64,000 nt of DNA from Alphaproteobacteria bacterium (GTDB taxonomy: Bacteria > Pseudomonadota > Alphaproteobacteria > Rs-D84), in assembly GCA_024402765.1 (NCBI GenBank), contig JAKSTC010000004.1, positions 541-64,540 of the forward strand, in the 5' to 3' direction. The notes under the pieces were generated by a model. It searched no databases and was not told the origin of the DNA. It saw only the letters and a list, made by a program, of their open reading frames with translations. The translations under genes and the position numbers were made by a program. Below, piece after piece: positions 1 through 64,000 of the stretch (positions are counted from its first letter, which is position 1; each line of letters opens with the position of its first letter).

Positions 1-1
1 T

Positions 2-172
2 CAATTAGATATTATAAATCATTTCCCAGAATATAGAAAAGCATTCGAGCGCCAGGGAAAAAGCACTAATTTTAGATTACGTCTATTCGGGAAAATACCG
101 TTGTTAAAGATAAAAAACAATTGGGTATATCTGTTTGAATTTATACCTGTATTTAAGATTAGGTGGAAGTGA
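2..172 (+). CDS. 3' end of an upstream gene (partial), probably a glycan-cluster enzyme
   Basis: Frame 2 is open from the window edge: QLDIINHF...RLFGKIPLLKIKNNWVYLFEFIPVFKIRWK*. TGA at 170-172 overlaps the next ATG (TGATG). Confidence 0.75.
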   Translation, partial: QLDIINHFPEYRKAFERQGKSTNFRLRLFGKIPLLKIKNNWVYLFEFIPVFKIRWK

Positions 173-1098
173 TGTCAAAACGTTTATTTATATTTGCTGG
201 ATACGATAAGGACGGCATAATTGATGACACATTGGTGTATTATTTAACCGAGTTATCAAAACTGGGTGATATTGTGTTAGTAATGGATTGTGACGTTAAT
301 GATACAACAAAATTACAAAGAATCAAAAATATATTACATACCGAATTGGCGCGTCATAATCAATATGATTTTGGTTCGTACAAACGCGGTTATATGTGGG
401 CATATAATAATAAAGTTTTGGATAAATACGATTGGGTGTATCTGGTAAATGATTCTGTGTATGGACCATTATGGGATATAAAACCGATTTTAACAAAATT
501 GGAATCTTCAAAAAAAGATTTAATAGGTATGACAAGTTATGAATCTGCAGAAAATCCTATTCATATACAATCTTGGTTTGTGGGAATGTCTAAAAAACTT
601 GCTTTAAAAAGTTTTATAAAAGACTTTTTTATGTCTGTTATACACCAACAATACAAACATGGTGTAATATTACATTATGAAGTGCGCCTTTCCAGGATTA
701 TTCTACAAAACGGTTATGAAATGTGTGCCTATCATCACAATTCCATAGAAGGGAAACACGATGTGTATCAAAACCCTATTGAGCTATTAAAAAATAATTT
801 TCCTTTTCTTAAAAAAGCAGCAATATCAGCGTTAAAAAACATTGAATTTTTATACCAATTTAGCATTGAAACAGATTTTATACAAAAAATTCAACAATAC
901 ATTATTCGCACAAACAAAAATATGACTGATCTGCTTGCCCCATATTGTGACGAATTGATATACAAAACAATATACCAAATAAAATTATTTGGAATACCAC
1001 TATTAAAAATAACTTATAACAACAAAGATTCTTATCATGTGTTTGCGTTTGGTTTTATTAAAATGCTTAAAATTATGAAACATACTATTAAAGATTGA
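172..1098 (+). CDS. Rhamnan synthesis F (RgpF-like) family glycosyltransferase
   Basis: Motifs YDFGSY, LVNDSVYGP, HIQSWF and FPFLKK. The ATG at 172 is coupled to the upstream stop. Confidence 0.8.
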   Translation: MSKRLFIFAGYDKDGIIDDTLVYYLTELSKLGDIVLVMDCDVNDTTKLQRIKNILHTELARHNQYDFGSYKRGYMWAYNNKVLDKYDWVYLVNDSVYGPLWDIKPILTKLESSKKDLIGMTSYESAENPIHIQSWFVGMSKKLALKSFIKDFFMSVIHQQYKHGVILHYEVRLSRIILQNGYEMCAYHHNSIEGKHDVYQNPIELLKNNFPFLKKAAISALKNIEFLYQFSIETDFIQKIQQYIIRTNKNMTDLLAPYCDELIYKTIYQIKLFGIPLLKITYNNKDSYHVFAFGFIKMLKIMKHTIKD

Positions 1099-1102
1099 TG
1101 CT

Positions 1103-2176
1103 ATGATTTATGTAACGAAATCTTTTATGCCGCCGTTGTCAGAATACAACAAATATGTTCAAAGAATTTTTGAAAATGCCATTTTAACCAATCAGGGACC
1201 AAATGTCCAAGAATTACAAACAAAACTGTCTGAATATTTGGGTGTGAATAATTTTCATTACCTGACCAATGGGACGGTTGCATTACAACTTGCATTATCT
1301 GCGCTGGATATAAATGATGTGGAAATAATCACCACCCCGTTTTCATATGTTGCGACAACATCGTCTATATTATGGCAACGTTGTAAACCGGTGTTTGTTG
1401 ATATAGAACCAAATAATTTTACAATTGATGTTAATAAAATTGAAAACGCAATTACACCACAAACACGTGCTATTATGGCGGTTCATGTGTTTGGTTATGC
1501 CTGTGATGTTGAAAAAATAGAACAAATAGCCAAAAAGCATAATTTAAAAGTTATTTATGATGGTGCACATGCATTTGGCAGTAAGTATAAGGGTAGATCT
1601 TTGTTGTCATATGGCGATATATCCACATGTTCGTTTCATGCAACAAAACTCTTTCATACAATAGAGGGTGGTTGTTGTATCGTTCATGATAAAACAGTGT
1701 CAGACAAAATGGAATTACAAAAACGTTTTGGACATCAAGGTGACAATCATTATATGTTGGGTATAAACGCGAAACAATCTGAATTCCATGCGGCAATGGG
1801 GTTGGCGAATTTTCCGTATATAAATCAGATTATACAGGAACGCAAACACATATCTGATTTGTATGATTCAGAATTGCAGGGTTGTGTTTTGCGTCCACAA
1901 CAACAATCTGGGCTGGAATATAATTATGCGTATTATCCGGTCGTATTCAAAAACGAACAAGAGTTATTAGACGTGTTTAAGGCACTGAATGAAAATGATA
2001 TTTATCCGCGCAGATACTTTTATCCCAGTTTGAATAAATTACCGTATGTTCAGGGGGAAAGTTGTCCAATATCCGAAGATATCGCATTGCGTATAGCGTG
2101 TTTGCCGTTGTATGTGGGTTTGTCGGATAAAGATGTATGCAGAATAGCGGATATAATCAAGGGTGTTGTAGAATGA
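1103..2176 (+). CDS. DegT/DnrJ/EryC1/StrS PLP-dependent aminotransferase (VioA-like NDP-4-amino-4,6-dideoxyhexose transaminase)
   Basis: NGTVAL, YDGAHAFG, SFHATK (PLP lysine), RRYFYPSL. Confidence 0.9.
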   Translation: MIYVTKSFMPPLSEYNKYVQRIFENAILTNQGPNVQELQTKLSEYLGVNNFHYLTNGTVALQLALSALDINDVEIITTPFSYVATTSSILWQRCKPVFVDIEPNNFTIDVNKIENAITPQTRAIMAVHVFGYACDVEKIEQIAKKHNLKVIYDGAHAFGSKYKGRSLLSYGDISTCSFHATKLFHTIEGGCCIVHDKTVSDKMELQKRFGHQGDNHYMLGINAKQSEFHAAMGLANFPYINQIIQERKHISDLYDSELQGCVLRPQQQSGLEYNYAYYPVVFKNEQELLDVFKALNENDIYPRRYFYPSLNKLPYVQGESCPISEDIALRIACLPLYVGLSDKDVCRIADIIKGVVE

Positions 2177-2922
2177 AAAATAAATATGATTTTATTTTTT
2201 CTTTGGGTGCTGCATGTTCTTGCACATCGGCGTTACGCGCAGCAAAATTGCAGTTTGCCAGTTATCCGTTTGATTGGTTGTTTGGTAGTGATTTAGAAGG
2301 TAGGGTAAAAATTTTGACTGCTAAATTTGAAAGATTTTTAGAAAAACAAGATTTATCATATACATTTTCAGAAAGAAGCATTTATTGTGATGCATATCAT
2401 AATTCTTATAACGATTTAACTTTTAACCATGATTTTGCAGTGGGTAAAGATTTAGATGAAACCTTTCCAGCAGTTTCAGAAAAATATTCACGTAGAATAA
2501 CAAGGACATTAGATAATATCTCTAAATCTAAAAAAACTTTAGTTGTATTTATAGAAATACCATCTGTATCCAAATCAAAGTATAATAATACTTCTTTAAT
2601 AAAATTATGGAACAAGGCGCGTGGTGTTTTTAAAAACATTGATTTGTTATATGTTTCGCCTGACCACAATTTAGATCATGGTGAAATAATAACCAATACT
2701 GTTAACGAACATATAACTTGGATTAAATCAAATTATAAAAGTTTAGATAGCAATGTACCTGATTATGCTCCAGACACGAAAGTGTTATCAGATATTTTAA
2801 GAGTGTATAAACTAAACTTACCATTTGATTTTATGATAAAAAATGGTTTGTTAAGATTTGCAATGCGTTTAATTCCGTTTAGAAATTTAAGACATAAATT
2901 AAAAAGTAAATATCATGTATAA
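2173..2922 (+). CDS. DUF1796-like (putative papain-like cysteine peptidase) protein
   Basis: SLGAAC, YPFDW and FNHDF motifs. Start MKNKYDF overlaps the upstream stop (ATGA). Confidence 0.7.
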   Translation: MKNKYDFIFSLGAACSCTSALRAAKLQFASYPFDWLFGSDLEGRVKILTAKFERFLEKQDLSYTFSERSIYCDAYHNSYNDLTFNHDFAVGKDLDETFPAVSEKYSRRITRTLDNISKSKKTLVVFIEIPSVSKSKYNNTSLIKLWNKARGVFKNIDLLYVSPDHNLDHGEIITNTVNEHITWIKSNYKSLDSNVPDYAPDTKVLSDILRVYKLNLPFDFMIKNGLLRFAMRLIPFRNLRHKLKSKYHV

Positions 2923-2948
2923 ATTAGTCGCTAAAAAAGGATAAAAGA

Positions 2949-4160
2949 TTGTTATTTATTAAAAAAATCTTTAAACATTTTAAACGTAAGAGAATAAAAG
3001 GAAGTTGTTGCGTAGCAATTGTTGACGATTCTATACCTAATCCAAATCCTTGCGGCTTTCGTAATTATGAATTTAACTTAATTTTAGATTCTATGCCAAA
3101 TGCAAATATATGGACCATGTCAAAAACTTACCCTGGCTCAGATGCATGGTTTGAGCATGCTTATGGTCAGCAATATAGGTTATGGAAAAAGAATAAAAAA
3201 GCATATCTATTAAAGGTTCCTCAAAACAAAGGCAGACTTTATTGGCTCAACACACAAAAAGCTTATTCTTTTGATTTGGCTTATTCTATTTTTTTATGCA
3301 CAACATATACTCTTTTACCTTTTTACGAAAAAAACAATATACCTTTTGTATTTGTTTTATATCCTGGTGGTGGTTTTGGTTTAAACAATGCTTCGTCTGA
3401 TGCAATGTTAAAAAAAGTATTTCAAAGTCCTTGTTTTAGGGGTGTTGTTTGTACGCAACCAATAACATGCCAATACATTATCGATAAGAAATTTGTTACA
3501 AAAGATAAAATCTTGTATCAGTTTGGTGGATATTTACAATTCCTGCCCAATGATGTTGGTAAAAAAATATGTTATCCGAAAGATAAACCAACATTAGATA
3601 TTTGCTTTGTTGCATATAAATATTCACCAAAAGGGGTAGATAAGGGCTATGATTTGTTTATCAAGGTGGCTAAAAAATTGGTTTTAAAATATGATTTTAT
3701 ACGGTTTCATGTTGTTGGAAATTTTGATGCTAACGATATCCCAATTGATAGTTTAGAAAGCAAAATTTATTTTCATGGTTTGTTAGATGCTAAACAATTA
3801 CAGAGTTTTTATTCTGGGATGGACATTTGTTTGTCACCCAATCGTCCTTTTAAACTATTTGAAGGAAATTTTGATGGTTTTCCACTAGGTTTAGACGCTA
3901 TGTGCTTTGGGGTTGTATTAATGTTAACCGATGAACTAAAAAATAATCAAGGTAATTATATTGACGGTGAAGAATTAATAATAATTCGTCCTGAGGAAAA
4001 AGATATATTATCAAAAATAGAACCCTTAATTGAAAACATATCACATTTATATAAAATCGGAAGAAATGGAGCTGAAAAAACATTTAAAATTTTAAACCCG
4101 AAAAATCGTGCAAATGCGATTATCAAATTTCTAAAACAAAATTTAATGGAACCAAAATGA
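2949..4160 (+). CDS. Glycosyltransferase, GT-B fold (family 4-like)
   Basis: ICFVAYKY...DKGYDLF...FHVVG...DGFPLG C-terminal GT1 domain. TTG start behind an AAGGA RBS. Confidence 0.8.
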   Translation: MLFIKKIFKHFKRKRIKGSCCVAIVDDSIPNPNPCGFRNYEFNLILDSMPNANIWTMSKTYPGSDAWFEHAYGQQYRLWKKNKKAYLLKVPQNKGRLYWLNTQKAYSFDLAYSIFLCTTYTLLPFYEKNNIPFVFVLYPGGGFGLNNASSDAMLKKVFQSPCFRGVVCTQPITCQYIIDKKFVTKDKILYQFGGYLQFLPNDVGKKICYPKDKPTLDICFVAYKYSPKGVDKGYDLFIKVAKKLVLKYDFIRFHVVGNFDANDIPIDSLESKIYFHGLLDAKQLQSFYSGMDICLSPNRPFKLFEGNFDGFPLGLDAMCFGVVLMLTDELKNNQGNYIDGEELIIIRPEEKDILSKIEPLIENISHLYKIGRNGAEKTFKILNPKNRANAIIKFLKQNLMEPK

Positions 4161-5170
4161 ATCCAAAAGTTTCTATTTTATGTATTACCTATAATCATGG
4201 AAAGTTTATTCGTGATGCTTTGGATGGTTTTGTTATGCAGAAAACGAATTTCCCATTTGAAGTTATAATTCATGATGATGCGTCGACTGATGGAACCACC
4301 GACATTATTCGTGAATATGAAAAGAAATATCCAGATATTATTAAACCAATATATCAGACAGAAAACCAATGGTCGCGTGGGGTAAAAATTGGTCAAAAAT
4401 TTCAATGGCCACGTATTCGTGGAAAATATGTTGCGGTGAATGAGGGCGATGATTATTGGACAGATGAACATAAACTGCAAAAACAGGTTGATTTTTTAGA
4501 CGCGCATCCTGATTTTAATGTGTGTTTTCATCCTGTTCAGGTTATTTGGGATGATAAAAGAGCACCAGACTATATTTACCCAACAAAAAAACAGCGGTTT
4601 AATAAAGATGTTTTAAACCTTTCAGATTTGTTGAAATGCAATTTTATTCAAACTAATTCTGTGATGTATCGTTGGCACGATATGTCAAACGAATGGCCAA
4701 AGCAATCTTTCTTGCCGGGTGATTGGATGATGCATTTGTTGCAAACTGGTAACGGCAAAATTGGTTTTATTCCAGATATTATGAGTGTTTATCGCAGAAA
4801 TGCCGGTGGCATTTGGACCGGGGCGATGGAAAGTGATGATTGGTTCTCTAAATGCACTATTCCACATCTGCATTTTTATCAAGCGGTTGAAAATAGATTT
4901 AATGTTGATAAGTCAGATGGTAAATCATATTTATTGTCCAAGGCCTTAAAAGTATTCCTGCGAACCAAAAATTGGGAGAAAATAACAACTTTGGTTGATG
5001 AATTCCCAGATATTGTTGATAACTGTGTCAGCGATTATAATGAAAATATTGGTAATGCAAAAAAATTAAAAAAATACAAACATCAAAGGAACAGACTGTT
5101 GGCTCTTGCTGTCATAGAACAGGTGGTTATTGTTGGTTTAATTTTATTGATTATAGGGGTAATAAAATGA
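4157..5170 (+). CDS. Glycosyltransferase family 2 with C-terminal membrane anchor
   Basis: PKVSILCITYNH, IHDDASTDGT, EGDDYW; hydrophobic C-terminus. Confidence 0.9.
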   Translation: MNPKVSILCITYNHGKFIRDALDGFVMQKTNFPFEVIIHDDASTDGTTDIIREYEKKYPDIIKPIYQTENQWSRGVKIGQKFQWPRIRGKYVAVNEGDDYWTDEHKLQKQVDFLDAHPDFNVCFHPVQVIWDDKRAPDYIYPTKKQRFNKDVLNLSDLLKCNFIQTNSVMYRWHDMSNEWPKQSFLPGDWMMHLLQTGNGKIGFIPDIMSVYRRNAGGIWTGAMESDDWFSKCTIPHLHFYQAVENRFNVDKSDGKSYLLSKALKVFLRTKNWEKITTLVDEFPDIVDNCVSDYNENIGNAKKLKKYKHQRNRLLALAVIEQVVIVGLILLIIGVIK

Positions 5171-5790
5171 AAAATTTAATAATTATAGGTGCCAGTGCAT
5201 TGGGAAGAGAGGTTGCTTCTTGGGCAAAAGATGCGAACCCAAATTTAGTTGTAAAGGGCTTCTTAGATTCGCGTGCAGATATTTTAGATGAATACGATGA
5301 TTATCCATCAATTGTTTCTGATGTTGAAAATTATGTTATTCAACCAGATGATGTTTTTATTTGTTGTTTGGGCGAACCTTATGTTAGAAAAAAATATATT
5401 GATATTATAAAAAACAAAGGTGGTTCTTTTGTGTCTTTAATACACCCATCCGCTTTTCTTGGTAAAAACACAACTATTGGGATAGGTACAATTATTCAGC
5501 CAAGGGTTGTGATTACATCGGATGTTCAAATTGGAAATTATTGTGTTATTGGTATTAATTCTACAATTAGCCACGATAGTGTTATAAAAAATTTTGTGAC
5601 AGTATCCCCTGGTTGTGATGTTGCAGGGTGGTGCCATTTGTATGATTTTACTTTTATGGGTATTCATAGTTGTTTAATACCACATGTCGTTTTGGGACAA
5701 ACAGAAGGTGTATTTGTGGCCGCAGGCGCAGTGGTTACAAAATCATTTTCAGCGGGCAGGATTATGGGCGTGCCCGCTAAAAATAAGTAG
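5167..5790 (+). CDS. Sugar N-acetyltransferase, PglD/NeuD/VioB family (hexapeptide repeats)
   Basis: IIIGASALGREV, LIHPSA, ISHD, hexapeptide repeats, GVPAK C-terminus. Confidence 0.85.
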   Translation: MKNLIIIGASALGREVASWAKDANPNLVVKGFLDSRADILDEYDDYPSIVSDVENYVIQPDDVFICCLGEPYVRKKYIDIIKNKGGSFVSLIHPSAFLGKNTTIGIGTIIQPRVVITSDVQIGNYCVIGINSTISHDSVIKNFVTVSPGCDVAGWCHLYDFTFMGIHSCLIPHVVLGQTEGVFVAAGAVVTKSFSAGRIMGVPAKNK

Positions 5791-5834
5791 AGTATATATT
5801 TTGATTTATATAATGATAGGTATAATATAAGGAA

Positions 5835-6770
5835 TTATATAGCCAACCCCTTAATTTCCCATATTACATCGCCTCCGTCATAATCGGTACCACCACCAGA
5901 TGCATATGTCCCAAATATAATCATAGATGTTGTTGCTTTTGATGTGCATTTACGACATGTAACAGCTGTGTTTACTGGTACTATACCTGGTGCTACAGAT
6001 ATATTATATTGTGTATTTGCCATCTCGATTGGAAATGTTACTGTGCAAGAACCGGATGGTAAAGTTGATTTACCACCTTGTTCAACCCAGCCGGATTTGT
6101 ATTTCCGATACCATGTATAATTGTTTTCTGGGGTTGGGTTTTGGCTTTCAATTACATAATCTATCATGCCGGTTGTTCGTGTATCCAGACCGTTAATAGA
6201 TGTCGTATGTCCGTCAACGGTGGTATCTAAAGCACTAATCGATGTCGTGTGTCCGCCAACGGTGGTGGTCAGGTCGGTTACGCGCTGTTCCAGGGTGCCA
6301 ATATCGCCCAATGCCCTTATTTTTGCATCTATATCAACAATTTCTTCGTGAATTGCCGTTATACGTGATAAAATTATCTCTGTGGACTCTTTATCCGCAA
6401 TTTCTGTGTATTTTGTTGTTAAATCCGCCAATTCATCTTTGCGATCCTTTATAACCTCCATCAAGTAATTCAAATCTTGATTTAGTGTGGTTGGGTCTAT
6501 TTTGGACAATGGTTGATAGTCTACAATGCGTTCCAATGGTAACTGTCGTGCAATTGTGATACTATCAATTGATGTTGGCGCGGTTTCAAATACCACTTTA
6601 CCACCGATATATGGAATATCTGCGTCCATACCGCCCGATGTTCCGACTATATAGTAACCCGTTGCAGGTTCATTGTTCACAGTAACAACAACATTACTGT
6701 TTTCAAAAAAGGGGAAGTTAAAATAAAATTCTGTTGTTGAGCCGTTCCCCATATACGATACTTTTTGCAT
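5835..6770 (-). CDS. Phage tail-fibre-like protein (T7 gp17-like N-terminal adaptor, coiled coil, gp53-like C-terminal domain)
   Basis: N-terminal GNGSTTEFYFNFPF...ITIARQLP...LNQDLNYL; C-terminal WYRKYKSGWVEQGG...VTFP; AGGAG RBS. Confidence 0.7.
   Translation of the reverse strand: MQKVSYMGNGSTTEFYFNFPFFENSNVVVTVNNEPATGYYIVGTSGGMDADIPYIGGKVVFETAPTSIDSITIARQLPLERIVDYQPLSKIDPTTLNQDLNYLMEVIKDRKDELADLTTKYTEIADKESTEIILSRITAIHEEIVDIDAKIRALGDIGTLEQRVTDLTTTVGGHTTSISALDTTVDGHTTSINGLDTRTTGMIDYVIESQNPTPENNYTWYRKYKSGWVEQGGKSTLPSGSCTVTFPIEMANTQYNISVAPGIVPVNTAVTCRKCTSKATTSMIIFGTYASGGGTDYDGGDVIWEIKGLAI
6194..6266 (-). repeat. Imperfect 42-bp tandem repeat within the tail-fibre gene (TTVGGHTTSI / TTVDGHTTSI)
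   Basis: taatagatgtcgtatgtccgtcaacggtggt at 6194 versus taatcgatgtcgtgtgtccgccaacggtggt at 6236. Confidence 0.85.
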
Positions 6771-6792
6771 AAAAAAACTCCTTTGTTATAAC

Positions 6793-6852
6793 AAAAAAAA
6801 GCCCCAGCGCAAAGCCAGGACAATAAAAAAACAGCCGACAAAATGTCCGCTG
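6793..6852 (-). terminator. Two tandem intrinsic-terminator-like hairpins in the 5' leader of the tail-fibre gene
   Basis: Minus strand: cagcggaca-ttt-tgtcggctg + T7, then gtcctggc-tttgc-gctggggc + T8. Confidence 0.6.
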
Positions 6853-6862
6853 ATTTACCCGT

Positions 6863-6891
6863 ATTATATCACAAATTGTAAAACAAAACAA
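6863..6891 (-). promoter_or_regulatory. Sigma70-like promoter for the tail-fibre gene
   Basis: TTGTTT-17-TATAAT with extended -10 (TGaTATAAT) on the minus strand. Confidence 0.55.
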
Positions 6892-7094
6892 CAAAACGGT
6901 TTGAATGTCGATATTTTCATTGTATTTTAGCATACTGGCATAAAGAGCATTATAACCTATTTAAATCAAATAGTTTATTATTTGCTATCTCGTTTAAATA
7001 GTAAAAATGGCTAAATTCTGCGTTTTTTTTGTGTGCAAAGCAGTTTTTACACAGTAGGATTATACCTGTAATGATAAACAAAGAGGTATAAATC

Positions 7095-7373
7095 ATGACA
7101 AAAAACTTTAAAAATTGGTTAATTAACAATGGATATAAACTGTTTACTGGTAATAATCAACCATCCACAGTGTTCGATTATTTAACTGGTGTTAGATATG
7201 TCTGTCAGTGGGAAGGTAAAACAATAGATGAACTTGCTGAATCTATATCTGATGTATTACCAAAATATATTGATGGCGGTGAATATTTTGTCCGTGGTCG
7301 TATGAAATCTCGTGCTGTTAGATGTGGATTACGTCAGTTCAATAAGTTCGTTATGGAATCACAGGCTGCATAA
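7095..7373 (+). CDS. Hypothetical protein (resembles a stand-alone integrase N-terminal SAM-like domain)
   Basis: GAGG RBS; FKNWL..NGY...STVFDY pattern; coupled to the next gene. Confidence 0.6.
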   Translation: MTKNFKNWLINNGYKLFTGNNQPSTVFDYLTGVRYVCQWEGKTIDELAESISDVLPKYIDGGEYFVRGRMKSRAVRCGLRQFNKFVMESQAA

Positions 7374-7699
7374 TGAACAAGATTGCAATATTAAACGATA
7401 AACTGCGTCAGAACATATTTAATTCTGGTAAAGATAGAGTGATTTTGACGCAGGATGTTTCAAATTTACCGTTTGATGAACAGTTGCGAATCTTGATAAA
7501 GGTTAAACTGTTCAATAATTTCAATGCTGGGAACGATGTTTACCAAGAACACGATTTTGGGATGATAGAACACAGCGAATTGAAATACTTTTTTAAGATA
7601 GATTATTATGATAATTCATTGGAATGCGTATCTGATGACCCTAGTGACGATAATATAACAACCAGGGTTTTAACTGTTATGCGCGCTGATGAATATTGA
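7373..7699 (+). CDS. DUF3768 family protein
   Basis: IAILNDKLR...FNNF...NDVYQEHDFG...FFKIDYYD...TRVLTVMRADEY. Confidence 0.85.
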   Translation: MNKIAILNDKLRQNIFNSGKDRVILTQDVSNLPFDEQLRILIKVKLFNNFNAGNDVYQEHDFGMIEHSELKYFFKIDYYDNSLECVSDDPSDDNITTRVLTVMRADEY

Positions 7700-7744
7700 T
7701 TACTATTTAAATCATATAGTTAATAAAAAATTTAAGGATGAACA

Positions 7745-7924
7745 ATGATAGCACTAGCAAAACAGAGAGGTAATAATGTATGGGTTTATAATGAAAAAGG
7801 TTCTGTAATTTTTAGCAAAAGTGGTGTGTTAATAGGATATACCGGCAATACGATAAGCGTTAAAAGTAATTCTGGGACAATATGGGTTTATGACGATACA
7901 GGTAGAGTTTTATTTGGGAAGTAG
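7745..7924 (+). CDS. 59-aa hypothetical protein with an internal duplicated beta motif (absent from the ORF track)
   Basis: MIALAKQRGNNVWVYNEKGSVIFSKSGVLIGYTGNTISVKSNSGTIWVYDDTGRVLFGK; AAGGA RBS; terminator immediately after. Confidence 0.75.
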   Translation: MIALAKQRGNNVWVYNEKGSVIFSKSGVLIGYTGNTISVKSNSGTIWVYDDTGRVLFGK

Positions 7925-7931
7925 AAAAAAG

Positions 7932-7960
7932 AACCACCATGATAAAAAATGGTGGTTTTT
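7932..7960 (+). terminator. Intrinsic terminator
   Basis: aaccaccat-gataaaaa-atggtggtt followed by T tract. Confidence 0.7.
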
Positions 7961-8063
7961 AATTACGTTGTCTTAAATTGGTCTAGAATTGCTCCAAATC
8001 TGACTGATGTGTAATTTATCAATTTTACAATTTGGAGCATTCTACGGTGTGTTTCTGTGATTT

Positions 8064-8573
8064 TTAGATACGTTTTTTTGACTTAGACGACAAGTTAAAT
8101 AAGATTTCAGATGTGATTATACGGTCTGAGTCAAAATGGTTCTTGATGTCTGCTTTGAATTCTTTGGACGTATACGAATTGACACCTGATGTAATAATAG
8201 GCCGAACATCTATTGTCTCTTTGGTTAAATTGTACTTGTCCACAATATTATGAAAAATAAGTTGTACTTGAAAAAAATTAAAGGGGCAATCATAAATTAA
8301 GATATGATAGTGCCAATGTGTTGATTTGCCTTTTTCTGCAACAGCAATGAAAGGAATATGTTTGCGATTCCAATGCCTGCCTAAAAGGTCTATTTCAAAG
8401 GCACGCATTATTTTTAATAATTTTTTATTTGTTGTATCTAAATTATTATTACGTAAATGCTTTGGAAATTGGATAGAAATAAAATATTGTGGATTAAAAG
8501 AACTAAACCAAGATATCAAAGATTGTTGAACATCAAAGGTATTATTTTTATTAAATATTAAACTAGTTGTCAT
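8064..8573 (-). CDS. Putative HUH endonuclease / rolling-circle Rep-like protein
   Basis: Motif I YFISIQF, motif II HWHYHILI, motif III YTSKE. ATG at 8573 with AGGA RBS. Confidence 0.6.
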   Translation of the reverse strand: MTTSLIFNKNNTFDVQQSLISWFSSFNPQYFISIQFPKHLRNNNLDTTNKKLLKIMRAFEIDLLGRHWNRKHIPFIAVAEKGKSTHWHYHILIYDCPFNFFQVQLIFHNIVDKYNLTKETIDVRPIITSGVNSYTSKEFKADIKNHFDSDRIITSEILFNLSSKSKKRI

Positions 8574-8802
8574 TTTTATTATCCTATTTTTATTTAAGGT
8601 ATAAAAGATTACAGAGCAATTTTTATTGACCCTGACTTTATTTGTTCCAGGCATATTCTGCTTTTGTGGCGATTCACAGCCCACAAGATTCAAATATACA
8701 ACTCAAACAATAGAACGCATTTTTTTACAAAACTTCGTTAAAAAAATTTCTAAATTGTTATTTTTTGTGAACAAAGACCGCCATAACAGACGGTCTATAT
8801 CA

Positions 8803-9732
8803 TTAGAAACCAACATCTTCACCATTTGGCAAACGTAGTTCTTTTCTTGTCTTGTCTCGTAATAATTTCAACTTTTCCAACATCATGACTAGTTCGTCGT
8901 GTCTACAAAGATAATCAACAACAAGAATTGTGTTATTTAAACTATCATATTCATCATATTTATTAGCAAAATAACGTGGATGAGAATGAAAATATTCTTT
9001 TTCTGCGGCCATAGTAAGCAATGTTAAGTCAAAATCACCACTATAATAATAATAAGCATCATCCTGCTGATAAGTACCTTCGTTCTTTATTTCAATAACC
9101 TTTTTATCTGCTCCTTCTAACTTTTTGTATGGTGCAGCTATAATTTTTGCTGCATGATTGAGAGATTCTACGGAAGGATAAGATTCTTTAAAAGTATTTT
9201 TATATTCTAAAAACAAATTAATAAAATCTTTACGCACAAAATTCGGCATATTGCAAAAATTGCAAAATTGAAAAGGATAAAAAAGTTCATTGTAATTAGG
9301 AAAATATGTCATCCTTTGTATAAACATATCTTGTTCGTCACATGTTAATGGTTTTATGAATTTTTTTACCGTATCACAAGATATGTCAAATTTATTCCAA
9401 CCTATAAATTTATTTCCTAATTCTTTTATTTGGTTGGTCAATAATTCTGCAACCAAGTCATCAAATGTATATCGTGCTTTGAGTTCTTTTTCTGCTTTTT
9501 CTTTATTCTGTTCATCTTTTTTTATAATATCCATTAACCAAGGCATATCTATTTGTTTTGTTTGATGTTTTTCTTCTTTTGGTGCATCTATATCTGTTTC
9601 CATAAACGATAAATCATCTTCTATTTCTGTTTCTGGACCATTTTCTACATCTATTTCTTGATGTTCAGATAATGCTTCATAATAATTTTCATCCAAATCT
9701 GGACAATTATCATCAATTCTTACTTCTGTCAT
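8803..9732 (-). CDS. Hypothetical protein with acidic N-terminus
   Basis: 309-aa ORF with AGGA RBS; no recognised motif. Confidence 0.7.
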   Translation of the reverse strand: MTEVRIDDNCPDLDENYYEALSEHQEIDVENGPETEIEDDLSFMETDIDAPKEEKHQTKQIDMPWLMDIIKKDEQNKEKAEKELKARYTFDDLVAELLTNQIKELGNKFIGWNKFDISCDTVKKFIKPLTCDEQDMFIQRMTYFPNYNELFYPFQFCNFCNMPNFVRKDFINLFLEYKNTFKESYPSVESLNHAAKIIAAPYKKLEGADKKVIEIKNEGTYQQDDAYYYYSGDFDLTLLTMAAEKEYFHSHPRYFANKYDEYDSLNNTILVVDYLCRHDELVMMLEKLKLLRDKTRKELRLPNGEDVGF

Positions 9733-9767
9733 TTTTATATCCTTTTTATTAATAGTGAATAAAACAA

Positions 9768-9795
9768 ACTTCTTGCCCCGAAGGGCACGAAGTTG
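9768..9795 (-). terminator. Hairpin after the methyltransferase gene
   Basis: aacttcttgccc-cgaa-gggcacgaagtt (UUCG loop on the minus strand). Confidence 0.55.
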
Positions 9796-11568
9796 TTAAT
9801 TTGCTTCTGGCAACATTTCAATCAGCCTTTTAACCAATTTAGGCATAAAAGCTTCACCAATAACTTCTCGAATCAAAGTATTACCGGCCCATGTTGGTAT
9901 TGAATAATCGTCAGGCAAGCCTGTCACGCGTAATAATTCCAACAATGTTAGACAACGCGCATCCGAATATGTGCCATCAGATAACGGACGTCCCGGATGT
10001 ATTGTTCTGTTTGCAGTCAAATTATCACTTTGTGTTGTTATGGTGTTACATGGTCTGTCCCAGAATTTACGACCAAAACTTGATTTAAATGATGAATTAC
10101 TAAAACTTCCATCAACATTTTTTGGTTTCCATTCGGCTTGATTGTTATGTGCAGAACATCCTGTTGGTGTATGTTTTAACACTTCAACCTGACATTCTGG
10201 TAAACGTTCTGCAATATGATACGGTATTCCGCTATCTTCACCTGCTTCAATTGAAGGTAAATCGCCGATACATTCCCACAACATCATTCTGCGTTTGTCC
10301 GGAACAGGAAATTTCCAAAGTCCAGATTTAGCAGCTGTAATAATTGCTCTTTCTCTTGACTGACACGTTCCATAATCTGCAGCGTTTAAAATGCCAAGAT
10401 TTACGATATATCCCAATGATTCCAAATCACATTTAATATATTCAGCAATATTTTTATATTGTGTCCCTATCAGTATATCTGGACATGCGTTCAGAAATTC
10501 TGGAACATTTTCAATCATGACGAACTGATTTGAATCATCCACAGCATGAATAAATTCCAAAGTCCGTAAAAACAATTTTGCTTCTGCTGAATTATAATTC
10601 TTTTTACCTGCTTTACTAAAAGGCTGACAAACAGGACTTGCCAAAACCATTTTACAGCCTTTTTCATGATGTAATTTTACCAATTCATCAAATATTGCGT
10701 CGTCTGTAAAATCACCTTGGACCATATTACAATGCGGATATATTTCCTGATACCACATTGCACGCTGTTCAATCAATTCATTTGCAACTGCGTTTATGAC
10801 ATTTAATTTATGCAGGTAATATTCACCGATTCCAACATTTGCGAATAATTGCGTATAATATAATGGTTCTGACGCATCATATTTTATACAAATGTCATGT
10901 GTCGAACATTCTGCAATTTTACCAGAATAGTCAATATTTGTAAATTCGCCACTCTGATTATTTTTGCGTTTCATGCGTATTGCCCAATTTCTTGACACAA
11001 TATCATTATATTCACGCGCCATATTTACAGCCCTTTCAACACACGCTTCATCCAAATCACTAATTGCACGTGCTTGCTTTGGTGTTAGTCCCATTTCTGC
11101 AATTAAATCAGCCTTGGTTTTAACATCGGAATCCTTATGCTGACCTTGTGCTTTTGGCAATTCTTTTAATTGTTTAGACAATTCCAGTTCTGCATATAAT
11201 AAATGTTCGGCATACAGTTGTGTGTTTGCCAAGACCGTTTGATATACATCCTTTGGCAAATTAGGTTTCTTCAAAAAAGCCTTACCTAACTCAACTGCAG
11301 CCTGTTGGACCATAACAAATTTATTCAACTGTTCTGGGTCCGTTGGTATAACAACAACAGTATTTGTGTCTAATAATGCGGGCAAACTTGCTACTGCTTC
11401 ATCCGGACACAAAATTTCTGCTTCTGTCGTTGGTTCTTGTTCGCCATCTTTAATTATTGGTTCTATATTTAAAGATGTGTTTTGAGACGTTTCAACAAAC
11501 GTTGATTCCGACTCTACTTTTTCTAAAAAATCTGTCATTTTTTTCTCATTTTTGTTTGCAAAAACCAC
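9796..11568 (-). CDS. DNA cytosine-C5 methyltransferase with an extra ~230-aa N-terminal domain
   Basis: Motif I LFANVGIG, IV SPVCQPFS, VI IENVPEF, VIII QSRER, IX RCLTLLELLR..GLP, X IGEA. Confidence 0.9.
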   Translation of the reverse strand: MVFANKNEKKMTDFLEKVESESTFVETSQNTSLNIEPIIKDGEQEPTTEAEILCPDEAVASLPALLDTNTVVVIPTDPEQLNKFVMVQQAAVELGKAFLKKPNLPKDVYQTVLANTQLYAEHLLYAELELSKQLKELPKAQGQHKDSDVKTKADLIAEMGLTPKQARAISDLDEACVERAVNMAREYNDIVSRNWAIRMKRKNNQSGEFTNIDYSGKIAECSTHDICIKYDASEPLYYTQLFANVGIGEYYLHKLNVINAVANELIEQRAMWYQEIYPHCNMVQGDFTDDAIFDELVKLHHEKGCKMVLASPVCQPFSKAGKKNYNSAEAKLFLRTLEFIHAVDDSNQFVMIENVPEFLNACPDILIGTQYKNIAEYIKCDLESLGYIVNLGILNAADYGTCQSRERAIITAAKSGLWKFPVPDKRRMMLWECIGDLPSIEAGEDSGIPYHIAERLPECQVEVLKHTPTGCSAHNNQAEWKPKNVDGSFSNSSFKSSFGRKFWDRPCNTITTQSDNLTANRTIHPGRPLSDGTYSDARCLTLLELLRVTGLPDDYSIPTWAGNTLIREVIGEAFMPKLVKRLIEMLPEAN

Positions 11569-11874
11569 TTCACCTTTTTAGGTATTTTTGGATTCCTGCG
11601 AAATTAATCTGAAATTGTTTTAACCTAAATCACCAATCAGCAATTTTTGGTTGACCAGCAAAAAATGGATTTGTATAATTAAGATGTTTCAAGTCTTTTA
11701 CACAGTCCATTTCTTACTTGGTCTGATTTAAAATTTTTGGGGTGTGGCATTCATGGCTGCGCTCCTTTTTTTTACACTTTAATTATAATGCGTAAAGAAG
11801 CAGTTATCGAGTCATGAATGCTAATAAATTTCAGACTCTAGTTTCAATATTACCGCGGGTTTGAAGTGTGTTTT

Positions 11875-12594
11875 TTAAAAAGCCATGTGTCGTTTCGCTT
11901 TAAAATTTTTGATAAAAAAATCGTACCGTGGTTTATCATGGTCATATAAAAGTTGAAAAAATATGTTTATTTCACGAATCGTATAAACATTGCGTCCACC
12001 TTGTTTTTCATATCTAGGAAAGTAAACATCGTTTTTATTACGTCCTGCAGTTTTACACCAATCACGTTGAATACGATTCCAATAATCTATTTCGTGGCGT
12101 TTTATACCAAAATTTATAATTAATTTATTAGCATCTATAACCTCACCTTTAAATGACTGTTGAAACACAATTGGTTTGTTTTTAGGCTCTCTATTTATTT
12201 GTAAACAGTAGATTGGGTTAAATTGACTAATATATCTATGATGGTTTTCATAATATATACTGTTCCTTTCATTGTCTGAAATATCAAAGTTGGTATCATC
12301 AATAAATTTTCCTGTATAAAACCAACATGAATTCTCGTGTTTGTCATATTTATCATGTTTATCTGGTTCAAATTCAAAAGATTTATTACGCAAAATATCT
12401 GCATATTGTTTGTGTTTAACACAGAATCTACGAATTGTTTGGTTTAGGTTTGTTTTTATGTGTTGTTGTAATTCTGATAATAAAAAATGCGGCTCGTGAA
12501 TTCTAGTATGTAAACCTGCCAAATATTTTGGACTGGTTATAACTATTATGAAATCATCAACTGCAAATTGTTCAATTCTGTATGTTATTTTCAT
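11875..12594 (-). CDS. Hypothetical protein with a possible C-terminal AlpA/excisionase-like winged HTH
   Basis: C-terminal IDANKLIINFGIKRHEIDYW...FPRYEKQGGRNVY...EI; lies next to the integrase. Confidence 0.55.
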   Translation of the reverse strand: MKITYRIEQFAVDDFIIVITSPKYLAGLHTRIHEPHFLLSELQQHIKTNLNQTIRRFCVKHKQYADILRNKSFEFEPDKHDKYDKHENSCWFYTGKFIDDTNFDISDNERNSIYYENHHRYISQFNPIYCLQINREPKNKPIVFQQSFKGEVIDANKLIINFGIKRHEIDYWNRIQRDWCKTAGRNKNDVYFPRYEKQGGRNVYTIREINIFFQLLYDHDKPRYDFFIKNFKAKRHMAF

Positions 12595-12789
12595 ATAAAC
12601 ACCTAACTTGTAAACATATTTTACAACATAACAATTGTAATCGCAATTATAATAACACTTTACTGAATAACAATATTTTGTGTGTATTATTTCCTTATAA
12701 GCGCGTTTTTTTTTATTAGTTGCTATTTTGGTATAGATTATTTTTTTATTCTTTTATTGGGAAAGAAAAAAATTAATATTTTATATATA

Positions 12790-12802
12790 AATCAATAAGT
12801 TA
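12790..12802 (+). promoter_or_regulatory. IHF consensus site
   Basis: AATCAATAAGTTA matches WATCAANNNNTTR, in the spacer after the integrase. Confidence 0.4.
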
Positions 12803-12954
12803 TGGAATTTTTGACGTGGGGTTTTTGCAGCAATTGAAATAGGACGACATATCGAGAGTGGTGAAAAACCTACTGAATTTGATGCGTTTAAACAGCGTAA
12901 AAAATTCCTAAGCGCATTTTGTGTTATGATTTGGGGTGTTTTTGCCAGCGCAAA

Positions 12955-14475
12955 TTACATATTCGCCATGACGGTTTTCCAATAATCGAATTCATCCTGC
13001 AGGAAATCGTATCGCAATTTATCTGCTTGTTTTTTGATTTTTACTAAATCGTGGTTAGAATATGATTGTTGGCGTGTGCTGGCACCTTCCCAACCAATAA
13101 TATCGTTTATAAATGTTTCGGATACACCAACTTCTTCAAGGCGTTGATTTGCGTTTTTACGTAACGAGTGAAAATCAAGTTTATGTGGATTATTTGCTGT
13201 TATACCAATGTTTTTAATATACTGAATAAACCCTCGTGTCATAAATTTGTTGTTATATTCGCCAGACTCGGTTTGGCAGCGTGGAAAAATAAAATCTGAT
13301 GGTTTGGCGTTTAATTTAGATTGTTGGCGTTTTACCCAATCGATAAACCCTAAATCTAATAACTGCTGTGGAATAGGGACAGTTCTGCGTGACGCATCAT
13401 TTTTTAATTGTTTGATTGGATGCGTGTCTTGAAATTTAAGACAATCTATACCATCAACATTAACTATATCTGCGTATTGTAAAGTGATAGCGGCATTTGT
13501 TCTAGAGCCAACAAATAACCCTATTAAAGTAGTCCAAAATACATCAATATGTGATTTAAAATAATCATGTGCCGGGTCAAATATTTGTTTTAATTCATCA
13601 TTGGTATATGGCCAATGTGGTTCTTTTTCTGCTTTTGTGGTTTTTTTGAAATCTGGAATTAAATTTATTAAATTAATTTTATATATATCTGGGTCAATTG
13701 TGTTTGCATGCAGTATTAAATTTTTAATTTCGCGTGCATAATTTCTTTTTACACTACCTTTAACATTTTTTGCTTTGATGTTATCACATATTGCTTGAAT
13801 CTTATCAGCAGTATAAAACAACAGATATTTATTGGTTAATTTTAATCCAACCCACGCCATCATATTTGTAATTAATTTACGTTTTGTATTTTCAACAGTT
13901 TTTGTGGTGGTGGCTTTTTTTAGCATAGATTCCATTATTTGTTCAATAGTATGGTCTGGTTTTGGTGTGCTTTTAACTGTTGGTATTTTTAAGGATTTTA
14001 GTAGGGTTTCAATGTTCCCCATGGTGATTTCGCGTTCTTTTTCTAATAATTGCTGAATTTGCACTAAATCGCTTTCACTCAAATTTTTGATTTCTATGTT
14101 TTTAAGTTTATCTATCACCATAAAAAATTGTTTTAATACTTCAGGGTCAGTTTGTGGGGATATACGTTTTTTCTTTTGTAAGAGAACTTGTCCGCCTGAC
14201 TGAATTTCTTCATCATATTCTTCAAAGGTTAGTGAATTCATCAAAGATTTTGCAGTATAAATCAGTTGTTTCGTTTCTAATTTTTCAGAATTTATACTTT
14301 TAACCATGATTTTTGCCCTTTCTTTTGCTTCATAATAATTTTTCGTGCGCAGTGATTTGCAAAAATATTTTCTTTTATTGTTCTGTTTGGGTAATTCAAA
14401 CATAAAATAAAATGTGCTTTTGCGAATCCACAGATATTTGTCTGCCTGACAGTTTGACTTACACTTTTTTAACAT
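12955..14475 (-). CDS. Tyrosine recombinase/integrase with a DUF6538-like N-terminal arm
   Basis: Catalytic residues GSRTN (R), LKN (K), FHSLRKN (HxxR), IIGW and YS (Y); N-terminal KSLRTKNYYEAK. Confidence 0.9.
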   Translation of the reverse strand: MLKKCKSNCQADKYLWIRKSTFYFMFELPKQNNKRKYFCKSLRTKNYYEAKERAKIMVKSINSEKLETKQLIYTAKSLMNSLTFEEYDEEIQSGGQVLLQKKKRISPQTDPEVLKQFFMVIDKLKNIEIKNLSESDLVQIQQLLEKEREITMGNIETLLKSLKIPTVKSTPKPDHTIEQIMESMLKKATTTKTVENTKRKLITNMMAWVGLKLTNKYLLFYTADKIQAICDNIKAKNVKGSVKRNYAREIKNLILHANTIDPDIYKINLINLIPDFKKTTKAEKEPHWPYTNDELKQIFDPAHDYFKSHIDVFWTTLIGLFVGSRTNAAITLQYADIVNVDGIDCLKFQDTHPIKQLKNDASRRTVPIPQQLLDLGFIDWVKRQQSKLNAKPSDFIFPRCQTESGEYNNKFMTRGFIQYIKNIGITANNPHKLDFHSLRKNANQRLEEVGVSETFINDIIGWEGASTRQQSYSNHDLVKIKKQADKLRYDFLQDEFDYWKTVMANM

Positions 14476-14612
14476 AGTTAATTGCCCTTTGTTTTTCAAG
14501 GTGTCAATGCAAACTTATATATTGAAAATACGGTGTTTTTATCTAATTGGCAAAAAATGAACCAATATAATAAAAAACCGAACTTTTGCCCGGTTTTCTA
14601 ATGTTTTTATAG

Positions 14613-14689
14613 TGGTGGGTGTTAAGGGACTCGAACCCCTGACCCTCTGCGTGTAAAGCAGATGCTCTAGCCAACTGAGCTAAACACCC
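14613..14689 (-). tRNA. tRNA-Val (anticodon TAC), CCA encoded
   Basis: GGGTGTTTAGCTCAGTTGGCTAGAGCATCTGCTTTACACGCAGAGGGTCAGGGGTTCGAGTCCCTTAACACCCACCA folds as a cloverleaf. Confidence 0.97.
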
Positions 14690-14739
14690 ATAAAGTGAAA
14701 CCTATTATATATTGTTTTTTCCTTATGTCCAGTTTTTAT

Positions 14740-15087
14740 TTATCTTTGGTTCTGTATATGCATCGTTTGCAGGATTTTTGTCGGCAGACCGAGTGTTGCG
14801 TTAATTTGCAAAGAAGGAATAAGTGTTTCATTCGCAAATTTAACCGCTTCATCAAGACTTGCAAATTCTTTTTTTGTAGAGAATACAGGAATATAACGAA
14901 TTGCCCCAGACGGCGTGTCATGGCGTTTGTCCAATGCAATAAAGTATTTATTGCTAGTAAGATTTTTCGCAATATTAATACTATAGTTTTCTTGCACAAT
15001 AGTTCGTGCTTTTTTGAATGTTCTGATAGAGCAACCTAAATACTCTGCCCATTGTTTGTTTGTCCATTCTAACTGTTCTGGTGTCAT
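14740..15087 (-). CDS. Hypothetical protein with a possible N-terminal HTH
   Basis: KQWAEYLGCSIRTFKKA; AAGGGA RBS. Confidence 0.6.
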   Translation of the reverse strand: MTPEQLEWTNKQWAEYLGCSIRTFKKARTIVQENYSINIAKNLTSNKYFIALDKRHDTPSGAIRYIPVFSTKKEFASLDEAVKFANETLIPSLQINATLGLPTKILQTMHIQNQR

Positions 15088-15110
15088 TTTACATCCCTTA
15101 GGTTATAAAC

Positions 15111-15131
15111 GCCCCAAGGAACACTTGGGGC
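15111..15131 (-). terminator. Hairpin downstream of pnp
   Basis: gccccaag-gaaca-cttggggc, followed by gttt on the minus strand. Confidence 0.55.
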
Positions 15132-15139
15132 CTTAATTT

Positions 15140-17296
15140 TTATTTTGCCTTTTCTTCACCAGTTTTCTGATCGATACCGACCATAGACAGACGTGTTTTA
15201 CCGCGTTTATCTGTGCCCATGTATTTCACATATACTGTGTCGCCTTCTTTATACTTTGTATCTTCTATTTTCGCGATACGTTCACCAGTGATTTCAGAAA
15301 TATGAACCATAGATTCAAATCCGTTCAAGATTTTTACGAATAAACCAAAATCTTTGATTCCTGAAATTGTGCCACGATAGATGACACCAACCTCTGGTTC
15401 TGCAACAATGTCATTAATGCGGGCGATTGCTTCGTCGGCACTTTCTTTGGTTGTTGCCAAAATTTTAACTGTTCCATCGTCTTCGAGTTCGATTTGTGTA
15501 TCAGTTTCCCTGGTTAATGCCTGGATAACCACCCCGCCCTTGCCAATGACTTCACGAACCTTGTCTGGATTGATTTTCATTGTATATGTTTGTGGTGCAA
15601 ATTCAGACACAGATTTACGTGGTGATTTAATCGCCTTTTCAATCTTGCCCAAAATGTGCATACGGCCATCTTTTGCCTGGGCCAATGCATGTTTCATGAT
15701 TTCAAATGTGATAGATGTGATTTTGATATCCATTTGCAATGCTGTAATACCATCTTTGGTTCCTGTAACCTTAAAGTCCATGTCGCCCAAATGGTCTTCG
15801 TCACCCAAAATATCGGTCAAAATCGCATAATCATCACCTTCTTTAATCAAACCCATCGCAATACCTGCAACTGGTCTTTTTAATGGAACGCCACCGTCCA
15901 TCATAGCCAGTGTTGCACCGCATGTTGTTGCCATAGAAGATGAACCGTTTGATTCCAAAATATCAGAACATACGCGGATAACATAGTCAAATTCATCGCG
16001 ACTTGGCACCATTGGGTGCAATGCACGCCATGCCAAATTACCATGGCCAAGTTCACGACGACCTGGGGATTTCAAACCCTTGGCTTCGCCAACAGAATAA
16101 CCAGGGAAGTTATAGTTCAAGATAAAGTCGCGTTCTTCGTCACCATCCAATGATTCGATTGGTAATGCATCTTTGCCACCACCGAGTGTAAGTGACACCA
16201 ACGCCTGTGTTTCACCGCGTGTGAACAATGCAGACCCATGTGCACGTGGCAAAACACCCAATTCAATTTCAATTGGACGAACGGTTTTTGTGTCACGACC
16301 GTCAATACGTGGTTTGCCAGCCAAAATATTGCCACGCATAATACGTGCAGTAATGTTTTCCACGATTTCATCCGCCCATGATTCCAATGTTGATTGGGCA
16401 TAGGTGGTTTCTGGGAATAATTCTGGAATCAAAGCCTTGGCTTCACCATGAATATTTGCCAATGTTTCCAAACGAACCAATTTTTCTTTGATTAACAATG
16501 CTTCTGTAATTTTATCAGCAAATTGTTCAAAAGATTCCTTCATTTTGATTTGCTCGGCTGTCTCAACAGGTGTTTCCCAACGTTCTTTGCCGGCTTTTTC
16601 TGCAAATTCGTTAATTGCGTCAATTACAGTCTGTTGTGCATCGAAACCGAATTTAACCGCGCCCAATGTTGTTTCTTCATCCAGTTCACCGATTTCAGAT
16701 TCAACCATTAAAACACCGTCTTTGGTCGCGGCAACAACCAAATCCATTTCAGATTCTTCTACTTGTTTTTTTGATGGATTCAAAATATATTTGCCATCCA
16801 TATAGCCAACACGTGCGGCACCAATTGGACCCGCGAACGGAACACCCGACAACGCCAAAGCAGCCGAAGACGCAATCATCGCCAAAATGTCAGGTTGATT
16901 CTTTTTATCATAGGAAAATACCTGGGCAATAATTTGAACCTTGTTCTTGAATGTTTCTGGGAACAATGGACGAATTGGACGATCAATCAAACGCGCAATC
17001 AGTGTTTCTGATACTGACGCCTTGCCTTCACGTCTATCGCGGGAACCCGGAATACGACCGGCTGACGCATATTTTTCCTGATAGTCAACGGTCAAGGGAA
17101 AGAAATCTTGACCCTCTACGGCTGTCTTTTCAGCACACACAGTTGCCAAAACCATTGTGCCACCCATTGTTGCCAATACGGCACCATTTGCCTGTTTCGC
17201 CATGCGACCTGTTTCCAAACGCAATGTTTCATCACCATAAGGGATTTCAACAACGATTGGATTATTTAATTTTTCTTTTTTTAAACCAAATAACAT
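15140..17296 (-). CDS. pnp: Polyribonucleotide nucleotidyltransferase (PNPase)
   Basis: FFPLTVDYQEK, RLIDRPIRPLFP, FTRGETQ, ESNGSSSMA, GDMDFKV, KH and S1 domains. Start at MLFG with GGAG RBS. Confidence 0.98.
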   Translation of the reverse strand: MLFGLKKEKLNNPIVVEIPYGDETLRLETGRMAKQANGAVLATMGGTMVLATVCAEKTAVEGQDFFPLTVDYQEKYASAGRIPGSRDRREGKASVSETLIARLIDRPIRPLFPETFKNKVQIIAQVFSYDKKNQPDILAMIASSAALALSGVPFAGPIGAARVGYMDGKYILNPSKKQVEESEMDLVVAATKDGVLMVESEIGELDEETTLGAVKFGFDAQQTVIDAINEFAEKAGKERWETPVETAEQIKMKESFEQFADKITEALLIKEKLVRLETLANIHGEAKALIPELFPETTYAQSTLESWADEIVENITARIMRGNILAGKPRIDGRDTKTVRPIEIELGVLPRAHGSALFTRGETQALVSLTLGGGKDALPIESLDGDEERDFILNYNFPGYSVGEAKGLKSPGRRELGHGNLAWRALHPMVPSRDEFDYVIRVCSDILESNGSSSMATTCGATLAMMDGGVPLKRPVAGIAMGLIKEGDDYAILTDILGDEDHLGDMDFKVTGTKDGITALQMDIKITSITFEIMKHALAQAKDGRMHILGKIEKAIKSPRKSVSEFAPQTYTMKINPDKVREVIGKGGVVIQALTRETDTQIELEDDGTVKILATTKESADEAIARINDIVAEPEVGVIYRGTISGIKDFGLFVKILNGFESMVHISEITGERIAKIEDTKYKEGDTVYVKYMGTDKRGKTRLSMVGIDQKTGEEKAK

Positions 17297-17460
17297 AGTT
17301 TTCTCCGTTTTTTTGTTAAGTTTATTTTTCTTTGCGGAGAAAATCATTCATTTTTACACTCTGTAATTTATAAAAGTGTAAGAAAGAACAATTTCATCTC
17401 CGCCTGGGCGAATTATAGAATATATTTATTTGTTTGCAAATATTTAATTTTAGAATGGTT

Positions 17461-18057
17461 TTACATCAAACAAGCCAAGGTTGCACTGGGGTTTTTTAGT
17501 AAAAACCAACCAATATGATAATCTGTTAAATATATTGTTATCATAAATAGTGCAAGTATACCGACAACCAATAAAACATTGTTCTTTTTGCCACGCATAC
17601 AATATACGGCAATATTATAGAACAAAAATAATACCCACGCATCAGCAATAATACTAACTATCCACATAGACCAACAATTAAAGGCCAGTGCATTTAATAC
17701 TAAAATAGCGGGATAAATAAAGAATATAGATGCTAAACCCTTAATCGCAATTTCCCAATCGCGTTCGCCACCTGTGATTTCTGAAACCAACATTAATAAT
17801 CCTCCAAAGACAAACAATAATGCCACCGCTAATACAGGAACGATAATTAATGCGCTAAATACCGCACCAAGTGTAATGGTTGCACCACCAATTATGCGCA
17901 ATGCCAGAACAAGAATTCCCCCCAGCATACCATATATAAAAGCCTTTAACATAGATTCTTCGAGATTTCCATCAGCAACAATACGGGTAAAAAACTTCTT
18001 AGGTTTGATAATAACGTCAATAATGTTTTTTATAGCTCTCTTAATCTTTTTTAACAT
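17461..18057 (-). CDS. YIP1-family membrane protein
   Basis: VIIKPKKFF N-terminus followed by five hydrophobic helices. Confidence 0.7.
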   Translation of the reverse strand: MLKKIKRAIKNIIDVIIKPKKFFTRIVADGNLEESMLKAFIYGMLGGILVLALRIIGGATITLGAVFSALIIVPVLAVALLFVFGGLLMLVSEITGGERDWEIAIKGLASIFFIYPAILVLNALAFNCWSMWIVSIIADAWVLFLFYNIAVYCMRGKKNNVLLVVGILALFMITIYLTDYHIGWFLLKNPSATLACLM

Positions 18058-18122
18058 TTTTCACCCCTTATTTGATTATTTATATTTTTGCTTTATAATT
18101 ACAAAAAATCAATGGAAAAATT

Positions 18123-19448
18123 ATGATGAAAATAATTATTGCAGGTCGTCCGAATACGGGCAAATCAACATTGTTTAACGCATTAACAAATTCACGTGAT
18201 GCGCTGGTTCATGATCGTCCGGGGGTTACACGTGACACTATTTCTGGCAATTTTTATAATCGCCCATACCAATTGTTTGATACGGCGGGGCTGGAAAACG
18301 CAAAATCTGGTATAGCGGTGGATTCTACCCAGATGGCTTTTGATGCAATAGTGGGTGCAGATGCGATATTATTTGTTGTTGATGGACGCGTGGGTCTGAC
18401 ATCAGACGATATTAATTGGGCGAAAATTGTTCGTCGTAAAACCAAGGCACCTGTATTATTGCTTATAAATAAATCTGAATCAGAAAAAAGATTGGCGGAC
18501 ATAAACGATTTTTATAAATTGGGTTTTGGTGCGCCGATAATGATTTCTGCGGAACATAAGCGTGGTTTTGATGAAATCTACGAATTTCTGGATAAAATCG
18601 CGGGGACATCGTCAGAGGCAGAACAGCAACCCGATAATCGCTTGAAAATAGCGGTCTTGGGGCAACCTAATGTTGGCAAATCAACTTTTGTGAATCGTGT
18701 GTTGGGTGAAAAACGCCAGATTGTTAAGGATATGCCGGGTGTAACGCGCGATACGGTTAAAATACCAACACATTTTTATGGTCGTGATATTGTTTTGATG
18801 GATACGGCGGGTTTACGCCGTAAAGCGTCTGTAACAGACGATGTTGAAACGCTTTCCGCGCTGAAATCATTGGATGCAATTGATAAGGCTGATGTTGTTA
18901 TTTTAATGGTTGATGCAACCGGTAATATTGAAAATCAGGCATTGGGTATTGCCGCGCGTGTTTATGATGCCGGCAAGATTTTGTGTGTCGCGTTAAATAA
19001 ATGGGATTTGGTAGAGCCGGAAATCAGGGATGAAAAATTACTTAAATTAAAACACCAATTTGCGAATTCTTTTCACCAGATTATAAAGCCACTTATATTA
19101 GCAATATCTGCAGAAAATGGGACAGGTGTTCAAAATATGTTTAAACGCATTTATGAACAATGGGATATTTCAAATGCCCAGGTTCCAACCAGTTTGTTGA
19201 ATCGTATTGTTGAAAAATTAGTTCTCGATCGTCAGCCCCCCATGTCGCGTCTGAAACGTGTGATGAAGATAAAGTTTGCGCGTCAAACGGGTCGCCATCC
19301 AATGCGTATTTCAATCAATGTTGGTGGTGCATCTGATATTCCAGAATCTTATACGCGTTATCTGCGCCGCGGAATTGCAACCGCTTTAAAGTGGGAACAT
19401 TTGCCAATCGAAATTACATACGACAAATCAGAAAATCCATTTGATTAA
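18123..19448 (+). CDS. der: Ribosome biogenesis GTPase Der (EngA)
   Basis: Two G domains: GRPNTGKS/DTAG/NKSE and GQPNVGKS/DTAG/NKWD. Confidence 0.95.
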   Translation: MMKIIIAGRPNTGKSTLFNALTNSRDALVHDRPGVTRDTISGNFYNRPYQLFDTAGLENAKSGIAVDSTQMAFDAIVGADAILFVVDGRVGLTSDDINWAKIVRRKTKAPVLLLINKSESEKRLADINDFYKLGFGAPIMISAEHKRGFDEIYEFLDKIAGTSSEAEQQPDNRLKIAVLGQPNVGKSTFVNRVLGEKRQIVKDMPGVTRDTVKIPTHFYGRDIVLMDTAGLRRKASVTDDVETLSALKSLDAIDKADVVILMVDATGNIENQALGIAARVYDAGKILCVALNKWDLVEPEIRDEKLLKLKHQFANSFHQIIKPLILAISAENGTGVQNMFKRIYEQWDISNAQVPTSLLNRIVEKLVLDRQPPMSRLKRVMKIKFARQTGRHPMRISINVGGASDIPESYTRYLRRGIATALKWEHLPIEITYDKSENPFD

Positions 19449-19450
19449 AT

Positions 19451-19473
19451 AAAACCGCCATAGGGCGGTTTTT
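19451..19473. terminator. Bidirectional terminator between der and the lpoB-like gene
   Basis: aaaaccgcc-atag-ggcggttttt. Confidence 0.8.
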
Positions 19474-19478
19474 GTTTT

Positions 19479-20084
19479 TTACCAATTTGGGGCGTCTGTC
19501 CCTGTTTTCAGGATCGGTTGTTCGTCTTCCCAAACAGATAGACCTGTTTTCAAATCAGTTAATGTTAATTGCAAATAATATTCAACACGTGTATCTACGC
19601 GGGAAAACCAACCCGAATCAATATCCAGATTTCTTTGAATCATTTTACCCGACAGCGACATATTGGGGGCGACTAATGTTCCCTTGCTCACAAAAGTTGA
19701 TTGGTCGTATTCGGAATTTCCGCGTGTGTTTCGTACTGTGTTTGATGTGGTGTCTTCGCCAATAAAGTTTGTTGCAATTTGTGCGTGACCTGAATTGACA
19801 ATCGTTGTGCGAATTTTTTTAATCAATATATCACTATCAATACGTTGCATAGTATCGTTTTTGATATCAGATACAGCAATTACAGGATTTTTAACTTTGG
19901 CAAATGCGCCACTTTTTAACATAGAATCTGTCATATGTTCTGCGGTTTTAACCCAGTCACGATATTCCAGTTGCATGGTGTTTTTCATCTCACTCACTTG
20001 TTCGGCATTATTGGTGTCAATAACCGTTGTGCCACCACATGCAGCCAATGTTGTACATAAAACAATTGGTAATATTTTTTTCAT
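19479..20084 (-). CDS. LpoB-like lipoprotein (PBP activator family)
   Basis: Lipobox LAAC; VSDIKNDT.QRID; EYYLQLTLTDLKTGLSVWEDE. Confidence 0.75.
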   Translation of the reverse strand: MKKILPIVLCTTLAACGGTTVIDTNNAEQVSEMKNTMQLEYRDWVKTAEHMTDSMLKSGAFAKVKNPVIAVSDIKNDTMQRIDSDILIKKIRTTIVNSGHAQIATNFIGEDTTSNTVRNTRGNSEYDQSTFVSKGTLVAPNMSLSGKMIQRNLDIDSGWFSRVDTRVEYYLQLTLTDLKTGLSVWEDEQPILKTGTDAPNW

Positions 20085-20094
20085 TTTTTCTCCT

Positions 20095-21324
20095 TTATAA
20101 TTTAAAAGTATGTATAACCGGGATGCCATTTGTTAACCTGAGATAGATTAAATAATTGCCGTCCCCCAGTTGTTTGATTTTTTCTTTCAGATTATCATCC
20201 AAATTCATTTCAATCAAGTCGCTTTTTGTCCCACGCAGAACAGATATGTATTCTGGCAATGTTGCCCATGTGCGAATTTCTGCATTGTTTGTCGCAAGTG
20301 AATATACCGTAGAGGTTAAACCCAACCAAGGCGCAGCATCAGATTTTGAATTATATAAACTCCCCTGCAATACCGCGCGTGCACCAGCGGACACCAAATC
20401 ACGCATGGTATTGTTTATTTGATATTCATTAAACTCTGTCATGAACATTGCATTAACATCTGCTACGGGTGTAAAAAGTGTGGGCGAATTATTAAAATAC
20501 GGCACTGCGATTGATATAGGGACCAAAATTAAATGGTCACCTGTAAACCAAGGCAAGGTTATTTGTTTTTGATACAGGGATGGTGCAAAACCGTATTCAA
20601 TAAATATCCATACGGTGTTTTTCGGTTTTTCTTTATTGTTTGCGTATTTTAAATCTGCATTAACATATTTGTTATTGTTTGTCATTCCTGATGTGCGGGT
20701 CAGGTATAATTGCGCATCACTATAATCCCCAGAATTTAAAAACCATATTCCCGATAAATACATTAATGCAGGATTCATAATATCGCTATACGCAGCCCAC
20801 TGGGCATTCTGGGCATTTAGTTCAGATACAATATCTGGATTTTTCTGGTTGTTTTTTAGCAAACCTTTATATACACGTCCCATTTTTTGTTGATTATTAT
20901 ACGCCTGGTTTATTATGACCCGAACATCAGATTTGCGCCCTGCCCCAATTGCATCCCATATTTGATAATAAGACACAAACAGCGAATCCATCATATATGG
21001 CTTATATTCGACCGCTAAATTACCGCCAACAAGGATTTCTGCTTCGCGGGATAGTGATGTGCCGGTAAAATCAAAATCGCGTCTGCGCCAGGTTTCAAAT
21101 GCTTTATCGCTATTATTAAAATCGCCCGCCTGAAATAAAGCCAGCCCAGATATAAGCAGTTCCAAACTATCTTGTTTTTCAATTGGTTGATTATTTGCAA
21201 AAGATTCGGCAGATTGAACAAATGTATCAGGCTGAAAATCATTACGCAGGGTGTTTAATTTTGTCTGCATAACACTACTGCATGCGGTTAAAGTTAGCAT
21301 AAAAATCCCCAGAAATTTTTTCAT
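20095..21324 (-). CDS. COG3014-like TPR lipoprotein
   Basis: Lipobox LTAC; FIEYGFAP; AEIRTWATLP. This family is typically adjacent to LpoB-like genes. Confidence 0.7.
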   Translation of the reverse strand: MKKFLGIFMLTLTACSSVMQTKLNTLRNDFQPDTFVQSAESFANNQPIEKQDSLELLISGLALFQAGDFNNSDKAFETWRRRDFDFTGTSLSREAEILVGGNLAVEYKPYMMDSLFVSYYQIWDAIGAGRKSDVRVIINQAYNNQQKMGRVYKGLLKNNQKNPDIVSELNAQNAQWAAYSDIMNPALMYLSGIWFLNSGDYSDAQLYLTRTSGMTNNNKYVNADLKYANNKEKPKNTVWIFIEYGFAPSLYQKQITLPWFTGDHLILVPISIAVPYFNNSPTLFTPVADVNAMFMTEFNEYQINNTMRDLVSAGARAVLQGSLYNSKSDAAPWLGLTSTVYSLATNNAEIRTWATLPEYISVLRGTKSDLIEMNLDDNLKEKIKQLGDGNYLIYLRLTNGIPVIHTFKL

Positions 21325-21369
21325 AAAGGCATTATATGCACAAAAAGCAATATGGGCAATATGATTATT

Positions 21370-23604
21370 TTACAGTTCTTTAACTGTATTTGTTTCTTTG
21401 TCGTAAACGCGCGGTTTCCCAGCATAGCCCAATGCCTTATGATGCGATGGAATTAAAAATTCTGGCATAGGCAGCGATTCGCCCATCGCCCTATATTTTA
21501 ATAATCTTTCATCTTTAAAAGCGAAATGTTTTTCAGCCTCAATCGGTCTGTGATACCAACCTTGGAATATAACCAGTTGTTTATCATCGGCCAGTTTCAT
21601 AATGTCCATTGGGCTGTAAAGTAATTTTTCTTTGGTTTCTTCAGTTTCTTTGCCGTCTTTTTCTTTCTTTTCTTTTTTGATTTCGTTGCCCATCATATCT
21701 GAAAATCTTTTGGCGGTATCTGGATCATTTTGACGCATAACAATTTTTGCAGCGGTCGTTGATATAATGGTTGCGGCGGCGTCTGCCCCGTATTTTTCTT
21801 GAATCTGGTGAATATCCTGACCAATAATCAGGTAAGAAATCTGTTGTCCGCGTCCTAAATCGGGACCCTGGATAACCGCCTGTAATTTTGCCATTTTGGG
21901 CATTTCGTCCAATACAAACAAAACAGGATAGGGTCCCATTTTTTGACCGCTTATGTTCACAGATTCTGGTGCATTTGCGAGCAAGAAATTAGACATTAAT
22001 TCAATAAAAATACCAGTAATTGGGTTTAAGGCCTGGGCATCAACCATATTGATTGATAAATAAACTGTAACCGGTTTAATCTTGCCGTCCTTTGGGTCAA
22101 CCATTCCGCGCAGGTCTGCAAAGTGAAAATCCGAATGACTGGTTCTGTTGCGCACCGCAGAATTACGGAAAATACTTAACCCTTCCATAATCGTTGACAG
22201 AATAGATCCACGTTCCTTGTCCGGTGTATTTGCCAACTGGGTTAATTCCAAAATACATCTGTGTGCGTATGCAAATTGACGCGCTTCGTTAACCGCCGCC
22301 TCTAAAACGTCTTTCATTGGGTCCGCCAGTGCCACCATTTGATCACCGGCACGCCTGCGTTGTTCCATTTCTTCGGCATTGGCAAGTTGCGCTGCATTCA
22401 ACCAATCAAGAATCATGGACAAGCATGCCTCGTGCCCTATCCATGATTGTGGTATTTTATCCCATGTTCCAATATGAACATAGTTCATTGCATTTAATTC
22501 ACCGCGTTGTAATAAACCCAATGCTGCATACGCATTTGGATCGTTCATCATGGTCATATAATAATCAGCCAAAACATTACCATCTTCGGCATTAAATTCC
22601 CCAGATTGCAGGCGTCCATAAAAATAATCGTCTGCCTTGGCACGTTCCACCTTGGACACTATAAATTGTATAAATCCTGATAACCCAGCACGCCCAGATA
22701 TTGACCAGTGTGGATCAGCAGATGAAGATGCATGGTCTGGCACTAACACATTGCACATAGAATCAATATACAAATCGCGTTGTTCTGGGCTATATGGCAC
22801 ATGCTCGGGTGATAGTGGGTTCCACGACGGGTAATAGATTCCACGCTGTGGGTCATCCTGACCCGCCCAGTTCATAATAAATACTGGCCCAACTGTTGCA
22901 CGATACCCAGATGTTTTTTGTTTTAATTCAGGTTTCGGGTCATTGATAATCATTGAAACATTATTACAATCACAAATTGTTGGAATAACAACACCTTCGG
23001 TTTTTCCGGTTCCCGGGGGGGCAACACACAGGACCGATAAACATTCATCCATCATTAATGGCTTGGTTTTACCCTTGTCTTTGAAATAACCCAACACCAT
23101 CATAAAGCCAGAGAATAATCCTTCTTTGCTTTTTCCCATTTTTTTGATATCTTCGGCGGTTGCCTTGCGTGAAGATTTTTCATCAAATTTATCCTTGCCA
23201 TATGGATTAAATTCCTTGGTCAATGTTTTGTCAGATAGAAAGAAATACGCAATAAATGGTAATATCGGCAAAACACACATTATATCAGGCCTGGTTATGC
23301 AACGTATAATCCACGATGGAAATTCAGCAAGTATAGACAAACCAAAACTGCGGAAAAGAGATGAAAAATATAATCCGCACCAATGTGATGTGGCGGGTGA
23401 CCAACCATACCGCCAAATATGTTCCACGACAAAGGCAAGTGCAACTGCAATAGCACATGAAATCCAAATTGCAATATTCCAACGCATAACCCAAAATAGT
23501 TGTGCCATTGGACCACGTTCGTGTTCCTTATACGCACTGGACTTGAATATGTCCAGTCCTTTACCTTTGCCACTTGCGGATAAAATCTTGATTTTTTCTA
23601 CCAT
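21370..23604 (-). CDS. VirD4/TraG-family type IV coupling protein
   Basis: N-terminal TM helices, Walker A APPGTGKT, INDPKPEL, Walker B VLDEMP, QIQEKYG. Confidence 0.9.
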   Translation of the reverse strand: MVEKIKILSASGKGKGLDIFKSSAYKEHERGPMAQLFWVMRWNIAIWISCAIAVALAFVVEHIWRYGWSPATSHWCGLYFSSLFRSFGLSILAEFPSWIIRCITRPDIMCVLPILPFIAYFFLSDKTLTKEFNPYGKDKFDEKSSRKATAEDIKKMGKSKEGLFSGFMMVLGYFKDKGKTKPLMMDECLSVLCVAPPGTGKTEGVVIPTICDCNNVSMIINDPKPELKQKTSGYRATVGPVFIMNWAGQDDPQRGIYYPSWNPLSPEHVPYSPEQRDLYIDSMCNVLVPDHASSSADPHWSISGRAGLSGFIQFIVSKVERAKADDYFYGRLQSGEFNAEDGNVLADYYMTMMNDPNAYAALGLLQRGELNAMNYVHIGTWDKIPQSWIGHEACLSMILDWLNAAQLANAEEMEQRRRAGDQMVALADPMKDVLEAAVNEARQFAYAHRCILELTQLANTPDKERGSILSTIMEGLSIFRNSAVRNRTSHSDFHFADLRGMVDPKDGKIKPVTVYLSINMVDAQALNPITGIFIELMSNFLLANAPESVNISGQKMGPYPVLFVLDEMPKMAKLQAVIQGPDLGRGQQISYLIIGQDIHQIQEKYGADAAATIISTTAAKIVMRQNDPDTAKRFSDMMGNEIKKEKKEKDGKETEETKEKLLYSPMDIMKLADDKQLVIFQGWYHRPIEAEKHFAFKDERLLKYRAMGESLPMPEFLIPSHHKALGYAGKPRVYDKETNTVKEL

Positions 23605-23660
23605 GATAAGTATTATTATATCAGATTTTTTGTTAATGATAAATCAGGAATTTTAATAAA

Positions 23661-24317
23661 ATGAAAAATATTCCAAGAATTTTTTTAGATACAGAATTAA
23701 AAGATGGTATTCAAATACCGCTTTTGCGTGAAATCTCGCACTATTTGGCACATGTTATGCGAACAAAAAATTGTTTGGTGTTTAATGATGGGCTTGAATT
23801 TTCTGCAACTGTTTCTGATGACGGTAAATTTTTAAATGTCGGAAACAAAACAAACCATATGGACCCCAGTGGTGATATTACCCTATTCTTTGCGCCAATT
23901 AAAAAGACCGATGATATGTTAAATATGGCAACACAGTTGGGCGTAAAACAATTTGTCCCTGTTATGACTGAACGCACTGTTATGAATCATATTAATTGGG
24001 AAAGGATGAAGAAAATAGTGATAGAGGCGTCCGAACAATCAAACAGAAACAGTGTTCCAACAATTTTGTCACCAATTAAATTTGAACAGTTGCCTTTCCC
24101 TGGTTTGATATTTGCGGATGAACGCGCGGCATACGGTGCAGAATTGCCAACAATAATTACAGATGCCAAAAATATTCTTGTTGGACCAGAGGGGGGATTT
24201 TCTGATGCAGAATTTAAAGTCTTGGATAAAAATGGTGCACGCGGAATATCCCTGGGTAAAACTATTTTACGGGCAGAATTGGCGGCGCCAATCGCAATTG
24301 CGCGGGTTATGAAATGA
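23661..24317 (+). CDS. rsmE: 16S rRNA m3U1498 methyltransferase
   Basis: HYLAHVMR, EASEQS, VGPEGGFS, LGKTILRAE. Confidence 0.92.
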   Translation: MKNIPRIFLDTELKDGIQIPLLREISHYLAHVMRTKNCLVFNDGLEFSATVSDDGKFLNVGNKTNHMDPSGDITLFFAPIKKTDDMLNMATQLGVKQFVPVMTERTVMNHINWERMKKIVIEASEQSNRNSVPTILSPIKFEQLPFPGLIFADERAAYGAELPTIITDAKNILVGPEGGFSDAEFKVLDKNGARGISLGKTILRAELAAPIAIARVMK

Positions 24318-25009
24318 AGGTAAGAATCGCAAAATTTTTATCACAAATGTCCATCGCTTCACGCAGGGGTGCGGAACAAATGATTGGCCAAGGGCGCATT
24401 TCTGTGAACGGAACGATAATTGACACACCTGCAACATTTGTTGATGATACGGATATTGTATGTGTTGACGGCAAACCAATTTCACAAAAACAAGAAGCGT
24501 TTGTTTACGCATTTCATAAACCAATAAACACAATGACAACACGCAGTGACCCAATGGGTCGCAAAACAATTTATGATTATTTGCCGAATGAATACAAAAA
24601 TTTAAAGTACATTGGGCGTCTGGATTATAAAACCACGGGTTTGTTGTTATTAACCAATGATGGTGATATTGCGCGTAAATTAACCCTGCCGTCATCAAAT
24701 ATTGAACGCACATATATCGCAACAACAAATGGTAATATGAAAAATTTAGATTTGGCACGTAATGGCATTACCGTTGATGGAATAAAATATCGCCCCATGA
24801 AAATAGATATTATTGATAAGAATAAAATCATGGTTACAACTATAGAGGGTAAAAAGAATGAAATCCGTATTGTGCTTCGTGCGTGTGGTGCGCCTGTGCG
24901 TGAATTACACCGCATTAAATATGGCAACATAGAATTGGGAAATTTAGGTGTTGGAAAAATTAAAAAAATTGATAAGAAAACAATTGACCTGATGTTAAAA
25001 AAAATCTAA
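24314..25009 (+). CDS. rRNA pseudouridine synthase, RsuA/RluB family
   Basis: S4 domain (RIAKFLS...SRR), GRLDYKTTGLLLLTNDG. Confidence 0.92.
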   Translation: MKVRIAKFLSQMSIASRRGAEQMIGQGRISVNGTIIDTPATFVDDTDIVCVDGKPISQKQEAFVYAFHKPINTMTTRSDPMGRKTIYDYLPNEYKNLKYIGRLDYKTTGLLLLTNDGDIARKLTLPSSNIERTYIATTNGNMKNLDLARNGITVDGIKYRPMKIDIIDKNKIMVTTIEGKKNEIRIVLRACGAPVRELHRIKYGNIELGNLGVGKIKKIDKKTIDLMLKKI

Positions 25010-25039
25010 ACTCATATCATAGGTAAGAGGGAGATTTTT

Positions 25040-26020
25040 ATGCAAACAAAGAAAACCAAGGCAAAAAACACAAAAAAGATTAAGCCAGCACCAATAAAAT
25101 CAAGGGCTGTGGCGTATAAACCGACAAAGCAATCTTGGGGTGGTGCGATTTATATTTATTGGTTGATAATTTTATTCTTTATTGCTGCAACATTTTATAT
25201 TTTGGGTCGCACACATCCAACAGAAGTTAAACAAAAAACAAATACTGTTGCCGAAGAAGCATTGTTGACATCTGATGATTATTTTGATGCGGCAAAATCA
25301 AGTTTGATTTCAGGCGATATTGATTCCGCTATTGCAAGTTTTACAACCGCAATCGAAGACGGAAATACTGCAGCATACACATTGCGTGGTGAGGCTTATT
25401 TACAAGCAGGTGATTTAGCAAAAGCATTGGATGATTTTAATACTGCGATTGCGTATGATGGAACAAACGCTGTTGCGTATTATGATCGTGCGTTGTTAAG
25501 TATGCGCCTCGAAGACTATAATGCGGCATTAAATGATATAAACAATGCGTTGGCATTGGCGGCAACAAATGAAACAATATTACAACAGCGCGATTTGTAC
25601 GCAAAACGCGGTCAGTTGAATTTGTGGTTAAAGAATTGGGAAGGTGCTATTGCAGATTATACAAATTCTTTGGCGCGTCCCGAAGGTATTGTTTCACCAA
25701 ATGTATATGCAGAACGCGCAGAGGCTTATACCGCCCTTGGCAATTACGCAGATGCTATAACAGATTATTCTTCGGCTGTTCGTGTCATTTCAGAACAGAT
25801 TCAAACTGTGGCAACAATGGAAGAACGCGAAGCGTTTGCAGCTGATGCGATGGGGTATTTTGAAAAGTCTGCTGCATTAAATGTTAATCTGGGGAATGCT
25901 GAGGCTGCTATTAGTGACCTGGGGGCTGCACTTACGATTGCATCAAAGTTAAATGACGAGGAAACAGTTTTGCGTCTTCAGACTTTGATTACAGGTTTAC
26001 AAACGAATGATAATAATTAA
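25040..26020 (+). CDS. Membrane-anchored TPR protein
   Basis: One TM helix, then TPR repeats (AYTLRGEAY...ALDDFNTAI). Confidence 0.85.
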   Translation: MQTKKTKAKNTKKIKPAPIKSRAVAYKPTKQSWGGAIYIYWLIILFFIAATFYILGRTHPTEVKQKTNTVAEEALLTSDDYFDAAKSSLISGDIDSAIASFTTAIEDGNTAAYTLRGEAYLQAGDLAKALDDFNTAIAYDGTNAVAYYDRALLSMRLEDYNAALNDINNALALAATNETILQQRDLYAKRGQLNLWLKNWEGAIADYTNSLARPEGIVSPNVYAERAEAYTALGNYADAITDYSSAVRVISEQIQTVATMEEREAFAADAMGYFEKSAALNVNLGNAEAAISDLGAALTIASKLNDEETVLRLQTLITGLQTNDNN

Positions 26021-26022
26021 AT

Positions 26023-26050
26023 AAAAAAACGCCCATTGGGGCGTTTTTTT
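26023..26050. terminator. Bidirectional terminator
   Basis: A7-cgccc-attg-gggcg-T tract. Confidence 0.75.
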
Positions 26051-26600
26051 ATTGTTTCGTAGGCGCAATAATCATAGATTTTGTTCTGTCGTCTGGTTTG
26101 GATTTTGTTTCAACGGTTCCATTGTCCCCGATAATTTCAAGAATATGTGCAAACAGTTCTGGAACAGCATCTTTCCCACGAGCCAATACTTTTTTTGAAC
26201 CTTTGGTCATAACGGTAATTTTTACTTTGTTGCCCTGCCCTAAGAATTCAAAAACTTTTTTCATTTTGATGTTTAAATCGTTGCCTTCAATAAAGGGTTT
26301 TATCCAAACTTCGCGCAACTCAGTTGTTTTTTGATTTTTTTTCGATTCTGCTGCATGTTTTTTTTGTTCGTACTTAAACTTGCCATAGTCCATAATTTTT
26401 ACAATTGGCACTGCATTTGAATTGTTTATTTCAACCAAATCAAGACCTTCGTCTGTTGCCATCGACAATGCTTCAGATAAAGGAATTATTCCAAGATTTT
26501 GACCAGAATTGTTAATTACTTGAACAGTTTTTGCAAATATGTGTTCATTTATACGTGGACCGGTATCACGGTGATTATCACGATTAAAAGTCTGTTTAAT
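26049..26600 (-). CDS. infC: Translation initiation factor IF-3 (ATT start)
   Basis: RINEHI, GLDLVEI, KIMDYGKFKYE. AGGAG lies 6 nt upstream of an in-frame ATT at 26600. Confidence 0.92.
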   Translation of the reverse strand: MKQTFNRDNHRDTGPRINEHIFAKTVQVINNSGQNLGIIPLSEALSMATDEGLDLVEINNSNAVPIVKIMDYGKFKYEQKKHAAESKKNQKTTELREVWIKPFIEGNDLNIKMKKVFEFLGQGNKVKITVMTKGSKKVLARGKDAVPELFAHILEIIGDNGTVETKSKPDDRTKSMIIAPTKQ

Positions 26601-26646
26601 AATAGGCTCCTTTGTATTACCTGATGCCCATTATTAATTATTTTTC

Positions 26647-27384
26647 TTATATTTTCAACAATTTTTGCAACTCTTGCAGCGCATCCCATACTTCGCGTTT
26701 TGATAGTGGTTTTAAAATCATGTAATTGGGGTGATAGATTGGTAATATGTTTATTCCTCCCGACATTTCGGAAATTTTACCACAAGCTTTAGCAAGGGGT
26801 TGCCCTAATATTTCTTTGGTTGCTAAATCGCCAAGTGTTAAAATGAATTTTGGGTTAATAAAATCTACCAATCTGTTCACAAATGGACGTGCTAAATCAA
26901 GTTCTTCGCGCACAGGTGTTCGCCCTCCAGGTGTTCGCCAAAACAACAATGGCACAATATGAACATTGTCGCGACCCATACCAATAGCATTTAGCATTTT
27001 ATCCAGCAATTCGCCTGTGGCACCAGATAATATGTTCCCAGTTGCGTCATCGTCTGATCCCGGGATATCTGTAATAATTAATATACCGTTTGGGGCTTTC
27101 GCAATATGCGGCAAAACAACATTTGTTGCACCTGCCCGCAGAGGGTGATTAAATTCACCAATCATACGAATCAGAACGTGTATATCGGCTGGACGCATCG
27201 CCATTGCAGATACTGTTTCCACAGATAGTGGGGCCACAGGGGCAATTGTTGGAACAATGGTGGTCGCTGTTCGATTTTGTTTTGTTTGTAGTTTTTGGGT
27301 GGTTTGAATTGCGATATTAGGTTCCTCTAATATTTCCCACTTTACCCCCGATAAATCTAAATCTATAAGATTATTTTCAGACAA
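26647..27384 (-). CDS. Uracil-DNA glycosylase family 4-like protein (degenerate motifs)
   Basis: GELLDKMLNAIG, WRTPGGRTP, ILTLG, PIYHP. TTG start with AAGGA RBS. Confidence 0.8.
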   Translation of the reverse strand: MSENNLIDLDLSGVKWEILEEPNIAIQTTQKLQTKQNRTATTIVPTIAPVAPLSVETVSAMAMRPADIHVLIRMIGEFNHPLRAGATNVVLPHIAKAPNGILIITDIPGSDDDATGNILSGATGELLDKMLNAIGMGRDNVHIVPLLFWRTPGGRTPVREELDLARPFVNRLVDFINPKFILTLGDLATKEILGQPLAKACGKISEMSGGINILPIYHPNYMILKPLSKREVWDALQELQKLLKI

Positions 27385-27461
27385 TTTTGTTTTTCCTTGA
27401 TTTTGCACTATTTTTATTATACAATACTAGCTGAGCAACAAAAACTCAAGGGAGTATTTTC

Positions 27462-27878
27462 ATGAAAATAAAAAACATTGCTTTGTTGGCGGGTACCGCT
27501 GGAATTTTGGCTGCGTGCTGTGGTTCAAGTGTTGTAGAACCTGCTGATTTAAACGAACAACGTGTATTTTTTGCGTTTAATTCCTCTGAAATTTCAGAAG
27601 ATGCAGAAAACAACTTGTTGGGCCAATCTTTGTATATGAAACACCACGAAGGTGTAAAAATCCAAATCGCGGGTAACTGCGACGAACGTGGTTCTTCGGA
27701 ATACAACTTGGCATTGGGTGCACGTCGTGCAAATGCAGCAAAATCTGTATTGGTCAAAGACGGCATTTCTGCAAAACGTATTTCTACAATTTCATACGGT
27801 AAAGAACGTCCTTTGAAACAGGGTTCTGGTGAATCTGTATGGAAATGGAATCGTAACGCAACAACAACTGTTAAATAA
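27462..27878 (+). CDS. pal: Peptidoglycan-associated lipoprotein
   Basis: Lipobox LAAC; GNCDERGSSEYNLALGARRA; ISYGKERP. Confidence 0.92.
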   Translation: MKIKNIALLAGTAGILAACCGSSVVEPADLNEQRVFFAFNSSEISEDAENNLLGQSLYMKHHEGVKIQIAGNCDERGSSEYNLALGARRANAAKSVLVKDGISAKRISTISYGKERPLKQGSGESVWKWNRNATTTVK

Positions 27879-27900
27879 TAGTTCGTTTTGTGAAAAAATT

Positions 27901-27925
27901 AACACCGGCATTTGCCGGTGTTTTT
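27901..27925 (+). terminator. Terminator between pal and parB
   Basis: aacaccggc-attt-gccggtgtt followed by T tract. Confidence 0.8.
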
Positions 27926-27953
27926 ATATTTTTTATTCAAAAAAGCCGGGAAA

Positions 27954-28820
27954 TTATTCTGATAATTTCCGAACCAATTCATCCATTTGGATACGGGTTG
28001 CAAAACTTAAAACGATTTGCCCTGCCCCACCCTTGCGTTGAACGATTTTTACCGGCGTTTTTAACGATTTTTGAATTTTTGCTTCCATTGATTTTATTGT
28101 TTCATCGTCTATAAATTTTCCGGTCTTTTTAGTGTTTTTGCCGGTAAAATTTACTTTTTTTTGAACGTCAGAAACTGTCATTTTTTGTGACAATATTTCT
28201 TGTGCCATTTTTTCAGGGTTTTCGGCGGTTATAATTGTTCGTGCATGTGACGCAGAAAGTGTGCCATCAGATACCATCTTTTGGACACTTTCTGGTAATT
28301 GTGTTAGTCTGATGGAATTACGAATAAAACTGACTGATTTTCCAATAAGTTTTGAAATGTCTTCGACACCATATCCGCATTGTGACATAAGGTTTTTGTA
28401 ACCAGCTGCCTCTTCGATAGGGTTCAAGTTTTCACGTTGGACATTTTCTATTAACGCAATTTCCATTGCAGAATTATTGTCTAAATCTTTGACCAGTGCT
28501 GGTATTTCACTAAGTCCTGCCATTTTGGCGGCGCGATACCTGCGTTCGCCTGCAACGATTTCATACAGAAATGATTTTCCTTTAACAGAACGCAAAAGAA
28601 TTGGTTGCAGGACACCCTTTTCACGAATCGAATCGGATAATTCTTTTAATTTGTCATCATCAAATACTTTGCGGGGCTGATCAGAATTAGTGCCAATTTG
28701 AAATAGTGGTATTTGTTTCACAATCACCCTGTCGCCACCGGTTAATATTGATATGTCTGGGATGTTGCCCATTTCCTGGTTCAGGTCGGCCAAACCCCGC
28801 CCTAGTCCGAATTTTGACAT
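27954..28820 (-). CDS. parB: Chromosome partition protein ParB
   Basis: GLGRGL, QPR, GVLQPILLR, AGERRYRA, ENVQRENLNPIEEA. Confidence 0.96.
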   Translation of the reverse strand: MSKFGLGRGLADLNQEMGNIPDISILTGGDRVIVKQIPLFQIGTNSDQPRKVFDDDKLKELSDSIREKGVLQPILLRSVKGKSFLYEIVAGERRYRAAKMAGLSEIPALVKDLDNNSAMEIALIENVQRENLNPIEEAAGYKNLMSQCGYGVEDISKLIGKSVSFIRNSIRLTQLPESVQKMVSDGTLSASHARTIITAENPEKMAQEILSQKMTVSDVQKKVNFTGKNTKKTGKFIDDETIKSMEAKIQKSLKTPVKIVQRKGGAGQIVLSFATRIQMDELVRKLSE

Positions 28821-28821
28821 T

Positions 28822-29598
28822 TTATTTTCCTTCTTTTTCTATACGTTGAACGATTTCTGTTGCAACACACAAATAAGCCTGGGCACCAGGGGATTTAAAG
28901 TCATAAAATAATGCAGGTTTGCCATGACTGGGTGCCTCTGATATTCTGACATTGCGTGGAATAACAGTTGTAAAAACAATATCACCAAAAGTCTTTCGAA
29001 CATCGTCTTCGGCTTCTTTGGTTTGAGAATAACGTTTGTCATACATGGTGAGTAAGACACCCAATATTTTTATGTTTGGGTTCCATTTCTTTTGGACCTC
29101 TTTAATTGTCGTGGTTAATTGCTGTATTCCTTCAAGTGCAAAGAATTCGCATTGTAATGGTACAATAACACTGTCGGCGGCATTTAGTGCATTCAGGGTT
29201 AAATAACCCAACGCAGGCGGACAATCAATTAATATATAATCATAGTATTCAGAAATTATTGCCAATGCGTCACGCAAACGATATTCGCGATTATCCATGG
29301 CAAGTAAGTCAACCTCTGCCCCCGACAGGGCCAAACTTGACGGTAATAAATGCAGGTTTGGTATAGCGGTTGTTAAGATGTTGTCCGATATATTTGCCAT
29401 ACCCATAATTACACCGTACACGCTTTGTTGATGGCTTGCACGAACAAACCCAAGCCCCGTGCCGGCATTACCCTGGGGGTCCAGGTCAACTAATAATACC
29501 CGTTTTTTTATTGTTGCCAAAGATGTCGCGATATTTATCGCAGTTGTGGTTTTGCCCACCCCACCCTTTTGATTTGCAAATGCTATAATTTTTGTCAT
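28822..29598 (-). CDS. parA: Chromosome partition ATPase ParA/Soj
   Basis: NQKGGVGKTTT, DLDPQGNA, IDCPP, EAPSHGKP. True start MTKII. Confidence 0.96.
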   Translation of the reverse strand: MTKIIAFANQKGGVGKTTTAINIATSLATIKKRVLLVDLDPQGNAGTGLGFVRASHQQSVYGVIMGMANISDNILTTAIPNLHLLPSSLALSGAEVDLLAMDNREYRLRDALAIISEYYDYILIDCPPALGYLTLNALNAADSVIVPLQCEFFALEGIQQLTTTIKEVQKKWNPNIKILGVLLTMYDKRYSQTKEAEDDVRKTFGDIVFTTVIPRNVRISEAPSHGKPALFYDFKSPGAQAYLCVATEIVQRIEKEGK

Positions 29599-29664
29599 TT
29601 TTACCGGCCTTTCCTTATCTTTTTTAGTATAATTAATTTTAGGCGATTCGGTCAAGGTATATTT

Positions 29665-29854
29665 TGTTTTGTAAAAACTAAGCAAAATCAATATATTATT
29701 ATTTATTTCATATGAAATCAGATTTTTTGAACAAAAAAAGTCTGAAAAAATACCACAAAAAGGCCGGAAAAGCCGGCCAAAATGGTATGTTTTTTTGGTG
29801 TGTTTTGTAAAATATAGTAAAATCAATATGTTATTAAAAATTTCATATGAAATT
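29665..29854. repeat. Two ~54-bp direct repeats, each with an IHF consensus and the palindrome ATTTCATATGAAAT (candidate parS)
   Basis: Palindromes at 29705-29718 and 29840-29853; WATCAANNNNTTR at 29686 and 29821; 135-bp spacing. Confidence 0.75.
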
Positions 29855-30407
29855 ACCGGTCTTTTTGTATAATTATGATATAGCCATCGCCTGTTTTTGA
29901 TGGTATAAGTGTGTGTTTGAATTTGTATTTTGTTTTTGCGGTATCTATTTCCGATTCAATTTGCCGGCCTTTTAATAGAAAAAGCCGGGAATTTTTTGAA
30001 TGGGTGTAATCTAAAATTTTAATTAGTGGTGCAAAAGCACGTGCAGTAAAAACAATATTGTCATCAGACATTGTTTTTATGTAATCTTCCACACGACCAT
30101 TAAAAATAGTTAAATTTGGTAACTTTAACTCTTTTTTTACGGTGTTCAAAAATAGTGCCTTTTTGCCAATCGATTCGATACATGTAACATTCCATCCTAA
30201 TATTGCCAATACAATACCCGGAAAACCGGCACCACTGCCCAAATCAACAATGTTAACATCGGTTGGTAAAACATCCGCCAGTTGTGCCGAATCGGCAAAA
30301 TGGCGCGTTTCGATGTCGTTCAGTGTACTGGGTGCGACCAGGTTCATTTTTGCCGACCATTCAATCAATAATTGTTTGTATTTATCAAATTTATCTTTAT
30401 TATTCAT
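29853..30407 (-). CDS. rsmG: 16S rRNA m7G527 methyltransferase
   Basis: MNLV, RHFADS, VDLGSGAGFPG, TARAFA; upstream of parAB. Confidence 0.94.
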   Translation of the reverse strand: MNNKDKFDKYKQLLIEWSAKMNLVAPSTLNDIETRHFADSAQLADVLPTDVNIVDLGSGAGFPGIVLAILGWNVTCIESIGKKALFLNTVKKELKLPNLTIFNGRVEDYIKTMSDDNIVFTARAFAPLIKILDYTHSKNSRLFLLKGRQIESEIDTAKTKYKFKHTLIPSKTGDGYIIIIQKDR

Positions 30408-30433
30408 AATTCTTATTGTAACATACGAAAATC

Positions 30434-32038
30434 ATGAATAAAGCAAAAAAAATATTATTATATGTTTTTCTAGGGGTGACGCTTGTCGCACTAGGGTGGT
30501 GGTGTGAGAATAAATATAACACATCGTTGCCCGATAATAATTTGCCGACAACGCGTTATGGGGCTTTTTTGGCATCTCAGCATGCGGTTTATGTTAATGA
30601 TTTTGCTTCTGCGTCTGGGTTTTGTCAGGTGCTGACGGATGTTGAAAATTCTTCGGTTGAAAATTTACGGATTGTGGCCGATTTCTTAAATGGTAATTTG
30701 TCCGCAGATGTTTCTAAATTCCAAGATGACAAGACTATGCCGATGTCAATAATATATGATGTGTATTTGGCAAATAATGATAAATGGGGTGTGTTATATA
30801 ATCGTCATAAAAACAATTCTTCGGGTTTGTTTTCTGCGTTCAGAATTTGGCCCGGGATTGCGAGTAATCATAAAACAAATGTGTTAAAGTTTATTGAGAA
30901 TACGGAAACAAGTGATGACTGGAAGTCGTTTGTTCGTGGACAGATTTATTCTGAGTTAGGTGACAATAAAAAAGCATTGGAAAATTTTCAAAAAGTAAAC
31001 ATCAGTTTTTTAAATATAAACGATTATTTGTATTTAATGTCTTTCTATAGTCATTATGGATTTTCAGACCAGGCCGTCAAACTAAAACAAGACTTTGTGT
31101 CTATGCCTGGGGGGATGTATTTAACTGACTTTTCTGATGTTCCTGATTGGTCTGTGTATTCGGGGTATAAAAATCAGATGGCATTTAGTTTGTTGCAAAC
31201 CGTATCACATACCCATGTGATTTCTTATTCTGATTTGTATTTGGTTTTGTTGCGTTGCGCCCAAATAATTGCGCCAAACCAGAATGCAGATGTTTTAGGT
31301 TATTATCTGGGGTTGTTTATGTTTAATAATGGTGGCGATTTTAATAAATATTTTTCAAGCATTAAAAAATCTAGTCCTTTTTATCCATTTGCGTTAACCA
31401 AGGCAGCAGAGGCAAACAAAAACGTAAAGGACTTAGAAAATGTGTTACATGTTTATCCTGCATTTGTTCCCGCATTGCAACAGATTGTAAATCAGTATAT
31501 TGGGGCGGAAAATAAATCAGGGGCATTAAAGGTAATAAATCTTGCATTAAAGCAAGGTGGTTTAAACGATAAAACACGTGCATTTTTTACCAAAATGCGT
31601 GCGCATGTTTATTATGTTTTTGGTGATTATAAACGTGCACAATCTGATTTGCGATTCGTTTCGGATAGTATTGGTGTTGATGGTGATATATTAATGCTAC
31701 AGGCGAAAATATGGGCTGCACAAAAACGTGAAATTGAAACAGCGTATGAATATGCGATGAAGTTGGTTACAAAAAATCCAACAGATGTTTTTGCGTGGGA
31801 TGTTTTGGGGCGCGTTGTTTATGTGCGCGAAGGGGTAGATGCCGCATTGGAAATAGTGCAGGGTGTTGGTGCTATTGCAAATAATTGTTCAGCGTTGTTT
31901 GAAAATTTGGGGGATTTGTATAATGAAATAGGCGATATTGATTCTGCGCTTAATGCTTATGAGCGCGCGATAGATTTATCGTCTGATGGTATGGTTGTTG
32001 TTCCGAATATAGAAAAGAAAATAAGGAAATTAAAATGA
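30434..32038 (+). CDS. TPR-containing exported protein
   Basis: N-terminal TM helix, YGAFLA motif, C-terminal TPRs (ENLGDLY...AYERA). Confidence 0.8.
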   Translation: MNKAKKILLYVFLGVTLVALGWWCENKYNTSLPDNNLPTTRYGAFLASQHAVYVNDFASASGFCQVLTDVENSSVENLRIVADFLNGNLSADVSKFQDDKTMPMSIIYDVYLANNDKWGVLYNRHKNNSSGLFSAFRIWPGIASNHKTNVLKFIENTETSDDWKSFVRGQIYSELGDNKKALENFQKVNISFLNINDYLYLMSFYSHYGFSDQAVKLKQDFVSMPGGMYLTDFSDVPDWSVYSGYKNQMAFSLLQTVSHTHVISYSDLYLVLLRCAQIIAPNQNADVLGYYLGLFMFNNGGDFNKYFSSIKKSSPFYPFALTKAAEANKNVKDLENVLHVYPAFVPALQQIVNQYIGAENKSGALKVINLALKQGGLNDKTRAFFTKMRAHVYYVFGDYKRAQSDLRFVSDSIGVDGDILMLQAKIWAAQKREIETAYEYAMKLVTKNPTDVFAWDVLGRVVYVREGVDAALEIVQGVGAIANNCSALFENLGDLYNEIGDIDSALNAYERAIDLSSDGMVVVPNIEKKIRKLK

Positions 32039-32895
32039 AGGTTGGAATTATAGGGGCGGGTGCATGGGGCAGTGCATTGGGGACCATTGTCGCTGATAGT
32101 GGTAACGATGTTTTATTATGGTCTTTTTGTGGGGATTATAAAGATTTTGGTAAAACCTATGCTAATTTGCGTGTGACGTCCAATATGGCGTCTGTTGCGG
32201 ATACAGATGTATGGATATTGGTTACACCGGCATCGTTTTTTCGTGAAACATTACAGAATGCAAAAACATATTATAAAAACCAACCAATTATTATTTGCAC
32301 CAAAGGGGCAGAGGTTGTGTCTGGTTCCTGTATGTCTGAAATCGTGGCTGATGTTTTACCAGATGCGCAAAATGTTGGGGTTTTGTCAGGACCACAATTT
32401 GCGATCGAGGTGGCAAATGGTGTTCCCACAGGTTCGACAATTGCGGGCAATGATGTTGTCCAAGATTGTGCACACATTATATTTAAGAACTTATATTTAA
32501 GTGATAGCGATGATATCATTGGAACGCAATTGTGCGGTATTGGTAAAAATGCGGTCGCGCTAATTGCGGGGTATAACAGTGTTGTTGCACGTGGTGAAAA
32601 TGAACGTGCAATGATATTTACGCGGGCATGGTGCGAAGTGATCAAACTGGGGCTGGCAATGGGTGCGAAAATTGAAACATTTTCTGATTTATGTGGAATA
32701 GGGGATCTGTTTTTATCTGCGACATCCGTGACCAGTCGTAATTTTTCAGGTGGCATATCAATCGCGCATGGTGAAGATTTGAACGGCACGATTGAGGGGT
32801 TATATGCGCTATCCGCCCTGATTAAACGCGCAGAACAAAATGGTGTGGCAACACCAATATTATGTGAAATGCGTGATAGGATGCAAATAAAATAA
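32035..32895 (+). CDS. gpsA: NAD(P)H-dependent glycerol-3-phosphate dehydrogenase
   Basis: GAGAWGSAL, CTKG, LSGPQFA, KN, GIGDL, SRN. Confidence 0.92.
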   Translation: MKVGIIGAGAWGSALGTIVADSGNDVLLWSFCGDYKDFGKTYANLRVTSNMASVADTDVWILVTPASFFRETLQNAKTYYKNQPIIICTKGAEVVSGSCMSEIVADVLPDAQNVGVLSGPQFAIEVANGVPTGSTIAGNDVVQDCAHIIFKNLYLSDSDDIIGTQLCGIGKNAVALIAGYNSVVARGENERAMIFTRAWCEVIKLGLAMGAKIETFSDLCGIGDLFLSATSVTSRNFSGGISIAHGEDLNGTIEGLYALSALIKRAEQNGVATPILCEMRDRMQIK

Positions 32896-32901
32896 CATTT
32901 G

Positions 32902-32925
32902 AACCGCCCGATTTGGGCGGTTTTT
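32902..32925 (+). terminator. Terminator after gpsA
   Basis: aaccgccc-gattt-gggcggtt followed by T tract. Confidence 0.8.
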
Positions 32926-32977
32926 AAGTGCAAAAAATTCTGGACATAAATTATCAAAATGTTGTAAAATAGTTCTT

Positions 32978-33220
32978 GTCATAGCAGGTTGTTATGATGG
33001 GGTGTCGAAACCCGTTAAGTCGTGTCTGAAATGGACGTAAAAAAATCTCCAACTAAATTGGGTTGGAGGGTTGCCGAATATAAAGAATAAGGCACACAAT
33101 TTCGACTTAAATTGTTTCGAACCTCCAACCACTCGACATATATCGGTGGTTTTTTGGTGGCGTATTTCCACGCATTTATACGCCACCACCAAGGATTAAA
33201 ACCGGGGGGACGAAAGGAAA
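32978..33220 (+). ncRNA. Structured cis-leader RNA, copy A (C4/CI antisense-like)
   Basis: Hairpin 32978-32998; target tcgaaac/ttaagtcg at 33005-33022; outer stem 33061-33069/33122-33130 enclosing two hairpins; terminator-like hairpin plus T tract. Homologous to 39017-39289 with compensatory changes. Confidence 0.75.
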
Positions 33221-33883
33221 ATGAAACGATTGTTTTTGATTTTGTGTTTAATAATAATATGCAATACATCATACGCAGATATTGCATCAGTGGGCTATGT
33301 GGATAGCGTTGTTGCGCCTATACAGGATAGTATTTCAAACATTGATTCAATAAAACAGGATAAATTACCGAATCCACCCAATAATAATGGAATATATAAA
33401 CTGGTTTGGAACGGCAATACTGGACAAATTGTGTGGGAATTTGAACAATATTCATTAACCTGTACACCCAACACATACGACATCGGGTTTAGTCAGTGCA
33501 TAGACCCGACTATACAAGGGTCGGATTTTGGTTTTATAGACCACAATGGCTCAAGTAATAAAGCAAGTGGCTATGGCTTAACAGAAAACGGGACATGGGG
33601 TACAACATTATATACAGGTGATAAAGTAACGGGTATAGCGTCATGTAATAGCACAAAAGGTACTATAAGGGGTGAATATACCATTACAGAATTTAGTCAA
33701 AGTGATACCGGCATATACTGTTGGTGTAAAATGACGGAACCGGCTGTGTCACGTTGGGTGTTTGAAGGTATTCGCGATGATGAAATATATTGTGCTAGCA
33801 TTTGTGCGGACGCATGCGGTACCTATGTTATGGACAAAACCAATAATATGCGTTTTGGTATATTTGGTTCGATCGGTAATTGA
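33221..33883 (+). CDS. Secreted Cys-rich protein of unknown function
   Basis: Signal peptide; IASVGYVD..KQDKL stalk; C-terminal GIASCNST...YCWCKM...SRWVF...CASICADAC. Confidence 0.85.
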   Translation: MKRLFLILCLIIICNTSYADIASVGYVDSVVAPIQDSISNIDSIKQDKLPNPPNNNGIYKLVWNGNTGQIVWEFEQYSLTCTPNTYDIGFSQCIDPTIQGSDFGFIDHNGSSNKASGYGLTENGTWGTTLYTGDKVTGIASCNSTKGTIRGEYTITEFSQSDTGIYCWCKMTEPAVSRWVFEGIRDDEIYCASICADACGTYVMDKTNNMRFGIFGSIGN

Positions 33884-33930
33884 TGGTTTAATTGCGACGG
33901 AGCAAAGCGGAGACGGATTCTTTCGTTCGC

Positions 33931-33957
33931 CACCGCCCGATTGGGCGGTGTGTTTTT
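33931..33957 (+). terminator. Terminator after the Cys-rich gene
   Basis: caccgccc-gatt-gggcggtg-tgttttt; near copy of the hairpin at 32903-32921. Confidence 0.7.
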
Positions 33958-34073
33958 GTAAAAAAATAATAATTTGCCATTCAGAACGCGTAAAAGCAAA
34001 AATATAATTGTTTTTTATTGCTTTTGGGACATCCATATTGTATGTTAAAAAACATATAATAAAGGGTGTTGTT

Positions 34074-34268
34074 ATGGACGAAAAAAAGTTAACTTTCGAA
34101 GAAGCGTATAAGCAATTAACCGAATTAGTTAAAAAAATGGAATCGGGCGAATTGGCGCTGGCTGACTCTGTTGCTGCCTATGAACAGGGCATAAAGTTAA
34201 AGGCATACTGTGAACAATTATTAAAAGAAGCCGAATTAAAAATCGAAACCCTAAAAGTCAGTGAATAA
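34074..34268 (+). CDS. xseB: Exodeoxyribonuclease VII small subunit
   Basis: LTFEEAYKQL..LVKKMESGELALADSVAAYEQG.KL...C...LKEAE. Confidence 0.93.
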   Translation: MDEKKLTFEEAYKQLTELVKKMESGELALADSVAAYEQGIKLKAYCEQLLKEAELKIETLKVSE

Positions 34269-34269
34269 T

Positions 34270-36783
34270 ATGGACAATAAATCTAAATTAACGCCGGTGA
34301 TGCAACAGTATGTTGATATGAAGGCGGAAAATCCCGACGCTTTGTTGCTGTTCCGTTTAGGTGATTTTTATGAGGCGTTTTTTGACGATGCACGCACCAT
34401 TAGTGCGAATCTGGGGCTGGTTTTGACACATCGTGGCTCGGATTCTGATGGTGAAAATATACCAATGTGTGGTATTCCATGGCATGCCGCAGATAATTAT
34501 TTCGGGCGCCTGGTGCGTGGTGGGTTTAAGGTTGCACTTGTGGAACAAATGGAAACACCAGAGGAGGCAAAAAAGCGTGGTCATAAATTTATAGACAGAA
34601 AGATTATTCGCGTTTTAACACCCGGCACACTTAATGATGAAAATCTGTTAACACCAAAAAATTCTAATTTCTTGGTTGCGGTAATGCCATTGTCAAATGG
34701 CGCATTTGATATTGCAGGTTGTGATATTTCAACGGGCGAATTTTTTATTGGTAAAACATCCGACTTAATTGACGACCTGACCCGTGTTTGTCCGGCAGAG
34801 GTTATATATCCTTTTTCAGATGCAGAAAACGAAACAATTATGCATATTCGCGATGCGTTCAAAACAACCGCGGTATATGAAAAGTTATATATTCGTTCAG
34901 ATATCGATCAAATTGTTGCGCGTGTTTTTGGCGGAAATGTTAATGCACAAAATCCAGATAATGCGATATCACTATTGGCAGGATATTTGTTTAATACGCA
35001 ACGCGATGCATCTGTTACTTTTCGTGCACCACACGCGTTTAAGTCGGGGGAACAGTTGTTGGTTGATTCTGCGACATGGCGCAGTTTGGAAATAGATGCG
35101 CCAATAAACGATGGTGGAACATGCCTGTTAAATGTGCTGGATAGGACAAAAACAGCGGCGGGTGGTCGTAAATTGCGCGCATATTTGCGCATGCTATCGG
35201 GTGATATAGATGAAATTAAGCATCGCCAGGAAAATGTTTCGCATATGGTTTTAAATCCGTCTGTGCGTGCGTCTGTGGGTGAAACATTGGGTAAAATGCC
35301 GGATGTTGGGCGGTGTTTGTCGCGTCTGTTGTGTGGTCGTGGTTCGCCACGCGATTTGGCAAATGTTCGTGATTTTATGACATACCTGCCGTCTGTTGTT
35401 GTGTTGTCTGAAAAATTAAATTCAGGGTTGGCGTCTAAATTGGCGAATATAGATACACATAATGCGATTGCTGCAAAATTACATAACGCATTGTCTGACG
35501 ATTTGCCGACATTTTTCCGCGATGGTAATGTGATTCGTGATGGGTTTCATGCGGGACTTGATAATATGCGCAGTTTGTCCCACGGGGGCCAGGAAACAGT
35601 TGCGGCACTGCAGTCTGAATATGCAACCGCCACAGATATTCATACGCTGAAAATAAAATACAATAATATATTGGGATATTTTATAGAGGTGCCCACCGCC
35701 AAAGCCGATATTTTAATGCGCCCTGAATCAGGTTTTATACACCGTCAAACGATGGCGGGGAATATGCGCTTTACAACACCGCGCTTGATTGATTTGGATA
35801 ATGATATTCGCAGTGCTTCGGAAAAGTCTGCGGGTATAGAGGCAGAGATTATTGCAGAACTTATAAACGATATTCGGGCTATTTCTGACGATTTATTAAA
35901 TACGGCGGACACATTGGCTGATTTAGATGTTTGGTATGCATTGGCGTTATGCGCCGATGAATATAATTGGGTCAAACCAGAAATTACATCTGATTGTGCA
36001 TTTGATATTGTTGGCGGCAGGCATCCGGTTATTGAATTTGTTCTGCGTTCGCATTGTCAGAATTTCGTTAAAAACGATTGCAATTTGAATACGCAACCGA
36101 TTGCATTGTTGACGGGGCCGAATATGGCAGGTAAGTCAACATACCTGCGCCAGAATGCATTGATTGTTGTTTTAGCACACATGGGGTCTTTTGTGCCGGC
36201 AACATCGGCAAAAATTGGGTTGTGCGATCAGTTGTTTAGTCGCGTTGGTGCGTCAGACAATTTGGCGGCAGGTCAATCAACATTTATGGTGGAAATGGCA
36301 GAAACGGCAAACATTCTGCGCCGTGCAACAAATCGGTCATTTATTATATTTGATGAAATAGGGCGGGGCACCGCAACATATGACGGTATGGCAATTGCCC
36401 AGGCGGTCCTGGAATACTTGAACACGATGGCACCACGAACATTGTTTGCAACGCATTATCATGAATTGACATCTTTGGTGGGTGATGGGGGATTGCAAAA
36501 TGTATCTTGCCTGACCATAGATGTGCGTGAACATAATAACGAAATAATCTTTATGCATAAAATTGTGCCGGGGGTTGCGAATCGTTCGTATGGAATACAT
36601 GTTGCGCGTATGGCGGGCATGCCACAATCGGTTGTGGAACGCGCAGAAACTGTCCTAGAATCACTAGAGGGGGACCGGGCAGAACCGATTGAAAAAATAC
36701 AGCCCCAGACTGCACCAACAAAACCATTGTCGGTTAAATCGCCCAAGACATCAACAGACCAATTATCTTTATTTGGGGAATAA
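34270..36783 (+). CDS. mutS: DNA mismatch repair protein MutS
   Basis: TPVMQQY, FRLGDFYEAF, TGPNMAGKSTYLRQ, DEIGRGT, FATHYHELT. Confidence 0.98.
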   Translation: MDNKSKLTPVMQQYVDMKAENPDALLLFRLGDFYEAFFDDARTISANLGLVLTHRGSDSDGENIPMCGIPWHAADNYFGRLVRGGFKVALVEQMETPEEAKKRGHKFIDRKIIRVLTPGTLNDENLLTPKNSNFLVAVMPLSNGAFDIAGCDISTGEFFIGKTSDLIDDLTRVCPAEVIYPFSDAENETIMHIRDAFKTTAVYEKLYIRSDIDQIVARVFGGNVNAQNPDNAISLLAGYLFNTQRDASVTFRAPHAFKSGEQLLVDSATWRSLEIDAPINDGGTCLLNVLDRTKTAAGGRKLRAYLRMLSGDIDEIKHRQENVSHMVLNPSVRASVGETLGKMPDVGRCLSRLLCGRGSPRDLANVRDFMTYLPSVVVLSEKLNSGLASKLANIDTHNAIAAKLHNALSDDLPTFFRDGNVIRDGFHAGLDNMRSLSHGGQETVAALQSEYATATDIHTLKIKYNNILGYFIEVPTAKADILMRPESGFIHRQTMAGNMRFTTPRLIDLDNDIRSASEKSAGIEAEIIAELINDIRAISDDLLNTADTLADLDVWYALALCADEYNWVKPEITSDCAFDIVGGRHPVIEFVLRSHCQNFVKNDCNLNTQPIALLTGPNMAGKSTYLRQNALIVVLAHMGSFVPATSAKIGLCDQLFSRVGASDNLAAGQSTFMVEMAETANILRRATNRSFIIFDEIGRGTATYDGMAIAQAVLEYLNTMAPRTLFATHYHELTSLVGDGGLQNVSCLTIDVREHNNEIIFMHKIVPGVANRSYGIHVARMAGMPQSVVERAETVLESLEGDRAEPIEKIQPQTAPTKPLSVKSPKTSTDQLSLFGE

Positions 36784-36788
36784 GTTAT

Positions 36789-37658
36789 ATGGACGGCTGG
36801 ATAATCTTGGACAAAGATAGTGGTTTATTTAGTCGCACCGCTTCATCGCGTGTTGCGCGCCTGTTTGGAATAAAAAAGTCCGGTCATATAGGAACATTGG
36901 ACCCGATGGCAACGGGTGTTTTGCCGATTGCGCTGGGCGGTGCAACGAAAATGATACCGTTCATAGAAGAATTATCAGACGGTAATAAAGAATACTTGTT
37001 TTCGGTTCAGTTTGGTTTTTTGACGGATACATTGGACATAACCGGAAATATCACAGATAAAAACGATGTTGTGCCAAATGATGATGAAATAAAATCTGTA
37101 CTGGGTAAATATATTGGCGGGTATTCTCAGGTGCCACCACAGTATTCATCGATTCATGTTAATGGCGCGCACGCGTATAGTTTGGCGCGCGCGGGCAAAA
37201 ACGCAGACTTAAAACCCCGCAAAATTTTAATTCACGAACTGGAATACCTGGGGCGGCGCGGTAATTCGTGGCATTTTCGCGTTGTGTGTGGGCGCGGAAC
37301 ATATGTGCGTGCACTCGCGCGGGATATTGGGGCGGATATGGGCGCATTTGCCACCGTTGATATGATACGGCGCACGCATACAAACGGCTTTGATATAAAA
37401 AATGCCGTCAAACTTGATTTTTTGGAAAAAGTGTTTAATAATAATGGGGCATTGGATAAATATCTGATGCCGGTGGATTACGGACTGGGGGACATTCCGG
37501 TTTGTAATTTGTCGGATAAGGACGCTGTTTTATATAAAAATGGTGGCTTTATAGAAATGGTGGCGCATGATTCCCGTGTTCGTGTTTATAATAACGGCGA
37601 ATTTATCGGAATCGGTGTCATAAATGAAAACAAATTGCGCCCTGTGCGCACAATATAA
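36789..37658 (+). CDS. truB: tRNA pseudouridine(55) synthase
   Basis: [32 protein letters not shown]. Confidence 0.95.
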
Positions 37659-37669
37659 AGGAACATAAA

Positions 37670-37942
37670 ATGTCCGTAACAAAAGAAAAAAAAGCAGAAT
37701 TGATTCAGGCGTATAAAACAACTGAACATGACAATGGGGGCAGTGCTGCTTCCCAGGTTGCTGTATTAACAGAACGCATTCGTAACCTGACAGAACACAT
37801 GAAGGCTAATCACAAGGATCAGCATTCAAAACGTGGTTTGTTGTTGATGGTTAACCGCCGCAAGAAATTGTTGGCATACATCAAAAAGAACAATGTGTCT
37901 GAATACGAAGAACTGATTAAAAAATTAGGTATTCGTAAATAA
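37670..37942 (+). CDS. rpsO: 30S ribosomal protein S15
   Basis: [15 protein letters not shown]...[20 protein letters not shown]. Confidence 0.97.
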
Positions 37943-37945
37943 TAT

Positions 37946-37968
37946 AACACCCGTTCGGGTGTTTTTTT
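37946..37968 (+). terminator. Terminator after rpsO
   Basis: aacaccc-gttc-gggtgtt followed by T tract. Confidence 0.8.
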
Positions 37969-37993
37969 GTTTTACAAAATTTATGCAAATAAA

Positions 37994-38180
37994 TTTTGTC
38001 ATTCCGGCGTTTTTTGTCATTCCGATGAATATCGGAACCGGAACAGGGTCTATGAAATTTTGTCGCGGCGCTCGTTGTTATTACGAATACCGCAACACAG
38101 GTCTTAAAGTCCCTATTGCGGACCAAGTCCGCAATGACAAAAGAGAGTAATAGCAAAAGAACAGGCAATGACAAAAGAGA
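37994..38180. repeat. GTCATT...AATGAC-type REP/RPE-like palindromic repeat cluster
   Basis: ttttgtcattccg twice (37994, 38012); attgcggac-caa-gtccgcaat-gacaaaa (38115-38142); gcaatgacaaaagaga twice (38131, 38165). Confidence 0.7.
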
Positions 38181-38221
38181 CTAAGTGCGAACAAATGAAC
38201 AATCACAAAGGGGAACAACAA

Positions 38222-39016
38222 TTATTGCCTCTCATACACATCGGCACAATATTTTTTACCGTCCAACATTGTGCATAAACCATGTTCGGTTCGCCGCCCC
38301 ACCGGCATAAAGACAATATAATCGTCAACATGTAAAACATGGCCACATTCATCAACACTGGTTGCACCCGCAGGTGACATTGTTCGATTCGGACAAGGGG
38401 TGCAGGCGACATTCCCCACAAAGTCTTTATAAGTATTTGGCGGACATAGTGTGCACTTTCCTAATACTGATGGCAATTCAACATACTGTTTATATGGGAT
38501 GTATTGCGTAAGCGGAACATTCCCTTCGACAATAACAATATTACCAAATTCAAATCCGCCAACAACAGATGCGTCGTCTGAAAAGATTTCCATTCCAATG
38601 GTATATATTCCAGGGGGTAGAATCATATCAAATTTGGCACCAATGTCCTTTGAGAACCCATTGCGTTTTATTTTTATGCTATCATATGTTATATCAGATG
38701 GAACTTCAAAAACTGCTGTTTTCCATCCTTTTGGCCTTGATGGTATTGGTGTTATAGTTCCGTTAATAAAAACACTTTTGCGAAAAAACTGAATATACAT
38801 CGATTGTGCGTCACCACTGCTGTCGACAACCGTATTTTTAAAATTATGACCATCTTTTGTAGTATCTCCTGTGGATATCCAAGTATCTTCATTTAATAAA
38901 TTTGTTACTTCTATAAATCTTGAATCTAATACGCCATATCCCATCGGACATTGATCATCGGCAATGGCGGGGGCGGTCAGCCCAAACAATAAAATAACCG
39001 ATAAAAATTTCCGCAT
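38222..39016 (-). CDS. Secreted Cys-rich protein with an ephrin-receptor-like (GCC2/GCC3) Cys repeat
   Basis: Signal peptide (APAIA); CTLCPPNTYKDFVGNVACTPCPNRTMSPAGATSVDEC; GGGAG RBS. Confidence 0.85.
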   Translation of the reverse strand: MRKFLSVILLFGLTAPAIADDQCPMGYGVLDSRFIEVTNLLNEDTWISTGDTTKDGHNFKNTVVDSSGDAQSMYIQFFRKSVFINGTITPIPSRPKGWKTAVFEVPSDITYDSIKIKRNGFSKDIGAKFDMILPPGIYTIGMEIFSDDASVVGGFEFGNIVIVEGNVPLTQYIPYKQYVELPSVLGKCTLCPPNTYKDFVGNVACTPCPNRTMSPAGATSVDECGHVLHVDDYIVFMPVGRRTEHGLCTMLDGKKYCADVYERQ

Positions 39017-39289
39017 AAACTCCCCCAGTTTTATCTTGGTGGTGGCGCATAAATGCGTGGTAAATACGCCACCAAAAAAACCACCGAAAATAAATTCAAG
39101 TGGTCAGGAGGTTCATAACAATCAACAGAATTGTGTTGCTTATTTTGATATATCGCAACCCTCCTGAACCAAATATCAGGAGATTTATCGTCAGACACAA
39201 AAAAAGACGCAATGCGCCTCAATTTATTTTCATACTCTCTGACGCGTTTGATCGGGTTATGACACCCCGTCACGGGAACACCCCATGAC
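39017..39289 (-). ncRNA. Structured cis-leader RNA, copy B (C4/CI antisense-like)
   Basis: Same architecture as 32978-33220 with compensatory substitutions, plus an extra terminator-like hairpin gaggcgc-att-gcgtctt-T tract. Confidence 0.75.
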
Positions 39290-39334
39290 AAAATGTATGT
39301 TATAAGAAAATAATTTTATAGTAAAGAAAAATTT

Positions 39335-40060
39335 TTATAATAATGTGCCGTTGCTTGCGTCAAATTTTTGCTTGCCAACGACAATCTGTTTGTTTTCGTA
39401 TTTTGGGGCGGCGTTTTCTACAACGGGCGCATGCCAATATATTGCACCATCGCTGGTTCTGACCGCATACAGATTATTATCATTACCGACAATATATGCG
39501 ACATTTTTCAAAACGATAAATTCATGCATAGAACCAATTTCAACACACCATTTTTTTGTGCCGTCTGACGCCTTTACCTTGCAAAATGCGTTACCCAAAC
39601 CCGCACAATAAACATAGTCAGAATCAACAATAATCGGTGCGATAATATCAACAATCGATGCACCACCCATCATATTGTTTTGTTTGTAAATATCTGCGAC
39701 CCAGACCATTTTATTTGTCTTTTGCGATATTTTTACCAGTTCGCCCGTTGTTAAACCAACATAAACATCGTCGCCACTGCATACGGGTTTTTGGTCACTT
39801 TTAACCGAATTTGGTGTTGGAAATCCCATAAACACCCTTGTTCCATTGTGGAAAACAGTATTTGTCGCATTTTGTGTATATGGGCAATCGGATGCTTTAC
39901 GCACAGGTGCATTTTCAGGTAGCTCAGACACATTTGTATTAATATATTTCAAATTATCCTGGGCGAAAATTGCGGAACGAACCCCAGGTAAAATCGGATC
40001 ATGCTTACTGCACGCAACCAAACCGATTAAACATAGGGGGATTAAAGCAATTTTTCGCAT
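39335..40060 (-). CDS. PQQ-type beta-propeller lipoprotein, short BamB-like
   Basis: Lipobox LVAC; LPGVRSAI; PQQ repeats (LYAVRTSDGAIYW); follows a YfgM-like gene. Confidence 0.75.
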   Translation of the reverse strand: MRKIALIPLCLIGLVACSKHDPILPGVRSAIFAQDNLKYINTNVSELPENAPVRKASDCPYTQNATNTVFHNGTRVFMGFPTPNSVKSDQKPVCSGDDVYVGLTTGELVKISQKTNKMVWVADIYKQNNMMGGASIVDIIAPIIVDSDYVYCAGLGNAFCKVKASDGTKKWCVEIGSMHEFIVLKNVAYIVGNDNNLYAVRTSDGAIYWHAPVVENAAPKYENKQIVVGKQKFDASNGTLL

Positions 40061-40070
40061 ATCGTATTCC

Positions 40071-40721
40071 TTATTTTAACATTTGTGCATTTCCAGAAAT
40101 CACCCCAGGGCAATCTGGGTCAGATATAATTTTATCCAAGATTTTATTTGCCATATCACGATTACCGTCTGATAAATACTTTTGTGCAACCAGTAAGCGC
40201 GATGTGTAGTAAAATGGCGATGATTTAGAATCAAGGGGTGATAAATATTTTTCTAGGTCTATCGCGGTCATTTTATCACCGGTTAGCGTTGCAATATGCA
40301 TTTTTGCCAAATCACGAAAATCACGGGTTGAACCATTGTCAGCCAATTCTTGCAATTTATTAATATCTTTGCTTAACAAATACGATTGGAACAGTGCCAA
40401 ATCAGACATTGCACCACTTGAATTTTCTGCAATACCCGCCAATGCATTTGCATCAACATTTTCAAGTGCCGTTTCATAATTCGTGGCGAGTGCGATTTGA
40501 TTAGCACGATGTGTGCGAACACCAATCTGGATACCTGTTATAATAATCAACAAAGCCAATGCGCCACCGATTAATTGACGTGAATATTTTTTCAAAAATT
40601 CAATGGTTTTGTCGTTGTTGACTTCTTCCCAAACCTCACGATATAGTGCGTCTTCGGCATATTCTTCACGTGTTTTGTTTTTTGGTTTAATGTTTTTATT
40701 TCTTTCCAAGATACTTGCCAT
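40071..40721 (-). CDS. YfgM/DUF2659-like membrane TPR protein
   Basis: DALYREVWEEV..D, TM helix, helical C-terminus. Confidence 0.75.
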   Translation of the reverse strand: MASILERNKNIKPKNKTREEYAEDALYREVWEEVNNDKTIEFLKKYSRQLIGGALALLIIITGIQIGVRTHRANQIALATNYETALENVDANALAGIAENSSGAMSDLALFQSYLLSKDINKLQELADNGSTRDFRDLAKMHIATLTGDKMTAIDLEKYLSPLDSKSSPFYYTSRLLVAQKYLSDGNRDMANKILDKIISDPDCPGVISGNAQMLK

Positions 40722-40775
40722 GATAAAAATCTCCTGTCTTGATAAATTATATTTTCTTGATATACTATAAAAGTT

Positions 40776-41684
40776 ATGAAAAAAGAAATCAAGAATACTT
40801 TACCGGTTTCGCAAAATGTCGGCATTGTCGCTGCACGTGGGGCGAATGACGATTCTGGATTGGCACAGTATATCCAGGATATTCAAAAGTTTCCTATACT
40901 TACCGCAGAGGAAGAATATGAATTTGCATCCCAATGGATAAAAAACAAGGATTCGAGCGCGGCTGAAAAACTGGTGGGCAGCCATCTGCGCCTGGTGGTG
41001 TCGGTCGCATACGATTTCAAGAATTATGGCGTGCCGGTTGGCGAATTGATTGCCAGTGGTAATATGGGCTTGATGCAGGCGTTACAAAAATTTGACCCTG
41101 AACGCGGTTTTCGTTTTTCAACATATGCTATGTTTTGGATCAAGGCAGAGATTTATGAGACCATTTTAAACAATTGGTCGCTGGTTAAAATTGGAACTTC
41201 TGCTAATCAAAAGCGTATTTTCTTTAATCTGGCGCGTGCAAAACGTGCGCTGGGTATTATGGACAATAACCTGACCGATGATCAGACAAAACAAATTGCA
41301 GAATATCTTGATGTGCCAGAGGCAGATGTTAAAAATATGTCAACGCGAATTAGTGCGCGCGATGTATCGCTTAATGCGCCGGTTGGAAATGATTCTGACG
41401 CAACTGATATATTGTCCAATATGTCTGATGATAGACAATCTATCGAGGAAGGCATAGAACAGTTAGAGTTTAAGCGCAAGGGTTATGAATTATTAAAAAA
41501 GCACCTTGCGGATTTGCCTGAACGCGATAGGGAAATTTTGCGTGCGCGCAGGTTGACTGAACCGGTTGCGACACTTGAATCATTATCAAAAAAATATAAT
41601 ATTTCGCGTGAACGTGTGCGCCAGATAGAAGAACGCGCATTTAACAAACTGCGTGATGCGATATTAAAAGAAACCCAAGGGTAA
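40776..41684 (+). CDS. rpoH: RNA polymerase sigma factor RpoH (sigma32)
   Basis: SHLRLVV, KFDPERGFRFSTYAMFWI, RpoH box QKRIFFNL, SRERVRQIE. Confidence 0.93.
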   Translation: MKKEIKNTLPVSQNVGIVAARGANDDSGLAQYIQDIQKFPILTAEEEYEFASQWIKNKDSSAAEKLVGSHLRLVVSVAYDFKNYGVPVGELIASGNMGLMQALQKFDPERGFRFSTYAMFWIKAEIYETILNNWSLVKIGTSANQKRIFFNLARAKRALGIMDNNLTDDQTKQIAEYLDVPEADVKNMSTRISARDVSLNAPVGNDSDATDILSNMSDDRQSIEEGIEQLEFKRKGYELLKKHLADLPERDREILRARRLTEPVATLESLSKKYNISRERVRQIEERAFNKLRDAILKETQG

Positions 41685-41687
41685 TAT

Positions 41688-42719
41688 ATGAAATACAGTA
41701 TTTTTGGTTATGTTTTAGTTCTTGCTTTGTTTGCGAATTCTGCAAATGCGTATCAGTATAAGGGCGATAATTTTCGTTTTAAATTGGATGCGTCTGGACA
41801 GGTTGGTATGTTTCAAGCAAACCCATTTAAAGAAAAATCGCTGTTTCTGGGTGATTGGGATGCGCGTGCTGAATTTGACTATAATTTAAATGACAAACAT
41901 ACCATCGGTGCGGTTTACGCGATTGACGCAATTGCTGTTGATGAAAAACAATGGAACCATGAATTGTTTGCTTTGTGGCAAATAAAAGGTGTGGGACGGA
42001 CAGAGTTGGGAATCACGCCGTCTGTTGCGCGTAAGTTGGGGATTGGCCTACCGGATGTTGGTGGTCTGCGCATTAACGAAGAACCATTGTTTTATAAAAA
42101 AATTGCCCCGCGCGGTCCCATTATTTCAGAATCGATTTTATCCACTGGTCATAATCATGATGCGTTGCGTTTGAATTGGGTTGGAACATCCATAGAAAAT
42201 GTTCAATATGGTCTGTCGATTGCAGGTCTGTCGGATGATTTTAAGTATAGTGTTGATGGTGCTGTAAAATTTAAGAATTCTGATGGTAAATTAAAAACAG
42301 CAATTTCATTGGCGGCATCTTTTATGGATAAACCAGATGGACTAGAGGCGTCTATTTATACACCCGATGTATTTGCAGATTGGCGCGCCCAGGCATCCAT
42401 TGGATTAAATTTACAGTATAACAGTTTGGTTTGGGGAACATCTGTTCGTGGTATTTATGATAGAAACCCGATTGGTGATGTGTCGGATGGTTTATCTGTT
42501 GGAACGGGTGTAAGTTATGATTTTATGCGGTTTAGTGTATCTGTGTCTTATTTGTTATCAGATACAGGTATTTGGCATAGTGACGTAGAAAAATATGTGG
42601 ATAATACTGTTCTGGGGTCTATGCGTTATAAATATAGCGAATACATGGATATATGGTTGTCTATTGGAACAACATCTAAAACACCATTTATATCTGGTGC
42701 ATTAAGAATAAGTTTTTAA
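41688..42719 (+). CDS. Outer-membrane porin-like beta-barrel
   Basis: Signal peptide (ANA), alternating beta strands, C-terminal Phe (LRISF). Confidence 0.75.
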   Translation: MKYSIFGYVLVLALFANSANAYQYKGDNFRFKLDASGQVGMFQANPFKEKSLFLGDWDARAEFDYNLNDKHTIGAVYAIDAIAVDEKQWNHELFALWQIKGVGRTELGITPSVARKLGIGLPDVGGLRINEEPLFYKKIAPRGPIISESILSTGHNHDALRLNWVGTSIENVQYGLSIAGLSDDFKYSVDGAVKFKNSDGKLKTAISLAASFMDKPDGLEASIYTPDVFADWRAQASIGLNLQYNSLVWGTSVRGIYDRNPIGDVSDGLSVGTGVSYDFMRFSVSVSYLLSDTGIWHSDVEKYVDNTVLGSMRYKYSEYMDIWLSIGTTSKTPFISGALRISF

Positions 42720-43765
42720 TCGTTTGAATTTACATGCTTACGCAACCAGGCATAATGGCGCATAAATTCTGTGCCCGGTCCCGCGGGATATCCCATATGT
42801 TTGGCACCATCTGGAACGTTGCGGAAAACACCACTATTGGCACCAACCTCTGCATCGTCACCAATTTTAACACCGTTTGCAACACCAACATGACCCGCCA
42901 ATAATGCGCGATCACCAACAACCGTGCCACCAGCCAAACCAACGCCAGATGCCAAGAAACACTCTTTGCCAACAACAACACCATGTGCAATCTGGCATAG
43001 GTTATCGATTTTTGTGCCTTCACCAACAACGGTGTCTGTCATTGCACCGCGGTCAATACAAGAATTTGCACCCACAGAAACCCGATTGCCCAAAACAACG
43101 CGTCCGACATGTGGAATAAATACATTTTTACCATTTTGGCGTGTGTATCCAAAACCATCTTTGCCAATAACCGCATTTGGATAAATAACACAATTTGCAC
43201 CAATAGTTGCGTTTTCAATGTGTGCACCTGTTTGAACAATGGTGCCATTGCCAATTGTTACACCACGTCCAATATATGCGCCTGGATAAATTTTAACATT
43301 TGCCTCAATCACCGCACCGCGTTCAACGGTTGCAAATTGGCCGATATAAACTGTTTTTTTTGAACGAAAGAATACACCGCGTTCCACAATTGCATCCGGA
43401 CTGATACCGAAACGCGGTTTTTCACGATATATCTCACCCAATATTTTTACAATGTTTCCACGTGGTGATGGTGTTAATAACAATGTTCGACCATGTGGCG
43501 CATGTTCAACCTGTTCTGGTTGTAACAGTATAACGCTTGCTTTCGTGTTTTCTAAAACCTCAATCGGTAAAATCTTAAAAGCAGAACTGTTTTGTTCAGT
43601 GGAATAAAATGCGATTTGACCTGGCTTTGCCTCTGCAATTGGTGCAACACCGCAAATAATCGTTTTTGGGTCGCCACGCAGCTCAAGTCCGAATTTATTT
43701 GCCAATTCGCCCGCAGTAACTTTTGTTGCCTTGGGACCAAATAAAGATCGTATGAATTTTAGCAT
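42716..43765 (-). CDS. lpxD: UDP-3-O-(3-hydroxyacyl)glucosamine N-acyltransferase
   Basis: IGKDGFGY, GANSCIDRG, KIDNLCQIAHGV, GYPA. Confidence 0.93.
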   Translation of the reverse strand: MLKFIRSLFGPKATKVTAGELANKFGLELRGDPKTIICGVAPIAEAKPGQIAFYSTEQNSSAFKILPIEVLENTKASVILLQPEQVEHAPHGRTLLLTPSPRGNIVKILGEIYREKPRFGISPDAIVERGVFFRSKKTVYIGQFATVERGAVIEANVKIYPGAYIGRGVTIGNGTIVQTGAHIENATIGANCVIYPNAVIGKDGFGYTRQNGKNVFIPHVGRVVLGNRVSVGANSCIDRGAMTDTVVGEGTKIDNLCQIAHGVVVGKECFLASGVGLAGGTVVGDRALLAGHVGVANGVKIGDDAEVGANSGVFRNVPDGAKHMGYPAGPGTEFMRHYAWLRKHVNSND

Positions 43766-43780
43766 AGTTTTTTATGTTTG

Positions 43781-44119
43781 TTATTTTAAGTTTGCTATGA
43801 AATCAGGAAATCCTAAATCTTCTTCTTCGTTGGATTCAGTGCTTTCACCAGATTCAGCGACAGTTGGTGTTTCTGGACATTCCATTGCAATTTCTTCTGG
43901 GGTTGGAATCTTTTCTTTTGGATCACGTGAAGAATCTATCTTAGCCTGTTCTACGTTGACAATACGACCGTAATGTTCTGCGGTTTGCAGTAAGCGTTCA
44001 CGTTCAACCTCGTCACTGGTCTGACGCGCCTGGTCAATATATTGTTTTCTTTTTTGACGCCATTTATGACAGCGTTGAATCATCATGTTTACAGAAGTTT
44101 GTTGTTTTTTATTTACCAT
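43781..44119 (-). CDS. DUF4167-like protein
   Basis: QYIDQAR..SDEVERERLLQTAEHYGRI; acidic tail ending in FPDF. Confidence 0.7.
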   Translation of the reverse strand: MVNKKQQTSVNMMIQRCHKWRQKRKQYIDQARQTSDEVERERLLQTAEHYGRIVNVEQAKIDSSRDPKEKIPTPEEIAMECPETPTVAESGESTESNEEEDLGFPDFIANLK

Positions 44120-44258
44120 ATTTTTTTCTTTTTTTATCAGGAAATATTTTTGTTGTGCAATACAATATTAACTACCAACAACTAAATACTAAAGCATCTT
44201 AAAACCATTTGCAATATTTTTTTTCAATTGCTACCATTTATTACCGTAGGAGGATTTT

Positions 44259-45617
44259 TTGTATAAACAGAGTGGCAATTTTTTAGTTCAAGCTTTGTTG
44301 GCATTAACATTAATGTTCGCATTTATTCCGCTGGTCGTTGGGCGTATTGCGGTGCGTGACACAGATGCAAAAATGTATGCCACAACCACAAAAATAGAAA
44401 ATGCAGTAACCGCGGCGCGCATTTATATTCGTGAAAATGCAACAAATATACCGTATGAAGTAACTGTTTTGTCGGGTAAACAATTCACAGATACATTGGA
44501 ACCATACGGGTTACCATTGGGCTTTGTGCCAAAAACAGCATTTAATCAAGATATTCGATTGATTATAGAAAAAACAACATCTGATGTATATGGAACACTG
44601 GAGATTTCTGCTGGTGATATGACAGAATTAAAACGCGCAGAATTGGTCCGCAGAATTGGTTTTTATGCATATGCTATGGGTGATAATGTTTATGTTGGTG
44701 TTGCGTTAAATGATATGTATTCTGATATTGTTAGGCGCAATGAAACAAGTTTGGAAAATTCCCGATTCTTAAGCGATTTGGATATGGGGGGGTTTTCTTT
44801 GTCGGGGGCGAATGCATTGGTCGCAGATACAACAGAATTAGGAACTGGCCAGTTTGATATTTTAAATATCCTGGGGACAGAATCAGATAGAAAATCAAAA
44901 AATTCTATTACAAATATGATTGCAAACCGTAGTGTGTTTAAAACACAAACGGGTGAAAGTGCACTTAGTGTAACGCGTGGAACGTTGGTTGCAAATAACC
45001 TGTCTTCGCGTAGTGTATCTATGTTTGGTATAACCAGTAATATAGAGGCACAATATGCCGCAGCATATGATTTTTCTTTGACGGCGGGTCATACTGGTTT
45101 TACTGGACCACTTGATTGGACAATTCATGGCAGTGTTATTTCAGACAGGGTGAATTTGGTTGTTGATACACTAGAAATCCAATCGTTCATCAATGCCGCA
45201 AGTGGTCAAGACGCGTTCATTGATGAAGAAGTGGGTGAGGTTGTGTTTAGTTCAACCAGTGGTATTTCAGCGGACTTTGTTTCTGCATCAAATATTACTT
45301 TGCGTGATCAAACGTCTGGCGGTTTATCTGGGGGCAAGGGTGGGGCGGTCGTTTTGGATATCAGACCAGCAGGTACAAGTATTTTGCCAGATGCAAATAT
45401 TGAATCAATTAACAATGATGATTTTGAAATTTTATCTAATCCATCTGGGGATGATTCTTCAACAACCAAGTGTAATAGTATTATCAACAGTTTGGGATAT
45501 AGTTATAATAAAAATTCTTTGGCACAACAGATAATTTGTCAGTATGTCTTTTGGCACAGGCTGGAACGCAGAATAAATGAAAAGCAATGTTTAATGGTGG
45601 GGGGAAATGGTTGCTAA
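44259..45617 (+). CDS. Large prepilin-like protein 1 (PilV/shufflon-N-like)
   Basis: KQSG|NFLVQALLAL class III signal; FLSDLDMGGFSL; AGGAGG RBS with TTG start. Confidence 0.7.
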   Translation: MYKQSGNFLVQALLALTLMFAFIPLVVGRIAVRDTDAKMYATTTKIENAVTAARIYIRENATNIPYEVTVLSGKQFTDTLEPYGLPLGFVPKTAFNQDIRLIIEKTTSDVYGTLEISAGDMTELKRAELVRRIGFYAYAMGDNVYVGVALNDMYSDIVRRNETSLENSRFLSDLDMGGFSLSGANALVADTTELGTGQFDILNILGTESDRKSKNSITNMIANRSVFKTQTGESALSVTRGTLVANNLSSRSVSMFGITSNIEAQYAAAYDFSLTAGHTGFTGPLDWTIHGSVISDRVNLVVDTLEIQSFINAASGQDAFIDEEVGEVVFSSTSGISADFVSASNITLRDQTSGGLSGGKGGAVVLDIRPAGTSILPDANIESINNDDFEILSNPSGDDSSTTKCNSIINSLGYSYNKNSLAQQIICQYVFWHRLERRINEKQCLMVGGNGC

Positions 45618-46806
45618 AACAATGAAAATTTTTGCTGATGATTCGCGCGGGGCGAGTGTGCTAGAAGTAATTCTGGCGATGGCTATTGTTGCAATGGCAA
45701 CGCCGTTTGTTTATTCACAAATATCAAGAACAAATCGCGAGTTACAGTCAATGGCATTGGCAAATAAAATTGTTTCTGTGCGTGATAATGTTTTGAATTT
45801 TGTTCGTGTAAACCAGGATGATTGGCCGCAAGAGGTTCAAATTCGTATGACGGACGAAGAGTTACAAACAATATCGCCAAATATTAATGTTGGGTTTATT
45901 GATAAATATGCTGTCAAAGGTGCGTCTGTTACAGATGTGTATTTGGCATTTGATGTGGCCAAAGATGAATTACAGGCGAATTCTATTGTTAAGCATATTG
46001 GGGATGATGCCGCTGTTGTTGTTGTTGACGGTGTTGCATATGGAAAAGATTGGGCTGTTGGCGCCCCAGATTTTATTCCTGGACAGATAATATATAAAAT
46101 ATCACGTGATATTACAGGTGAAGATAGAACAAAGTATTTACATCGTGGAACTGCTGGCGAAGATAATTTAAATATGATGTTGCGTGATTTGAATATGGGT
46201 AATAATCATATCATAGATATTGGTGTGATAAATGCAGAATCTGCTAAAATACGACAGGTGGACGCAACATTTATTAATACACCAGATTTGGTTGCCAGTG
46301 ATGTGTATTTTAACGCAGGTGCAAATTTAAATAGTGATAAGTCAATAATAAACGCCATGCGTGTAAGTGGTGATGTATCTGGGTTTAGAAATATATATGT
46401 AAATACTCTTAATAACAAAGGACATACAATTTCTGGTCGTATAATTGCGGACAAGGCAATGGTAGTTAATTCAATCGATGTTGCAAATGATATGGTGTTA
46501 AAGCCCAGTTCAGTACGCAGTATCAGTGGCTTTACCTTTGTAAGTACCGGCAGTGCGTATATCCCATATTTAACAACGCAAAACTTAACATTTATTGATA
46601 ATTTTGGATTAACAGTATCGGGGGAATTATTAATGTCTTCAACGGCACCAATTAAAATAGGTAATTGGAGTTTCCCATCTGTATCTGCACCGAAATTTGC
46701 AAAATTAAATATATCGCGTGCCAAGATATTAAATATTCCAAAAAAATCTGATTTTGCCCCACTGTTTGATAGTGGGTGGAGGACGATAAAAAATGAGCCA
46801 AAATAA
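45607..46806 (+). CDS. Large prepilin-like protein 2 (PilV/shufflon-N-like)
   Basis: SRG|ASVLEVILAMAI; YLHRG...LNMMLRDLNMGNNHI. Confidence 0.75.
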   Translation: MVAKTMKIFADDSRGASVLEVILAMAIVAMATPFVYSQISRTNRELQSMALANKIVSVRDNVLNFVRVNQDDWPQEVQIRMTDEELQTISPNINVGFIDKYAVKGASVTDVYLAFDVAKDELQANSIVKHIGDDAAVVVVDGVAYGKDWAVGAPDFIPGQIIYKISRDITGEDRTKYLHRGTAGEDNLNMMLRDLNMGNNHIIDIGVINAESAKIRQVDATFINTPDLVASDVYFNAGANLNSDKSIINAMRVSGDVSGFRNIYVNTLNNKGHTISGRIIADKAMVVNSIDVANDMVLKPSSVRSISGFTFVSTGSAYIPYLTTQNLTFIDNFGLTVSGELLMSSTAPIKIGNWSFPSVSAPKFAKLNISRAKILNIPKKSDFAPLFDSGWRTIKNEPK

Positions 46807-48112
46807 AAATATTTTTTATGATCATAAATCCACAGGTAATATGCTGGTTGAATTATTGCTTAGTGTTGCGCTGGCTATGACGGTTATACCATTTGTTTTT
46901 AAATATCAACAAAATGCGATTGTGCGTGCAGAAAATATATCTATTGCCAATCAAATGTCGGATGTTCAGGATGGTTTGGAACGTTATATTTCTGTAAATC
47001 GTGAAAACTTAATGAAGACGGTTGGTCGAAATATTACCCGGGTTGAATTACCTGAATTGGTTGAATACGGATTGGACCCCGAATTTGCAGAGCAACATAA
47101 AGACGAATATCAATTAAGGGTATTAAAATCCCAAGATGTTAATAATAAGGCAATTTTACAGGGTGTGGTTGTTTTATCGTCTGGGGATATTACGCCCCTG
47201 CGGACACGTCAATTGGTAAGTGTGGGTGACAATATGGGCTTTGTTGATGGAACGCGTGCGTATGGGACATTTGGTGCATGGCATGCAGATTCGGTGGATT
47301 TGGGTATAAATGCCGATGATGGTTTAATTCAAATGACGGAAATAAATCGTGATGAAACATTGTATTTATGGCGTATTCCGTCAAATGATAAAGATGATGC
47401 AACAATGTTGTCGTCTTTAAGTTTGGGCGGCCATGATATAACAAATATAAAGTTTTTAGATGTTGCATCATTAAGTATATCTGGGTTTGTAAACGCTACG
47501 AATTTAGTGGCCAGGGATGTTAACTTTGCAACACGAACAACCATAGACAATCAATTTGAAACAGATAGTGCAACCGTATTGGGGGCATTAACATCCGATG
47601 GTAGAAATATGGAAGTTTTGTCCAAAATGTCAATTTCTGATGTTGGAAAATTTTCTAATTTTATTGCAAATGATTTATGGGTATCTAATTTGAATCTGTC
47701 TGGTATTTCAATAATACAACCAGATGATAAACAAGAAGTATGTACAATGCGTATAAACAACCGCCTGGATATGACGTATGGGCGTGTAACGGCGGTAAAT
47801 ACCATTGTTGGATATACGGGGTCTGTAACACCAAAACTAGAAATATATCAGAAAATTCAAGATTCTGTGAATCCAGGTTATTATTGGGATGTATTAGAAT
47901 CTGCCGCTAATTTTGCTGATTTGTCGTTTCCTGATTTGAATACAATGGCGAAAAGAATCGTTGCTTCTGATGGGGCGTTCGGGACCAGTGCGTATAAAAC
48001 TTTTTCGTCTGTGGCGACAAATGATAATGCTACGGTTGGTGATTTCCTTAATGCTTTGTCAGAAATAGAACATAATATCAAAGCAAAATATCAAATGTTG
48101 AATTTGGAATAA
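46793..48112 (+). CDS. Large prepilin-like protein 3 (PilV/shufflon-N-like)
   Basis: STG|NMLVELLLSVAL; AYGTFGAW; YLWR...ATMLSSLSLGGHDI. Confidence 0.75.
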   Translation: MSQNKNIFYDHKSTGNMLVELLLSVALAMTVIPFVFKYQQNAIVRAENISIANQMSDVQDGLERYISVNRENLMKTVGRNITRVELPELVEYGLDPEFAEQHKDEYQLRVLKSQDVNNKAILQGVVVLSSGDITPLRTRQLVSVGDNMGFVDGTRAYGTFGAWHADSVDLGINADDGLIQMTEINRDETLYLWRIPSNDKDDATMLSSLSLGGHDITNIKFLDVASLSISGFVNATNLVARDVNFATRTTIDNQFETDSATVLGALTSDGRNMEVLSKMSISDVGKFSNFIANDLWVSNLNLSGISIIQPDDKQEVCTMRINNRLDMTYGRVTAVNTIVGYTGSVTPKLEIYQKIQDSVNPGYYWDVLESAANFADLSFPDLNTMAKRIVASDGAFGTSAYKTFSSVATNDNATVGDFLNALSEIEHNIKAKYQMLNLE

Positions 48113-48132
48113 AATGTGGTATATATGAAATT

Positions 48133-48639
48133 ATGAAAATAAAATGTGATTTTTGTAAAACAGAATATAATGTTGATAGGGTGCCCGCAACAACTGTGCG
48201 TTGCCCGATATGTGGTCATTGTTGGCTTGTTCAAACACCTGCGCGTAAAAATACTTGGTTGATTTTTATTGCATCTGTTTGTGCGTTACTTGCGGCGATT
48301 GTTTTTACTATTGCGGTTATAAGTCAATATAATGTTATGCAACAAAAAAGACGCCCCCTGATTGCAACAATTACTGCCAGTGAAATTATTAATGATGAAA
48401 ATGGTGTTCCGCATTTTAGGGTGCATGGTACGGTTCGTAATCAATCAGCCGAAATATATGGTGTGCCTGATTTGATAATTGTTGGCTATGATGCACATGG
48501 TGATGTTGTGCTGGAACAAAAGTTTCCACCATCTGGGACATTGATTGATTCTGGGGGGCTGGTGAATTTTACACACGTTTTATCTGGTAACATATCAGGT
48601 GTAAAAGAAATATCCGCAAAATTAGAAGGTGTTAAATAA
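48133..48639 (+). CDS. Zinc-ribbon membrane protein (MJ0042 finger + DUF3426-like)
   Basis: CDFC...CPICGHCW, TM helix, VHGTVRN.S Ig-like domain. Confidence 0.8.
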   Translation: MKIKCDFCKTEYNVDRVPATTVRCPICGHCWLVQTPARKNTWLIFIASVCALLAAIVFTIAVISQYNVMQQKRRPLIATITASEIINDENGVPHFRVHGTVRNQSAEIYGVPDLIIVGYDAHGDVVLEQKFPPSGTLIDSGGLVNFTHVLSGNISGVKEISAKLEGVK

Positions 48640-49097
48640 TGAAAAAAATACTCGCTGTTTTTTGTGCCTTGTTTTTGTCAGGTGTGTCGCATAGTGAAAT
48701 CTTGGGACCGCGTATTAGTTTGTTTTCAACAACGGTTGATTGGGCGGCAATTACAGGCTTGTCATTACATCAATACACTGGTTCGTTTGTTGGAAAAAAT
48801 AGCGATTTGGTGAAAAAGGGAATTGTTTTGTATTACCTTGATGCTTTCCCTTGTTATGGCGAAGCTGATAGCGTTCGTGTTTGGATTTCACCCAAGGGTG
48901 AGGTGGTTGGCAATTTAAGATTGGTTTGTATACATGAACCCACAGAAGTCAAATTCGCGTGGAATAATGAAAAGCAAGATGCAATTCAATCTGTAACAAC
49001 GGGTTTGTTAACATGCCCTGTGCGTGTAAATGGGGGCGATTTTAGTGTAGATTTATCAAAATGCACACGTGGCACAGATTGGCAGGAATATAAATAG
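48639..49097 (+). CDS. Hypothetical exported protein
   Basis: Signal peptide; coupled start (TAATG). Confidence 0.7.
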   Translation: MKKILAVFCALFLSGVSHSEILGPRISLFSTTVDWAAITGLSLHQYTGSFVGKNSDLVKKGIVLYYLDAFPCYGEADSVRVWISPKGEVVGNLRLVCIHEPTEVKFAWNNEKQDAIQSVTTGLLTCPVRVNGGDFSVDLSKCTRGTDWQEYK

Positions 49098-49105
49098 GCT
49101 TGGTT

Positions 49106-50056
49106 ATGCAACGTGAATTTTGTGTGGCTGACACATATGTTGGTAAAAGATTAGATAAATATCTGGCTATACAGATGCCAGAATTTTCACGCAGTGAAAT
49201 ACAACATTTTACAATTTTGCATAATGGAATAAAACCAAAATTGTCTGAAAAAGTGCGCAATGGTGATGTTTATATTGTTGAAATTCCAGATGTAAAATCA
49301 GAATCTGCGATTGATAATATTTCAACTGATTTTGATTTAGACATTTTATATGAAGACGATGATATTGTTGTGATAAACAAACCACGTGGTGTTGTTATGT
49401 ATCCATCGGCCGGAAATAAAACAGGAACACTTGTTCAGAATCTGTTGGCATATACACATTTGTCGGCATTGGGTGGCGATATCCGTCCTGGTGTTGTGCA
49501 TCGTTTAGATAAAGATACTAGCGGTGTTATGGTTTTTGCAAAATCTGATGCGGCATATCGTGGGTTGGTAAAAACATTTATGAATCATGATTTGGTGCGA
49601 AAATATATTGCTTTTGCGTGGGGTGTTCCAAATTGGGATGGTGCAACGATAACTGGGAATATTGCACGCTCGTCACGTAATCGTCAGAAAATGACAATGG
49701 TAAAATCAGGCGGAAAACCCGCTACCACAGAAGTAAATACACTTAACGTCTGGACGCGTTCGGGTGTATGTGAATTGCGTTGTAATTTATTAACGGGACG
49801 CACACACCAGATTCGTGTTCATTTATCTGCACATGGTTTTCCAATATTATGTGATGATGTTTATGGCCGCGGCAGGTCGCGTCTGGAATCTGTTAAAAAT
49901 CAAGAGTTATTAGAATTCTTAAAAACGCATCATGGTCAAATGTTACACGCAGAGGTGTTAGAGTTTAATCACCCCGTAACGGGCGAAAAAATGAAGTTCA
50001 AGGCACATTTGCCAGATGATATGTTGGAACTTAAATGTATATTAAATGAAGAATAA
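49106..50056 (+). CDS. rluD: RluA-family pseudouridine synthase (RluD-like)
   Basis: RLDKYLA S4 domain, RPGVVHRLDKDTSG, TGRTHQIRVH, QMLHA. Confidence 0.88.
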   Translation: MQREFCVADTYVGKRLDKYLAIQMPEFSRSEIQHFTILHNGIKPKLSEKVRNGDVYIVEIPDVKSESAIDNISTDFDLDILYEDDDIVVINKPRGVVMYPSAGNKTGTLVQNLLAYTHLSALGGDIRPGVVHRLDKDTSGVMVFAKSDAAYRGLVKTFMNHDLVRKYIAFAWGVPNWDGATITGNIARSSRNRQKMTMVKSGGKPATTEVNTLNVWTRSGVCELRCNLLTGRTHQIRVHLSAHGFPILCDDVYGRGRSRLESVKNQELLEFLKTHHGQMLHAEVLEFNHPVTGEKMKFKAHLPDDMLELKCILNEE

Positions 50057-50083
50057 AAAAAACACCCAAACGGGTGTTTTTTT
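50055..50083. terminator. Bidirectional terminator
   Basis: A tract-cacccaaacgggtg-T tract. Confidence 0.8.
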
Positions 50084-50100
50084 ACAAGACCTCTAATCTT

Positions 50101-50769
50101 TTAGAAACCTTTTGGTGTTGACATTTTAACAGAAGACACCTTCTTGTTTAATGCGTTAACAACTTCGTCAGTAATGTCTAGATTTTTAACCTTGGCATTT
50201 GTACGTGCAAAACGACCATCAATTACCAAAGACAAATTTTTCTTTTTGATAATACCTTCGATTACAGGATCCAAATGTTTTGTCTGAATTTCGGACAATG
50301 CTTTTTGATATGATGTTTCAATGCTCTGTGCACGTTCCGCCAATTCGCGTTGCAAATCATTCACGCGGTTTTGATAGTCAACAACACGACGTTGCAATGC
50401 ATCACGTGATAACACATCCTGTGATTTTTCAATTTCTGCCTTTTCTTTTTCCAGTTTCTTTTGTTGGCTGGTTAATTCATCACGTAATTTGTTTTCATAA
50501 GATTCGCGTTGTTTACGCAAAGAATCCAATGCCTTTGCCTTGGTCTGGATTGCGTCCATGTGAACAACTGCAATACGTAATGACGCAGCATTTGTTGCAT
50601 CTGCAGATACAGATTCAATCACTTCGCTTACATCAACACTGCGATTTGATAACGCATAAATGCCCCATGAACCCAATGCAGCAACAAGAATAACCACAGC
50701 AGCAATTATCCCAGTTTTAGAATATTTTTGAGCAAATTCATTAATTTTTTCGTTTTTAAATTTTGCCAT
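50101..50769 (-). CDS. skp: OmpH/Skp family chaperone
   Basis: RIAVVHMDAI, long coiled coil, LDITDEVVNALN. Confidence 0.82.
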   Translation of the reverse strand: MAKFKNEKINEFAQKYSKTGIIAAVVILVAALGSWGIYALSNRSVDVSEVIESVSADATNAASLRIAVVHMDAIQTKAKALDSLRKQRESYENKLRDELTSQQKKLEKEKAEIEKSQDVLSRDALQRRVVDYQNRVNDLQRELAERAQSIETSYQKALSEIQTKHLDPVIEGIIKKKNLSLVIDGRFARTNAKVKNLDITDEVVNALNKKVSSVKMSTPKGF

Positions 50770-50836
50770 TTTTTCCATCCTTTTGTTTTTAGTTGATGTC
50801 AGTATAGCAGTATAAACTTCAAAAGTAAAACACAAA

Positions 50837-51508
50837 TTATCGTGCAGGTGCGATTCTGATTTCAATCCTACGATTTGTTAAACGACCAATGTCATCTTGA
50901 CCTGCAATGGGGCGACTGGAACCACGTCCGACAATAAACATACGGGCGGTCAAAATATGGTTTTTACTCATATGAACAGCAACACGTTCTGCCATGTCCA
51001 TTGACAGTCGTTGTGATGCATTTGTATCGCGCATAGAATCTGTATATCCAGCGATTTCAATGTATGTTGCTTCATATTTTTTTAATATTTTTTCAATGGT
51101 TTGTAATGTGTCATCTCCGGTTTCTGATATTTCTGGTGCATCCAAGCGCATAATTGCATCACGAACCAGAATTACTACAACCTCACCCCCGGCACGTTGA
51201 ACAGAAATGCCTGCCTTGCGCAAAGCGTCATACAGTTCTTGTTCAACCTTGGACATATAGGCGATGTTTATCGCATTATCACTCATGTTTTTATCGCCAT
51301 ATTCATATTGTGCATTTTTTATTATTGCATCATCAATCACGTGACCGCCCGCCCCCAGGTATACTGGGCGTTTTGCAGCACGTGACATTTCTGTCATATC
51401 AGTAAAAGATGCCCCATATAAATATTCAGACCATGATAATCTGTCGGGACTAACATACGGTGCGCATGCCCCCACAATTAATGCAAAAAATAAATATAGT
51501 TTTTTCAT
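50837..51508 (-). CDS. OmpA-family lipoprotein
   Basis: Lipobox VGAC; IEIAGYTD...LS...NRRIEI. Confidence 0.82.
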   Translation of the reverse strand: MKKLYLFFALIVGACAPYVSPDRLSWSEYLYGASFTDMTEMSRAAKRPVYLGAGGHVIDDAIIKNAQYEYGDKNMSDNAINIAYMSKVEQELYDALRKAGISVQRAGGEVVVILVRDAIMRLDAPEISETGDDTLQTIEKILKKYEATYIEIAGYTDSMRDTNASQRLSMDMAERVAVHMSKNHILTARMFIVGRGSSRPIAGQDDIGRLTNRRIEIRIAPAR

Positions 51509-51966
51509 TATTCGGAAACAAAAGAAATCTGATTTGTTTTTGATGAAAAACAATGCGATGATTGTTCAGTATTATAACCGTTTACAATTAAATCGGTTGC
51601 CCAGTTTGGCACAGATTGCGCGAAGTAAGCACATTCTCCATTTGTTAAATCAACCAGATTAATAGAAAAAGATTTTTTATCTATGCTTGCAGATACTGAC
51701 CAGTTATCACCACCAATAGGTGCCTTGTTGTTTTGTAATGCGCCTGCCTTGATAAGGTAAGCAATAGATAAACCTTCGTAATTTTCGCGCATTCCCATTA
51801 ATGTTTTTACATCCATTGCAATTTGTTTAATTGTATCCATGGCCAGTATGCGTTGTTGTCTAGTGCGCACAGAATTATACATACCGATTGCGCCAGCTGT
51901 CATGATTGCGCTTACCGCCAATACACCAATAACCTCTATCAAAGACCGTCCAGATTCAAGTTGCAT
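51508..51966 (-). CDS. Type IV pilin (PilS-like)
   Basis: ESG|RSLIEVIGVLAV; YEGLS...; two C-terminal Cys. Confidence 0.85.
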   Translation of the reverse strand: MQLESGRSLIEVIGVLAVSAIMTAGAIGMYNSVRTRQQRILAMDTIKQIAMDVKTLMGMRENYEGLSIAYLIKAGALQNNKAPIGGDNWSVSASIDKKSFSINLVDLTNGECAYFAQSVPNWATDLIVNGYNTEQSSHCFSSKTNQISFVSE

Positions 51967-51980
51967 ATTTCCCTCCTTTT

Positions 51981-53510
51981 TTATTTCGATACATCAACTA
52001 CTTCCGCGTCAGTGAATAAATTCATCGCACTGGCAACCAATGGATCGGCTTCCAATTCTTTTTGTGTATGTTCTGTTTGTGTTTGAACATGACACGATTC
52101 CTTGGCAATTTTTATATCCCATGTTTTTCCGGTATAATTTTCTAACCAAGTTGCAATTTGGTGTGGAAAATCCGCATTGTTACCACGATCAAAATAAGTC
52201 ATCTTACCATCAGAAATTTCACATACTTCTATATTGGATGTGTAATAAGAATACAGCAAAATTTCCTTGGTTGCCTGTAATCCTGTAGCCAAATCTGCAG
52301 TCGTAGAAATAGTTTTATATGTTGATGCTTGCTTTGTAGCGGGTGCCTGCGCTGGTTTTATCGTTGTCGCCCCAGACTTTATCATATCTGATATAGGTGG
52401 CATATCTGCAATGTGCATCATTCGAACAACCAACATGTCAAAACATTGTTTTTGATTGCCAACCGATTGAATTTCTGAAATAGAAGCAACCATAACCTGC
52501 CATAGACGCGAAAGCGTATTTAATGTAATACGAGAATCAATTTGTGATATTTTTTCGCGTTGGTCTGCGGTATATGGTGATGTACCTGCATCACCAATGC
52601 GCAGGGCGGGATGCATGCGCGTTGCCCAATGTGTCCATTCCATCATATCATTTAGTAACATTGTTAAATCTGTACCGTTGTTATAAATCTCATCTAGTTT
52701 TTCAAGGGCGCTCCCTGTATCCCCAGATAAAATTGTTTCCATAAAATCGACAACTGTACCCCGGTCTGCGCGTTTAAGCATACTTAATACAGCTGCTTCA
52801 TCAACATGACCGCCTGTTTGTGCAATTGCTTGGTCCAATAGTGATAAACCATCACGCACAGAACCGTCCGCCGCACGTGCAATCATTTCGTTTGCAGCAT
52901 CAGATAGTTCTATTTTTTCTTGGGCCGCAATCCATGCAAAATGTTTTTTCAGTGTTTCAACTGGAACACGGACCAAATCAAAACGTTGGCAACGGGATAA
53001 TATCGTAACCGGCACCTTGCGTATTTCGGTTGTGGCCAAAATAAAGATAACGTGTGCAGGTGGTTCTTCGAGTGTTTTAAGCAGCGCATTAAATGCAGCC
53101 GTTGATAACATGTGAACTTCGTCGATAATATAAACCTTGTATCTGCCGTTTGTTGGACGATATTGTGATGCATCCAATATATCACGAATATTATCAACGC
53201 CTGTATGTGATGCCGCGTCAATTTCAATAACATCAATATGTTGCCCCGCTGTAATTGCACGACAATTTTCACACATACCGCATGGGCTTTCGGTTGGGCC
53301 GTCTGATGATAAACAATTCAACGCCTTGGCCAAAATACGTGCGGTACTTGTTTTACCGGTTCCGCGTATTCCGGTAAAAATATACGCATGTGCGATACGT
53401 CCCGTTTTAATTGCAGTTGTCAATGTTTTTACCAAAACATCCTGCCCAATCAGGGACGCAAAATCTTGACTTCTATATTTTCGTGCTAAAACAGTATATT
53501 CGTTGTTCAT
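51981..53510 (-). CDS. dnaX: DNA polymerase III subunit gamma/tau
   Basis: LARKYR, GIRGTGKTS, zinc finger, IIDEVHML, SRCQRF. Confidence 0.97.
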   Translation of the reverse strand: MNNEYTVLARKYRSQDFASLIGQDVLVKTLTTAIKTGRIAHAYIFTGIRGTGKTSTARILAKALNCLSSDGPTESPCGMCENCRAITAGQHIDVIEIDAASHTGVDNIRDILDASQYRPTNGRYKVYIIDEVHMLSTAAFNALLKTLEEPPAHVIFILATTEIRKVPVTILSRCQRFDLVRVPVETLKKHFAWIAAQEKIELSDAANEMIARAADGSVRDGLSLLDQAIAQTGGHVDEAAVLSMLKRADRGTVVDFMETILSGDTGSALEKLDEIYNNGTDLTMLLNDMMEWTHWATRMHPALRIGDAGTSPYTADQREKISQIDSRITLNTLSRLWQVMVASISEIQSVGNQKQCFDMLVVRMMHIADMPPISDMIKSGATTIKPAQAPATKQASTYKTISTTADLATGLQATKEILLYSYYTSNIEVCEISDGKMTYFDRGNNADFPHQIATWLENYTGKTWDIKIAKESCHVQTQTEHTQKELEADPLVASAMNLFTDAEVVDVSK

Positions 53511-53579
53511 TTGAAACTTTCCTTTGCCTTTCAGCATAGCAAAGAATAGCAAAATTTCAATAATAAAATCATTAAAAAA

Positions 53580-53595
53580 GCACCCGTTTGGGTGC
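53580..53595 (-). terminator. Terminator after the SIMPL gene
   Basis: gcaccc-gttt-gggtgc preceded by an A tract (T tract on the minus strand). Confidence 0.7.
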
Positions 53596-53599
53596 CATT

Positions 53600-54325
53600 T
53601 TAATTCAGATAATATTCAATGGTTGAAACAACCCGAACCTTTTTATTTATCTGTTGGGACGCATCTGACATATTTGTTTCATCCCGTGGCAGAATTGAAA
53701 ATACACCCTGGTTTGCCTTGTGTATTTTTCCAACATGACTTTTTGAACTTTTTGCAAATTCAATCGCGGCTTCATGTGCATTTTTTGTCGCTAATTCCAA
53801 CATTTGTGGCTTGATTTCGTTTAAGCCAGTAAATATGTATGATACAGGGAACATATATTCATTATCAAATACAACACCTTGATTAATTAATTCACCTGTT
53901 TTTGCAAATGCTGAAGCAACATCCATTACCTTTTCTGAACGCAAAAACATAGTTTTAGTCAAAATAAAACGTGTATTCACAGGTTCGCTGCGATATGCGT
54001 CCGCCATAACATCGTGTGTTTCCAATTGACCGCTTTCGATTTCAGAATCATCAAAGCCATTTGATTTCAAAAATTCAACAATAGTATTTGTTTGCTTTTC
54101 AATATTGGTTTGTGTGGCAACTAAATCGTTACCTGTTGCAACAAATTTAATTTTCCAGATTGCTAAATCAGATACAACTTCCCTTTCTGCCAATCCCTTT
54201 ACCGTAACAGTATTGTTGTTAAATTTTGAATGGTAATAGTAATACCCCGGGAAAAAGCCGGCCAACAAAATACCAACCGCCATAATCGCAGGAACAATAT
54301 AATTATGATTTGAAGTTTGCTTCAT
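53600..54325 (-). CDS. SIMPL/DUF541 domain protein
   Basis: VTVKGLAEREV..DLAIW, LNEIKPQML..ATKNA, ANQGVFSI, KKVRVVSTIEY. Confidence 0.88.
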   Translation of the reverse strand: MKQTSNHNYIVPAIMAVGILLAGFFPGYYYYHSKFNNNTVTVKGLAEREVVSDLAIWKIKFVATGNDLVATQTNIEKQTNTIVEFLKSNGFDDSEIESGQLETHDVMADAYRSEPVNTRFILTKTMFLRSEKVMDVASAFAKTGELINQGVVFDNEYMFPVSYIFTGLNEIKPQMLELATKNAHEAAIEFAKSSKSHVGKIHKANQGVFSILPRDETNMSDASQQINKKVRVVSTIEYYLN

Positions 54326-54387
54326 TTTATTCCCCCCTTTGCATGCGAACAGTTTACAACAAAGTGGAAAATAAAACAAGTGGCATT

Positions 54388-55134
54388 TTATCTTTGTTTT
54401 TGCCAATTTAATGCATTTTGTATATATTTTCGTGCCAAATCTATATTAAACATGTCATCTTGTTTTAACTTGCCTTCGGCATCAATCCAAATGGGACGTT
54501 TTTTTGCACAAACAACAGAATCGATTTTATCTAAATTATACGCAACATTATCTGGGGATATTCCACCAGCATATCCTTGGAAATGATTTTGAAATACTGG
54601 TTTTTCCCACTCAGATGGTAACACACCACAACCGCCAGATGCATCATATAATACAGAAAATTTTGTTTTTGTTTGACCCAGGTTGCGAACAACATCTTTG
54701 GTTTTATCGTTATATTGCAAAATAAATTCTTGTGTTGGTCTGGCGGATATTAATTCAGACAATTTTTTTATGTTTACATTTTCAGCGGTATCTTTTGGCA
54801 TATTCAATTGTATGCGTTTTACAATCGGATTGCCTTTGTCATCAGTAAAATCGAAAAACTGTTTTATCTCATTCGGTACTTTACCAAAGCGACAAATTTC
54901 ATCACAATATTCGCGATTTATGTGCATTGCTAAATTGATTTTTGATGATTTATCAGTGGTAACCTGTAAAACCAATTCTTGGAACCATGTGTATCGTGGC
55001 ATGTTTGGTGACATTTTAGAAGGATGTGATTGAACTGCAATTTCAACCAATGGTGATATATTTCCCAAATTAATAATATCGTTTACATTATTAAATTCGC
55101 GTGGGTCAGAACATGTAATATATTTTAATTGCAT
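54388..55134 (-). CDS. TIM-barrel, PRAI(TrpF)-like hypothetical protein, paralog 2
   Basis: MQLKYITCSDPRE start; RIQLN; LYDASGGCG; GYAGGISPDNV; WIDAEGKL. Confidence 0.75.
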   Translation of the reverse strand: MQLKYITCSDPREFNNVNDIINLGNISPLVEIAVQSHPSKMSPNMPRYTWFQELVLQVTTDKSSKINLAMHINREYCDEICRFGKVPNEIKQFFDFTDDKGNPIVKRIQLNMPKDTAENVNIKKLSELISARPTQEFILQYNDKTKDVVRNLGQTKTKFSVLYDASGGCGVLPSEWEKPVFQNHFQGYAGGISPDNVAYNLDKIDSVVCAKKRPIWIDAEGKLKQDDMFNIDLARKYIQNALNWQKQR

Positions 55135-55147
55135 AGCATTATCCTTT

Positions 55148-55885
55148 TTATCGTGTCTGTTCAAATTCCAACGCGCCCAAAATATAATTTCTTGCACGAT
55201 TGAAATCCATGTGTCGCGTTCCAGGGGTCATCAGTTTTCCTTCGGCATCTATCCATGTTTCATAGTTTTTAGGTAATTTTTCAGAAATTTTTTTCAAATT
55301 TTGTTCAATGTTTTCGCCATACAAACCACCTGCATATCCTTGGACATGATTTTCGTACACAGGACCGTCCCAGGTGTTTGGACAAATACCACGACCATAA
55401 GAATTATCATATAATAATGAAAACTTAGCACCTATATTGTTCAACTTTTCTATAACATCTTTAGTCCTCACGTTATATGGAAATATAAATTCTCTATCAG
55501 GAAAAGATTGTATAACTTTTGCCAATTTTGGTACGTCTAATGTTTTAACAGTTCTGTCACCAATATTCAATTGTATGCGTTTTATCATTGGACCCTGATT
55601 AGATAGTTTATATGTGTTAAGCCATTGCAATATCTCGGGTGGGATAATGCCAGAACAAATATCATCACACCATTGATAATTTATATGTAGTGCTAAATTA
55701 AACCTGTCGTTTTTTCTTTTTAATATATAATTAAACCATTGATTTCTGGGCATCCCTTCGGACATTGCTGATGGGTGGGCTTGAATTCCAAATTCTACCT
55801 TTGGGGATAGCATACTTAAAAAATATAAGTTTATATAACTTACATTTTCACGTGGATCAGAACAGGTAATATATTTTAATTGCAT
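55148..55885 (-). CDS. TIM-barrel, PRAI(TrpF)-like hypothetical protein, paralog 1
   Basis: MQLKYITCSDPRE; RIQLN; LYDNSYGRG; GYAGGLYGENI; WIDAEGKL. Confidence 0.75.
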   Translation of the reverse strand: MQLKYITCSDPRENVSYINLYFLSMLSPKVEFGIQAHPSAMSEGMPRNQWFNYILKRKNDRFNLALHINYQWCDDICSGIIPPEILQWLNTYKLSNQGPMIKRIQLNIGDRTVKTLDVPKLAKVIQSFPDREFIFPYNVRTKDVIEKLNNIGAKFSLLYDNSYGRGICPNTWDGPVYENHVQGYAGGLYGENIEQNLKKISEKLPKNYETWIDAEGKLMTPGTRHMDFNRARNYILGALEFEQTR

Positions 55886-55887
55886 TT

Positions 55888-56979
55888 TTACAATCCTTTT
55901 TTGTCATTCAATCTCAACTGACCACAGGCAGACCCAATATCGGTTCCGCGTTCCCTCCTAATTCTTGTGTGAATACCGTTTTTAATAAGTATATCCTGAA
56001 ATCGATGAACGGCATTACCAGATGGCGATGCAAAATCACGTTCATCAACAGCATTCCATGGGATTAAATTTACCATACAATTTTTTCCTGTCAATAATTT
56101 TGATAGGGATTCTGCGTGTTCAGGTGTGCAGTTATATAATTCTGTCTCGCCTAAATCATTTTTTTTGCCCAGCAAAATATATTCAATCATTAATTGACGA
56201 TTATGCAAATTGGTAAATTCGTCAGCCGCGTTTAACACTTCGCTAATTTTATACTTGTTGTTTATTGGCATTATTTCACTGCGTAATTCATCGTTTGGGG
56301 CGTGCAGAGATATAGCCAGGTTAATTGGGCGCCCCCATGAAATTAATTCATAAATTCCTGGAACAATACCACATGTTGAAACGGTGATTCTGCGCCAACC
56401 AATATTCATGTCGCGATTTGCACGTTCCATAAACCCAATAACATTTTGTGTATTTTGTAATGGTTCGCCTGTACCCATAACAACAATATGCGACACATCG
56501 TTATTGTTTGGGTCACCATTTGGTGATGTGCCGCCCCCATGTCGCAATTCCCATTGTGCAACCAAGATTTGCGCAAATATTTCATCCGCCGTTAAATTGC
56601 GTTTTAAGCCGAGCAGGGTGCTGGCACAGAATTTACACCCCATTGCGCAACCTGCCTGGGAACTGACGCAAACACTGTTACCATATGATGTTCGCATTAA
56701 TACACATTCAATCTGTTCTTTGTCGTGTAGACCAAGTAAGAATTTTGTTGTTTGTCCGTCAACAGATTCAAGTTTTTTTGTAATTGTTACGGGTAGTGTT
56801 TGTGCTGTTTCATTTAATTTATCACGCAGTGGAGTTGGAATATTTTTCATCACAGAAAAATCAGGTGCGCCGCGTAATAACCAATCACGAATTTGTTTTG
56901 CACGAAATTTTGGTTCGCCTAAATCAATAATGAATTGTTCGAGTTCAGAATCTGTTAAAGAAAATAATATTTGTTTCAT
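55888..56979 (-). CDS. rlmN: 23S rRNA m2A2503 / tRNA m2A37 radical SAM methyltransferase
   Basis: CVSSQAGCAMGCKFC, MGTGEP, ISLHAPND, NLIPWN, ACGQL. Confidence 0.95.
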   Translation of the reverse strand: MKQILFSLTDSELEQFIIDLGEPKFRAKQIRDWLLRGAPDFSVMKNIPTPLRDKLNETAQTLPVTITKKLESVDGQTTKFLLGLHDKEQIECVLMRTSYGNSVCVSSQAGCAMGCKFCASTLLGLKRNLTADEIFAQILVAQWELRHGGGTSPNGDPNNNDVSHIVVMGTGEPLQNTQNVIGFMERANRDMNIGWRRITVSTCGIVPGIYELISWGRPINLAISLHAPNDELRSEIMPINNKYKISEVLNAADEFTNLHNRQLMIEYILLGKKNDLGETELYNCTPEHAESLSKLLTGKNCMVNLIPWNAVDERDFASPSGNAVHRFQDILIKNGIHTRIRRERGTDIGSACGQLRLNDKKGL

Positions 56980-57797
56980 AATTTATATCTGTCATCATGT
57001 ATAACAACGGTTGCCTTTCTGCGCAGTTGTTTTAATTGTTGTTCTGCCAGGAACATTGCCTGTTTATAAATTGTGTTTTGTTTTATAATATCATCCAGTT
57101 TGCCGTATTCATCTGTCTTTTTTGTGTCGCATATTAACAATACAGAATTATCAACGCGTTTGGACCATGTAAGTAAGGGCAGGTCAGCAACGCGATTACG
57201 CATATCTGTTGATAGTTCGTATTGCAGTGCTGTAAATTTTTGTGGTGCGCCCCCTAAATCTTGTGCCATTTTTATCGCATCATCACATGTATTTGGTTTG
57301 GTTAATTTGTTTGCGACATCTTGCGGAATATCAACCAGACGCACCAATGTCATTTCAATCGGCAGTCCGTGTTCGCGTGCAATAGCTACAGTTTCTTCTT
57401 GGATATCTTTGTCAGAAATATCAACCATTGGAACGATTGTTCGGGCGACAATAACCTGCCATGCTATGTCTGCACGAATAGCCTGTCGTGCAATTGCTAA
57501 CTCAGATTCTGATAAATCTGTCATTTTCATATTTTCAAGTTCACTGTTTGCATCTTTATCTGTTGGTTTAACACCAAAATTTGCCGCATATTCTAACTTG
57601 ACATGGTCATCAATAATGTTTTGCAAGGCAATACGACGATTGTCGGTGGATGTTTTTCCCTGGCGTGTCATTAACTGTGTGCGTGCAGTTATATCAGTAT
57701 CGGTTACTGGTGTTCCATTAATGGTCGCAACAACCGTTGCCCCATATACAGATACAGTTGCACATATACCAAATAAAAAAGTTAATAATTTTTTCAT
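56976..57797 (-). CDS. surA: SurA-like periplasmic chaperone
   Basis: VVATINGTPVT, LKQLRRKATV C-terminus; lies directly after lptD. Confidence 0.7.
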   Translation of the reverse strand: MKKLLTFLFGICATVSVYGATVVATINGTPVTDTDITARTQLMTRQGKTSTDNRRIALQNIIDDHVKLEYAANFGVKPTDKDANSELENMKMTDLSESELAIARQAIRADIAWQVIVARTIVPMVDISDKDIQEETVAIAREHGLPIEMTLVRLVDIPQDVANKLTKPNTCDDAIKMAQDLGGAPQKFTALQYELSTDMRNRVADLPLLTWSKRVDNSVLLICDTKKTDEYGKLDDIIKQNTIYKQAMFLAEQQLKQLRRKATVVIHDDRYKL

Positions 57798-57812
57798 TTC
57801 TCTTTCCTTTTA

Positions 57813-59843
57813 TTAATATTGTTGACCATCAATTGTGATTCCAAATTTGAATTGGAATGTTGTGTTTCCAATATAATCTTCCTTGACCGCGTTATCACGC
57901 CGGTATGACAATGCCAAATAATAACAAGGATGATTATAGAATATGCCACCAGAATGTTGTTGGAAAGTTTTTAATGTAGCATTGTATATGGAATTAAATT
58001 TTAAAGATATACGGTCTGTTACCTGAATACCGACCCCCGCCATCAATTCGTTTATATCATCGTCACGTGTTTGCAGGTCAATAAATTGTTGTGCCCAAAT
58101 ATGTCCAACATTAATATAATTTCGTGCTGTTCCAATTTTAGCAGATGTTTCAACATGGTTCAGCGAAAAATTATCTCGCGACAAACGAAAACGAGTTTTA
58201 AGGTCAATCCATTTTAAATTGCTATATTCAACACGACCGACAAAATCAGATGCACCGTTATGAAATCCACTGTTTGGGTCTGTATCTGCGCGTTCAATAA
58301 AATCATAAGATTGACCAACAAACACAGAAATATTGTTGTTTGTATTAAATGCGGACCACTGTGCACCATAATCTGCAAATGTTCCGTTTTCCCATAAATC
58401 AAACCCAGAAAAACGATTGTCAGAAAATAGAATTGCGTCAGATAATAATGCACCTGCAGAATCATTGTTTAATAAAAATAATTCATTGTCCAGATGTGGC
58501 ATAATCGTTAAACGCGCACGCGGTTCAATAACATGTGTCCAATTTTCAGATGGGTTAAATAAAGGCAACCCCCATTCAACATAACCGCTGGGTAAGAATC
58601 TGGATTTAATACCGGTAAACTGTGTATCATCTATCATTTGTGTTTTATCAAAATTATATATGTCATATCGTGCATCCAAACTAACCGTAACACGATTGCC
58701 ACCCCACAATGTCCATGGGGATACAATGCGGGCATCACCAATTAATCTTTGCATATCGGTTTGATCGCCGGCAACCCCTAATACATCAGCATTAAATAGG
58801 GCGTATGTTTCTTTAAAAAATGGGTTGGTTTGATATACGCCACGAATGTTTGGTAGAATGTCACCCGAAATAGTGGTTATATTACCCCTTTCATAAGTTC
58901 CACTGGTGGTTAAATCTTGGAATATATGTGCGTCTGCAACAGCATAACTGGTTTGCCCGAATAATTCAACCCTGGCCCCGGAATCAAGATATGGTTTATA
59001 ATTTTCAAATCCGTATTTTTGTAAATAAGTTTTATCAGATGTTCTTTCTAAAAACACACTGGCGCGTGCATATTGCCCCAGTTCAAAAACATCGTTATGA
59101 AATATTGCCCAACGATCTTTACCTTCGCGGTTATGGGTAAAAGAACCGTTTGTTCTAAATTCACCATGTGCGATATTTAATCTGTGTTCCAACTGAAATA
59201 ATGGGTTTTCTTTTGTTAAATATGATAATGTTGCAGTTAAATCGTGTGAATCTGATATTGAAATATACACAGGTAAATTTATTTGTGTTCCCATATTGTT
59301 CGTTGATTGCAAGTCTGGCATTAATATGCCAGTTTTATGTTTAACTGATGGGTCTGGCATTTGATAATATGGTAACCACAGAACAGGCACAGTGTTGTAT
59401 ATCCATAATACAGGATTACGAAAATACAACATGTGTGTATAGTTGTTTTGTTTAATGGTTGTTGCATGGATTTCCCATGCATTTCCTATTTTATCGCAAT
59501 CATAACATACGGTAAATTTAGCATCTTTTGCAATAGTCATATTGTCTTCGCGTTCAATGCTGTCTGCAAAAACATATACATTACTACCTAACCATAATTC
59601 AATATTGTTGCCAGAAAACGTTCCGTCTGTTTTAGAAATATTTGAATTGTTCAGTTTTAATGTCTGACCATTTTCATTTTTGATTTCTGTTTTCCCAATC
59701 GTGGAAATGGTTTTTGATTTCACATCATATTCAATTTTGTCTGCTGTGATTGTTTTTGGAGTATTTGAATCGACCGACAATACTGCAAATGCAGGTTCAC
59801 AAGCAACTAGAATTATCAAAAGATTAATCAGCTTTATTTTCAT
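57813..59843 (-). CDS. lptD: LPS assembly protein LptD
   Basis: ITADKIEYD, FTVC..C..W, PVLWLPY, TGILMP, LFSDNRFSGFD. Confidence 0.92.
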   Translation of the reverse strand: MKIKLINLLIILVACEPAFAVLSVDSNTPKTITADKIEYDVKSKTISTIGKTEIKNENGQTLKLNNSNISKTDGTFSGNNIELWLGSNVYVFADSIEREDNMTIAKDAKFTVCYDCDKIGNAWEIHATTIKQNNYTHMLYFRNPVLWIYNTVPVLWLPYYQMPDPSVKHKTGILMPDLQSTNNMGTQINLPVYISISDSHDLTATLSYLTKENPLFQLEHRLNIAHGEFRTNGSFTHNREGKDRWAIFHNDVFELGQYARASVFLERTSDKTYLQKYGFENYKPYLDSGARVELFGQTSYAVADAHIFQDLTTSGTYERGNITTISGDILPNIRGVYQTNPFFKETYALFNADVLGVAGDQTDMQRLIGDARIVSPWTLWGGNRVTVSLDARYDIYNFDKTQMIDDTQFTGIKSRFLPSGYVEWGLPLFNPSENWTHVIEPRARLTIMPHLDNELFLLNNDSAGALLSDAILFSDNRFSGFDLWENGTFADYGAQWSAFNTNNNISVFVGQSYDFIERADTDPNSGFHNGASDFVGRVEYSNLKWIDLKTRFRLSRDNFSLNHVETSAKIGTARNYINVGHIWAQQFIDLQTRDDDINELMAGVGIQVTDRISLKFNSIYNATLKTFQQHSGGIFYNHPCYYLALSYRRDNAVKEDYIGNTTFQFKFGITIDGQQY

Positions 59844-60898
59844 TTTTTATGCAATGCAAACATTACCCCACATAAAACAAGAATAACAATTATGAATAAA
59901 ATTGCAAATTCATAAACATGTTCAATCATATTGGATGCAGACATAAAAGACGCCATTACTATCGCCATCGCAATCACAGATAAAATTGGTGCAAAACTGG
60001 CCCGTCTGCGTAATAAAGATGCCTTTAATAAAATTAGTGTACAAAGTGTTGCAAGTATCAGATTCATAAATGGAGCTAGCAATCTAGTTGATAGTTCGGA
60101 TAAAATAACCTTATGCTGATGCATGTCTGGGGCATCACGCAGATTTTTTATCAGTATAAATGTCGGAATTCTGCGAACACGAAAAGAATTTTCATTTTCT
60201 TTTTCTGCAACGTTTAAATCCATATCAAAAGATTCAAATGTTCCAGTGGTAAGGCTGTCACCCATAGATTGTAAAGAACCATTGGACATAACAATGGATA
60301 AACCGCGCATTGTTGATACTAACTTGCCTTTTTCTGCAAAAATAATCATTTCATTTGTTTTGTCGCGTGTGTCAGACAACATCAATTGTGACATATCATG
60401 ACCGGATACCTTGTCAACATATACAACCAAGTCGTTAGTTAATTCAGTAAAGGCAGATTCTTGTAATTTTAGATGTGCCAAACCATATCGCAGATTCCAT
60501 TGAGTGTTATAAAATTGTGCCTGACTGATAGGAACAACCCAAATGTTTAAGGCTAAATGACATACTGTCATAATCGTCGCCAATAAAATTGCAGGACGGG
60601 CAATTTGCGCGGGCGACAGACCAGATGCCGCCAAAACAGAAACCTCATTATCAGCAATCATTTTGTTATAGACAAAAATTACTACAATAAATGTTACAAA
60701 CGGTATAACAATAGATGCAATAAAAGGCAGCATCAATGCGGTTAAACCAATAAAATCACCAAAATTCACACCGTATGTCATCAAGAATTTCATCATGGAC
60801 ATGACTTCCATCATCCATGCCAATCCTGTTAGGATAAGCAATAACATAACGAATATAACAATCAATTGGCGCGAAAAATATCTGTTTATAATTTTCAT
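59840..60898 (-). CDS. lptF: LPS export permease LptF/LptG family (LptF-like)
   Basis: IINRYFSRQL, DNEVSVLAASGLS...IARP, IIFAEKG, ELSTRL. Confidence 0.8.
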   Translation of the reverse strand: MKIINRYFSRQLIVIFVMLLLILTGLAWMMEVMSMMKFLMTYGVNFGDFIGLTALMLPFIASIVIPFVTFIVVIFVYNKMIADNEVSVLAASGLSPAQIARPAILLATIMTVCHLALNIWVVPISQAQFYNTQWNLRYGLAHLKLQESAFTELTNDLVVYVDKVSGHDMSQLMLSDTRDKTNEMIIFAEKGKLVSTMRGLSIVMSNGSLQSMGDSLTTGTFESFDMDLNVAEKENENSFRVRRIPTFILIKNLRDAPDMHQHKVILSELSTRLLAPFMNLILATLCTLILLKASLLRRRASFAPILSVIAMAIVMASFMSASNMIEHVYEFAILFIIVILVLCGVMFALHKK

Positions 60899-61006
60899 AC
60901 TGCTTAGTATAAATCTCAAAAGCGCGACCGTCAAATATAATTATGTTTTTCTTGATTTATTTCGATTCGGTTGTAATAATACACGTGTTCTTAAATAATA
61001 ATTTTA

Positions 61007-61035
61007 AGGGCGGGGTTGAAGAACCCCGCTCTTTC
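61007..61035 (+). promoter_or_regulatory. rimP-leader-like attenuator hairpin upstream of nusA
   Basis: agggcggggtt-gaag-aaccccgctct followed by a weak U tract. Confidence 0.55.
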
Positions 61036-61066
61036 AATAGAAACACTAAACACTAAGGAGATACAG

Positions 61067-62605
61067 ATGTCTTTCGTTTCTATGCCACGTCAAGATTTAT
61101 TAGAGTCTATAAAATCATTGGCCGCTGAAAAAAATATTGATCAAGAAATTGTTTTTGAATCGCTTGAGTCTGCAGTTGCAAAAATTGCGAAACATAAATA
61201 CGGCGAAGAATTTAATATCGTTGCAAATATTGACCGTAAAAATGGTGCAATAAATGTTAAACGTTTGTTTGAGGTTATAGAATCCCCAGAATCCAAAGGT
61301 GAAGAATATGACCCAAATACAATGTTAACAGTTGCCCAAGCTAAAAAGTATTCTGAATCCCCTGTTGTTGGTGATGTTGTCGAAGATGCTTTGCCAGAAC
61401 CAGAATTTGGTCGTATGGCATTTCAAACTGCGCGTCAAATTATGACGGGTCGTGTTCGTGATGCAGAAAAAGGTATTCAATACGAAGAATTTAAAGATAA
61501 TGTCGGCGATATAATTAGTGGTGTTGTCAAACGTGTAGAATATGGTTGTTTGTATGTTGATATTAACGGCAAGGCAGAAGGCTATATTAAAAATTCTGAA
61601 TTAATCCCTGGTGAACGTTTGGCGGCGGGGGATCGTATTCGTGCATTGATTATGGATGTTGAACGTTCTAATTCGGGCCCACAAATCTTTTTGACACGTA
61701 GCCACCCATTGTTTATGGAAAAGTTGTTTTTCCAAGAAGTGCCAGAAATATATGAAGGCCTTATTAAAATTAAATCAGTGGCACGTGCACCGGGCTCTCA
61801 TGCTAAAGTCGCAGTGGAAACCCAGGACCCATCTATTGATGCAGTAGGTATGACTGTTGGTATAAAGGGGACACGTATTCAACCTGTGATAAACGAATGT
61901 CATGGCGAAAAGATTGATGTTATTTTGTATTCCGAAGATCCGGCTGTGTTTATCGTTAATGCGATGCAGCCTGCAAAAATTGCAAAAATTATTGTTGACG
62001 AAGATACACATACCGCATATGTGGTTGTCACCGAAGATCAACAATCTTTGGCTATTGGTCGTCGTGGTCAAAATGTGCGCCTGGCTTCACAATTAACAGG
62101 CTGGAATATAGAAGTCTTGCTTGAAAGTGAAGAACAAGAACGTCGTGCTAGAGAAGTTAAAGAAAAAACAGAATTGTTTATTGGGGCTTTGGATGTCGAT
62201 GATATGATTTCCCATTTGTTGATTACAGAAGGTTTCAGAACCGTTGAAGAAATCGCATTTGTTGATGTTAAAGAACTTGAATCTATTGAAGGATTTAACG
62301 CTGAATTAGCATCTGAATTACAGCAACGTGCCAAGAATTATTTAGCAAAACAGGAACAAGAATATCATGATCATGGTCATGAAATGGGAATGTCTGATGA
62401 TTTGCTGAATTTTGATTTTATCAAGCGTCCAATAATCATGAAATTGGGCGAAAACGGAATCAAAACATTGTCAGATTTAGCTGATTTAGCGTCTGACGAA
62501 TTGATTGAAATTCTGGGCGAAGATACAATGTCTGAACGTCTGGCCAATCGTGTTATTATGAAGGCACGTGAAATTGCATATGGTATTTCGCAAGAGGAAG
62601 AGTAA
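61067..62605 (+). CDS. nusA: Transcription factor NusA
   Basis: FGRMAFQTARQ, S1 domain, ARAPG, SLAIGRRGQNVRLASQLTGW, acidic repeats; AAGGAG RBS. Confidence 0.97.
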   Translation: MSFVSMPRQDLLESIKSLAAEKNIDQEIVFESLESAVAKIAKHKYGEEFNIVANIDRKNGAINVKRLFEVIESPESKGEEYDPNTMLTVAQAKKYSESPVVGDVVEDALPEPEFGRMAFQTARQIMTGRVRDAEKGIQYEEFKDNVGDIISGVVKRVEYGCLYVDINGKAEGYIKNSELIPGERLAAGDRIRALIMDVERSNSGPQIFLTRSHPLFMEKLFFQEVPEIYEGLIKIKSVARAPGSHAKVAVETQDPSIDAVGMTVGIKGTRIQPVINECHGEKIDVILYSEDPAVFIVNAMQPAKIAKIIVDEDTHTAYVVVTEDQQSLAIGRRGQNVRLASQLTGWNIEVLLESEEQERRAREVKEKTELFIGALDVDDMISHLLITEGFRTVEEIAFVDVKELESIEGFNAELASELQQRAKNYLAKQEQEYHDHGHEMGMSDDLLNFDFIKRPIIMKLGENGIKTLSDLADLASDELIEILGEDTMSERLANRVIMKAREIAYGISQEEE

Positions 62606-62644
62606 ATAAAACGCTTAATAAAAAACCAATACAGGAGTATATTA

Positions 62645-64000
62645 ATGGCAACATTAACACTTGGAAAATCAGTAACAGTTGGTGCAGTGCAAAGCAAAAA
62701 AGGCGATGCGGTGTTCGTTGAACGCCGTCGTCGCGTTGTTGTCCCTGGTAGCAATGAATTACGTGAAGAACCTAAAAAAGTTGAAGCTGCACATAATGCG
62801 TCTGATGAAAAGTTACGTGCGGTTTTAGAGGCTGCGCGTGCCCGCGAAGAAGAACGCAAAGCACGTGAAGCCAAAGAGGCCGAAGAACGTAAAGCACGTG
62901 AGGCAGAGATTGCACGTGATGCCGCAGAATATGAACAGGTCAAAGAGCAACTTGCTGCGCGTGAAAAGACAGTTTCTGAATCCGAAGTGGATGAACCTGT
63001 GTTTGATAATATGCCTGTTGCGTCTAAGCGTGCCCAACAATTTAGTAATAATCAGCCATCTTATACCAAGGGGCATAATAACAATGATGATGACGATATT
63101 CGTCCGTCTAAGTTTTCCAAGAAAGATTTCAAGAAAACCGGAAAAATATCTATTCATGACATTGTTATTGGTGGCGAAGACGATGACGATGAAATCGGCA
63201 TTCGTGGTGCGAATCGTCGCCGGTCTGAGGCATCGTTAAAACGTTTCCGTGAAAAGGCGCGCGCGGTGTTTTCTGCTCCACAAAAGGTTTCGCACGAGGT
63301 TACCCTGGGCGACACAATAACCGTCAAAGATTTGGCGGCTGCGATGGCTGAAAAGGTTGGTAACGTTATCAAAAAATTAATGGAAATGGGTATGATGGCG
63401 TCCCAAAATCAGACGATTGATGCCGATACCGCAGAATTAATTGCAACTGAATTTGGCGCAACTGTAAAACGTGTTGATACAAAGCCATACGCGGACCAGT
63501 TGGATAGACAACCTGACCCCGCAAAATTAACACCGCGTGCACCGGTTGTAACGGTGGTGGGACATGTTGACCATGGTAAGACATCGCTTTTGGACGCGTT
63601 TCGTAATGCAAATGTTGTTGCAGGCGAAGCGGGTGGAATTACCCAACATATTTCTTCGTATGAGGTAAAGACCAAGTCTGGTGCGATAATAACATTTTTG
63701 GATACGCCGGGACATGAAACATTTACAGCGATGCGTGCGCGTGGTGCCCAAATGGCAGATATTGTTGTTTTGGTTGTTGCGGCGAACGATTCCATTATGC
63801 CCCAGACCATAGAGGCAATACATCATATTCGTGCTGCAAATGTTCCGTTTATTGTTGCGATTAACAAGATTGATTTACCAGAAGCAAATCCGCAACGTGT
63901 GAAAACTGATTTATTACAGCAAGAAGTTCAGGTTGAAGAAATGGGTGGCGATGTTCAATGTGTTGAAATCTCTGCCAAGAACAAGACAAATCTGGACAAA
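62645..64000 (+). CDS. infB: Translation initiation factor IF-2 (partial, runs off the window)
   Basis: ATG at 62645 with AGGAG RBS; in frame with [30 protein letters not shown]. Confidence 0.96.

Follow-up and report, generated by a model that had tools for sequence, protein, structure and literature searches.

The leaders of two genes on opposite strands of the analysed window (64,000 nucleotides of contig JAKSTC010000004.1, from an alphaproteobacterium of the order Rs-D84), referred to here as copies A and B, are both members of a family of structured RNAs of ~175 nt, which is large, well supported and absent from Rfam. The family, its structure, both of its alternative pairings, its addresses and its place before genes are established. 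In our judgement these leaders probably constitute a family of cis-encoded attenuators, a divergent relative or very close structural analogue of the C4/sRNA-Xcc1 antisense RNAs that shares one transcript with an a1b1-type partner; each leader probably sets, gene by gene, whether transcription stops ahead of the gene.

A leader RNA family and the genes behind it

Candidatus Enterousia and the order Rs-D84 comprise uncultured gut bacteria with genomes <1 Mb, thought to be dependent on partner cells (available text of PMC12306168). The genome studied here (921 kb, ~0.92 Mb) contains 19 distinct copies of the leader RNA, as detected by nhmmer and a covariance model, and the number of copies per genome ranges from 2 to 45. 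Within the genus, the RNA is present in 106/107 sampled genomes (34/36 in another draw); in the order it occurs in 134/151 genomes, with >1200 matches. Outside Rs-D84, representatives of 149 other alphaproteobacterial families were sampled and six families yielded it; of the two contexts inspected there, the leader precedes a lipoprotein-like gene in one and a pilin-like gene in the other. When searched against Rfam (4227 families, E up to 10), the leader RNA matched no riboswitch aptamer and reached the gathering score of no family, the closest being sRNA-Xcc1 (37-39 bits) and c4-a1b1 (21 bits). The literature found to mention Enterousia has an RNA element in no title or abstract opening, the word “RNA” has 0 occurrences in the accessible part of PMC12306168, and “C4 antisense” was nowhere joined with “Alphaproteobacteria” in the literature search. 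The family brings a structured RNA to a lineage that is almost entirely uncharacterised.

All copies share one arrangement, namely a sigma70-like promoter, the leader and an intrinsic terminator, situated 14-70 nt ahead of a gene; in the genome studied here, every copy with available downstream sequence has a start codon 3' of the leader. By a crude rule, 35/43 downstream ORFs are signal-peptide-like vs 161/561 control ORFs, and among the 8/43 that fail it at least five encode small non-secreted proteins. The leader RNA would mark a co-regulated set of surface proteins, the likeliest mediators of contact with the partner or host. The gene after copy A (33221..33883, + strand) encodes a 220-aa protein with no Pfam or PHROG match, and that after copy B (38222..39016, - strand) a 264-aa protein with a Cys-rich Ephrin_rec_like domain (E 5.4e-10); both products have signal-peptide-like N-termini. 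Around the two copies lie gpsA-, mutS-, truB-, rpsO- and rpoH-like ORFs, and since these neighbours are housekeeping genes the surroundings do not look like a prophage; icd/ant or prophage immunity genes were not found there.

Much of the original prediction is upheld by these data. The homology proposed for the two leaders is reflected in a mean column identity of 78%, with an insertion of ~33 nt in copy B, and the elements it had listed (P1, P2, outer stem, inner hairpins, bulge, terminator and pre-RBS hairpin) are all present where it had placed them. Its location outside any prophage agrees with the genes around both copies, its idea of a regulatory cassette repeated ahead of genes for surface or secreted proteins with the copy numbers and downstream ORFs given above, and the covariance-model scan it had proposed did recover further copies; a known metabolite riboswitch, which would have spoken against it, was not encountered among the Rfam families.

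Helices, covariation and copy-specific addresses

Covariation was assessed on 47 leader copies from 30 species. The proposed helices are paired in 86.5% of cells, vs 70.3% (sd 0.7) in shuffles and 37-56% in slid controls; the covariation score is 0.44 vs 0.165 in shuffles, 0/500 of which reach it, so the covariation claimed earlier for the paired elements is borne out. An independent RNAalifold consensus displays compensatory changes in 24/38 pairs.

Copy A (+ strand) follows a sigma70-like promoter (32941..32970; TGGACA, 18-nt spacer, TAAAAT; 10/12 matches in the promoter scan), and other copies have similar -35/-10 hexamers 7-9 nt upstream of P1. The 5' hairpin P1 (8 bp, gtcatagc/gttatgat, 32978..32998; gtcatggg/cccgtgac, 39269..39289 in copy B, - strand, from alignment and covariation) is paired in 98.1% of cells, with both-sided changes in 7/8 pairs; its first pair is G-U in 40/47 copies, which fixes the transcribed strand. 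P2 (GGG..CCC, 98.6% paired) covers 32999..33013 in copy A, and in copy B P2 and the b1 region behind it cover 39245..39268. The address a1 is situated in the P2 loop (TCGAAAC, 33005-33011; TCATAAC, 39262-39256 in copy B), and b1 of copy A, TTAAGTCG, lies in the 3' flank of P2 (33015..33022) and is complementary to the P6 loop. The variable hairpin P3 (33023..33037) differs in length among copies and is 72% paired, with 4/4 pairs covarying; in copy B it is long (39189..39244) and surrounds a terminator-like hairpin with a U tract (inner hairpin 39220-39199, from the terminator scan), an insert also found in three other copies of the own genome. Next comes seg1, behind an A-rich linker, which covariation and folds identify as a competitor for seg2 (CTCCAAC, 33047..33053; CTCCTGA, 39176..39182 in copy B, where it differs from copy A jointly with seg2 and seg3).

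The C4-like domain of copy A, delimited by pairing and covariation, begins with seg2 (33061..33069; first letters GGU), which supplies the 5' side of the outer stem, and continues through the P5 hairpin (33070..33097), with its conserved GAAUA..GAAUAA loop, and the P6 hairpin (33098..33114), whose loop holds b', CGACTTAA (33103-33110). The address a', GTTTCGA, makes up the 3' bulge that separates P6 from seg3 (33114..33120), and seg3, CCTCCAACC (33122..33130), completes the outer stem on its 3' side. In copy B the whole domain, with P5 and P6 in the same order, spans 39102..39170 (seg2 39170-39160, a' 39119-39113, seg3 39111-39102). The intrinsic terminator hairpin P7 follows (33129..33155 with U6; 39074..39103 with U7 in copy B); it is ~90% paired and covarying, every copy has a U tract, and in copy A its two basal C's are common to seg3. 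Seg1:seg2 is paired in 99.4% of cells, with both-sided changes in 3/7 pairs, and seg2:seg3 in 99.3%, with both-sided changes in 5/9, one of which (G-C to U-A) lies beyond the reach of seg1. P5 is 84.7% paired and P6 100%, one P6 pair being A-U in 25 copies and U-A in 22. Hardly any variation is seen among copies and species in seg1, seg2, seg3 and the P5 loop. Behind P7 stands an anchor hairpin, GGTGGCG..CGCCACC (33156..33187; 39041..39073 in copy B), counted 20 times in the own genome and in 0/110 other genomes of the genus, which makes it a species-specific add-on.

The addresses have the lengths known from phage P1 (a1 7 nt, b1 8 nt), with sequences private to each copy. The a1:a' duplex comprises 7-8 bp in 45/47 copies, and four of its columns carry both-sided changes in 25, 19, 25 and 8 of 47 sequences (RNAalifold). 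For b1:b', at least 6 bp are formed in 42/47 cognate pairs, with a mean of 7.4 bp (4.1 bp for non-cognate pairs, just 68/2162 of which reach 7 bp). Through these copy-specific addresses, each C4-like domain would be linked to the leader it belongs to. Copy B, whose a1:a' duplex has 7 bp, is atypical in its b1:b' pairing of just 4-5 bp and in the extra terminator-like hairpin within P3. Hundreds of natural variants with orthogonal 7+8-nt addresses offer a test bed for RNA partner finding, and might also be mined for orthogonal RNA switches.

Relation to C4, sRNA-Xcc1 and other antisense RNAs

The phage P1 immI leader, where the C4 model (RF01695) scores 68.8 bits, was analysed alongside as a control. 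Its 5' part contains a promoter, a 7-bp hairpin and a 4-bp hairpin with the 7-nt a1 in its loop and the 8-nt b1 in its flank. A terminator-like hairpin comes next and then C4, in which an outer stem encloses two inner hairpins; the loop of the second holds b', and a 7-nt bulge on the 3' side contains a'. C4 and c4-a1b1 (RF01695, RF03163), as found in the P1/P7 immI leader, thus share with the Enterousia leader the same parts, in the same order and on one transcript: from c4-a1b1, a pair of neighbouring 5' hairpins, of which the second bears a1 in its loop and is flanked by b1, both addresses being complementary to RNA downstream; from C4, the outer stem with two hairpins, b' in the second loop and the a' bulge. 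The isrK-like terminator-like hairpin of P1 sits at the position of the P3 insert of copy B, the GGU that starts the Enterousia outer stem corresponds to GGW, the RNase P site of C4 (available text of PMC5320573), and by eye, in this one sequence, the upstream strand ACGCCC of P1 could base-pair with the 5' side of the P1 outer stem, much as seg1 does in Enterousia. Run on 1.6 kb of phage P1, the Enterousia model gave its best match exactly at a1b1 (13.8 bits, E 0.0037).

In the opposite direction, the C4 model (gathering 45 bits) found nothing with E up to 10, either in copies A and B or in the 20 loci taken from other species and families; c4-a1b1 (gathering 46.7) had no match in copies A and B, and scored 21.4 bits (E 0.49) on the 5' domain of 1/20 loci. 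The Enterousia leader also differs from C4 in lacking an a2/b2 target at the RBS, in having an intrinsic terminator directly after the C4-like domain, and in being multicopy and, at copies A and B, free of an icd/ant or prophage setting; the competitor strand seg1 and the terminator are features beyond the P1 layout. The original prediction of a C4/P4-CI type is therefore sustained in the order of the parts, whereas the second, downstream target at the RBS (a2/b2 or seqC), which characterises the C4 and P4-CI mechanisms, is absent and none of the Rfam C4-clan models it had named for comparison reaches its gathering score. Because no Rfam gathering score was reached, the case for homology to C4/sRNA-Xcc1 is built on shared architecture and low scores.

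Over the 3' domain, sRNA-Xcc1 (RF02221), from Xanthomonas integron cassettes and some APSE phages, scores highest of the Rfam families, with 39.1, 37.4 and 37.0 bits in 3/20 loci, below its gathering score of 53 (E 2.4e-5 in a 241-nt scan), and no match in copies A and B. Compared via the model alignment of L142:1580-1659, both RNAs have a 9-bp outer stem, two hairpins of which the first carries an AAUA..GAAUAA loop, a 3' bulge of 6-7 nt and, after it, ACC. By description, sRNA-Xcc1 also lies 5' of a same-strand gene, symE or ORF6N; toxin-like genes follow it, whereas the Enterousia leaders are followed by surface-protein genes. In the Enterousia leader, an antisense-RNA module of phage or integron origin would have been converted into a terminator-bearing leader on the chromosome.

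Three further systems offer partial parallels, of which two are described in the available text of PMC4825925. The P4 CI RNA is part of the leader of the very operon that it regulates and is complementary to an upstream site, with premature transcription termination as the outcome (PMC4825925); by description, its embedding in the leader and its upstream complementary site resemble the Enterousia leader, which lacks the downstream seqC that P4 CI additionally requires. In IsrK of Salmonella Gifsy-1, transcription from a single promoter yields both a short terminated RNA and a read-through mRNA, the short isoform acts on the read-through isoform, and two alternative structures decide the activity (PMC4825925). 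The Rfam isrK model on phage P1 overlaps a1b1 and the terminator; nevertheless, IsrK turns on translation of a downstream ORF, an internal terminator at the IsrK-like position exists in some Enterousia copies only, and isrK has no match in the Enterousia leaders (copies A and B and the 20 loci). Group 1 of Acinetobacter baumannii AB5075 consists of many chromosomal C4-like sRNAs with variable a'/b', processed from longer transcripts and with targets unknown (available text of PMC5320573). These match the Rfam C4 motif, unlike the Enterousia leaders, which have the partner site in the same leader, a terminator and gene next to it, and a reduced alphaproteobacterial genome as host.

Alternative folds and competing explanations

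Two mutually exclusive leader folds are proposed. Starting at the sigma70-like promoter, the RNA would form P1, P2, P3, seg1 and the C4-like domain (seg2, P5, P6, a' bulge, seg3), then the intrinsic terminator, with the RBS closely behind. In the first fold, state T, a seg1:seg2 hairpin and a long 5'/3' duplex (GGG:CUC, a1:a', b1:b') would leave the terminator whole; in the second, C4-like fold, P2, P6 and the seg2:seg3 outer stem would form and remove the two basal G-C pairs from the terminator. The balance between them would set the share of transcripts entering the surface-protein gene (attenuation), and we infer control by termination. The seg1:seg2 pairing is part of the minimum-energy fold of 47/47 leaders, both basal terminator pairs form in 41/47, and the long duplex and full terminator are visible in the folds inspected; seg3 CUC can alternatively pair with P2 GGG in the RNAalifold consensus and in minimum-energy folds. 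In other species the terminator and its U tract lie 14-30 nt upstream of start codons. As the outer stem overlaps the terminator by just 2 nt, it may weaken rather than abolish termination.

It is possible, though rather unlikely, that the leaders are purely cis-acting attenuators, riboswitch-like or protein-responsive, with a1:a' and b1:b' intramolecular, the likeness to C4 convergent or vestigial, and no trans RNA; a ligand or protein, perhaps at the GAAUA..GAAUAA loop or seg1, would then flip seg1/seg2/seg3. The confinement of complementarity to the leader is consistent with this: no cognate-specific complementary site was found within 150 nt downstream or upstream (downstream complementarity is equal, 8.26 bp cognate vs 8.18 bp non-cognate), and a genome-wide bipartite address search returned the own leader sites alone in 7/13 copies with usable addresses, with a few loose matches in the remaining 6/13. 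The near-invariance of seg1, seg2, seg3 and the P5 loop would fit a shared sensor, the order of aptamer, terminator and RBS is the classic one of riboswitches, and since P1 and P7 are as variable as the addresses, the diversity of the latter may equal plain compensatory drift. The missing Rfam riboswitch match (E up to 10) argues otherwise, as do the controlled genes, which encode surface proteins instead of the enzymes or transporters of one pathway, the exposure of a1 and b' in hairpin loops, as in fast partner-finding antisense RNAs, and an architecture belonging to a family known as processed and trans-acting (available text of PMC5320573). A true C4-type trans repressor of another a2/b2-like target, be it an mRNA elsewhere or an incoming phage, with a1b1 as a decoy, would follow the mode of C4 in P1 and P7 (record annotation; PMC5320573, available text) and recall the A. 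baumannii sRNAs, numerous and with unknown targets; it is quite improbable given the genome-wide search just described and the scarcity of second sites between P7 and +150, where an exact second b1 occurs in 0/38 leaders and an exact second a1 in 1/38, and sites with up to 1 mismatch are at background rate.

A selfish or neutral repeat, either MITE-like or a promoter and 5' UTR copied along with paralogous genes, with hairpins devoid of regulatory function, might be suspected from the high copy number, the contig breaks within copies, the recombination between copies evidenced by one chimeric leader and the partly paralogous downstream gene family. Nevertheless, compensatory changes affect nearly all helices across 30 species, the family has been kept throughout Rs-D84 and beyond, orientation is fixed with a start codon after the leader in the own genome, the proteins downstream belong to unrelated families, and genes 98% identical over their first 300 nt have leaders just 70% identical. 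With orientation fixed to genes and pairing under compensatory change, the repeat explanation is disfavoured and we hold it very improbable.

Within the preferred reading of a C4-like attenuator family, a doubtful extension is a private RNA “immunity” circuit for each gene, in which the default self-fold terminates, whereas a leader that has gone over to the C4-like fold would release its C4-like RNA, processed perhaps by RNase P at GGU, to alter the fate of only those nascent leaders with the same address. The outer stem begins with GGU and RNase P RNA is present in the genome, while Hfq and ProQ are apparently missing from the bacterium. If such circuits were real, each of the ~19 genes would have its own feedback loop, and a positive feedback would make the on/off state of each gene heritable, amounting to surface phase variation without DNA change. 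In the nearest-neighbour model, seg1:seg2 still wins in 42/47 leaders when the 5' segment is masked (full terminator in 38/47) and in 45/47 when the antisense segment is masked (full terminator in 40/47); read-through is not predicted from simple masking by a trans RNA.

A repeated leader upstream of signal-peptide protein genes

Two signal-peptide protein genes of the window are preceded by related 5' leaders, at 32978-33220 (+) (copy A) and 39289-39017 (-) (copy B), which are 78% identical in alignment, with about 33 nt extra in copy B. Every helix named in the original prediction was found in both. From 5' to 3' the leader comprises helix P1 (a hairpin, distinct from phage P1, the comparison system), P2 with the address a1 in its loop, the b1 flank, P3, the segments seg1 and seg2, P5, P6 with b' in its loop, the a' bulge, seg3 and the terminator hairpin P7; seg2 and seg3 pair as the outer stem of a C4-like domain. 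A covariance model (R1; rough E-values) was built on a MAFFT alignment (A2) with manually assigned structure and used to scan the genome to which the window belongs (921 kb, 24 contigs, 94.8% complete; the window lies within contig C19). It returned 19 copies plus one contig-end fragment; blastn and iterated nhmmer gave the identical set of 19, all with E-values of 2e-20 or better. In each copy, -35/-10-like hexamers lie 7-9 nt 5' of the first hairpin, those of copy A (TGGACA-18-TAAAAT) giving 10/12 matches in a promoter scan, and a start codon follows every copy for which downstream sequence is present (two copies are at contig ends, one being cut off and the other with its start codon still visible). 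The ends of contigs C9, C10, C15 and C24 fall inside leaders or inside the anchor hairpin described below, and the end of C10 overlaps in sequence with the beginning of C9; as the assembly thus breaks at the repeat, draft genomes can give only minimum copy numbers.

Matches to R1 were present in 34/36 genomes of the genus (Candidatus Enterousia; 2-45 copies per genome) and in 13/24 genomes from other families of the order. A larger draw found the leader RNA in 106/107 genus genomes and 134/151 order genomes, with more than 1200 matches as a minimum count. Outside the order, six of 149 other alphaproteobacterial families, each sampled by one representative, were positive (E 2.4e-13 to 1.1e-6); in two of these six the leader again lies 5' of envelope genes, whose N-termini appear by eye to be of lipoprotein and prepilin type. 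Candidatus Enterousia and the order Rs-D84 are described as uncultured gut alphaproteobacteria with genomes below 1 Mb, probably dependent on other cells (PMC12306168); the term "RNA" does not occur in that paper. The leader was not mentioned in the titles or abstract openings of the papers found on Enterousia, Rs-D84 genomes, sRNA-Xcc1 and c4-a1b1, and no publication was found for "C4 antisense" with Alphaproteobacteria. The leader RNA is a widespread element of a little-known lineage, with an unusually clear and testable design.

Tabulation of the downstream genes upheld the proposal of a repeated cassette: by a crude signal-peptide rule, 35/43 called downstream ORFs passed, versus 161/561 genome ORFs of at least 200 aa. 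The eight failing ORFs include two with signal peptides evident by eye and at least five small non-secreted proteins. In a few cases (L024:1250-1438, L053:1208-1480, L058:1271-1477, L046:1313-1486 and L061:1692-1871), what follows the leader is not a surface-protein gene but a small ORF of 58-91 aa that lacks a signal peptide. A eukaryote-type, Cys-rich Ephrin_rec_like domain (PF07699) occurs in two of the secreted bacterial proteins, encoded at window 38222-39016 (-) (E 5.4e-10) and at locus L011:1662-2609 (E 1.9e-8), and a repeat-bearing downstream protein gave no Pfam match. An identity of the downstream proteins as tail fibres was unsupported, since a PHROG match was obtained for one of five and that family is of unknown function.

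Between the leader (or the promoter) and the RBS there always lies, where present, a near-invariant anchor hairpin of 32-33 nt, GGTGGCGTATTT(A)CCACGCATTT(A/C)T(A/G)CGCCACC, located in the window at 33156-33187 (+) and 39041-39073 (-) and at 18 further sites of the same genome. It separates terminator and RBS in 14 leader copies, and the RBS directly follows the terminator in five. The 20 anchors of this genome have no counterpart in 110 other genus genomes or in 29 other-species loci; the anchor was thus rejected as part of the conserved element and is a species-specific add-on, outside the leader family. Among the 47 copies aligned, which represent 30 species, those of other species have 14-30 nt between U tract and start codon. 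One gene has a tandem pair of anchors (C12:92446 and 92492), and the genes at C6:7593 and C23:38028 have the anchor without a C4-like leader; upstream, both carry about 200 nt of another sequence, identical between them by alignment.

Covarying helices and paired addresses

Conservation of structure was evaluated on a model-fitted alignment of the 47 copies (A3), itself fitted to the outer-stem structure. In it, 86.5% of cells are paired, compared with 70.3% (sd 0.7) after shuffling, and the covariation score of 0.44 (0.165 when shuffled) was equalled in none of 500 shuffles; slid controls gave 37-56% pairing. Helix P1 is paired in 98.1% of cells, with both-sided changes in 7/8 pairs, and P7 in about 90%, with both-sided changes in 5/5 pairs and, in a second count, in 6/7. 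P6 is paired throughout (100%), one of its three pairs showing both-sided changes (A-U 25, U-A 22). The G-U at the first pair of helix P1 in 40/47 copies shows that leader and gene are transcribed from the same strand.

Segment seg2 has two partners. The seg2:seg3 outer stem is paired in 99.3% of cells (both-sided changes in 5/9 pairs) and the seg1:seg2 helix in 99.4% (3/7 pairs), the latter count being free of fitting bias because this pairing is absent from the model used to fit the alignment. Segments seg1 and seg3 change (CAAC to CUGA(A)C) in step with seg2, a three-way covariation which implies that both pairings have been kept. One outer-stem pair beyond the reach of seg1 changes from G-C to U-A in 5/47 copies and so supports the outer stem independently.

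The addresses pair in a copy-specific manner. The b1 segment, 8 nt following P2, can pair with b' in the P6 loop: the mean length of the longest uninterrupted duplex is 7.4 bp for cognate segments (at least 6 bp in 42/47) and 4.1 bp for non-cognate ones, 7 bp being attained by 68/2162 non-cognate pairs. This register-free test was used in place of column-wise counting on A3, which gave 48% pairing with the alignment out of register there. Likewise, a1 in the P2 loop is complementary to a', the bulge between P6 and seg3, over at least 7 bp in 45/47 copies, with a non-cognate mean of 4.35 bp, and an independent RNAalifold run recovered a1:a' with both-sided changes in 25, 19, 25 and 8 of 47 sequences at four columns. 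The single failure of a1:a' (3 bp only) is a chimeric leader of the same genome at C6:13731 (L007:1442-1610), which shares its 3' half exactly with the C18:80060 leader, so that its a1 mismatches a'; it represents a natural "mismatch mutant".

The b sequences are nearly unique to each copy, and a sequences are shared between copies more often. The copy A gene (33221-33883) is 98% identical over its first 300 nt to a paralogue at C23:22374, and their leaders are 70% identical and differ in the a/b addresses. Leader and gene act as modules that are exchanged separately.

Comparison with phage P1 C4 and related RNAs

The immI region of phage P1, with a1, b1, c4, a2 and b2 taken from the record annotation, served as control in the Rfam scans, and gave C4 at 68.8 bits and c4-a1b1 at 51 bits with an isrK-like terminator between them. 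Downstream of its promoter, the phage leader has a hairpin of 7 bp and another of 4 bp, whose 8-nt loop carries the 7-nt a1; the 8-nt b1 flank, a terminator-like hairpin and C4 come next, with a2 and b2 located at the RBS of icd. In C4 itself, an outer stem surrounds two hairpins; b' occupies the loop of the second, a' lies in a 3' bulge of 7 nt, and ACC follows. All these items are matched in the Enterousia leader but a2/b2. With filters off, the best match of R1 in the 1.6-kb phage locus fell on a1b1 (13.8 bits, E 0.0037 under rough calibration) and aligned helices P1, P2 and P3 to the phage hairpins. A terminator-like hairpin lies inside P3, at the same position as that of the phage, in four own-genome copies including copy B (window 39199-39220 (-), followed by a U tract; the others are on contig C7, at C5:14690 and on C10), and also at loci L052, L054 and L060; it could give a short a1b1-only RNA.

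The Rfam comparison proposed with the original prediction yielded nothing relevant on the two leaders at relaxed thresholds, without any sRNA-Xcc1 or c4-a1b1 match in copy A or B. In a relaxed scan of 20 loci (58.6 kb), sRNA-Xcc1 matched the 3' domain at three loci (39.1, 37.4 and 37.0 bits; gathering score 53) and c4-a1b1 the 5' domain at one (21.4 bits; gathering score 46.7). No Rfam family reached its gathering score in these loci or in copies A and B, and across the whole window the gathering-level scan reported only a tRNA gene at 14616-14689 (-). By alignment, sRNA-Xcc1 and the leader have in common the outer stem, the AAUA..GAAUAA loop, the second hairpin, the bulge and ACC. In published work, sRNA-Xcc1 is reported to lie 5' of symE in Xanthomonas integron cassettes and, in some APSE phages, to be followed by an ORF6N gene. 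C4-like RNAs of A. baumannii are described as having many chromosomal copies and as being processed at a GGW motif (PMC5320573). PMC4825925 summarises both P4 CI and the dual-isoform IsrK; c4-a1b1 appears only as a table entry, in PMC2864571.

The C4-like reading holds for the architecture and for the repeated cassette; as a mechanism it is a proposal, and it fails on a2/b2. Three separate tests spoke against a third target site, be it a2/b2 or seqC, and it was rejected. Complementarity to the antisense segment within 150 nt downstream was 8.26 bp for cognate and 8.18 bp for non-cognate sequences, and upstream was likewise not cognate-specific. Between P7 and +150, a second exact copy of b1 was found in 0/38 cases and of a1 in 1/38, with background rates when one mismatch was allowed. 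Finally, a rough genome-wide bipartite search, weak as a test and leaving out two copies failing the motif expression and four with ill-defined addresses, turned up nothing beyond the sites of the leader itself in 7/13 usable copies and 1-17 additional loose matches, which may be no more than chance, in the remaining six. Consequently, neither the C4 mechanism (RBS masking) nor the two-site mechanism of P4 CI is copied here.

Alternative folds and a possible attenuator

The ViennaRNA minimum-energy folds contain the seg1:seg2 hairpin in 47/47 leaders; those displayed include a nested long duplex (P2 GGG with seg3 CUC, a1:a' and b1:b') and a complete terminator, both basal terminator pairs form in 41/47, and the RNAalifold consensus agrees. 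When the outer stem is imposed, the fold loses an average of 17.6 kcal/mol in stability, the true gap being smaller because the a/b pairs, pseudoknots in the outer-stem fold, go uncredited. Two C's at the terminator base are also used by the outer stem. Since the minimum-energy folds keep the full terminator and the outer stem takes its basal C's, the leader may be read as an attenuator, in which the default would be a "stop" state and the C4-like alternative would weaken the terminator.

How such a switch might be flipped was considered with the same energy model. Read-through caused by masking of an address in trans was unsupported, as masking one or the other address segment produced the outer stem in just 2/47 and 1/47 leaders and does not by itself favour it. 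Other possibilities are the removal of seg1 through processing, or a factor acting on seg1 or on the P5 loop. RNase P RNA is present in the genome; dependence on Hfq or ProQ was rejected, neither gene being found in the 94.8%-complete assembly. In phage P1, an ACGCCC 5' of C4 can be paired by eye, in this one sequence, with the GGGCGT of the C4 outer-stem 5' strand (L173:1031-1053; AF234172 48330-48352), forming a seg1-like competitor hairpin. On the opposite strand of copy A (33047-33068 (-)), the seg1:seg2 hairpin, with the complement of the A-rich linker after it, receives an intrinsic-terminator score and could stop antisense transcription.

Follow-up and report, generated by a model that had tools for sequence, protein, structure and literature searches.

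A putative bistable attenuator leader repeated before secreted-protein genes of Candidatus Enterousia

The window analyzed here, a stretch of 64,000 nt from an alphaproteobacterial genome, contains two related leaders, copy A on the plus strand and copy B on the minus strand, each with short segments that are complementary to one another. The segments differ between the two copies and match within each, which raises the question of whether they address an RNA to a target or shape the leader itself. The initial annotation favored the former, proposing that every leader carries a private antisense code and that its RNA acts in trans on its own target, so that the copies would form individually addressable switches or allow mutually exclusive expression of surface variants. 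The present analysis leads to a different answer. The "codes" lie on the same strand and pair with each other as a long-range helix, P1 (P1a + P1b), within one leader, and the feature is, with a probability of roughly three in four, a cis-acting, bistable transcription attenuator leader of ~185 nt that belongs to a family without an earlier description. Attenuators are an already known mechanistic kind; what is new is the leader family, whose members are best described as orphan riboswitch-like elements located before a large set of secreted-protein genes.

Copies and layout of the leader

The source genome (921 kb in 24 contigs, 94.8% complete) yields 25 matches to an nhmmer profile of copies A and B. 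The covariance model R1, built from four copies and the structure referred to below as fold X, finds 21 matches, i.e., 19 strong ones (72–208 bits, copy B scoring 91.2 bits) and two weak ones (25.7 and 19.0 bits), the weakest of which, before fabF, is probably false. The leaders of copies A and B are 78% identical in a pairwise alignment. With 19 strong copies in 0.92 Mb (~1 per 48 kb) and a relative with up to 42 matches, the family is among the densest cis-regulatory RNA families for its genome size. Assembly breaks are located at leader copies, and the copy number is high. A scan of the whole window against Rfam 15 (cmscan) returns one tRNA and no other match; at E-values up to 10, the region 32850–33300 gives eight chance-level matches (10.7–18.3 bits against cut-offs of 37–86.7), all of which leave the leader core uncovered. 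In the full-text papers available on Enterousia, Rs-D84, and attenuation, no such leader was found.

The elements of copy A, its downstream gene, and the corresponding parts of copy B are as follows (paired percentages refer to alignment cells):

32941..32970, plus strand: promoter of copy A, with -35 box TGGACA, 18-nt spacer, and -10 box TAAAAT (10/12 in a consensus scan)
32978..32998, plus strand: P0, 5'-terminal hairpin of 8 bp; double changes in 8/8 pairs, 96.3% paired in 50 sequences
32999..33014, plus strand: hairpin Ha of the alternative fold, pairing GGGG (32999–33002) with CCCG (33011–33014) with most of the P1a 5' strand enclosed by the loop
33005–33011 and 33015–33022, plus strand: 5' strands of P1a and P1b, the "target" of the initial annotation
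33024..33036, plus strand: P2, variable hairpin; double changes in 4/4 pairs, 88.7% paired
33038–33045 and 33046–33053, plus strand: A-rich joiner and P3 5' arm UCUCCAAC, the putative anti-antiterminator strand; P3 is 96.1% paired
33061..33069, plus strand: arm 2, GGUUGGAGG, whose partner is either the 5' arm (P3) or the 3' box (P6)
33070..33097, plus strand: P4 hairpin, present in both folds, with a conserved loop GAAUAUAAAGAAUAAG containing two AAUA boxes; double changes in 6/6 stem pairs
33097..33114, plus strand: P5 of the alternative fold, pairing CAAU (33097–33100) with AUUG (33111–33114) and holding the P1b 3' strand in its loop
33103–33110 and 33114–33120, plus strand: 3' strands of P1b and P1a, the "antisense code" of the initial annotation
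33122..33130, plus strand: 3' box CCUCCAACC, the putative antiterminator strand; the terminator stem begins with the last two C of this box
33127..33155, plus strand: putative intrinsic terminator, AACCAC(U)CGA, loop, UCGGUGGUU, then U6
33155..33220, plus strand: 3' module with hairpin H2 (33155–33188), a G6 tract, and an AAGGA-type ribosome-binding region
33221..33883, plus strand: downstream gene of copy A, starting with ATG at 33221; 220 aa, signal-peptide-like N terminus (MKRLFLILCLIIICNTSYA), no Pfam or NCBIfam family
39074..39295, minus strand: leader of copy B, with P0 at 39269–39289, P1a 5' strand at 39256–39262, P1b 5' strand at 39248–39253, P3 5' arm at 39176–39182, arm 2 at 39160–39167, P1b 3' strand at 39120–39125, P1a 3' strand at 39113–39119, 3' box at 39104–39111, and terminator at 39074–39103
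38222..39016, minus strand: downstream gene of copy B; 264 aa, signal peptide, cysteine-rich Ephrin_rec_like domain (PF07699, E = 5.4e-10)

Read from 5' to 3', a leader thus consists of the promoter, P0, GGGGUGU, the P1a 5' strand, CCCG, the P1b 5' strand, P2, the A-rich joiner, P3 (UCUCCAAC, loop, GUUGGAGG), P4, CACAAUU, the P1b 3' strand, AUUG, the P1a 3' strand, A-CCUCCAACC, the terminator hairpin, and the U tract. Transcription of copy A probably starts ~7 nt downstream of the promoter boxes, at the foot of P0; in other copies, TGGACA or TTTACT together with TAnAAT-like boxes can be read by eye at an equal distance. P2 carries an insertion of 40–60 nt in the UGA subfamily, copy B included. 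The P4 loop follows the consensus gAATAtatngAATA and may constitute an effector or tertiary-contact site. The terminator stem covaries (CCAC/GUGG, CCGC/GCGG, and CCGU/ACGG); a simple terminator scan does not call the terminator of copy A, probably owing to its bulged stem. The 3' module is near-identical among paralogues and is also found without the leader RNA. An ATG at the border of P0 and GGGG in copy A was considered as the start of a leader peptide and rejected: other copies have GAC, GTT, or ATT at this place, and it has no ribosome-binding site.

Two sets of compensated helices

In copy A, TCGAAAC-CCG-TTAAGTCG (33005–33022) is the reverse complement of CGACTTAA-ATT-GTTTCGA (33103–33120), which gives 7 + 8 bp with a 3x3 loop. 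An inverted-repeat search returns this pair as 25-nt arms (32998–33022 / 33103–33127), together with GGTTGGAGG / CCTCCAACC (33061–33069 / 33122–33130, 9 nt, 100%) and CTCCAAC / GTTGGAG (33047–33053 / 33062–33068). The minus-strand copy B has TCATAAC / GTTATGA (39256–39262 / 39113–39119), GATCAA / TTGATT (6 bp, one G-U among them), and the triple CTCCTGA / TCAGGAGG / CCTCCTGA (39176–39182 / 39160–39167 / 39104–39111). All complementarities originally described for copies A and B are therefore present, and they recur in the 19 strong copies of the source genome. Together with P2, P3, and P4, P1 forms a four-way junction, of which it is the closing helix. This arrangement, fold X, is the minimum-energy fold of copy A; the folds of leaders A and B are more stable than those of shuffled sequences (z = -3.6 and -5.1, respectively), none of 200 shuffles being as good.

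The proposal that target and code change in concert is borne out by a MAFFT alignment made without structure, in which P1a is fully paired in 17 of 18 source-genome copies across 10 different sequences. In an R1 alignment of 50 matches from 30 genomes, 94.7% of the cells in fold X are paired, compared with 69.0% in shuffles and 37–47% in slid controls, with double changes in 47 of 53 pairs and a covariation score of 0.658 against 0.178 (0/500 shuffles reach the observed values); these figures are inflated, as the alignments used for pair counts were fitted to fold X, and the shuffle controls overstate significance, as many of the sequences are paralogues or close kin. Compensated variation in these 50 sequences extends over P0, P1a, P1b, P2, P4, and the terminator, and the covariation support for fold X is very strong. 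The two arms of P1 are on the same strand, 80 nt apart in copy A and 136 nt apart in copy B, and enclose three covarying helices; they thus form an ordinary intramolecular helix drifting with compensation.

A second set of helices, fold Y, comprises Ha, P5, and P6, the last formed by arm 2 and the 3' box. RNAalifold applied to the MAFFT alignment predicts P0, Ha, P6, P4, P5, and the terminator. Over 58 sequences, 91.2% of the cells in the 17 pairs of Ha, P6, and P5 are paired, compared with 85.4% in shuffles and 37–58% in slid controls; double changes occur in 10 of the 17 pairs, and 0/500 shuffles reach the observed values. Compensated variants of Ha include CAGG/CCTG, GTGG/CCAC, TGGG/CCTA, GAGG/CCTC, and GAAAG/CTTTC, throughout which the 3' box stays CCTCC; the second pair of Ha is GC in 34 sequences, GU in 10, AU in eight, UA in one, and another combination in four. 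P5 alternates between CAAU/AUUG and CUAU/AUAG, the variable pair being AU in 27 sequences, UA in 23, changed on one side in none, and different in six.

P6 has 8–12 bp in the 52 rows in which the 3' box was located by script (the box was missed in six divergent rows), and in these rows it takes in CC, CCA, or CCG of the 5' arm of the terminator. Its columns are 94.8% paired, and six of eight pairs are changed on both sides. The middle arm GUUGGAGG can pair with either of two partners but not with both, and the joint change of all three strands, which the initial annotation had described as a triple, is confirmed by six variant versions of the 5' arm, arm 2, and 3' box (AAC, UGA, UGC, AGC, CUGCC, and CAGU); three inner pairs of P3 change on all three strands. 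The overlap of the 3' arm with the start of the terminator hairpin is confirmed as well, the CC of CCAC being part of P6. Arm 2 is GGAAG and the 3' box CUUCC in other families and orders, where the 5' arm pairs only by wobble or partially, which indicates that P6 has compensation of its own; in one lineage (L068), P6 alone is compensated as GGGGG with CCCCC. P3 and P6 compete for arm 2, and P6 crosses P1, which makes folds X and Y mutually exclusive. Ha with P1a and P5 with P1b could in principle coexist as pseudoknots, in which case part of fold Y would be no alternative; the Ha linker has 2 nt in nearly all copies, and the P5 linkers vary from ~0 to 4 nt.

Two further pairings were considered and set aside. 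The minimum-energy fold contains an extension of P1, in which GGGG pairs with ACCUC of the 3' box; variants of GGGG, however, have their compensating changes in CCCG rather than in the 3' box, so the extension is not counted as a conserved helix, although it may form transiently. P7, in which the A-rich joiner and 5' arm would pair with the terminator 3' arm and U tract, is too weak (11 nt at 82% in copy A): its best run in 48 leaders averages 6.25 against 5.3 in a control window and reaches at least 8 in 13/48 against 2/48.

Candidate mechanism and rival readings

Both sets of helices are kept by compensatory changes and P6 overlaps the terminator, as the aligned sequences demonstrate, and the leader combines its own promoter, a hairpin with a U tract before the start codon, an antiterminator helix (P6), and a helix competing with it (P3). 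These parts would form a three-helix attenuator, in which P3 acts as anti-antiterminator, P6 as antiterminator, and the hairpin with its U tract as terminator. In the terminating fold X, P1 would be formed and P3 would hold arm 2 (GUUGGAGG); with arm 2 held in P3, the 3' box CCUCCAACC would be free, and the terminator would form. In the read-through fold Y, the local hairpins Ha and P5 would each sequester one strand of P1, and arm 2 would exchange the P3 5' arm for the 3' box, covering the first 2–4 bases of the terminator stem. P1 would thus lock the terminating fold, and Ha and P5 the read-through fold. The balance between them might be set by an effector (a small ligand, a protein, or the kinetics of transcription), for which the conserved P4 loop, single-stranded in X as well as in Y, would most likely serve as the contact point. 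Each copy has its own promoter and directly precedes a gene that usually encodes a small secreted protein. The terminator is probably functional and the downstream gene probably dependent on read-through; an antiterminating effect of P6 is assumed here, the predicted loss to the terminator being only 2–4 bp.

Constrained folding favors X over Y in 47 of 48 full-length leaders (mean -12.5 kcal/mol) and in 46 of 48 leaders cut before the terminator 3' arm (mean -7.1 kcal/mol). By nearest-neighbor energies, X is therefore the ground state, and the predicted default at equilibrium is "off"; read-through would need an effector or other help, or kinetic trapping via the early-forming local hairpins. 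Conserved joiners and the P4 loop are present, but pairing in the other fold accounts for most of these conserved parts. The first reading frame of at least 50 aa begins 1–68 nt past the end of the model, and the four shortest gaps with a preceding ribosome-binding region measure 19, 21, 23, and 29 nt; such gaps leave no room for a promoter, so the RNA is a leader and not a separate gene. Among regulators, neither CsrA nor Hfq is found in the source genome at its 94.8% completeness; one gene for a cold-shock-domain protein is present, and nothing connects it with the leader. The contigs assembled from an RNA run and from a second run of unrecorded type give low and patchy cover, including one 148-nt RNA contig on 39036–39182 that shows neither transcript ends nor regulation.

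The original proposal of private codes, each RNA acting in trans on its own target, is very improbable. Cognate arms pair at 14.2 of 15 positions on average (minimum 12), compared with 8.5 (maximum 14) for non-cognate arms; terminated leaders would be free RNAs of ~185 nt, and the downstream genes encode paralogous secreted proteins, as such codes might lead one to expect. However, a single transcript carries both arms on the same strand, with covarying helices between them, so that folding in cis explains the covariation fully; the finding that codes covary with their targets when copies are clustered does not by itself separate cis from trans. No conserved antisense promoter is seen, the sole promoter-like match on the opposite strand (in copy A) falling within a variable stem, and the premise that RNA from copy A cannot act on copy B loses its ground, as both arms belong to one transcript and there is no antisense gene. 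Individually addressable switches are not supported either: P1a is shared between copies (10 distinct sequences among 18, with TAAGAAC four times, TAGTAAC three times, and three others twice each), P1b is identical in copy A and the C23 copy, and non-cognate pairs reach 13–14 of 15. A search for sites complementary to any P1 3' strand at 0–1 mismatch finds none elsewhere in the genome, and matches with 2–3 mismatches (17–19-nt segments) are paralogous leaders or scattered AT-rich sequences. The C6 copy combines the 3' half of the C18 copy with a P1a that has two mismatches, which indicates that copies recombine and that a recombinant with mismatched arms persists; in the full-length as well as the cut comparison, this leader alone is predicted to favor fold Y, and it is thereby predicted to be constitutively "on". 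The variable P1 sequences are best read as ordinary stem drift and recombination between copies, not as addresses, and covarying "codes" inside one transcript should first be read as a helix. What stands of the two-state switch initially suggested is the pair of mutually exclusive fold sets conserved by compensation, while its trans-acting part is unsupported. Terminated leaders might additionally act in trans in another way, as small RNAs via their anti-Shine-Dalgarno-like CCUCC boxes or as sponges for RNA-binding proteins, and terminated riboswitch leaders of Listeria are known to act in trans; with two CCUCC boxes and one GGAGG per leader in 19–42 copies per genome, the means would be at hand, but the boxes are base-paired in both folds and the genome search found neither of the two RNA-binding proteins named above, which makes this addition improbable.

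A single fold without any switch is somewhat less improbable, though still unlikely. P1, Ha, P5, and perhaps P6 would then belong to one compact pseudoknotted RNA with a constitutive terminator, either a stand-alone small RNA or an aptamer without termination output, and the gene would be served by leaky read-through. Covariation in all helices agrees with this, as does the arrangement of Ha-UG-P1a and P5-UU-P1b, laid out like H-type pseudoknots with short linkers, and the terminator is in both computed folds save for 2–4 bp. Nevertheless, P3 and P6 are incompatible through their common arm 2, yet both are kept through three-strand changes, and P6 crosses P1, which the joiner of 6–7 nt after P4 is probably too short to span. 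The variable linkers of P5 match a plain loop better than a fixed pseudoknot, and the 19–29-nt gaps to the start codon mark the RNA as a leader. That the copies are remnants of a repeat or mobile element (a promoter-bearing miniature element), spread by duplication and bearing stems of no regulatory role, would account for their high number, the assembly breaks at copies, the near-identical 3' module, and at least one recombinant; it is hardly credible, however, since almost all stems show compensatory changes across ~30 genomes and several families, a sign of selection on RNA structure. Orientation to the downstream gene is also fixed (19/19 copies with a gene in view), and reading the flanks by eye brought up neither terminal inverted repeats nor target duplications. 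The attenuator leader thus remains the preferred reading.

Downstream genes, spread, and known systems

A downstream gene is in view for 17 strong copies, and 16 of these genes encode proteins with signal-peptide-like N termini (judged by eye, 144–316 aa); one copy precedes a protein of 63 aa without a signal peptide. Ephrin_rec_like is the Pfam family of four of 19 source-genome downstream proteins, and the other secreted ones have no match, among them a protein family that starts with MKRLFLILCL...SYADIASVGYVDSV and matches neither Pfam nor NCBIfam. NCBIfam matched 0/9 of the downstream proteins searched, and a protein atlas search with downstream proteins gave sub-threshold matches only. 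Among the first downstream frames in relatives, 27 of 39 satisfy a crude signal-peptide rule, and several of those that fail it are visibly signal peptides or wrong starts. The leader would thereby mark a regulon of small secreted, lipo-, and cysteine-rich proteins, the likely interface with host or partner cells.

All figures on spread derive from the narrow model R1 and undercount distant relatives. In the genus (Candidatus Enterousia, order Rs-D84), R1 matches 34 of 36 genomes of a first draw, with 1–42 matches each, and 106 of 107 genomes of the order sample; the counts are 116/121 for the same family and 124/151 for the whole order sample, with other families of the order contributing 1/4, 5/19, 0/1, 1/2, and 0/3. 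Among other orders of the class, 4/119 genomes match (29.9–63.7 bits), and the architecture is the same in all four matches. A scan with an exact pattern, one genome per species, gives at least 122 loci, nearly all of those listed being Candidatus Enterousia or uncultured Alphaproteobacteria from animal or human guts. Enterousia are uncultured gut bacteria with genomes below ~1 Mb and strongly reduced metabolism, and the passages of the source article that deal with them make no mention of RNA elements (PMC12306168).

A further-reaching reading, offered tentatively and with less confidence than the attenuator itself, is that the leader represents an orphan riboswitch class, bistable by design, that gates most secreted and surface proteins of Candidatus Enterousia and related reduced-genome gut Alphaproteobacteria through one signal. 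If so, nearly every conserved single-stranded base of one fold would be paired in the other, and 19–42 or more copies would serve a genome of 0.9 Mb in hosts that otherwise seem very poor in regulators. The host is an uncultured, metabolically dependent gut lineage, and a ligand, if found, would point to what Candidatus Enterousia senses in the gut. To our knowledge, nothing has been known so far about regulation in this lineage. The many natural variants, including the recombinant predicted to be locked "on", also constitute a data set on two folds encoded by one sequence.

Several known systems resemble the leader in part. In antisense specificity groups, short complementary segments differ between related elements and change together, as they do here; the partners of plasmid copy-control RNAs (ColE1 RNA I/II, R1 CopA/CopT) and phage immunity RNAs are, however, separate transcripts from opposite strands or separate genes, whereas the present arms lie in one transcript, on one strand, without an antisense gene. 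The alpha-r14 or "cuckoo" CcsR family comprises tandem alphaproteobacterial small RNAs that act in trans and expose CCUCC in hairpin loops. It shares with the leader a multi-copy occurrence in Alphaproteobacteria and the anti-Shine-Dalgarno-like CCUCC, which in the leader is instead found in stems of a 5' leader for which cmscan gives no Rfam match.

A closer likeness is found among cis-acting leaders. As described in PMC3384330 and PMC3082890, the lysine (L box) riboswitch is a transcriptional "off" riboswitch with a multi-helix junction aptamer. Both it and the present leader have a helix junction closed by P1, variable stems with conserved joiners and loops, and an intrinsic terminator right behind with a competing antiterminator. 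They differ in that the present leader has no Rfam family match and that its antiterminator borrows the 3' arm of the inner helix P3, not the P1 3' strand as in the L box. The infC (protein L20) and rplJL (L10(L12)4) leaders of Bacillus subtilis are presented in PMC1865079 and PMC4538822 as terminator/antiterminator/anti-antiterminator systems with a long-range helix. Like them, the present leader has ~200 nt, mutually exclusive folds, putative control by premature termination, and a distant pairing within the leader that would decide on terminator formation. In contrast to these two, it occurs in 19–42 copies per genome before secreted-protein genes rather than before one ribosomal operon, its host is an alphaproteobacterium with a reduced genome, and it possesses two extra hairpins, Ha and P5, that would sequester the strands of the long-range helix.

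Distribution and copy number of the leader family

Beyond the order Rs-D84, leader matches of 29.9-63.7 bits were found in four genomes of 1.1-2.5 Mb from other orders of the class (L221 in G206, L222 in G274, L223 in G275, and L224 in G191). They have kept the long-range helix P1, the P3/P6 triple in its GGAAG/CUUCC version, the CUAU/AUAG box of the read-through hairpin P5, and the terminator. As this architecture is kept in other orders, the leader family is older than Rs-D84. Among the pattern matches listed, three (L070, L081, and L100) lie on contigs labelled Bacteroidota (Muribaculaceae, Bacteroides fragilis); the motif suggests that their DNA is alphaproteobacterial and was mislabelled or mis-binned.

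In the window's own genome (contigs C4 to C24 below), leader copies contain the start or end of several contigs:

C9:1-129, contig end inside a leader copy
C10:4-216, contig end inside a leader copy
C15:2-70, contig end inside a leader copy
C24:123-331, contig end inside a leader copy

C10 ends and C9 begins within a single copy, where the two contigs overlap. Members of this repeat family are thus points at which the assembly breaks, and counts of copies in draft genomes give minimum numbers.

Variant leaders

In UGA-subfamily leaders, P2 bears an insertion, a GC-rich stem followed by a T run, which has the appearance of a small terminator and is picked up by a simple terminator scan.

39204-39220 of the window, minus strand, terminator-like P2 insertion of copy B
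C7, C5:14685, and C10, the insertion in further UGA-subfamily leaders
C6:13726-13899, recombinant leader copy (L010 / L028)

The C6 leader shares an identical 3' half with the C18 copy and has a 5' half similar to the C4 and C24 copies; by its sequence, it is a recombinant between copies. Its P1a contains two mismatches, and its read-through fold is predicted to be more stable than the terminating fold. This leader may represent a natural "locked-on" variant.

Sequences downstream of the leader

Behind the leader terminator lies a second module:

33155-33220 of the window, plus strand, copy A
39017-39074 of the window, minus strand, copy B
C6:7583-7660, C23:38018-38095, C22:26346-26425, and C15:2-70, other sites in the genome

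Besides a strong hairpin (GGUGGCGUAU...AUACGCCACC), it contains a G5-G7 tract and two boxes of the AAGGA type, and a conserved signal peptide begins within it. The module's sequence is near-identical between paralogs, and it also occurs without the leader RNA, 3' of unrelated sequence. The G tract varies in length from copy to copy and could thus be subject to slippage.

A minority of leaders (L050, L052, and L067, all from related genomes) precede proteins of 60-72 amino acids that lack signal peptides, share the pattern MK(V/I/A)G.QIE..R..., and look like small DNA-binding proteins. The leader regulon is thus not restricted to secreted proteins.
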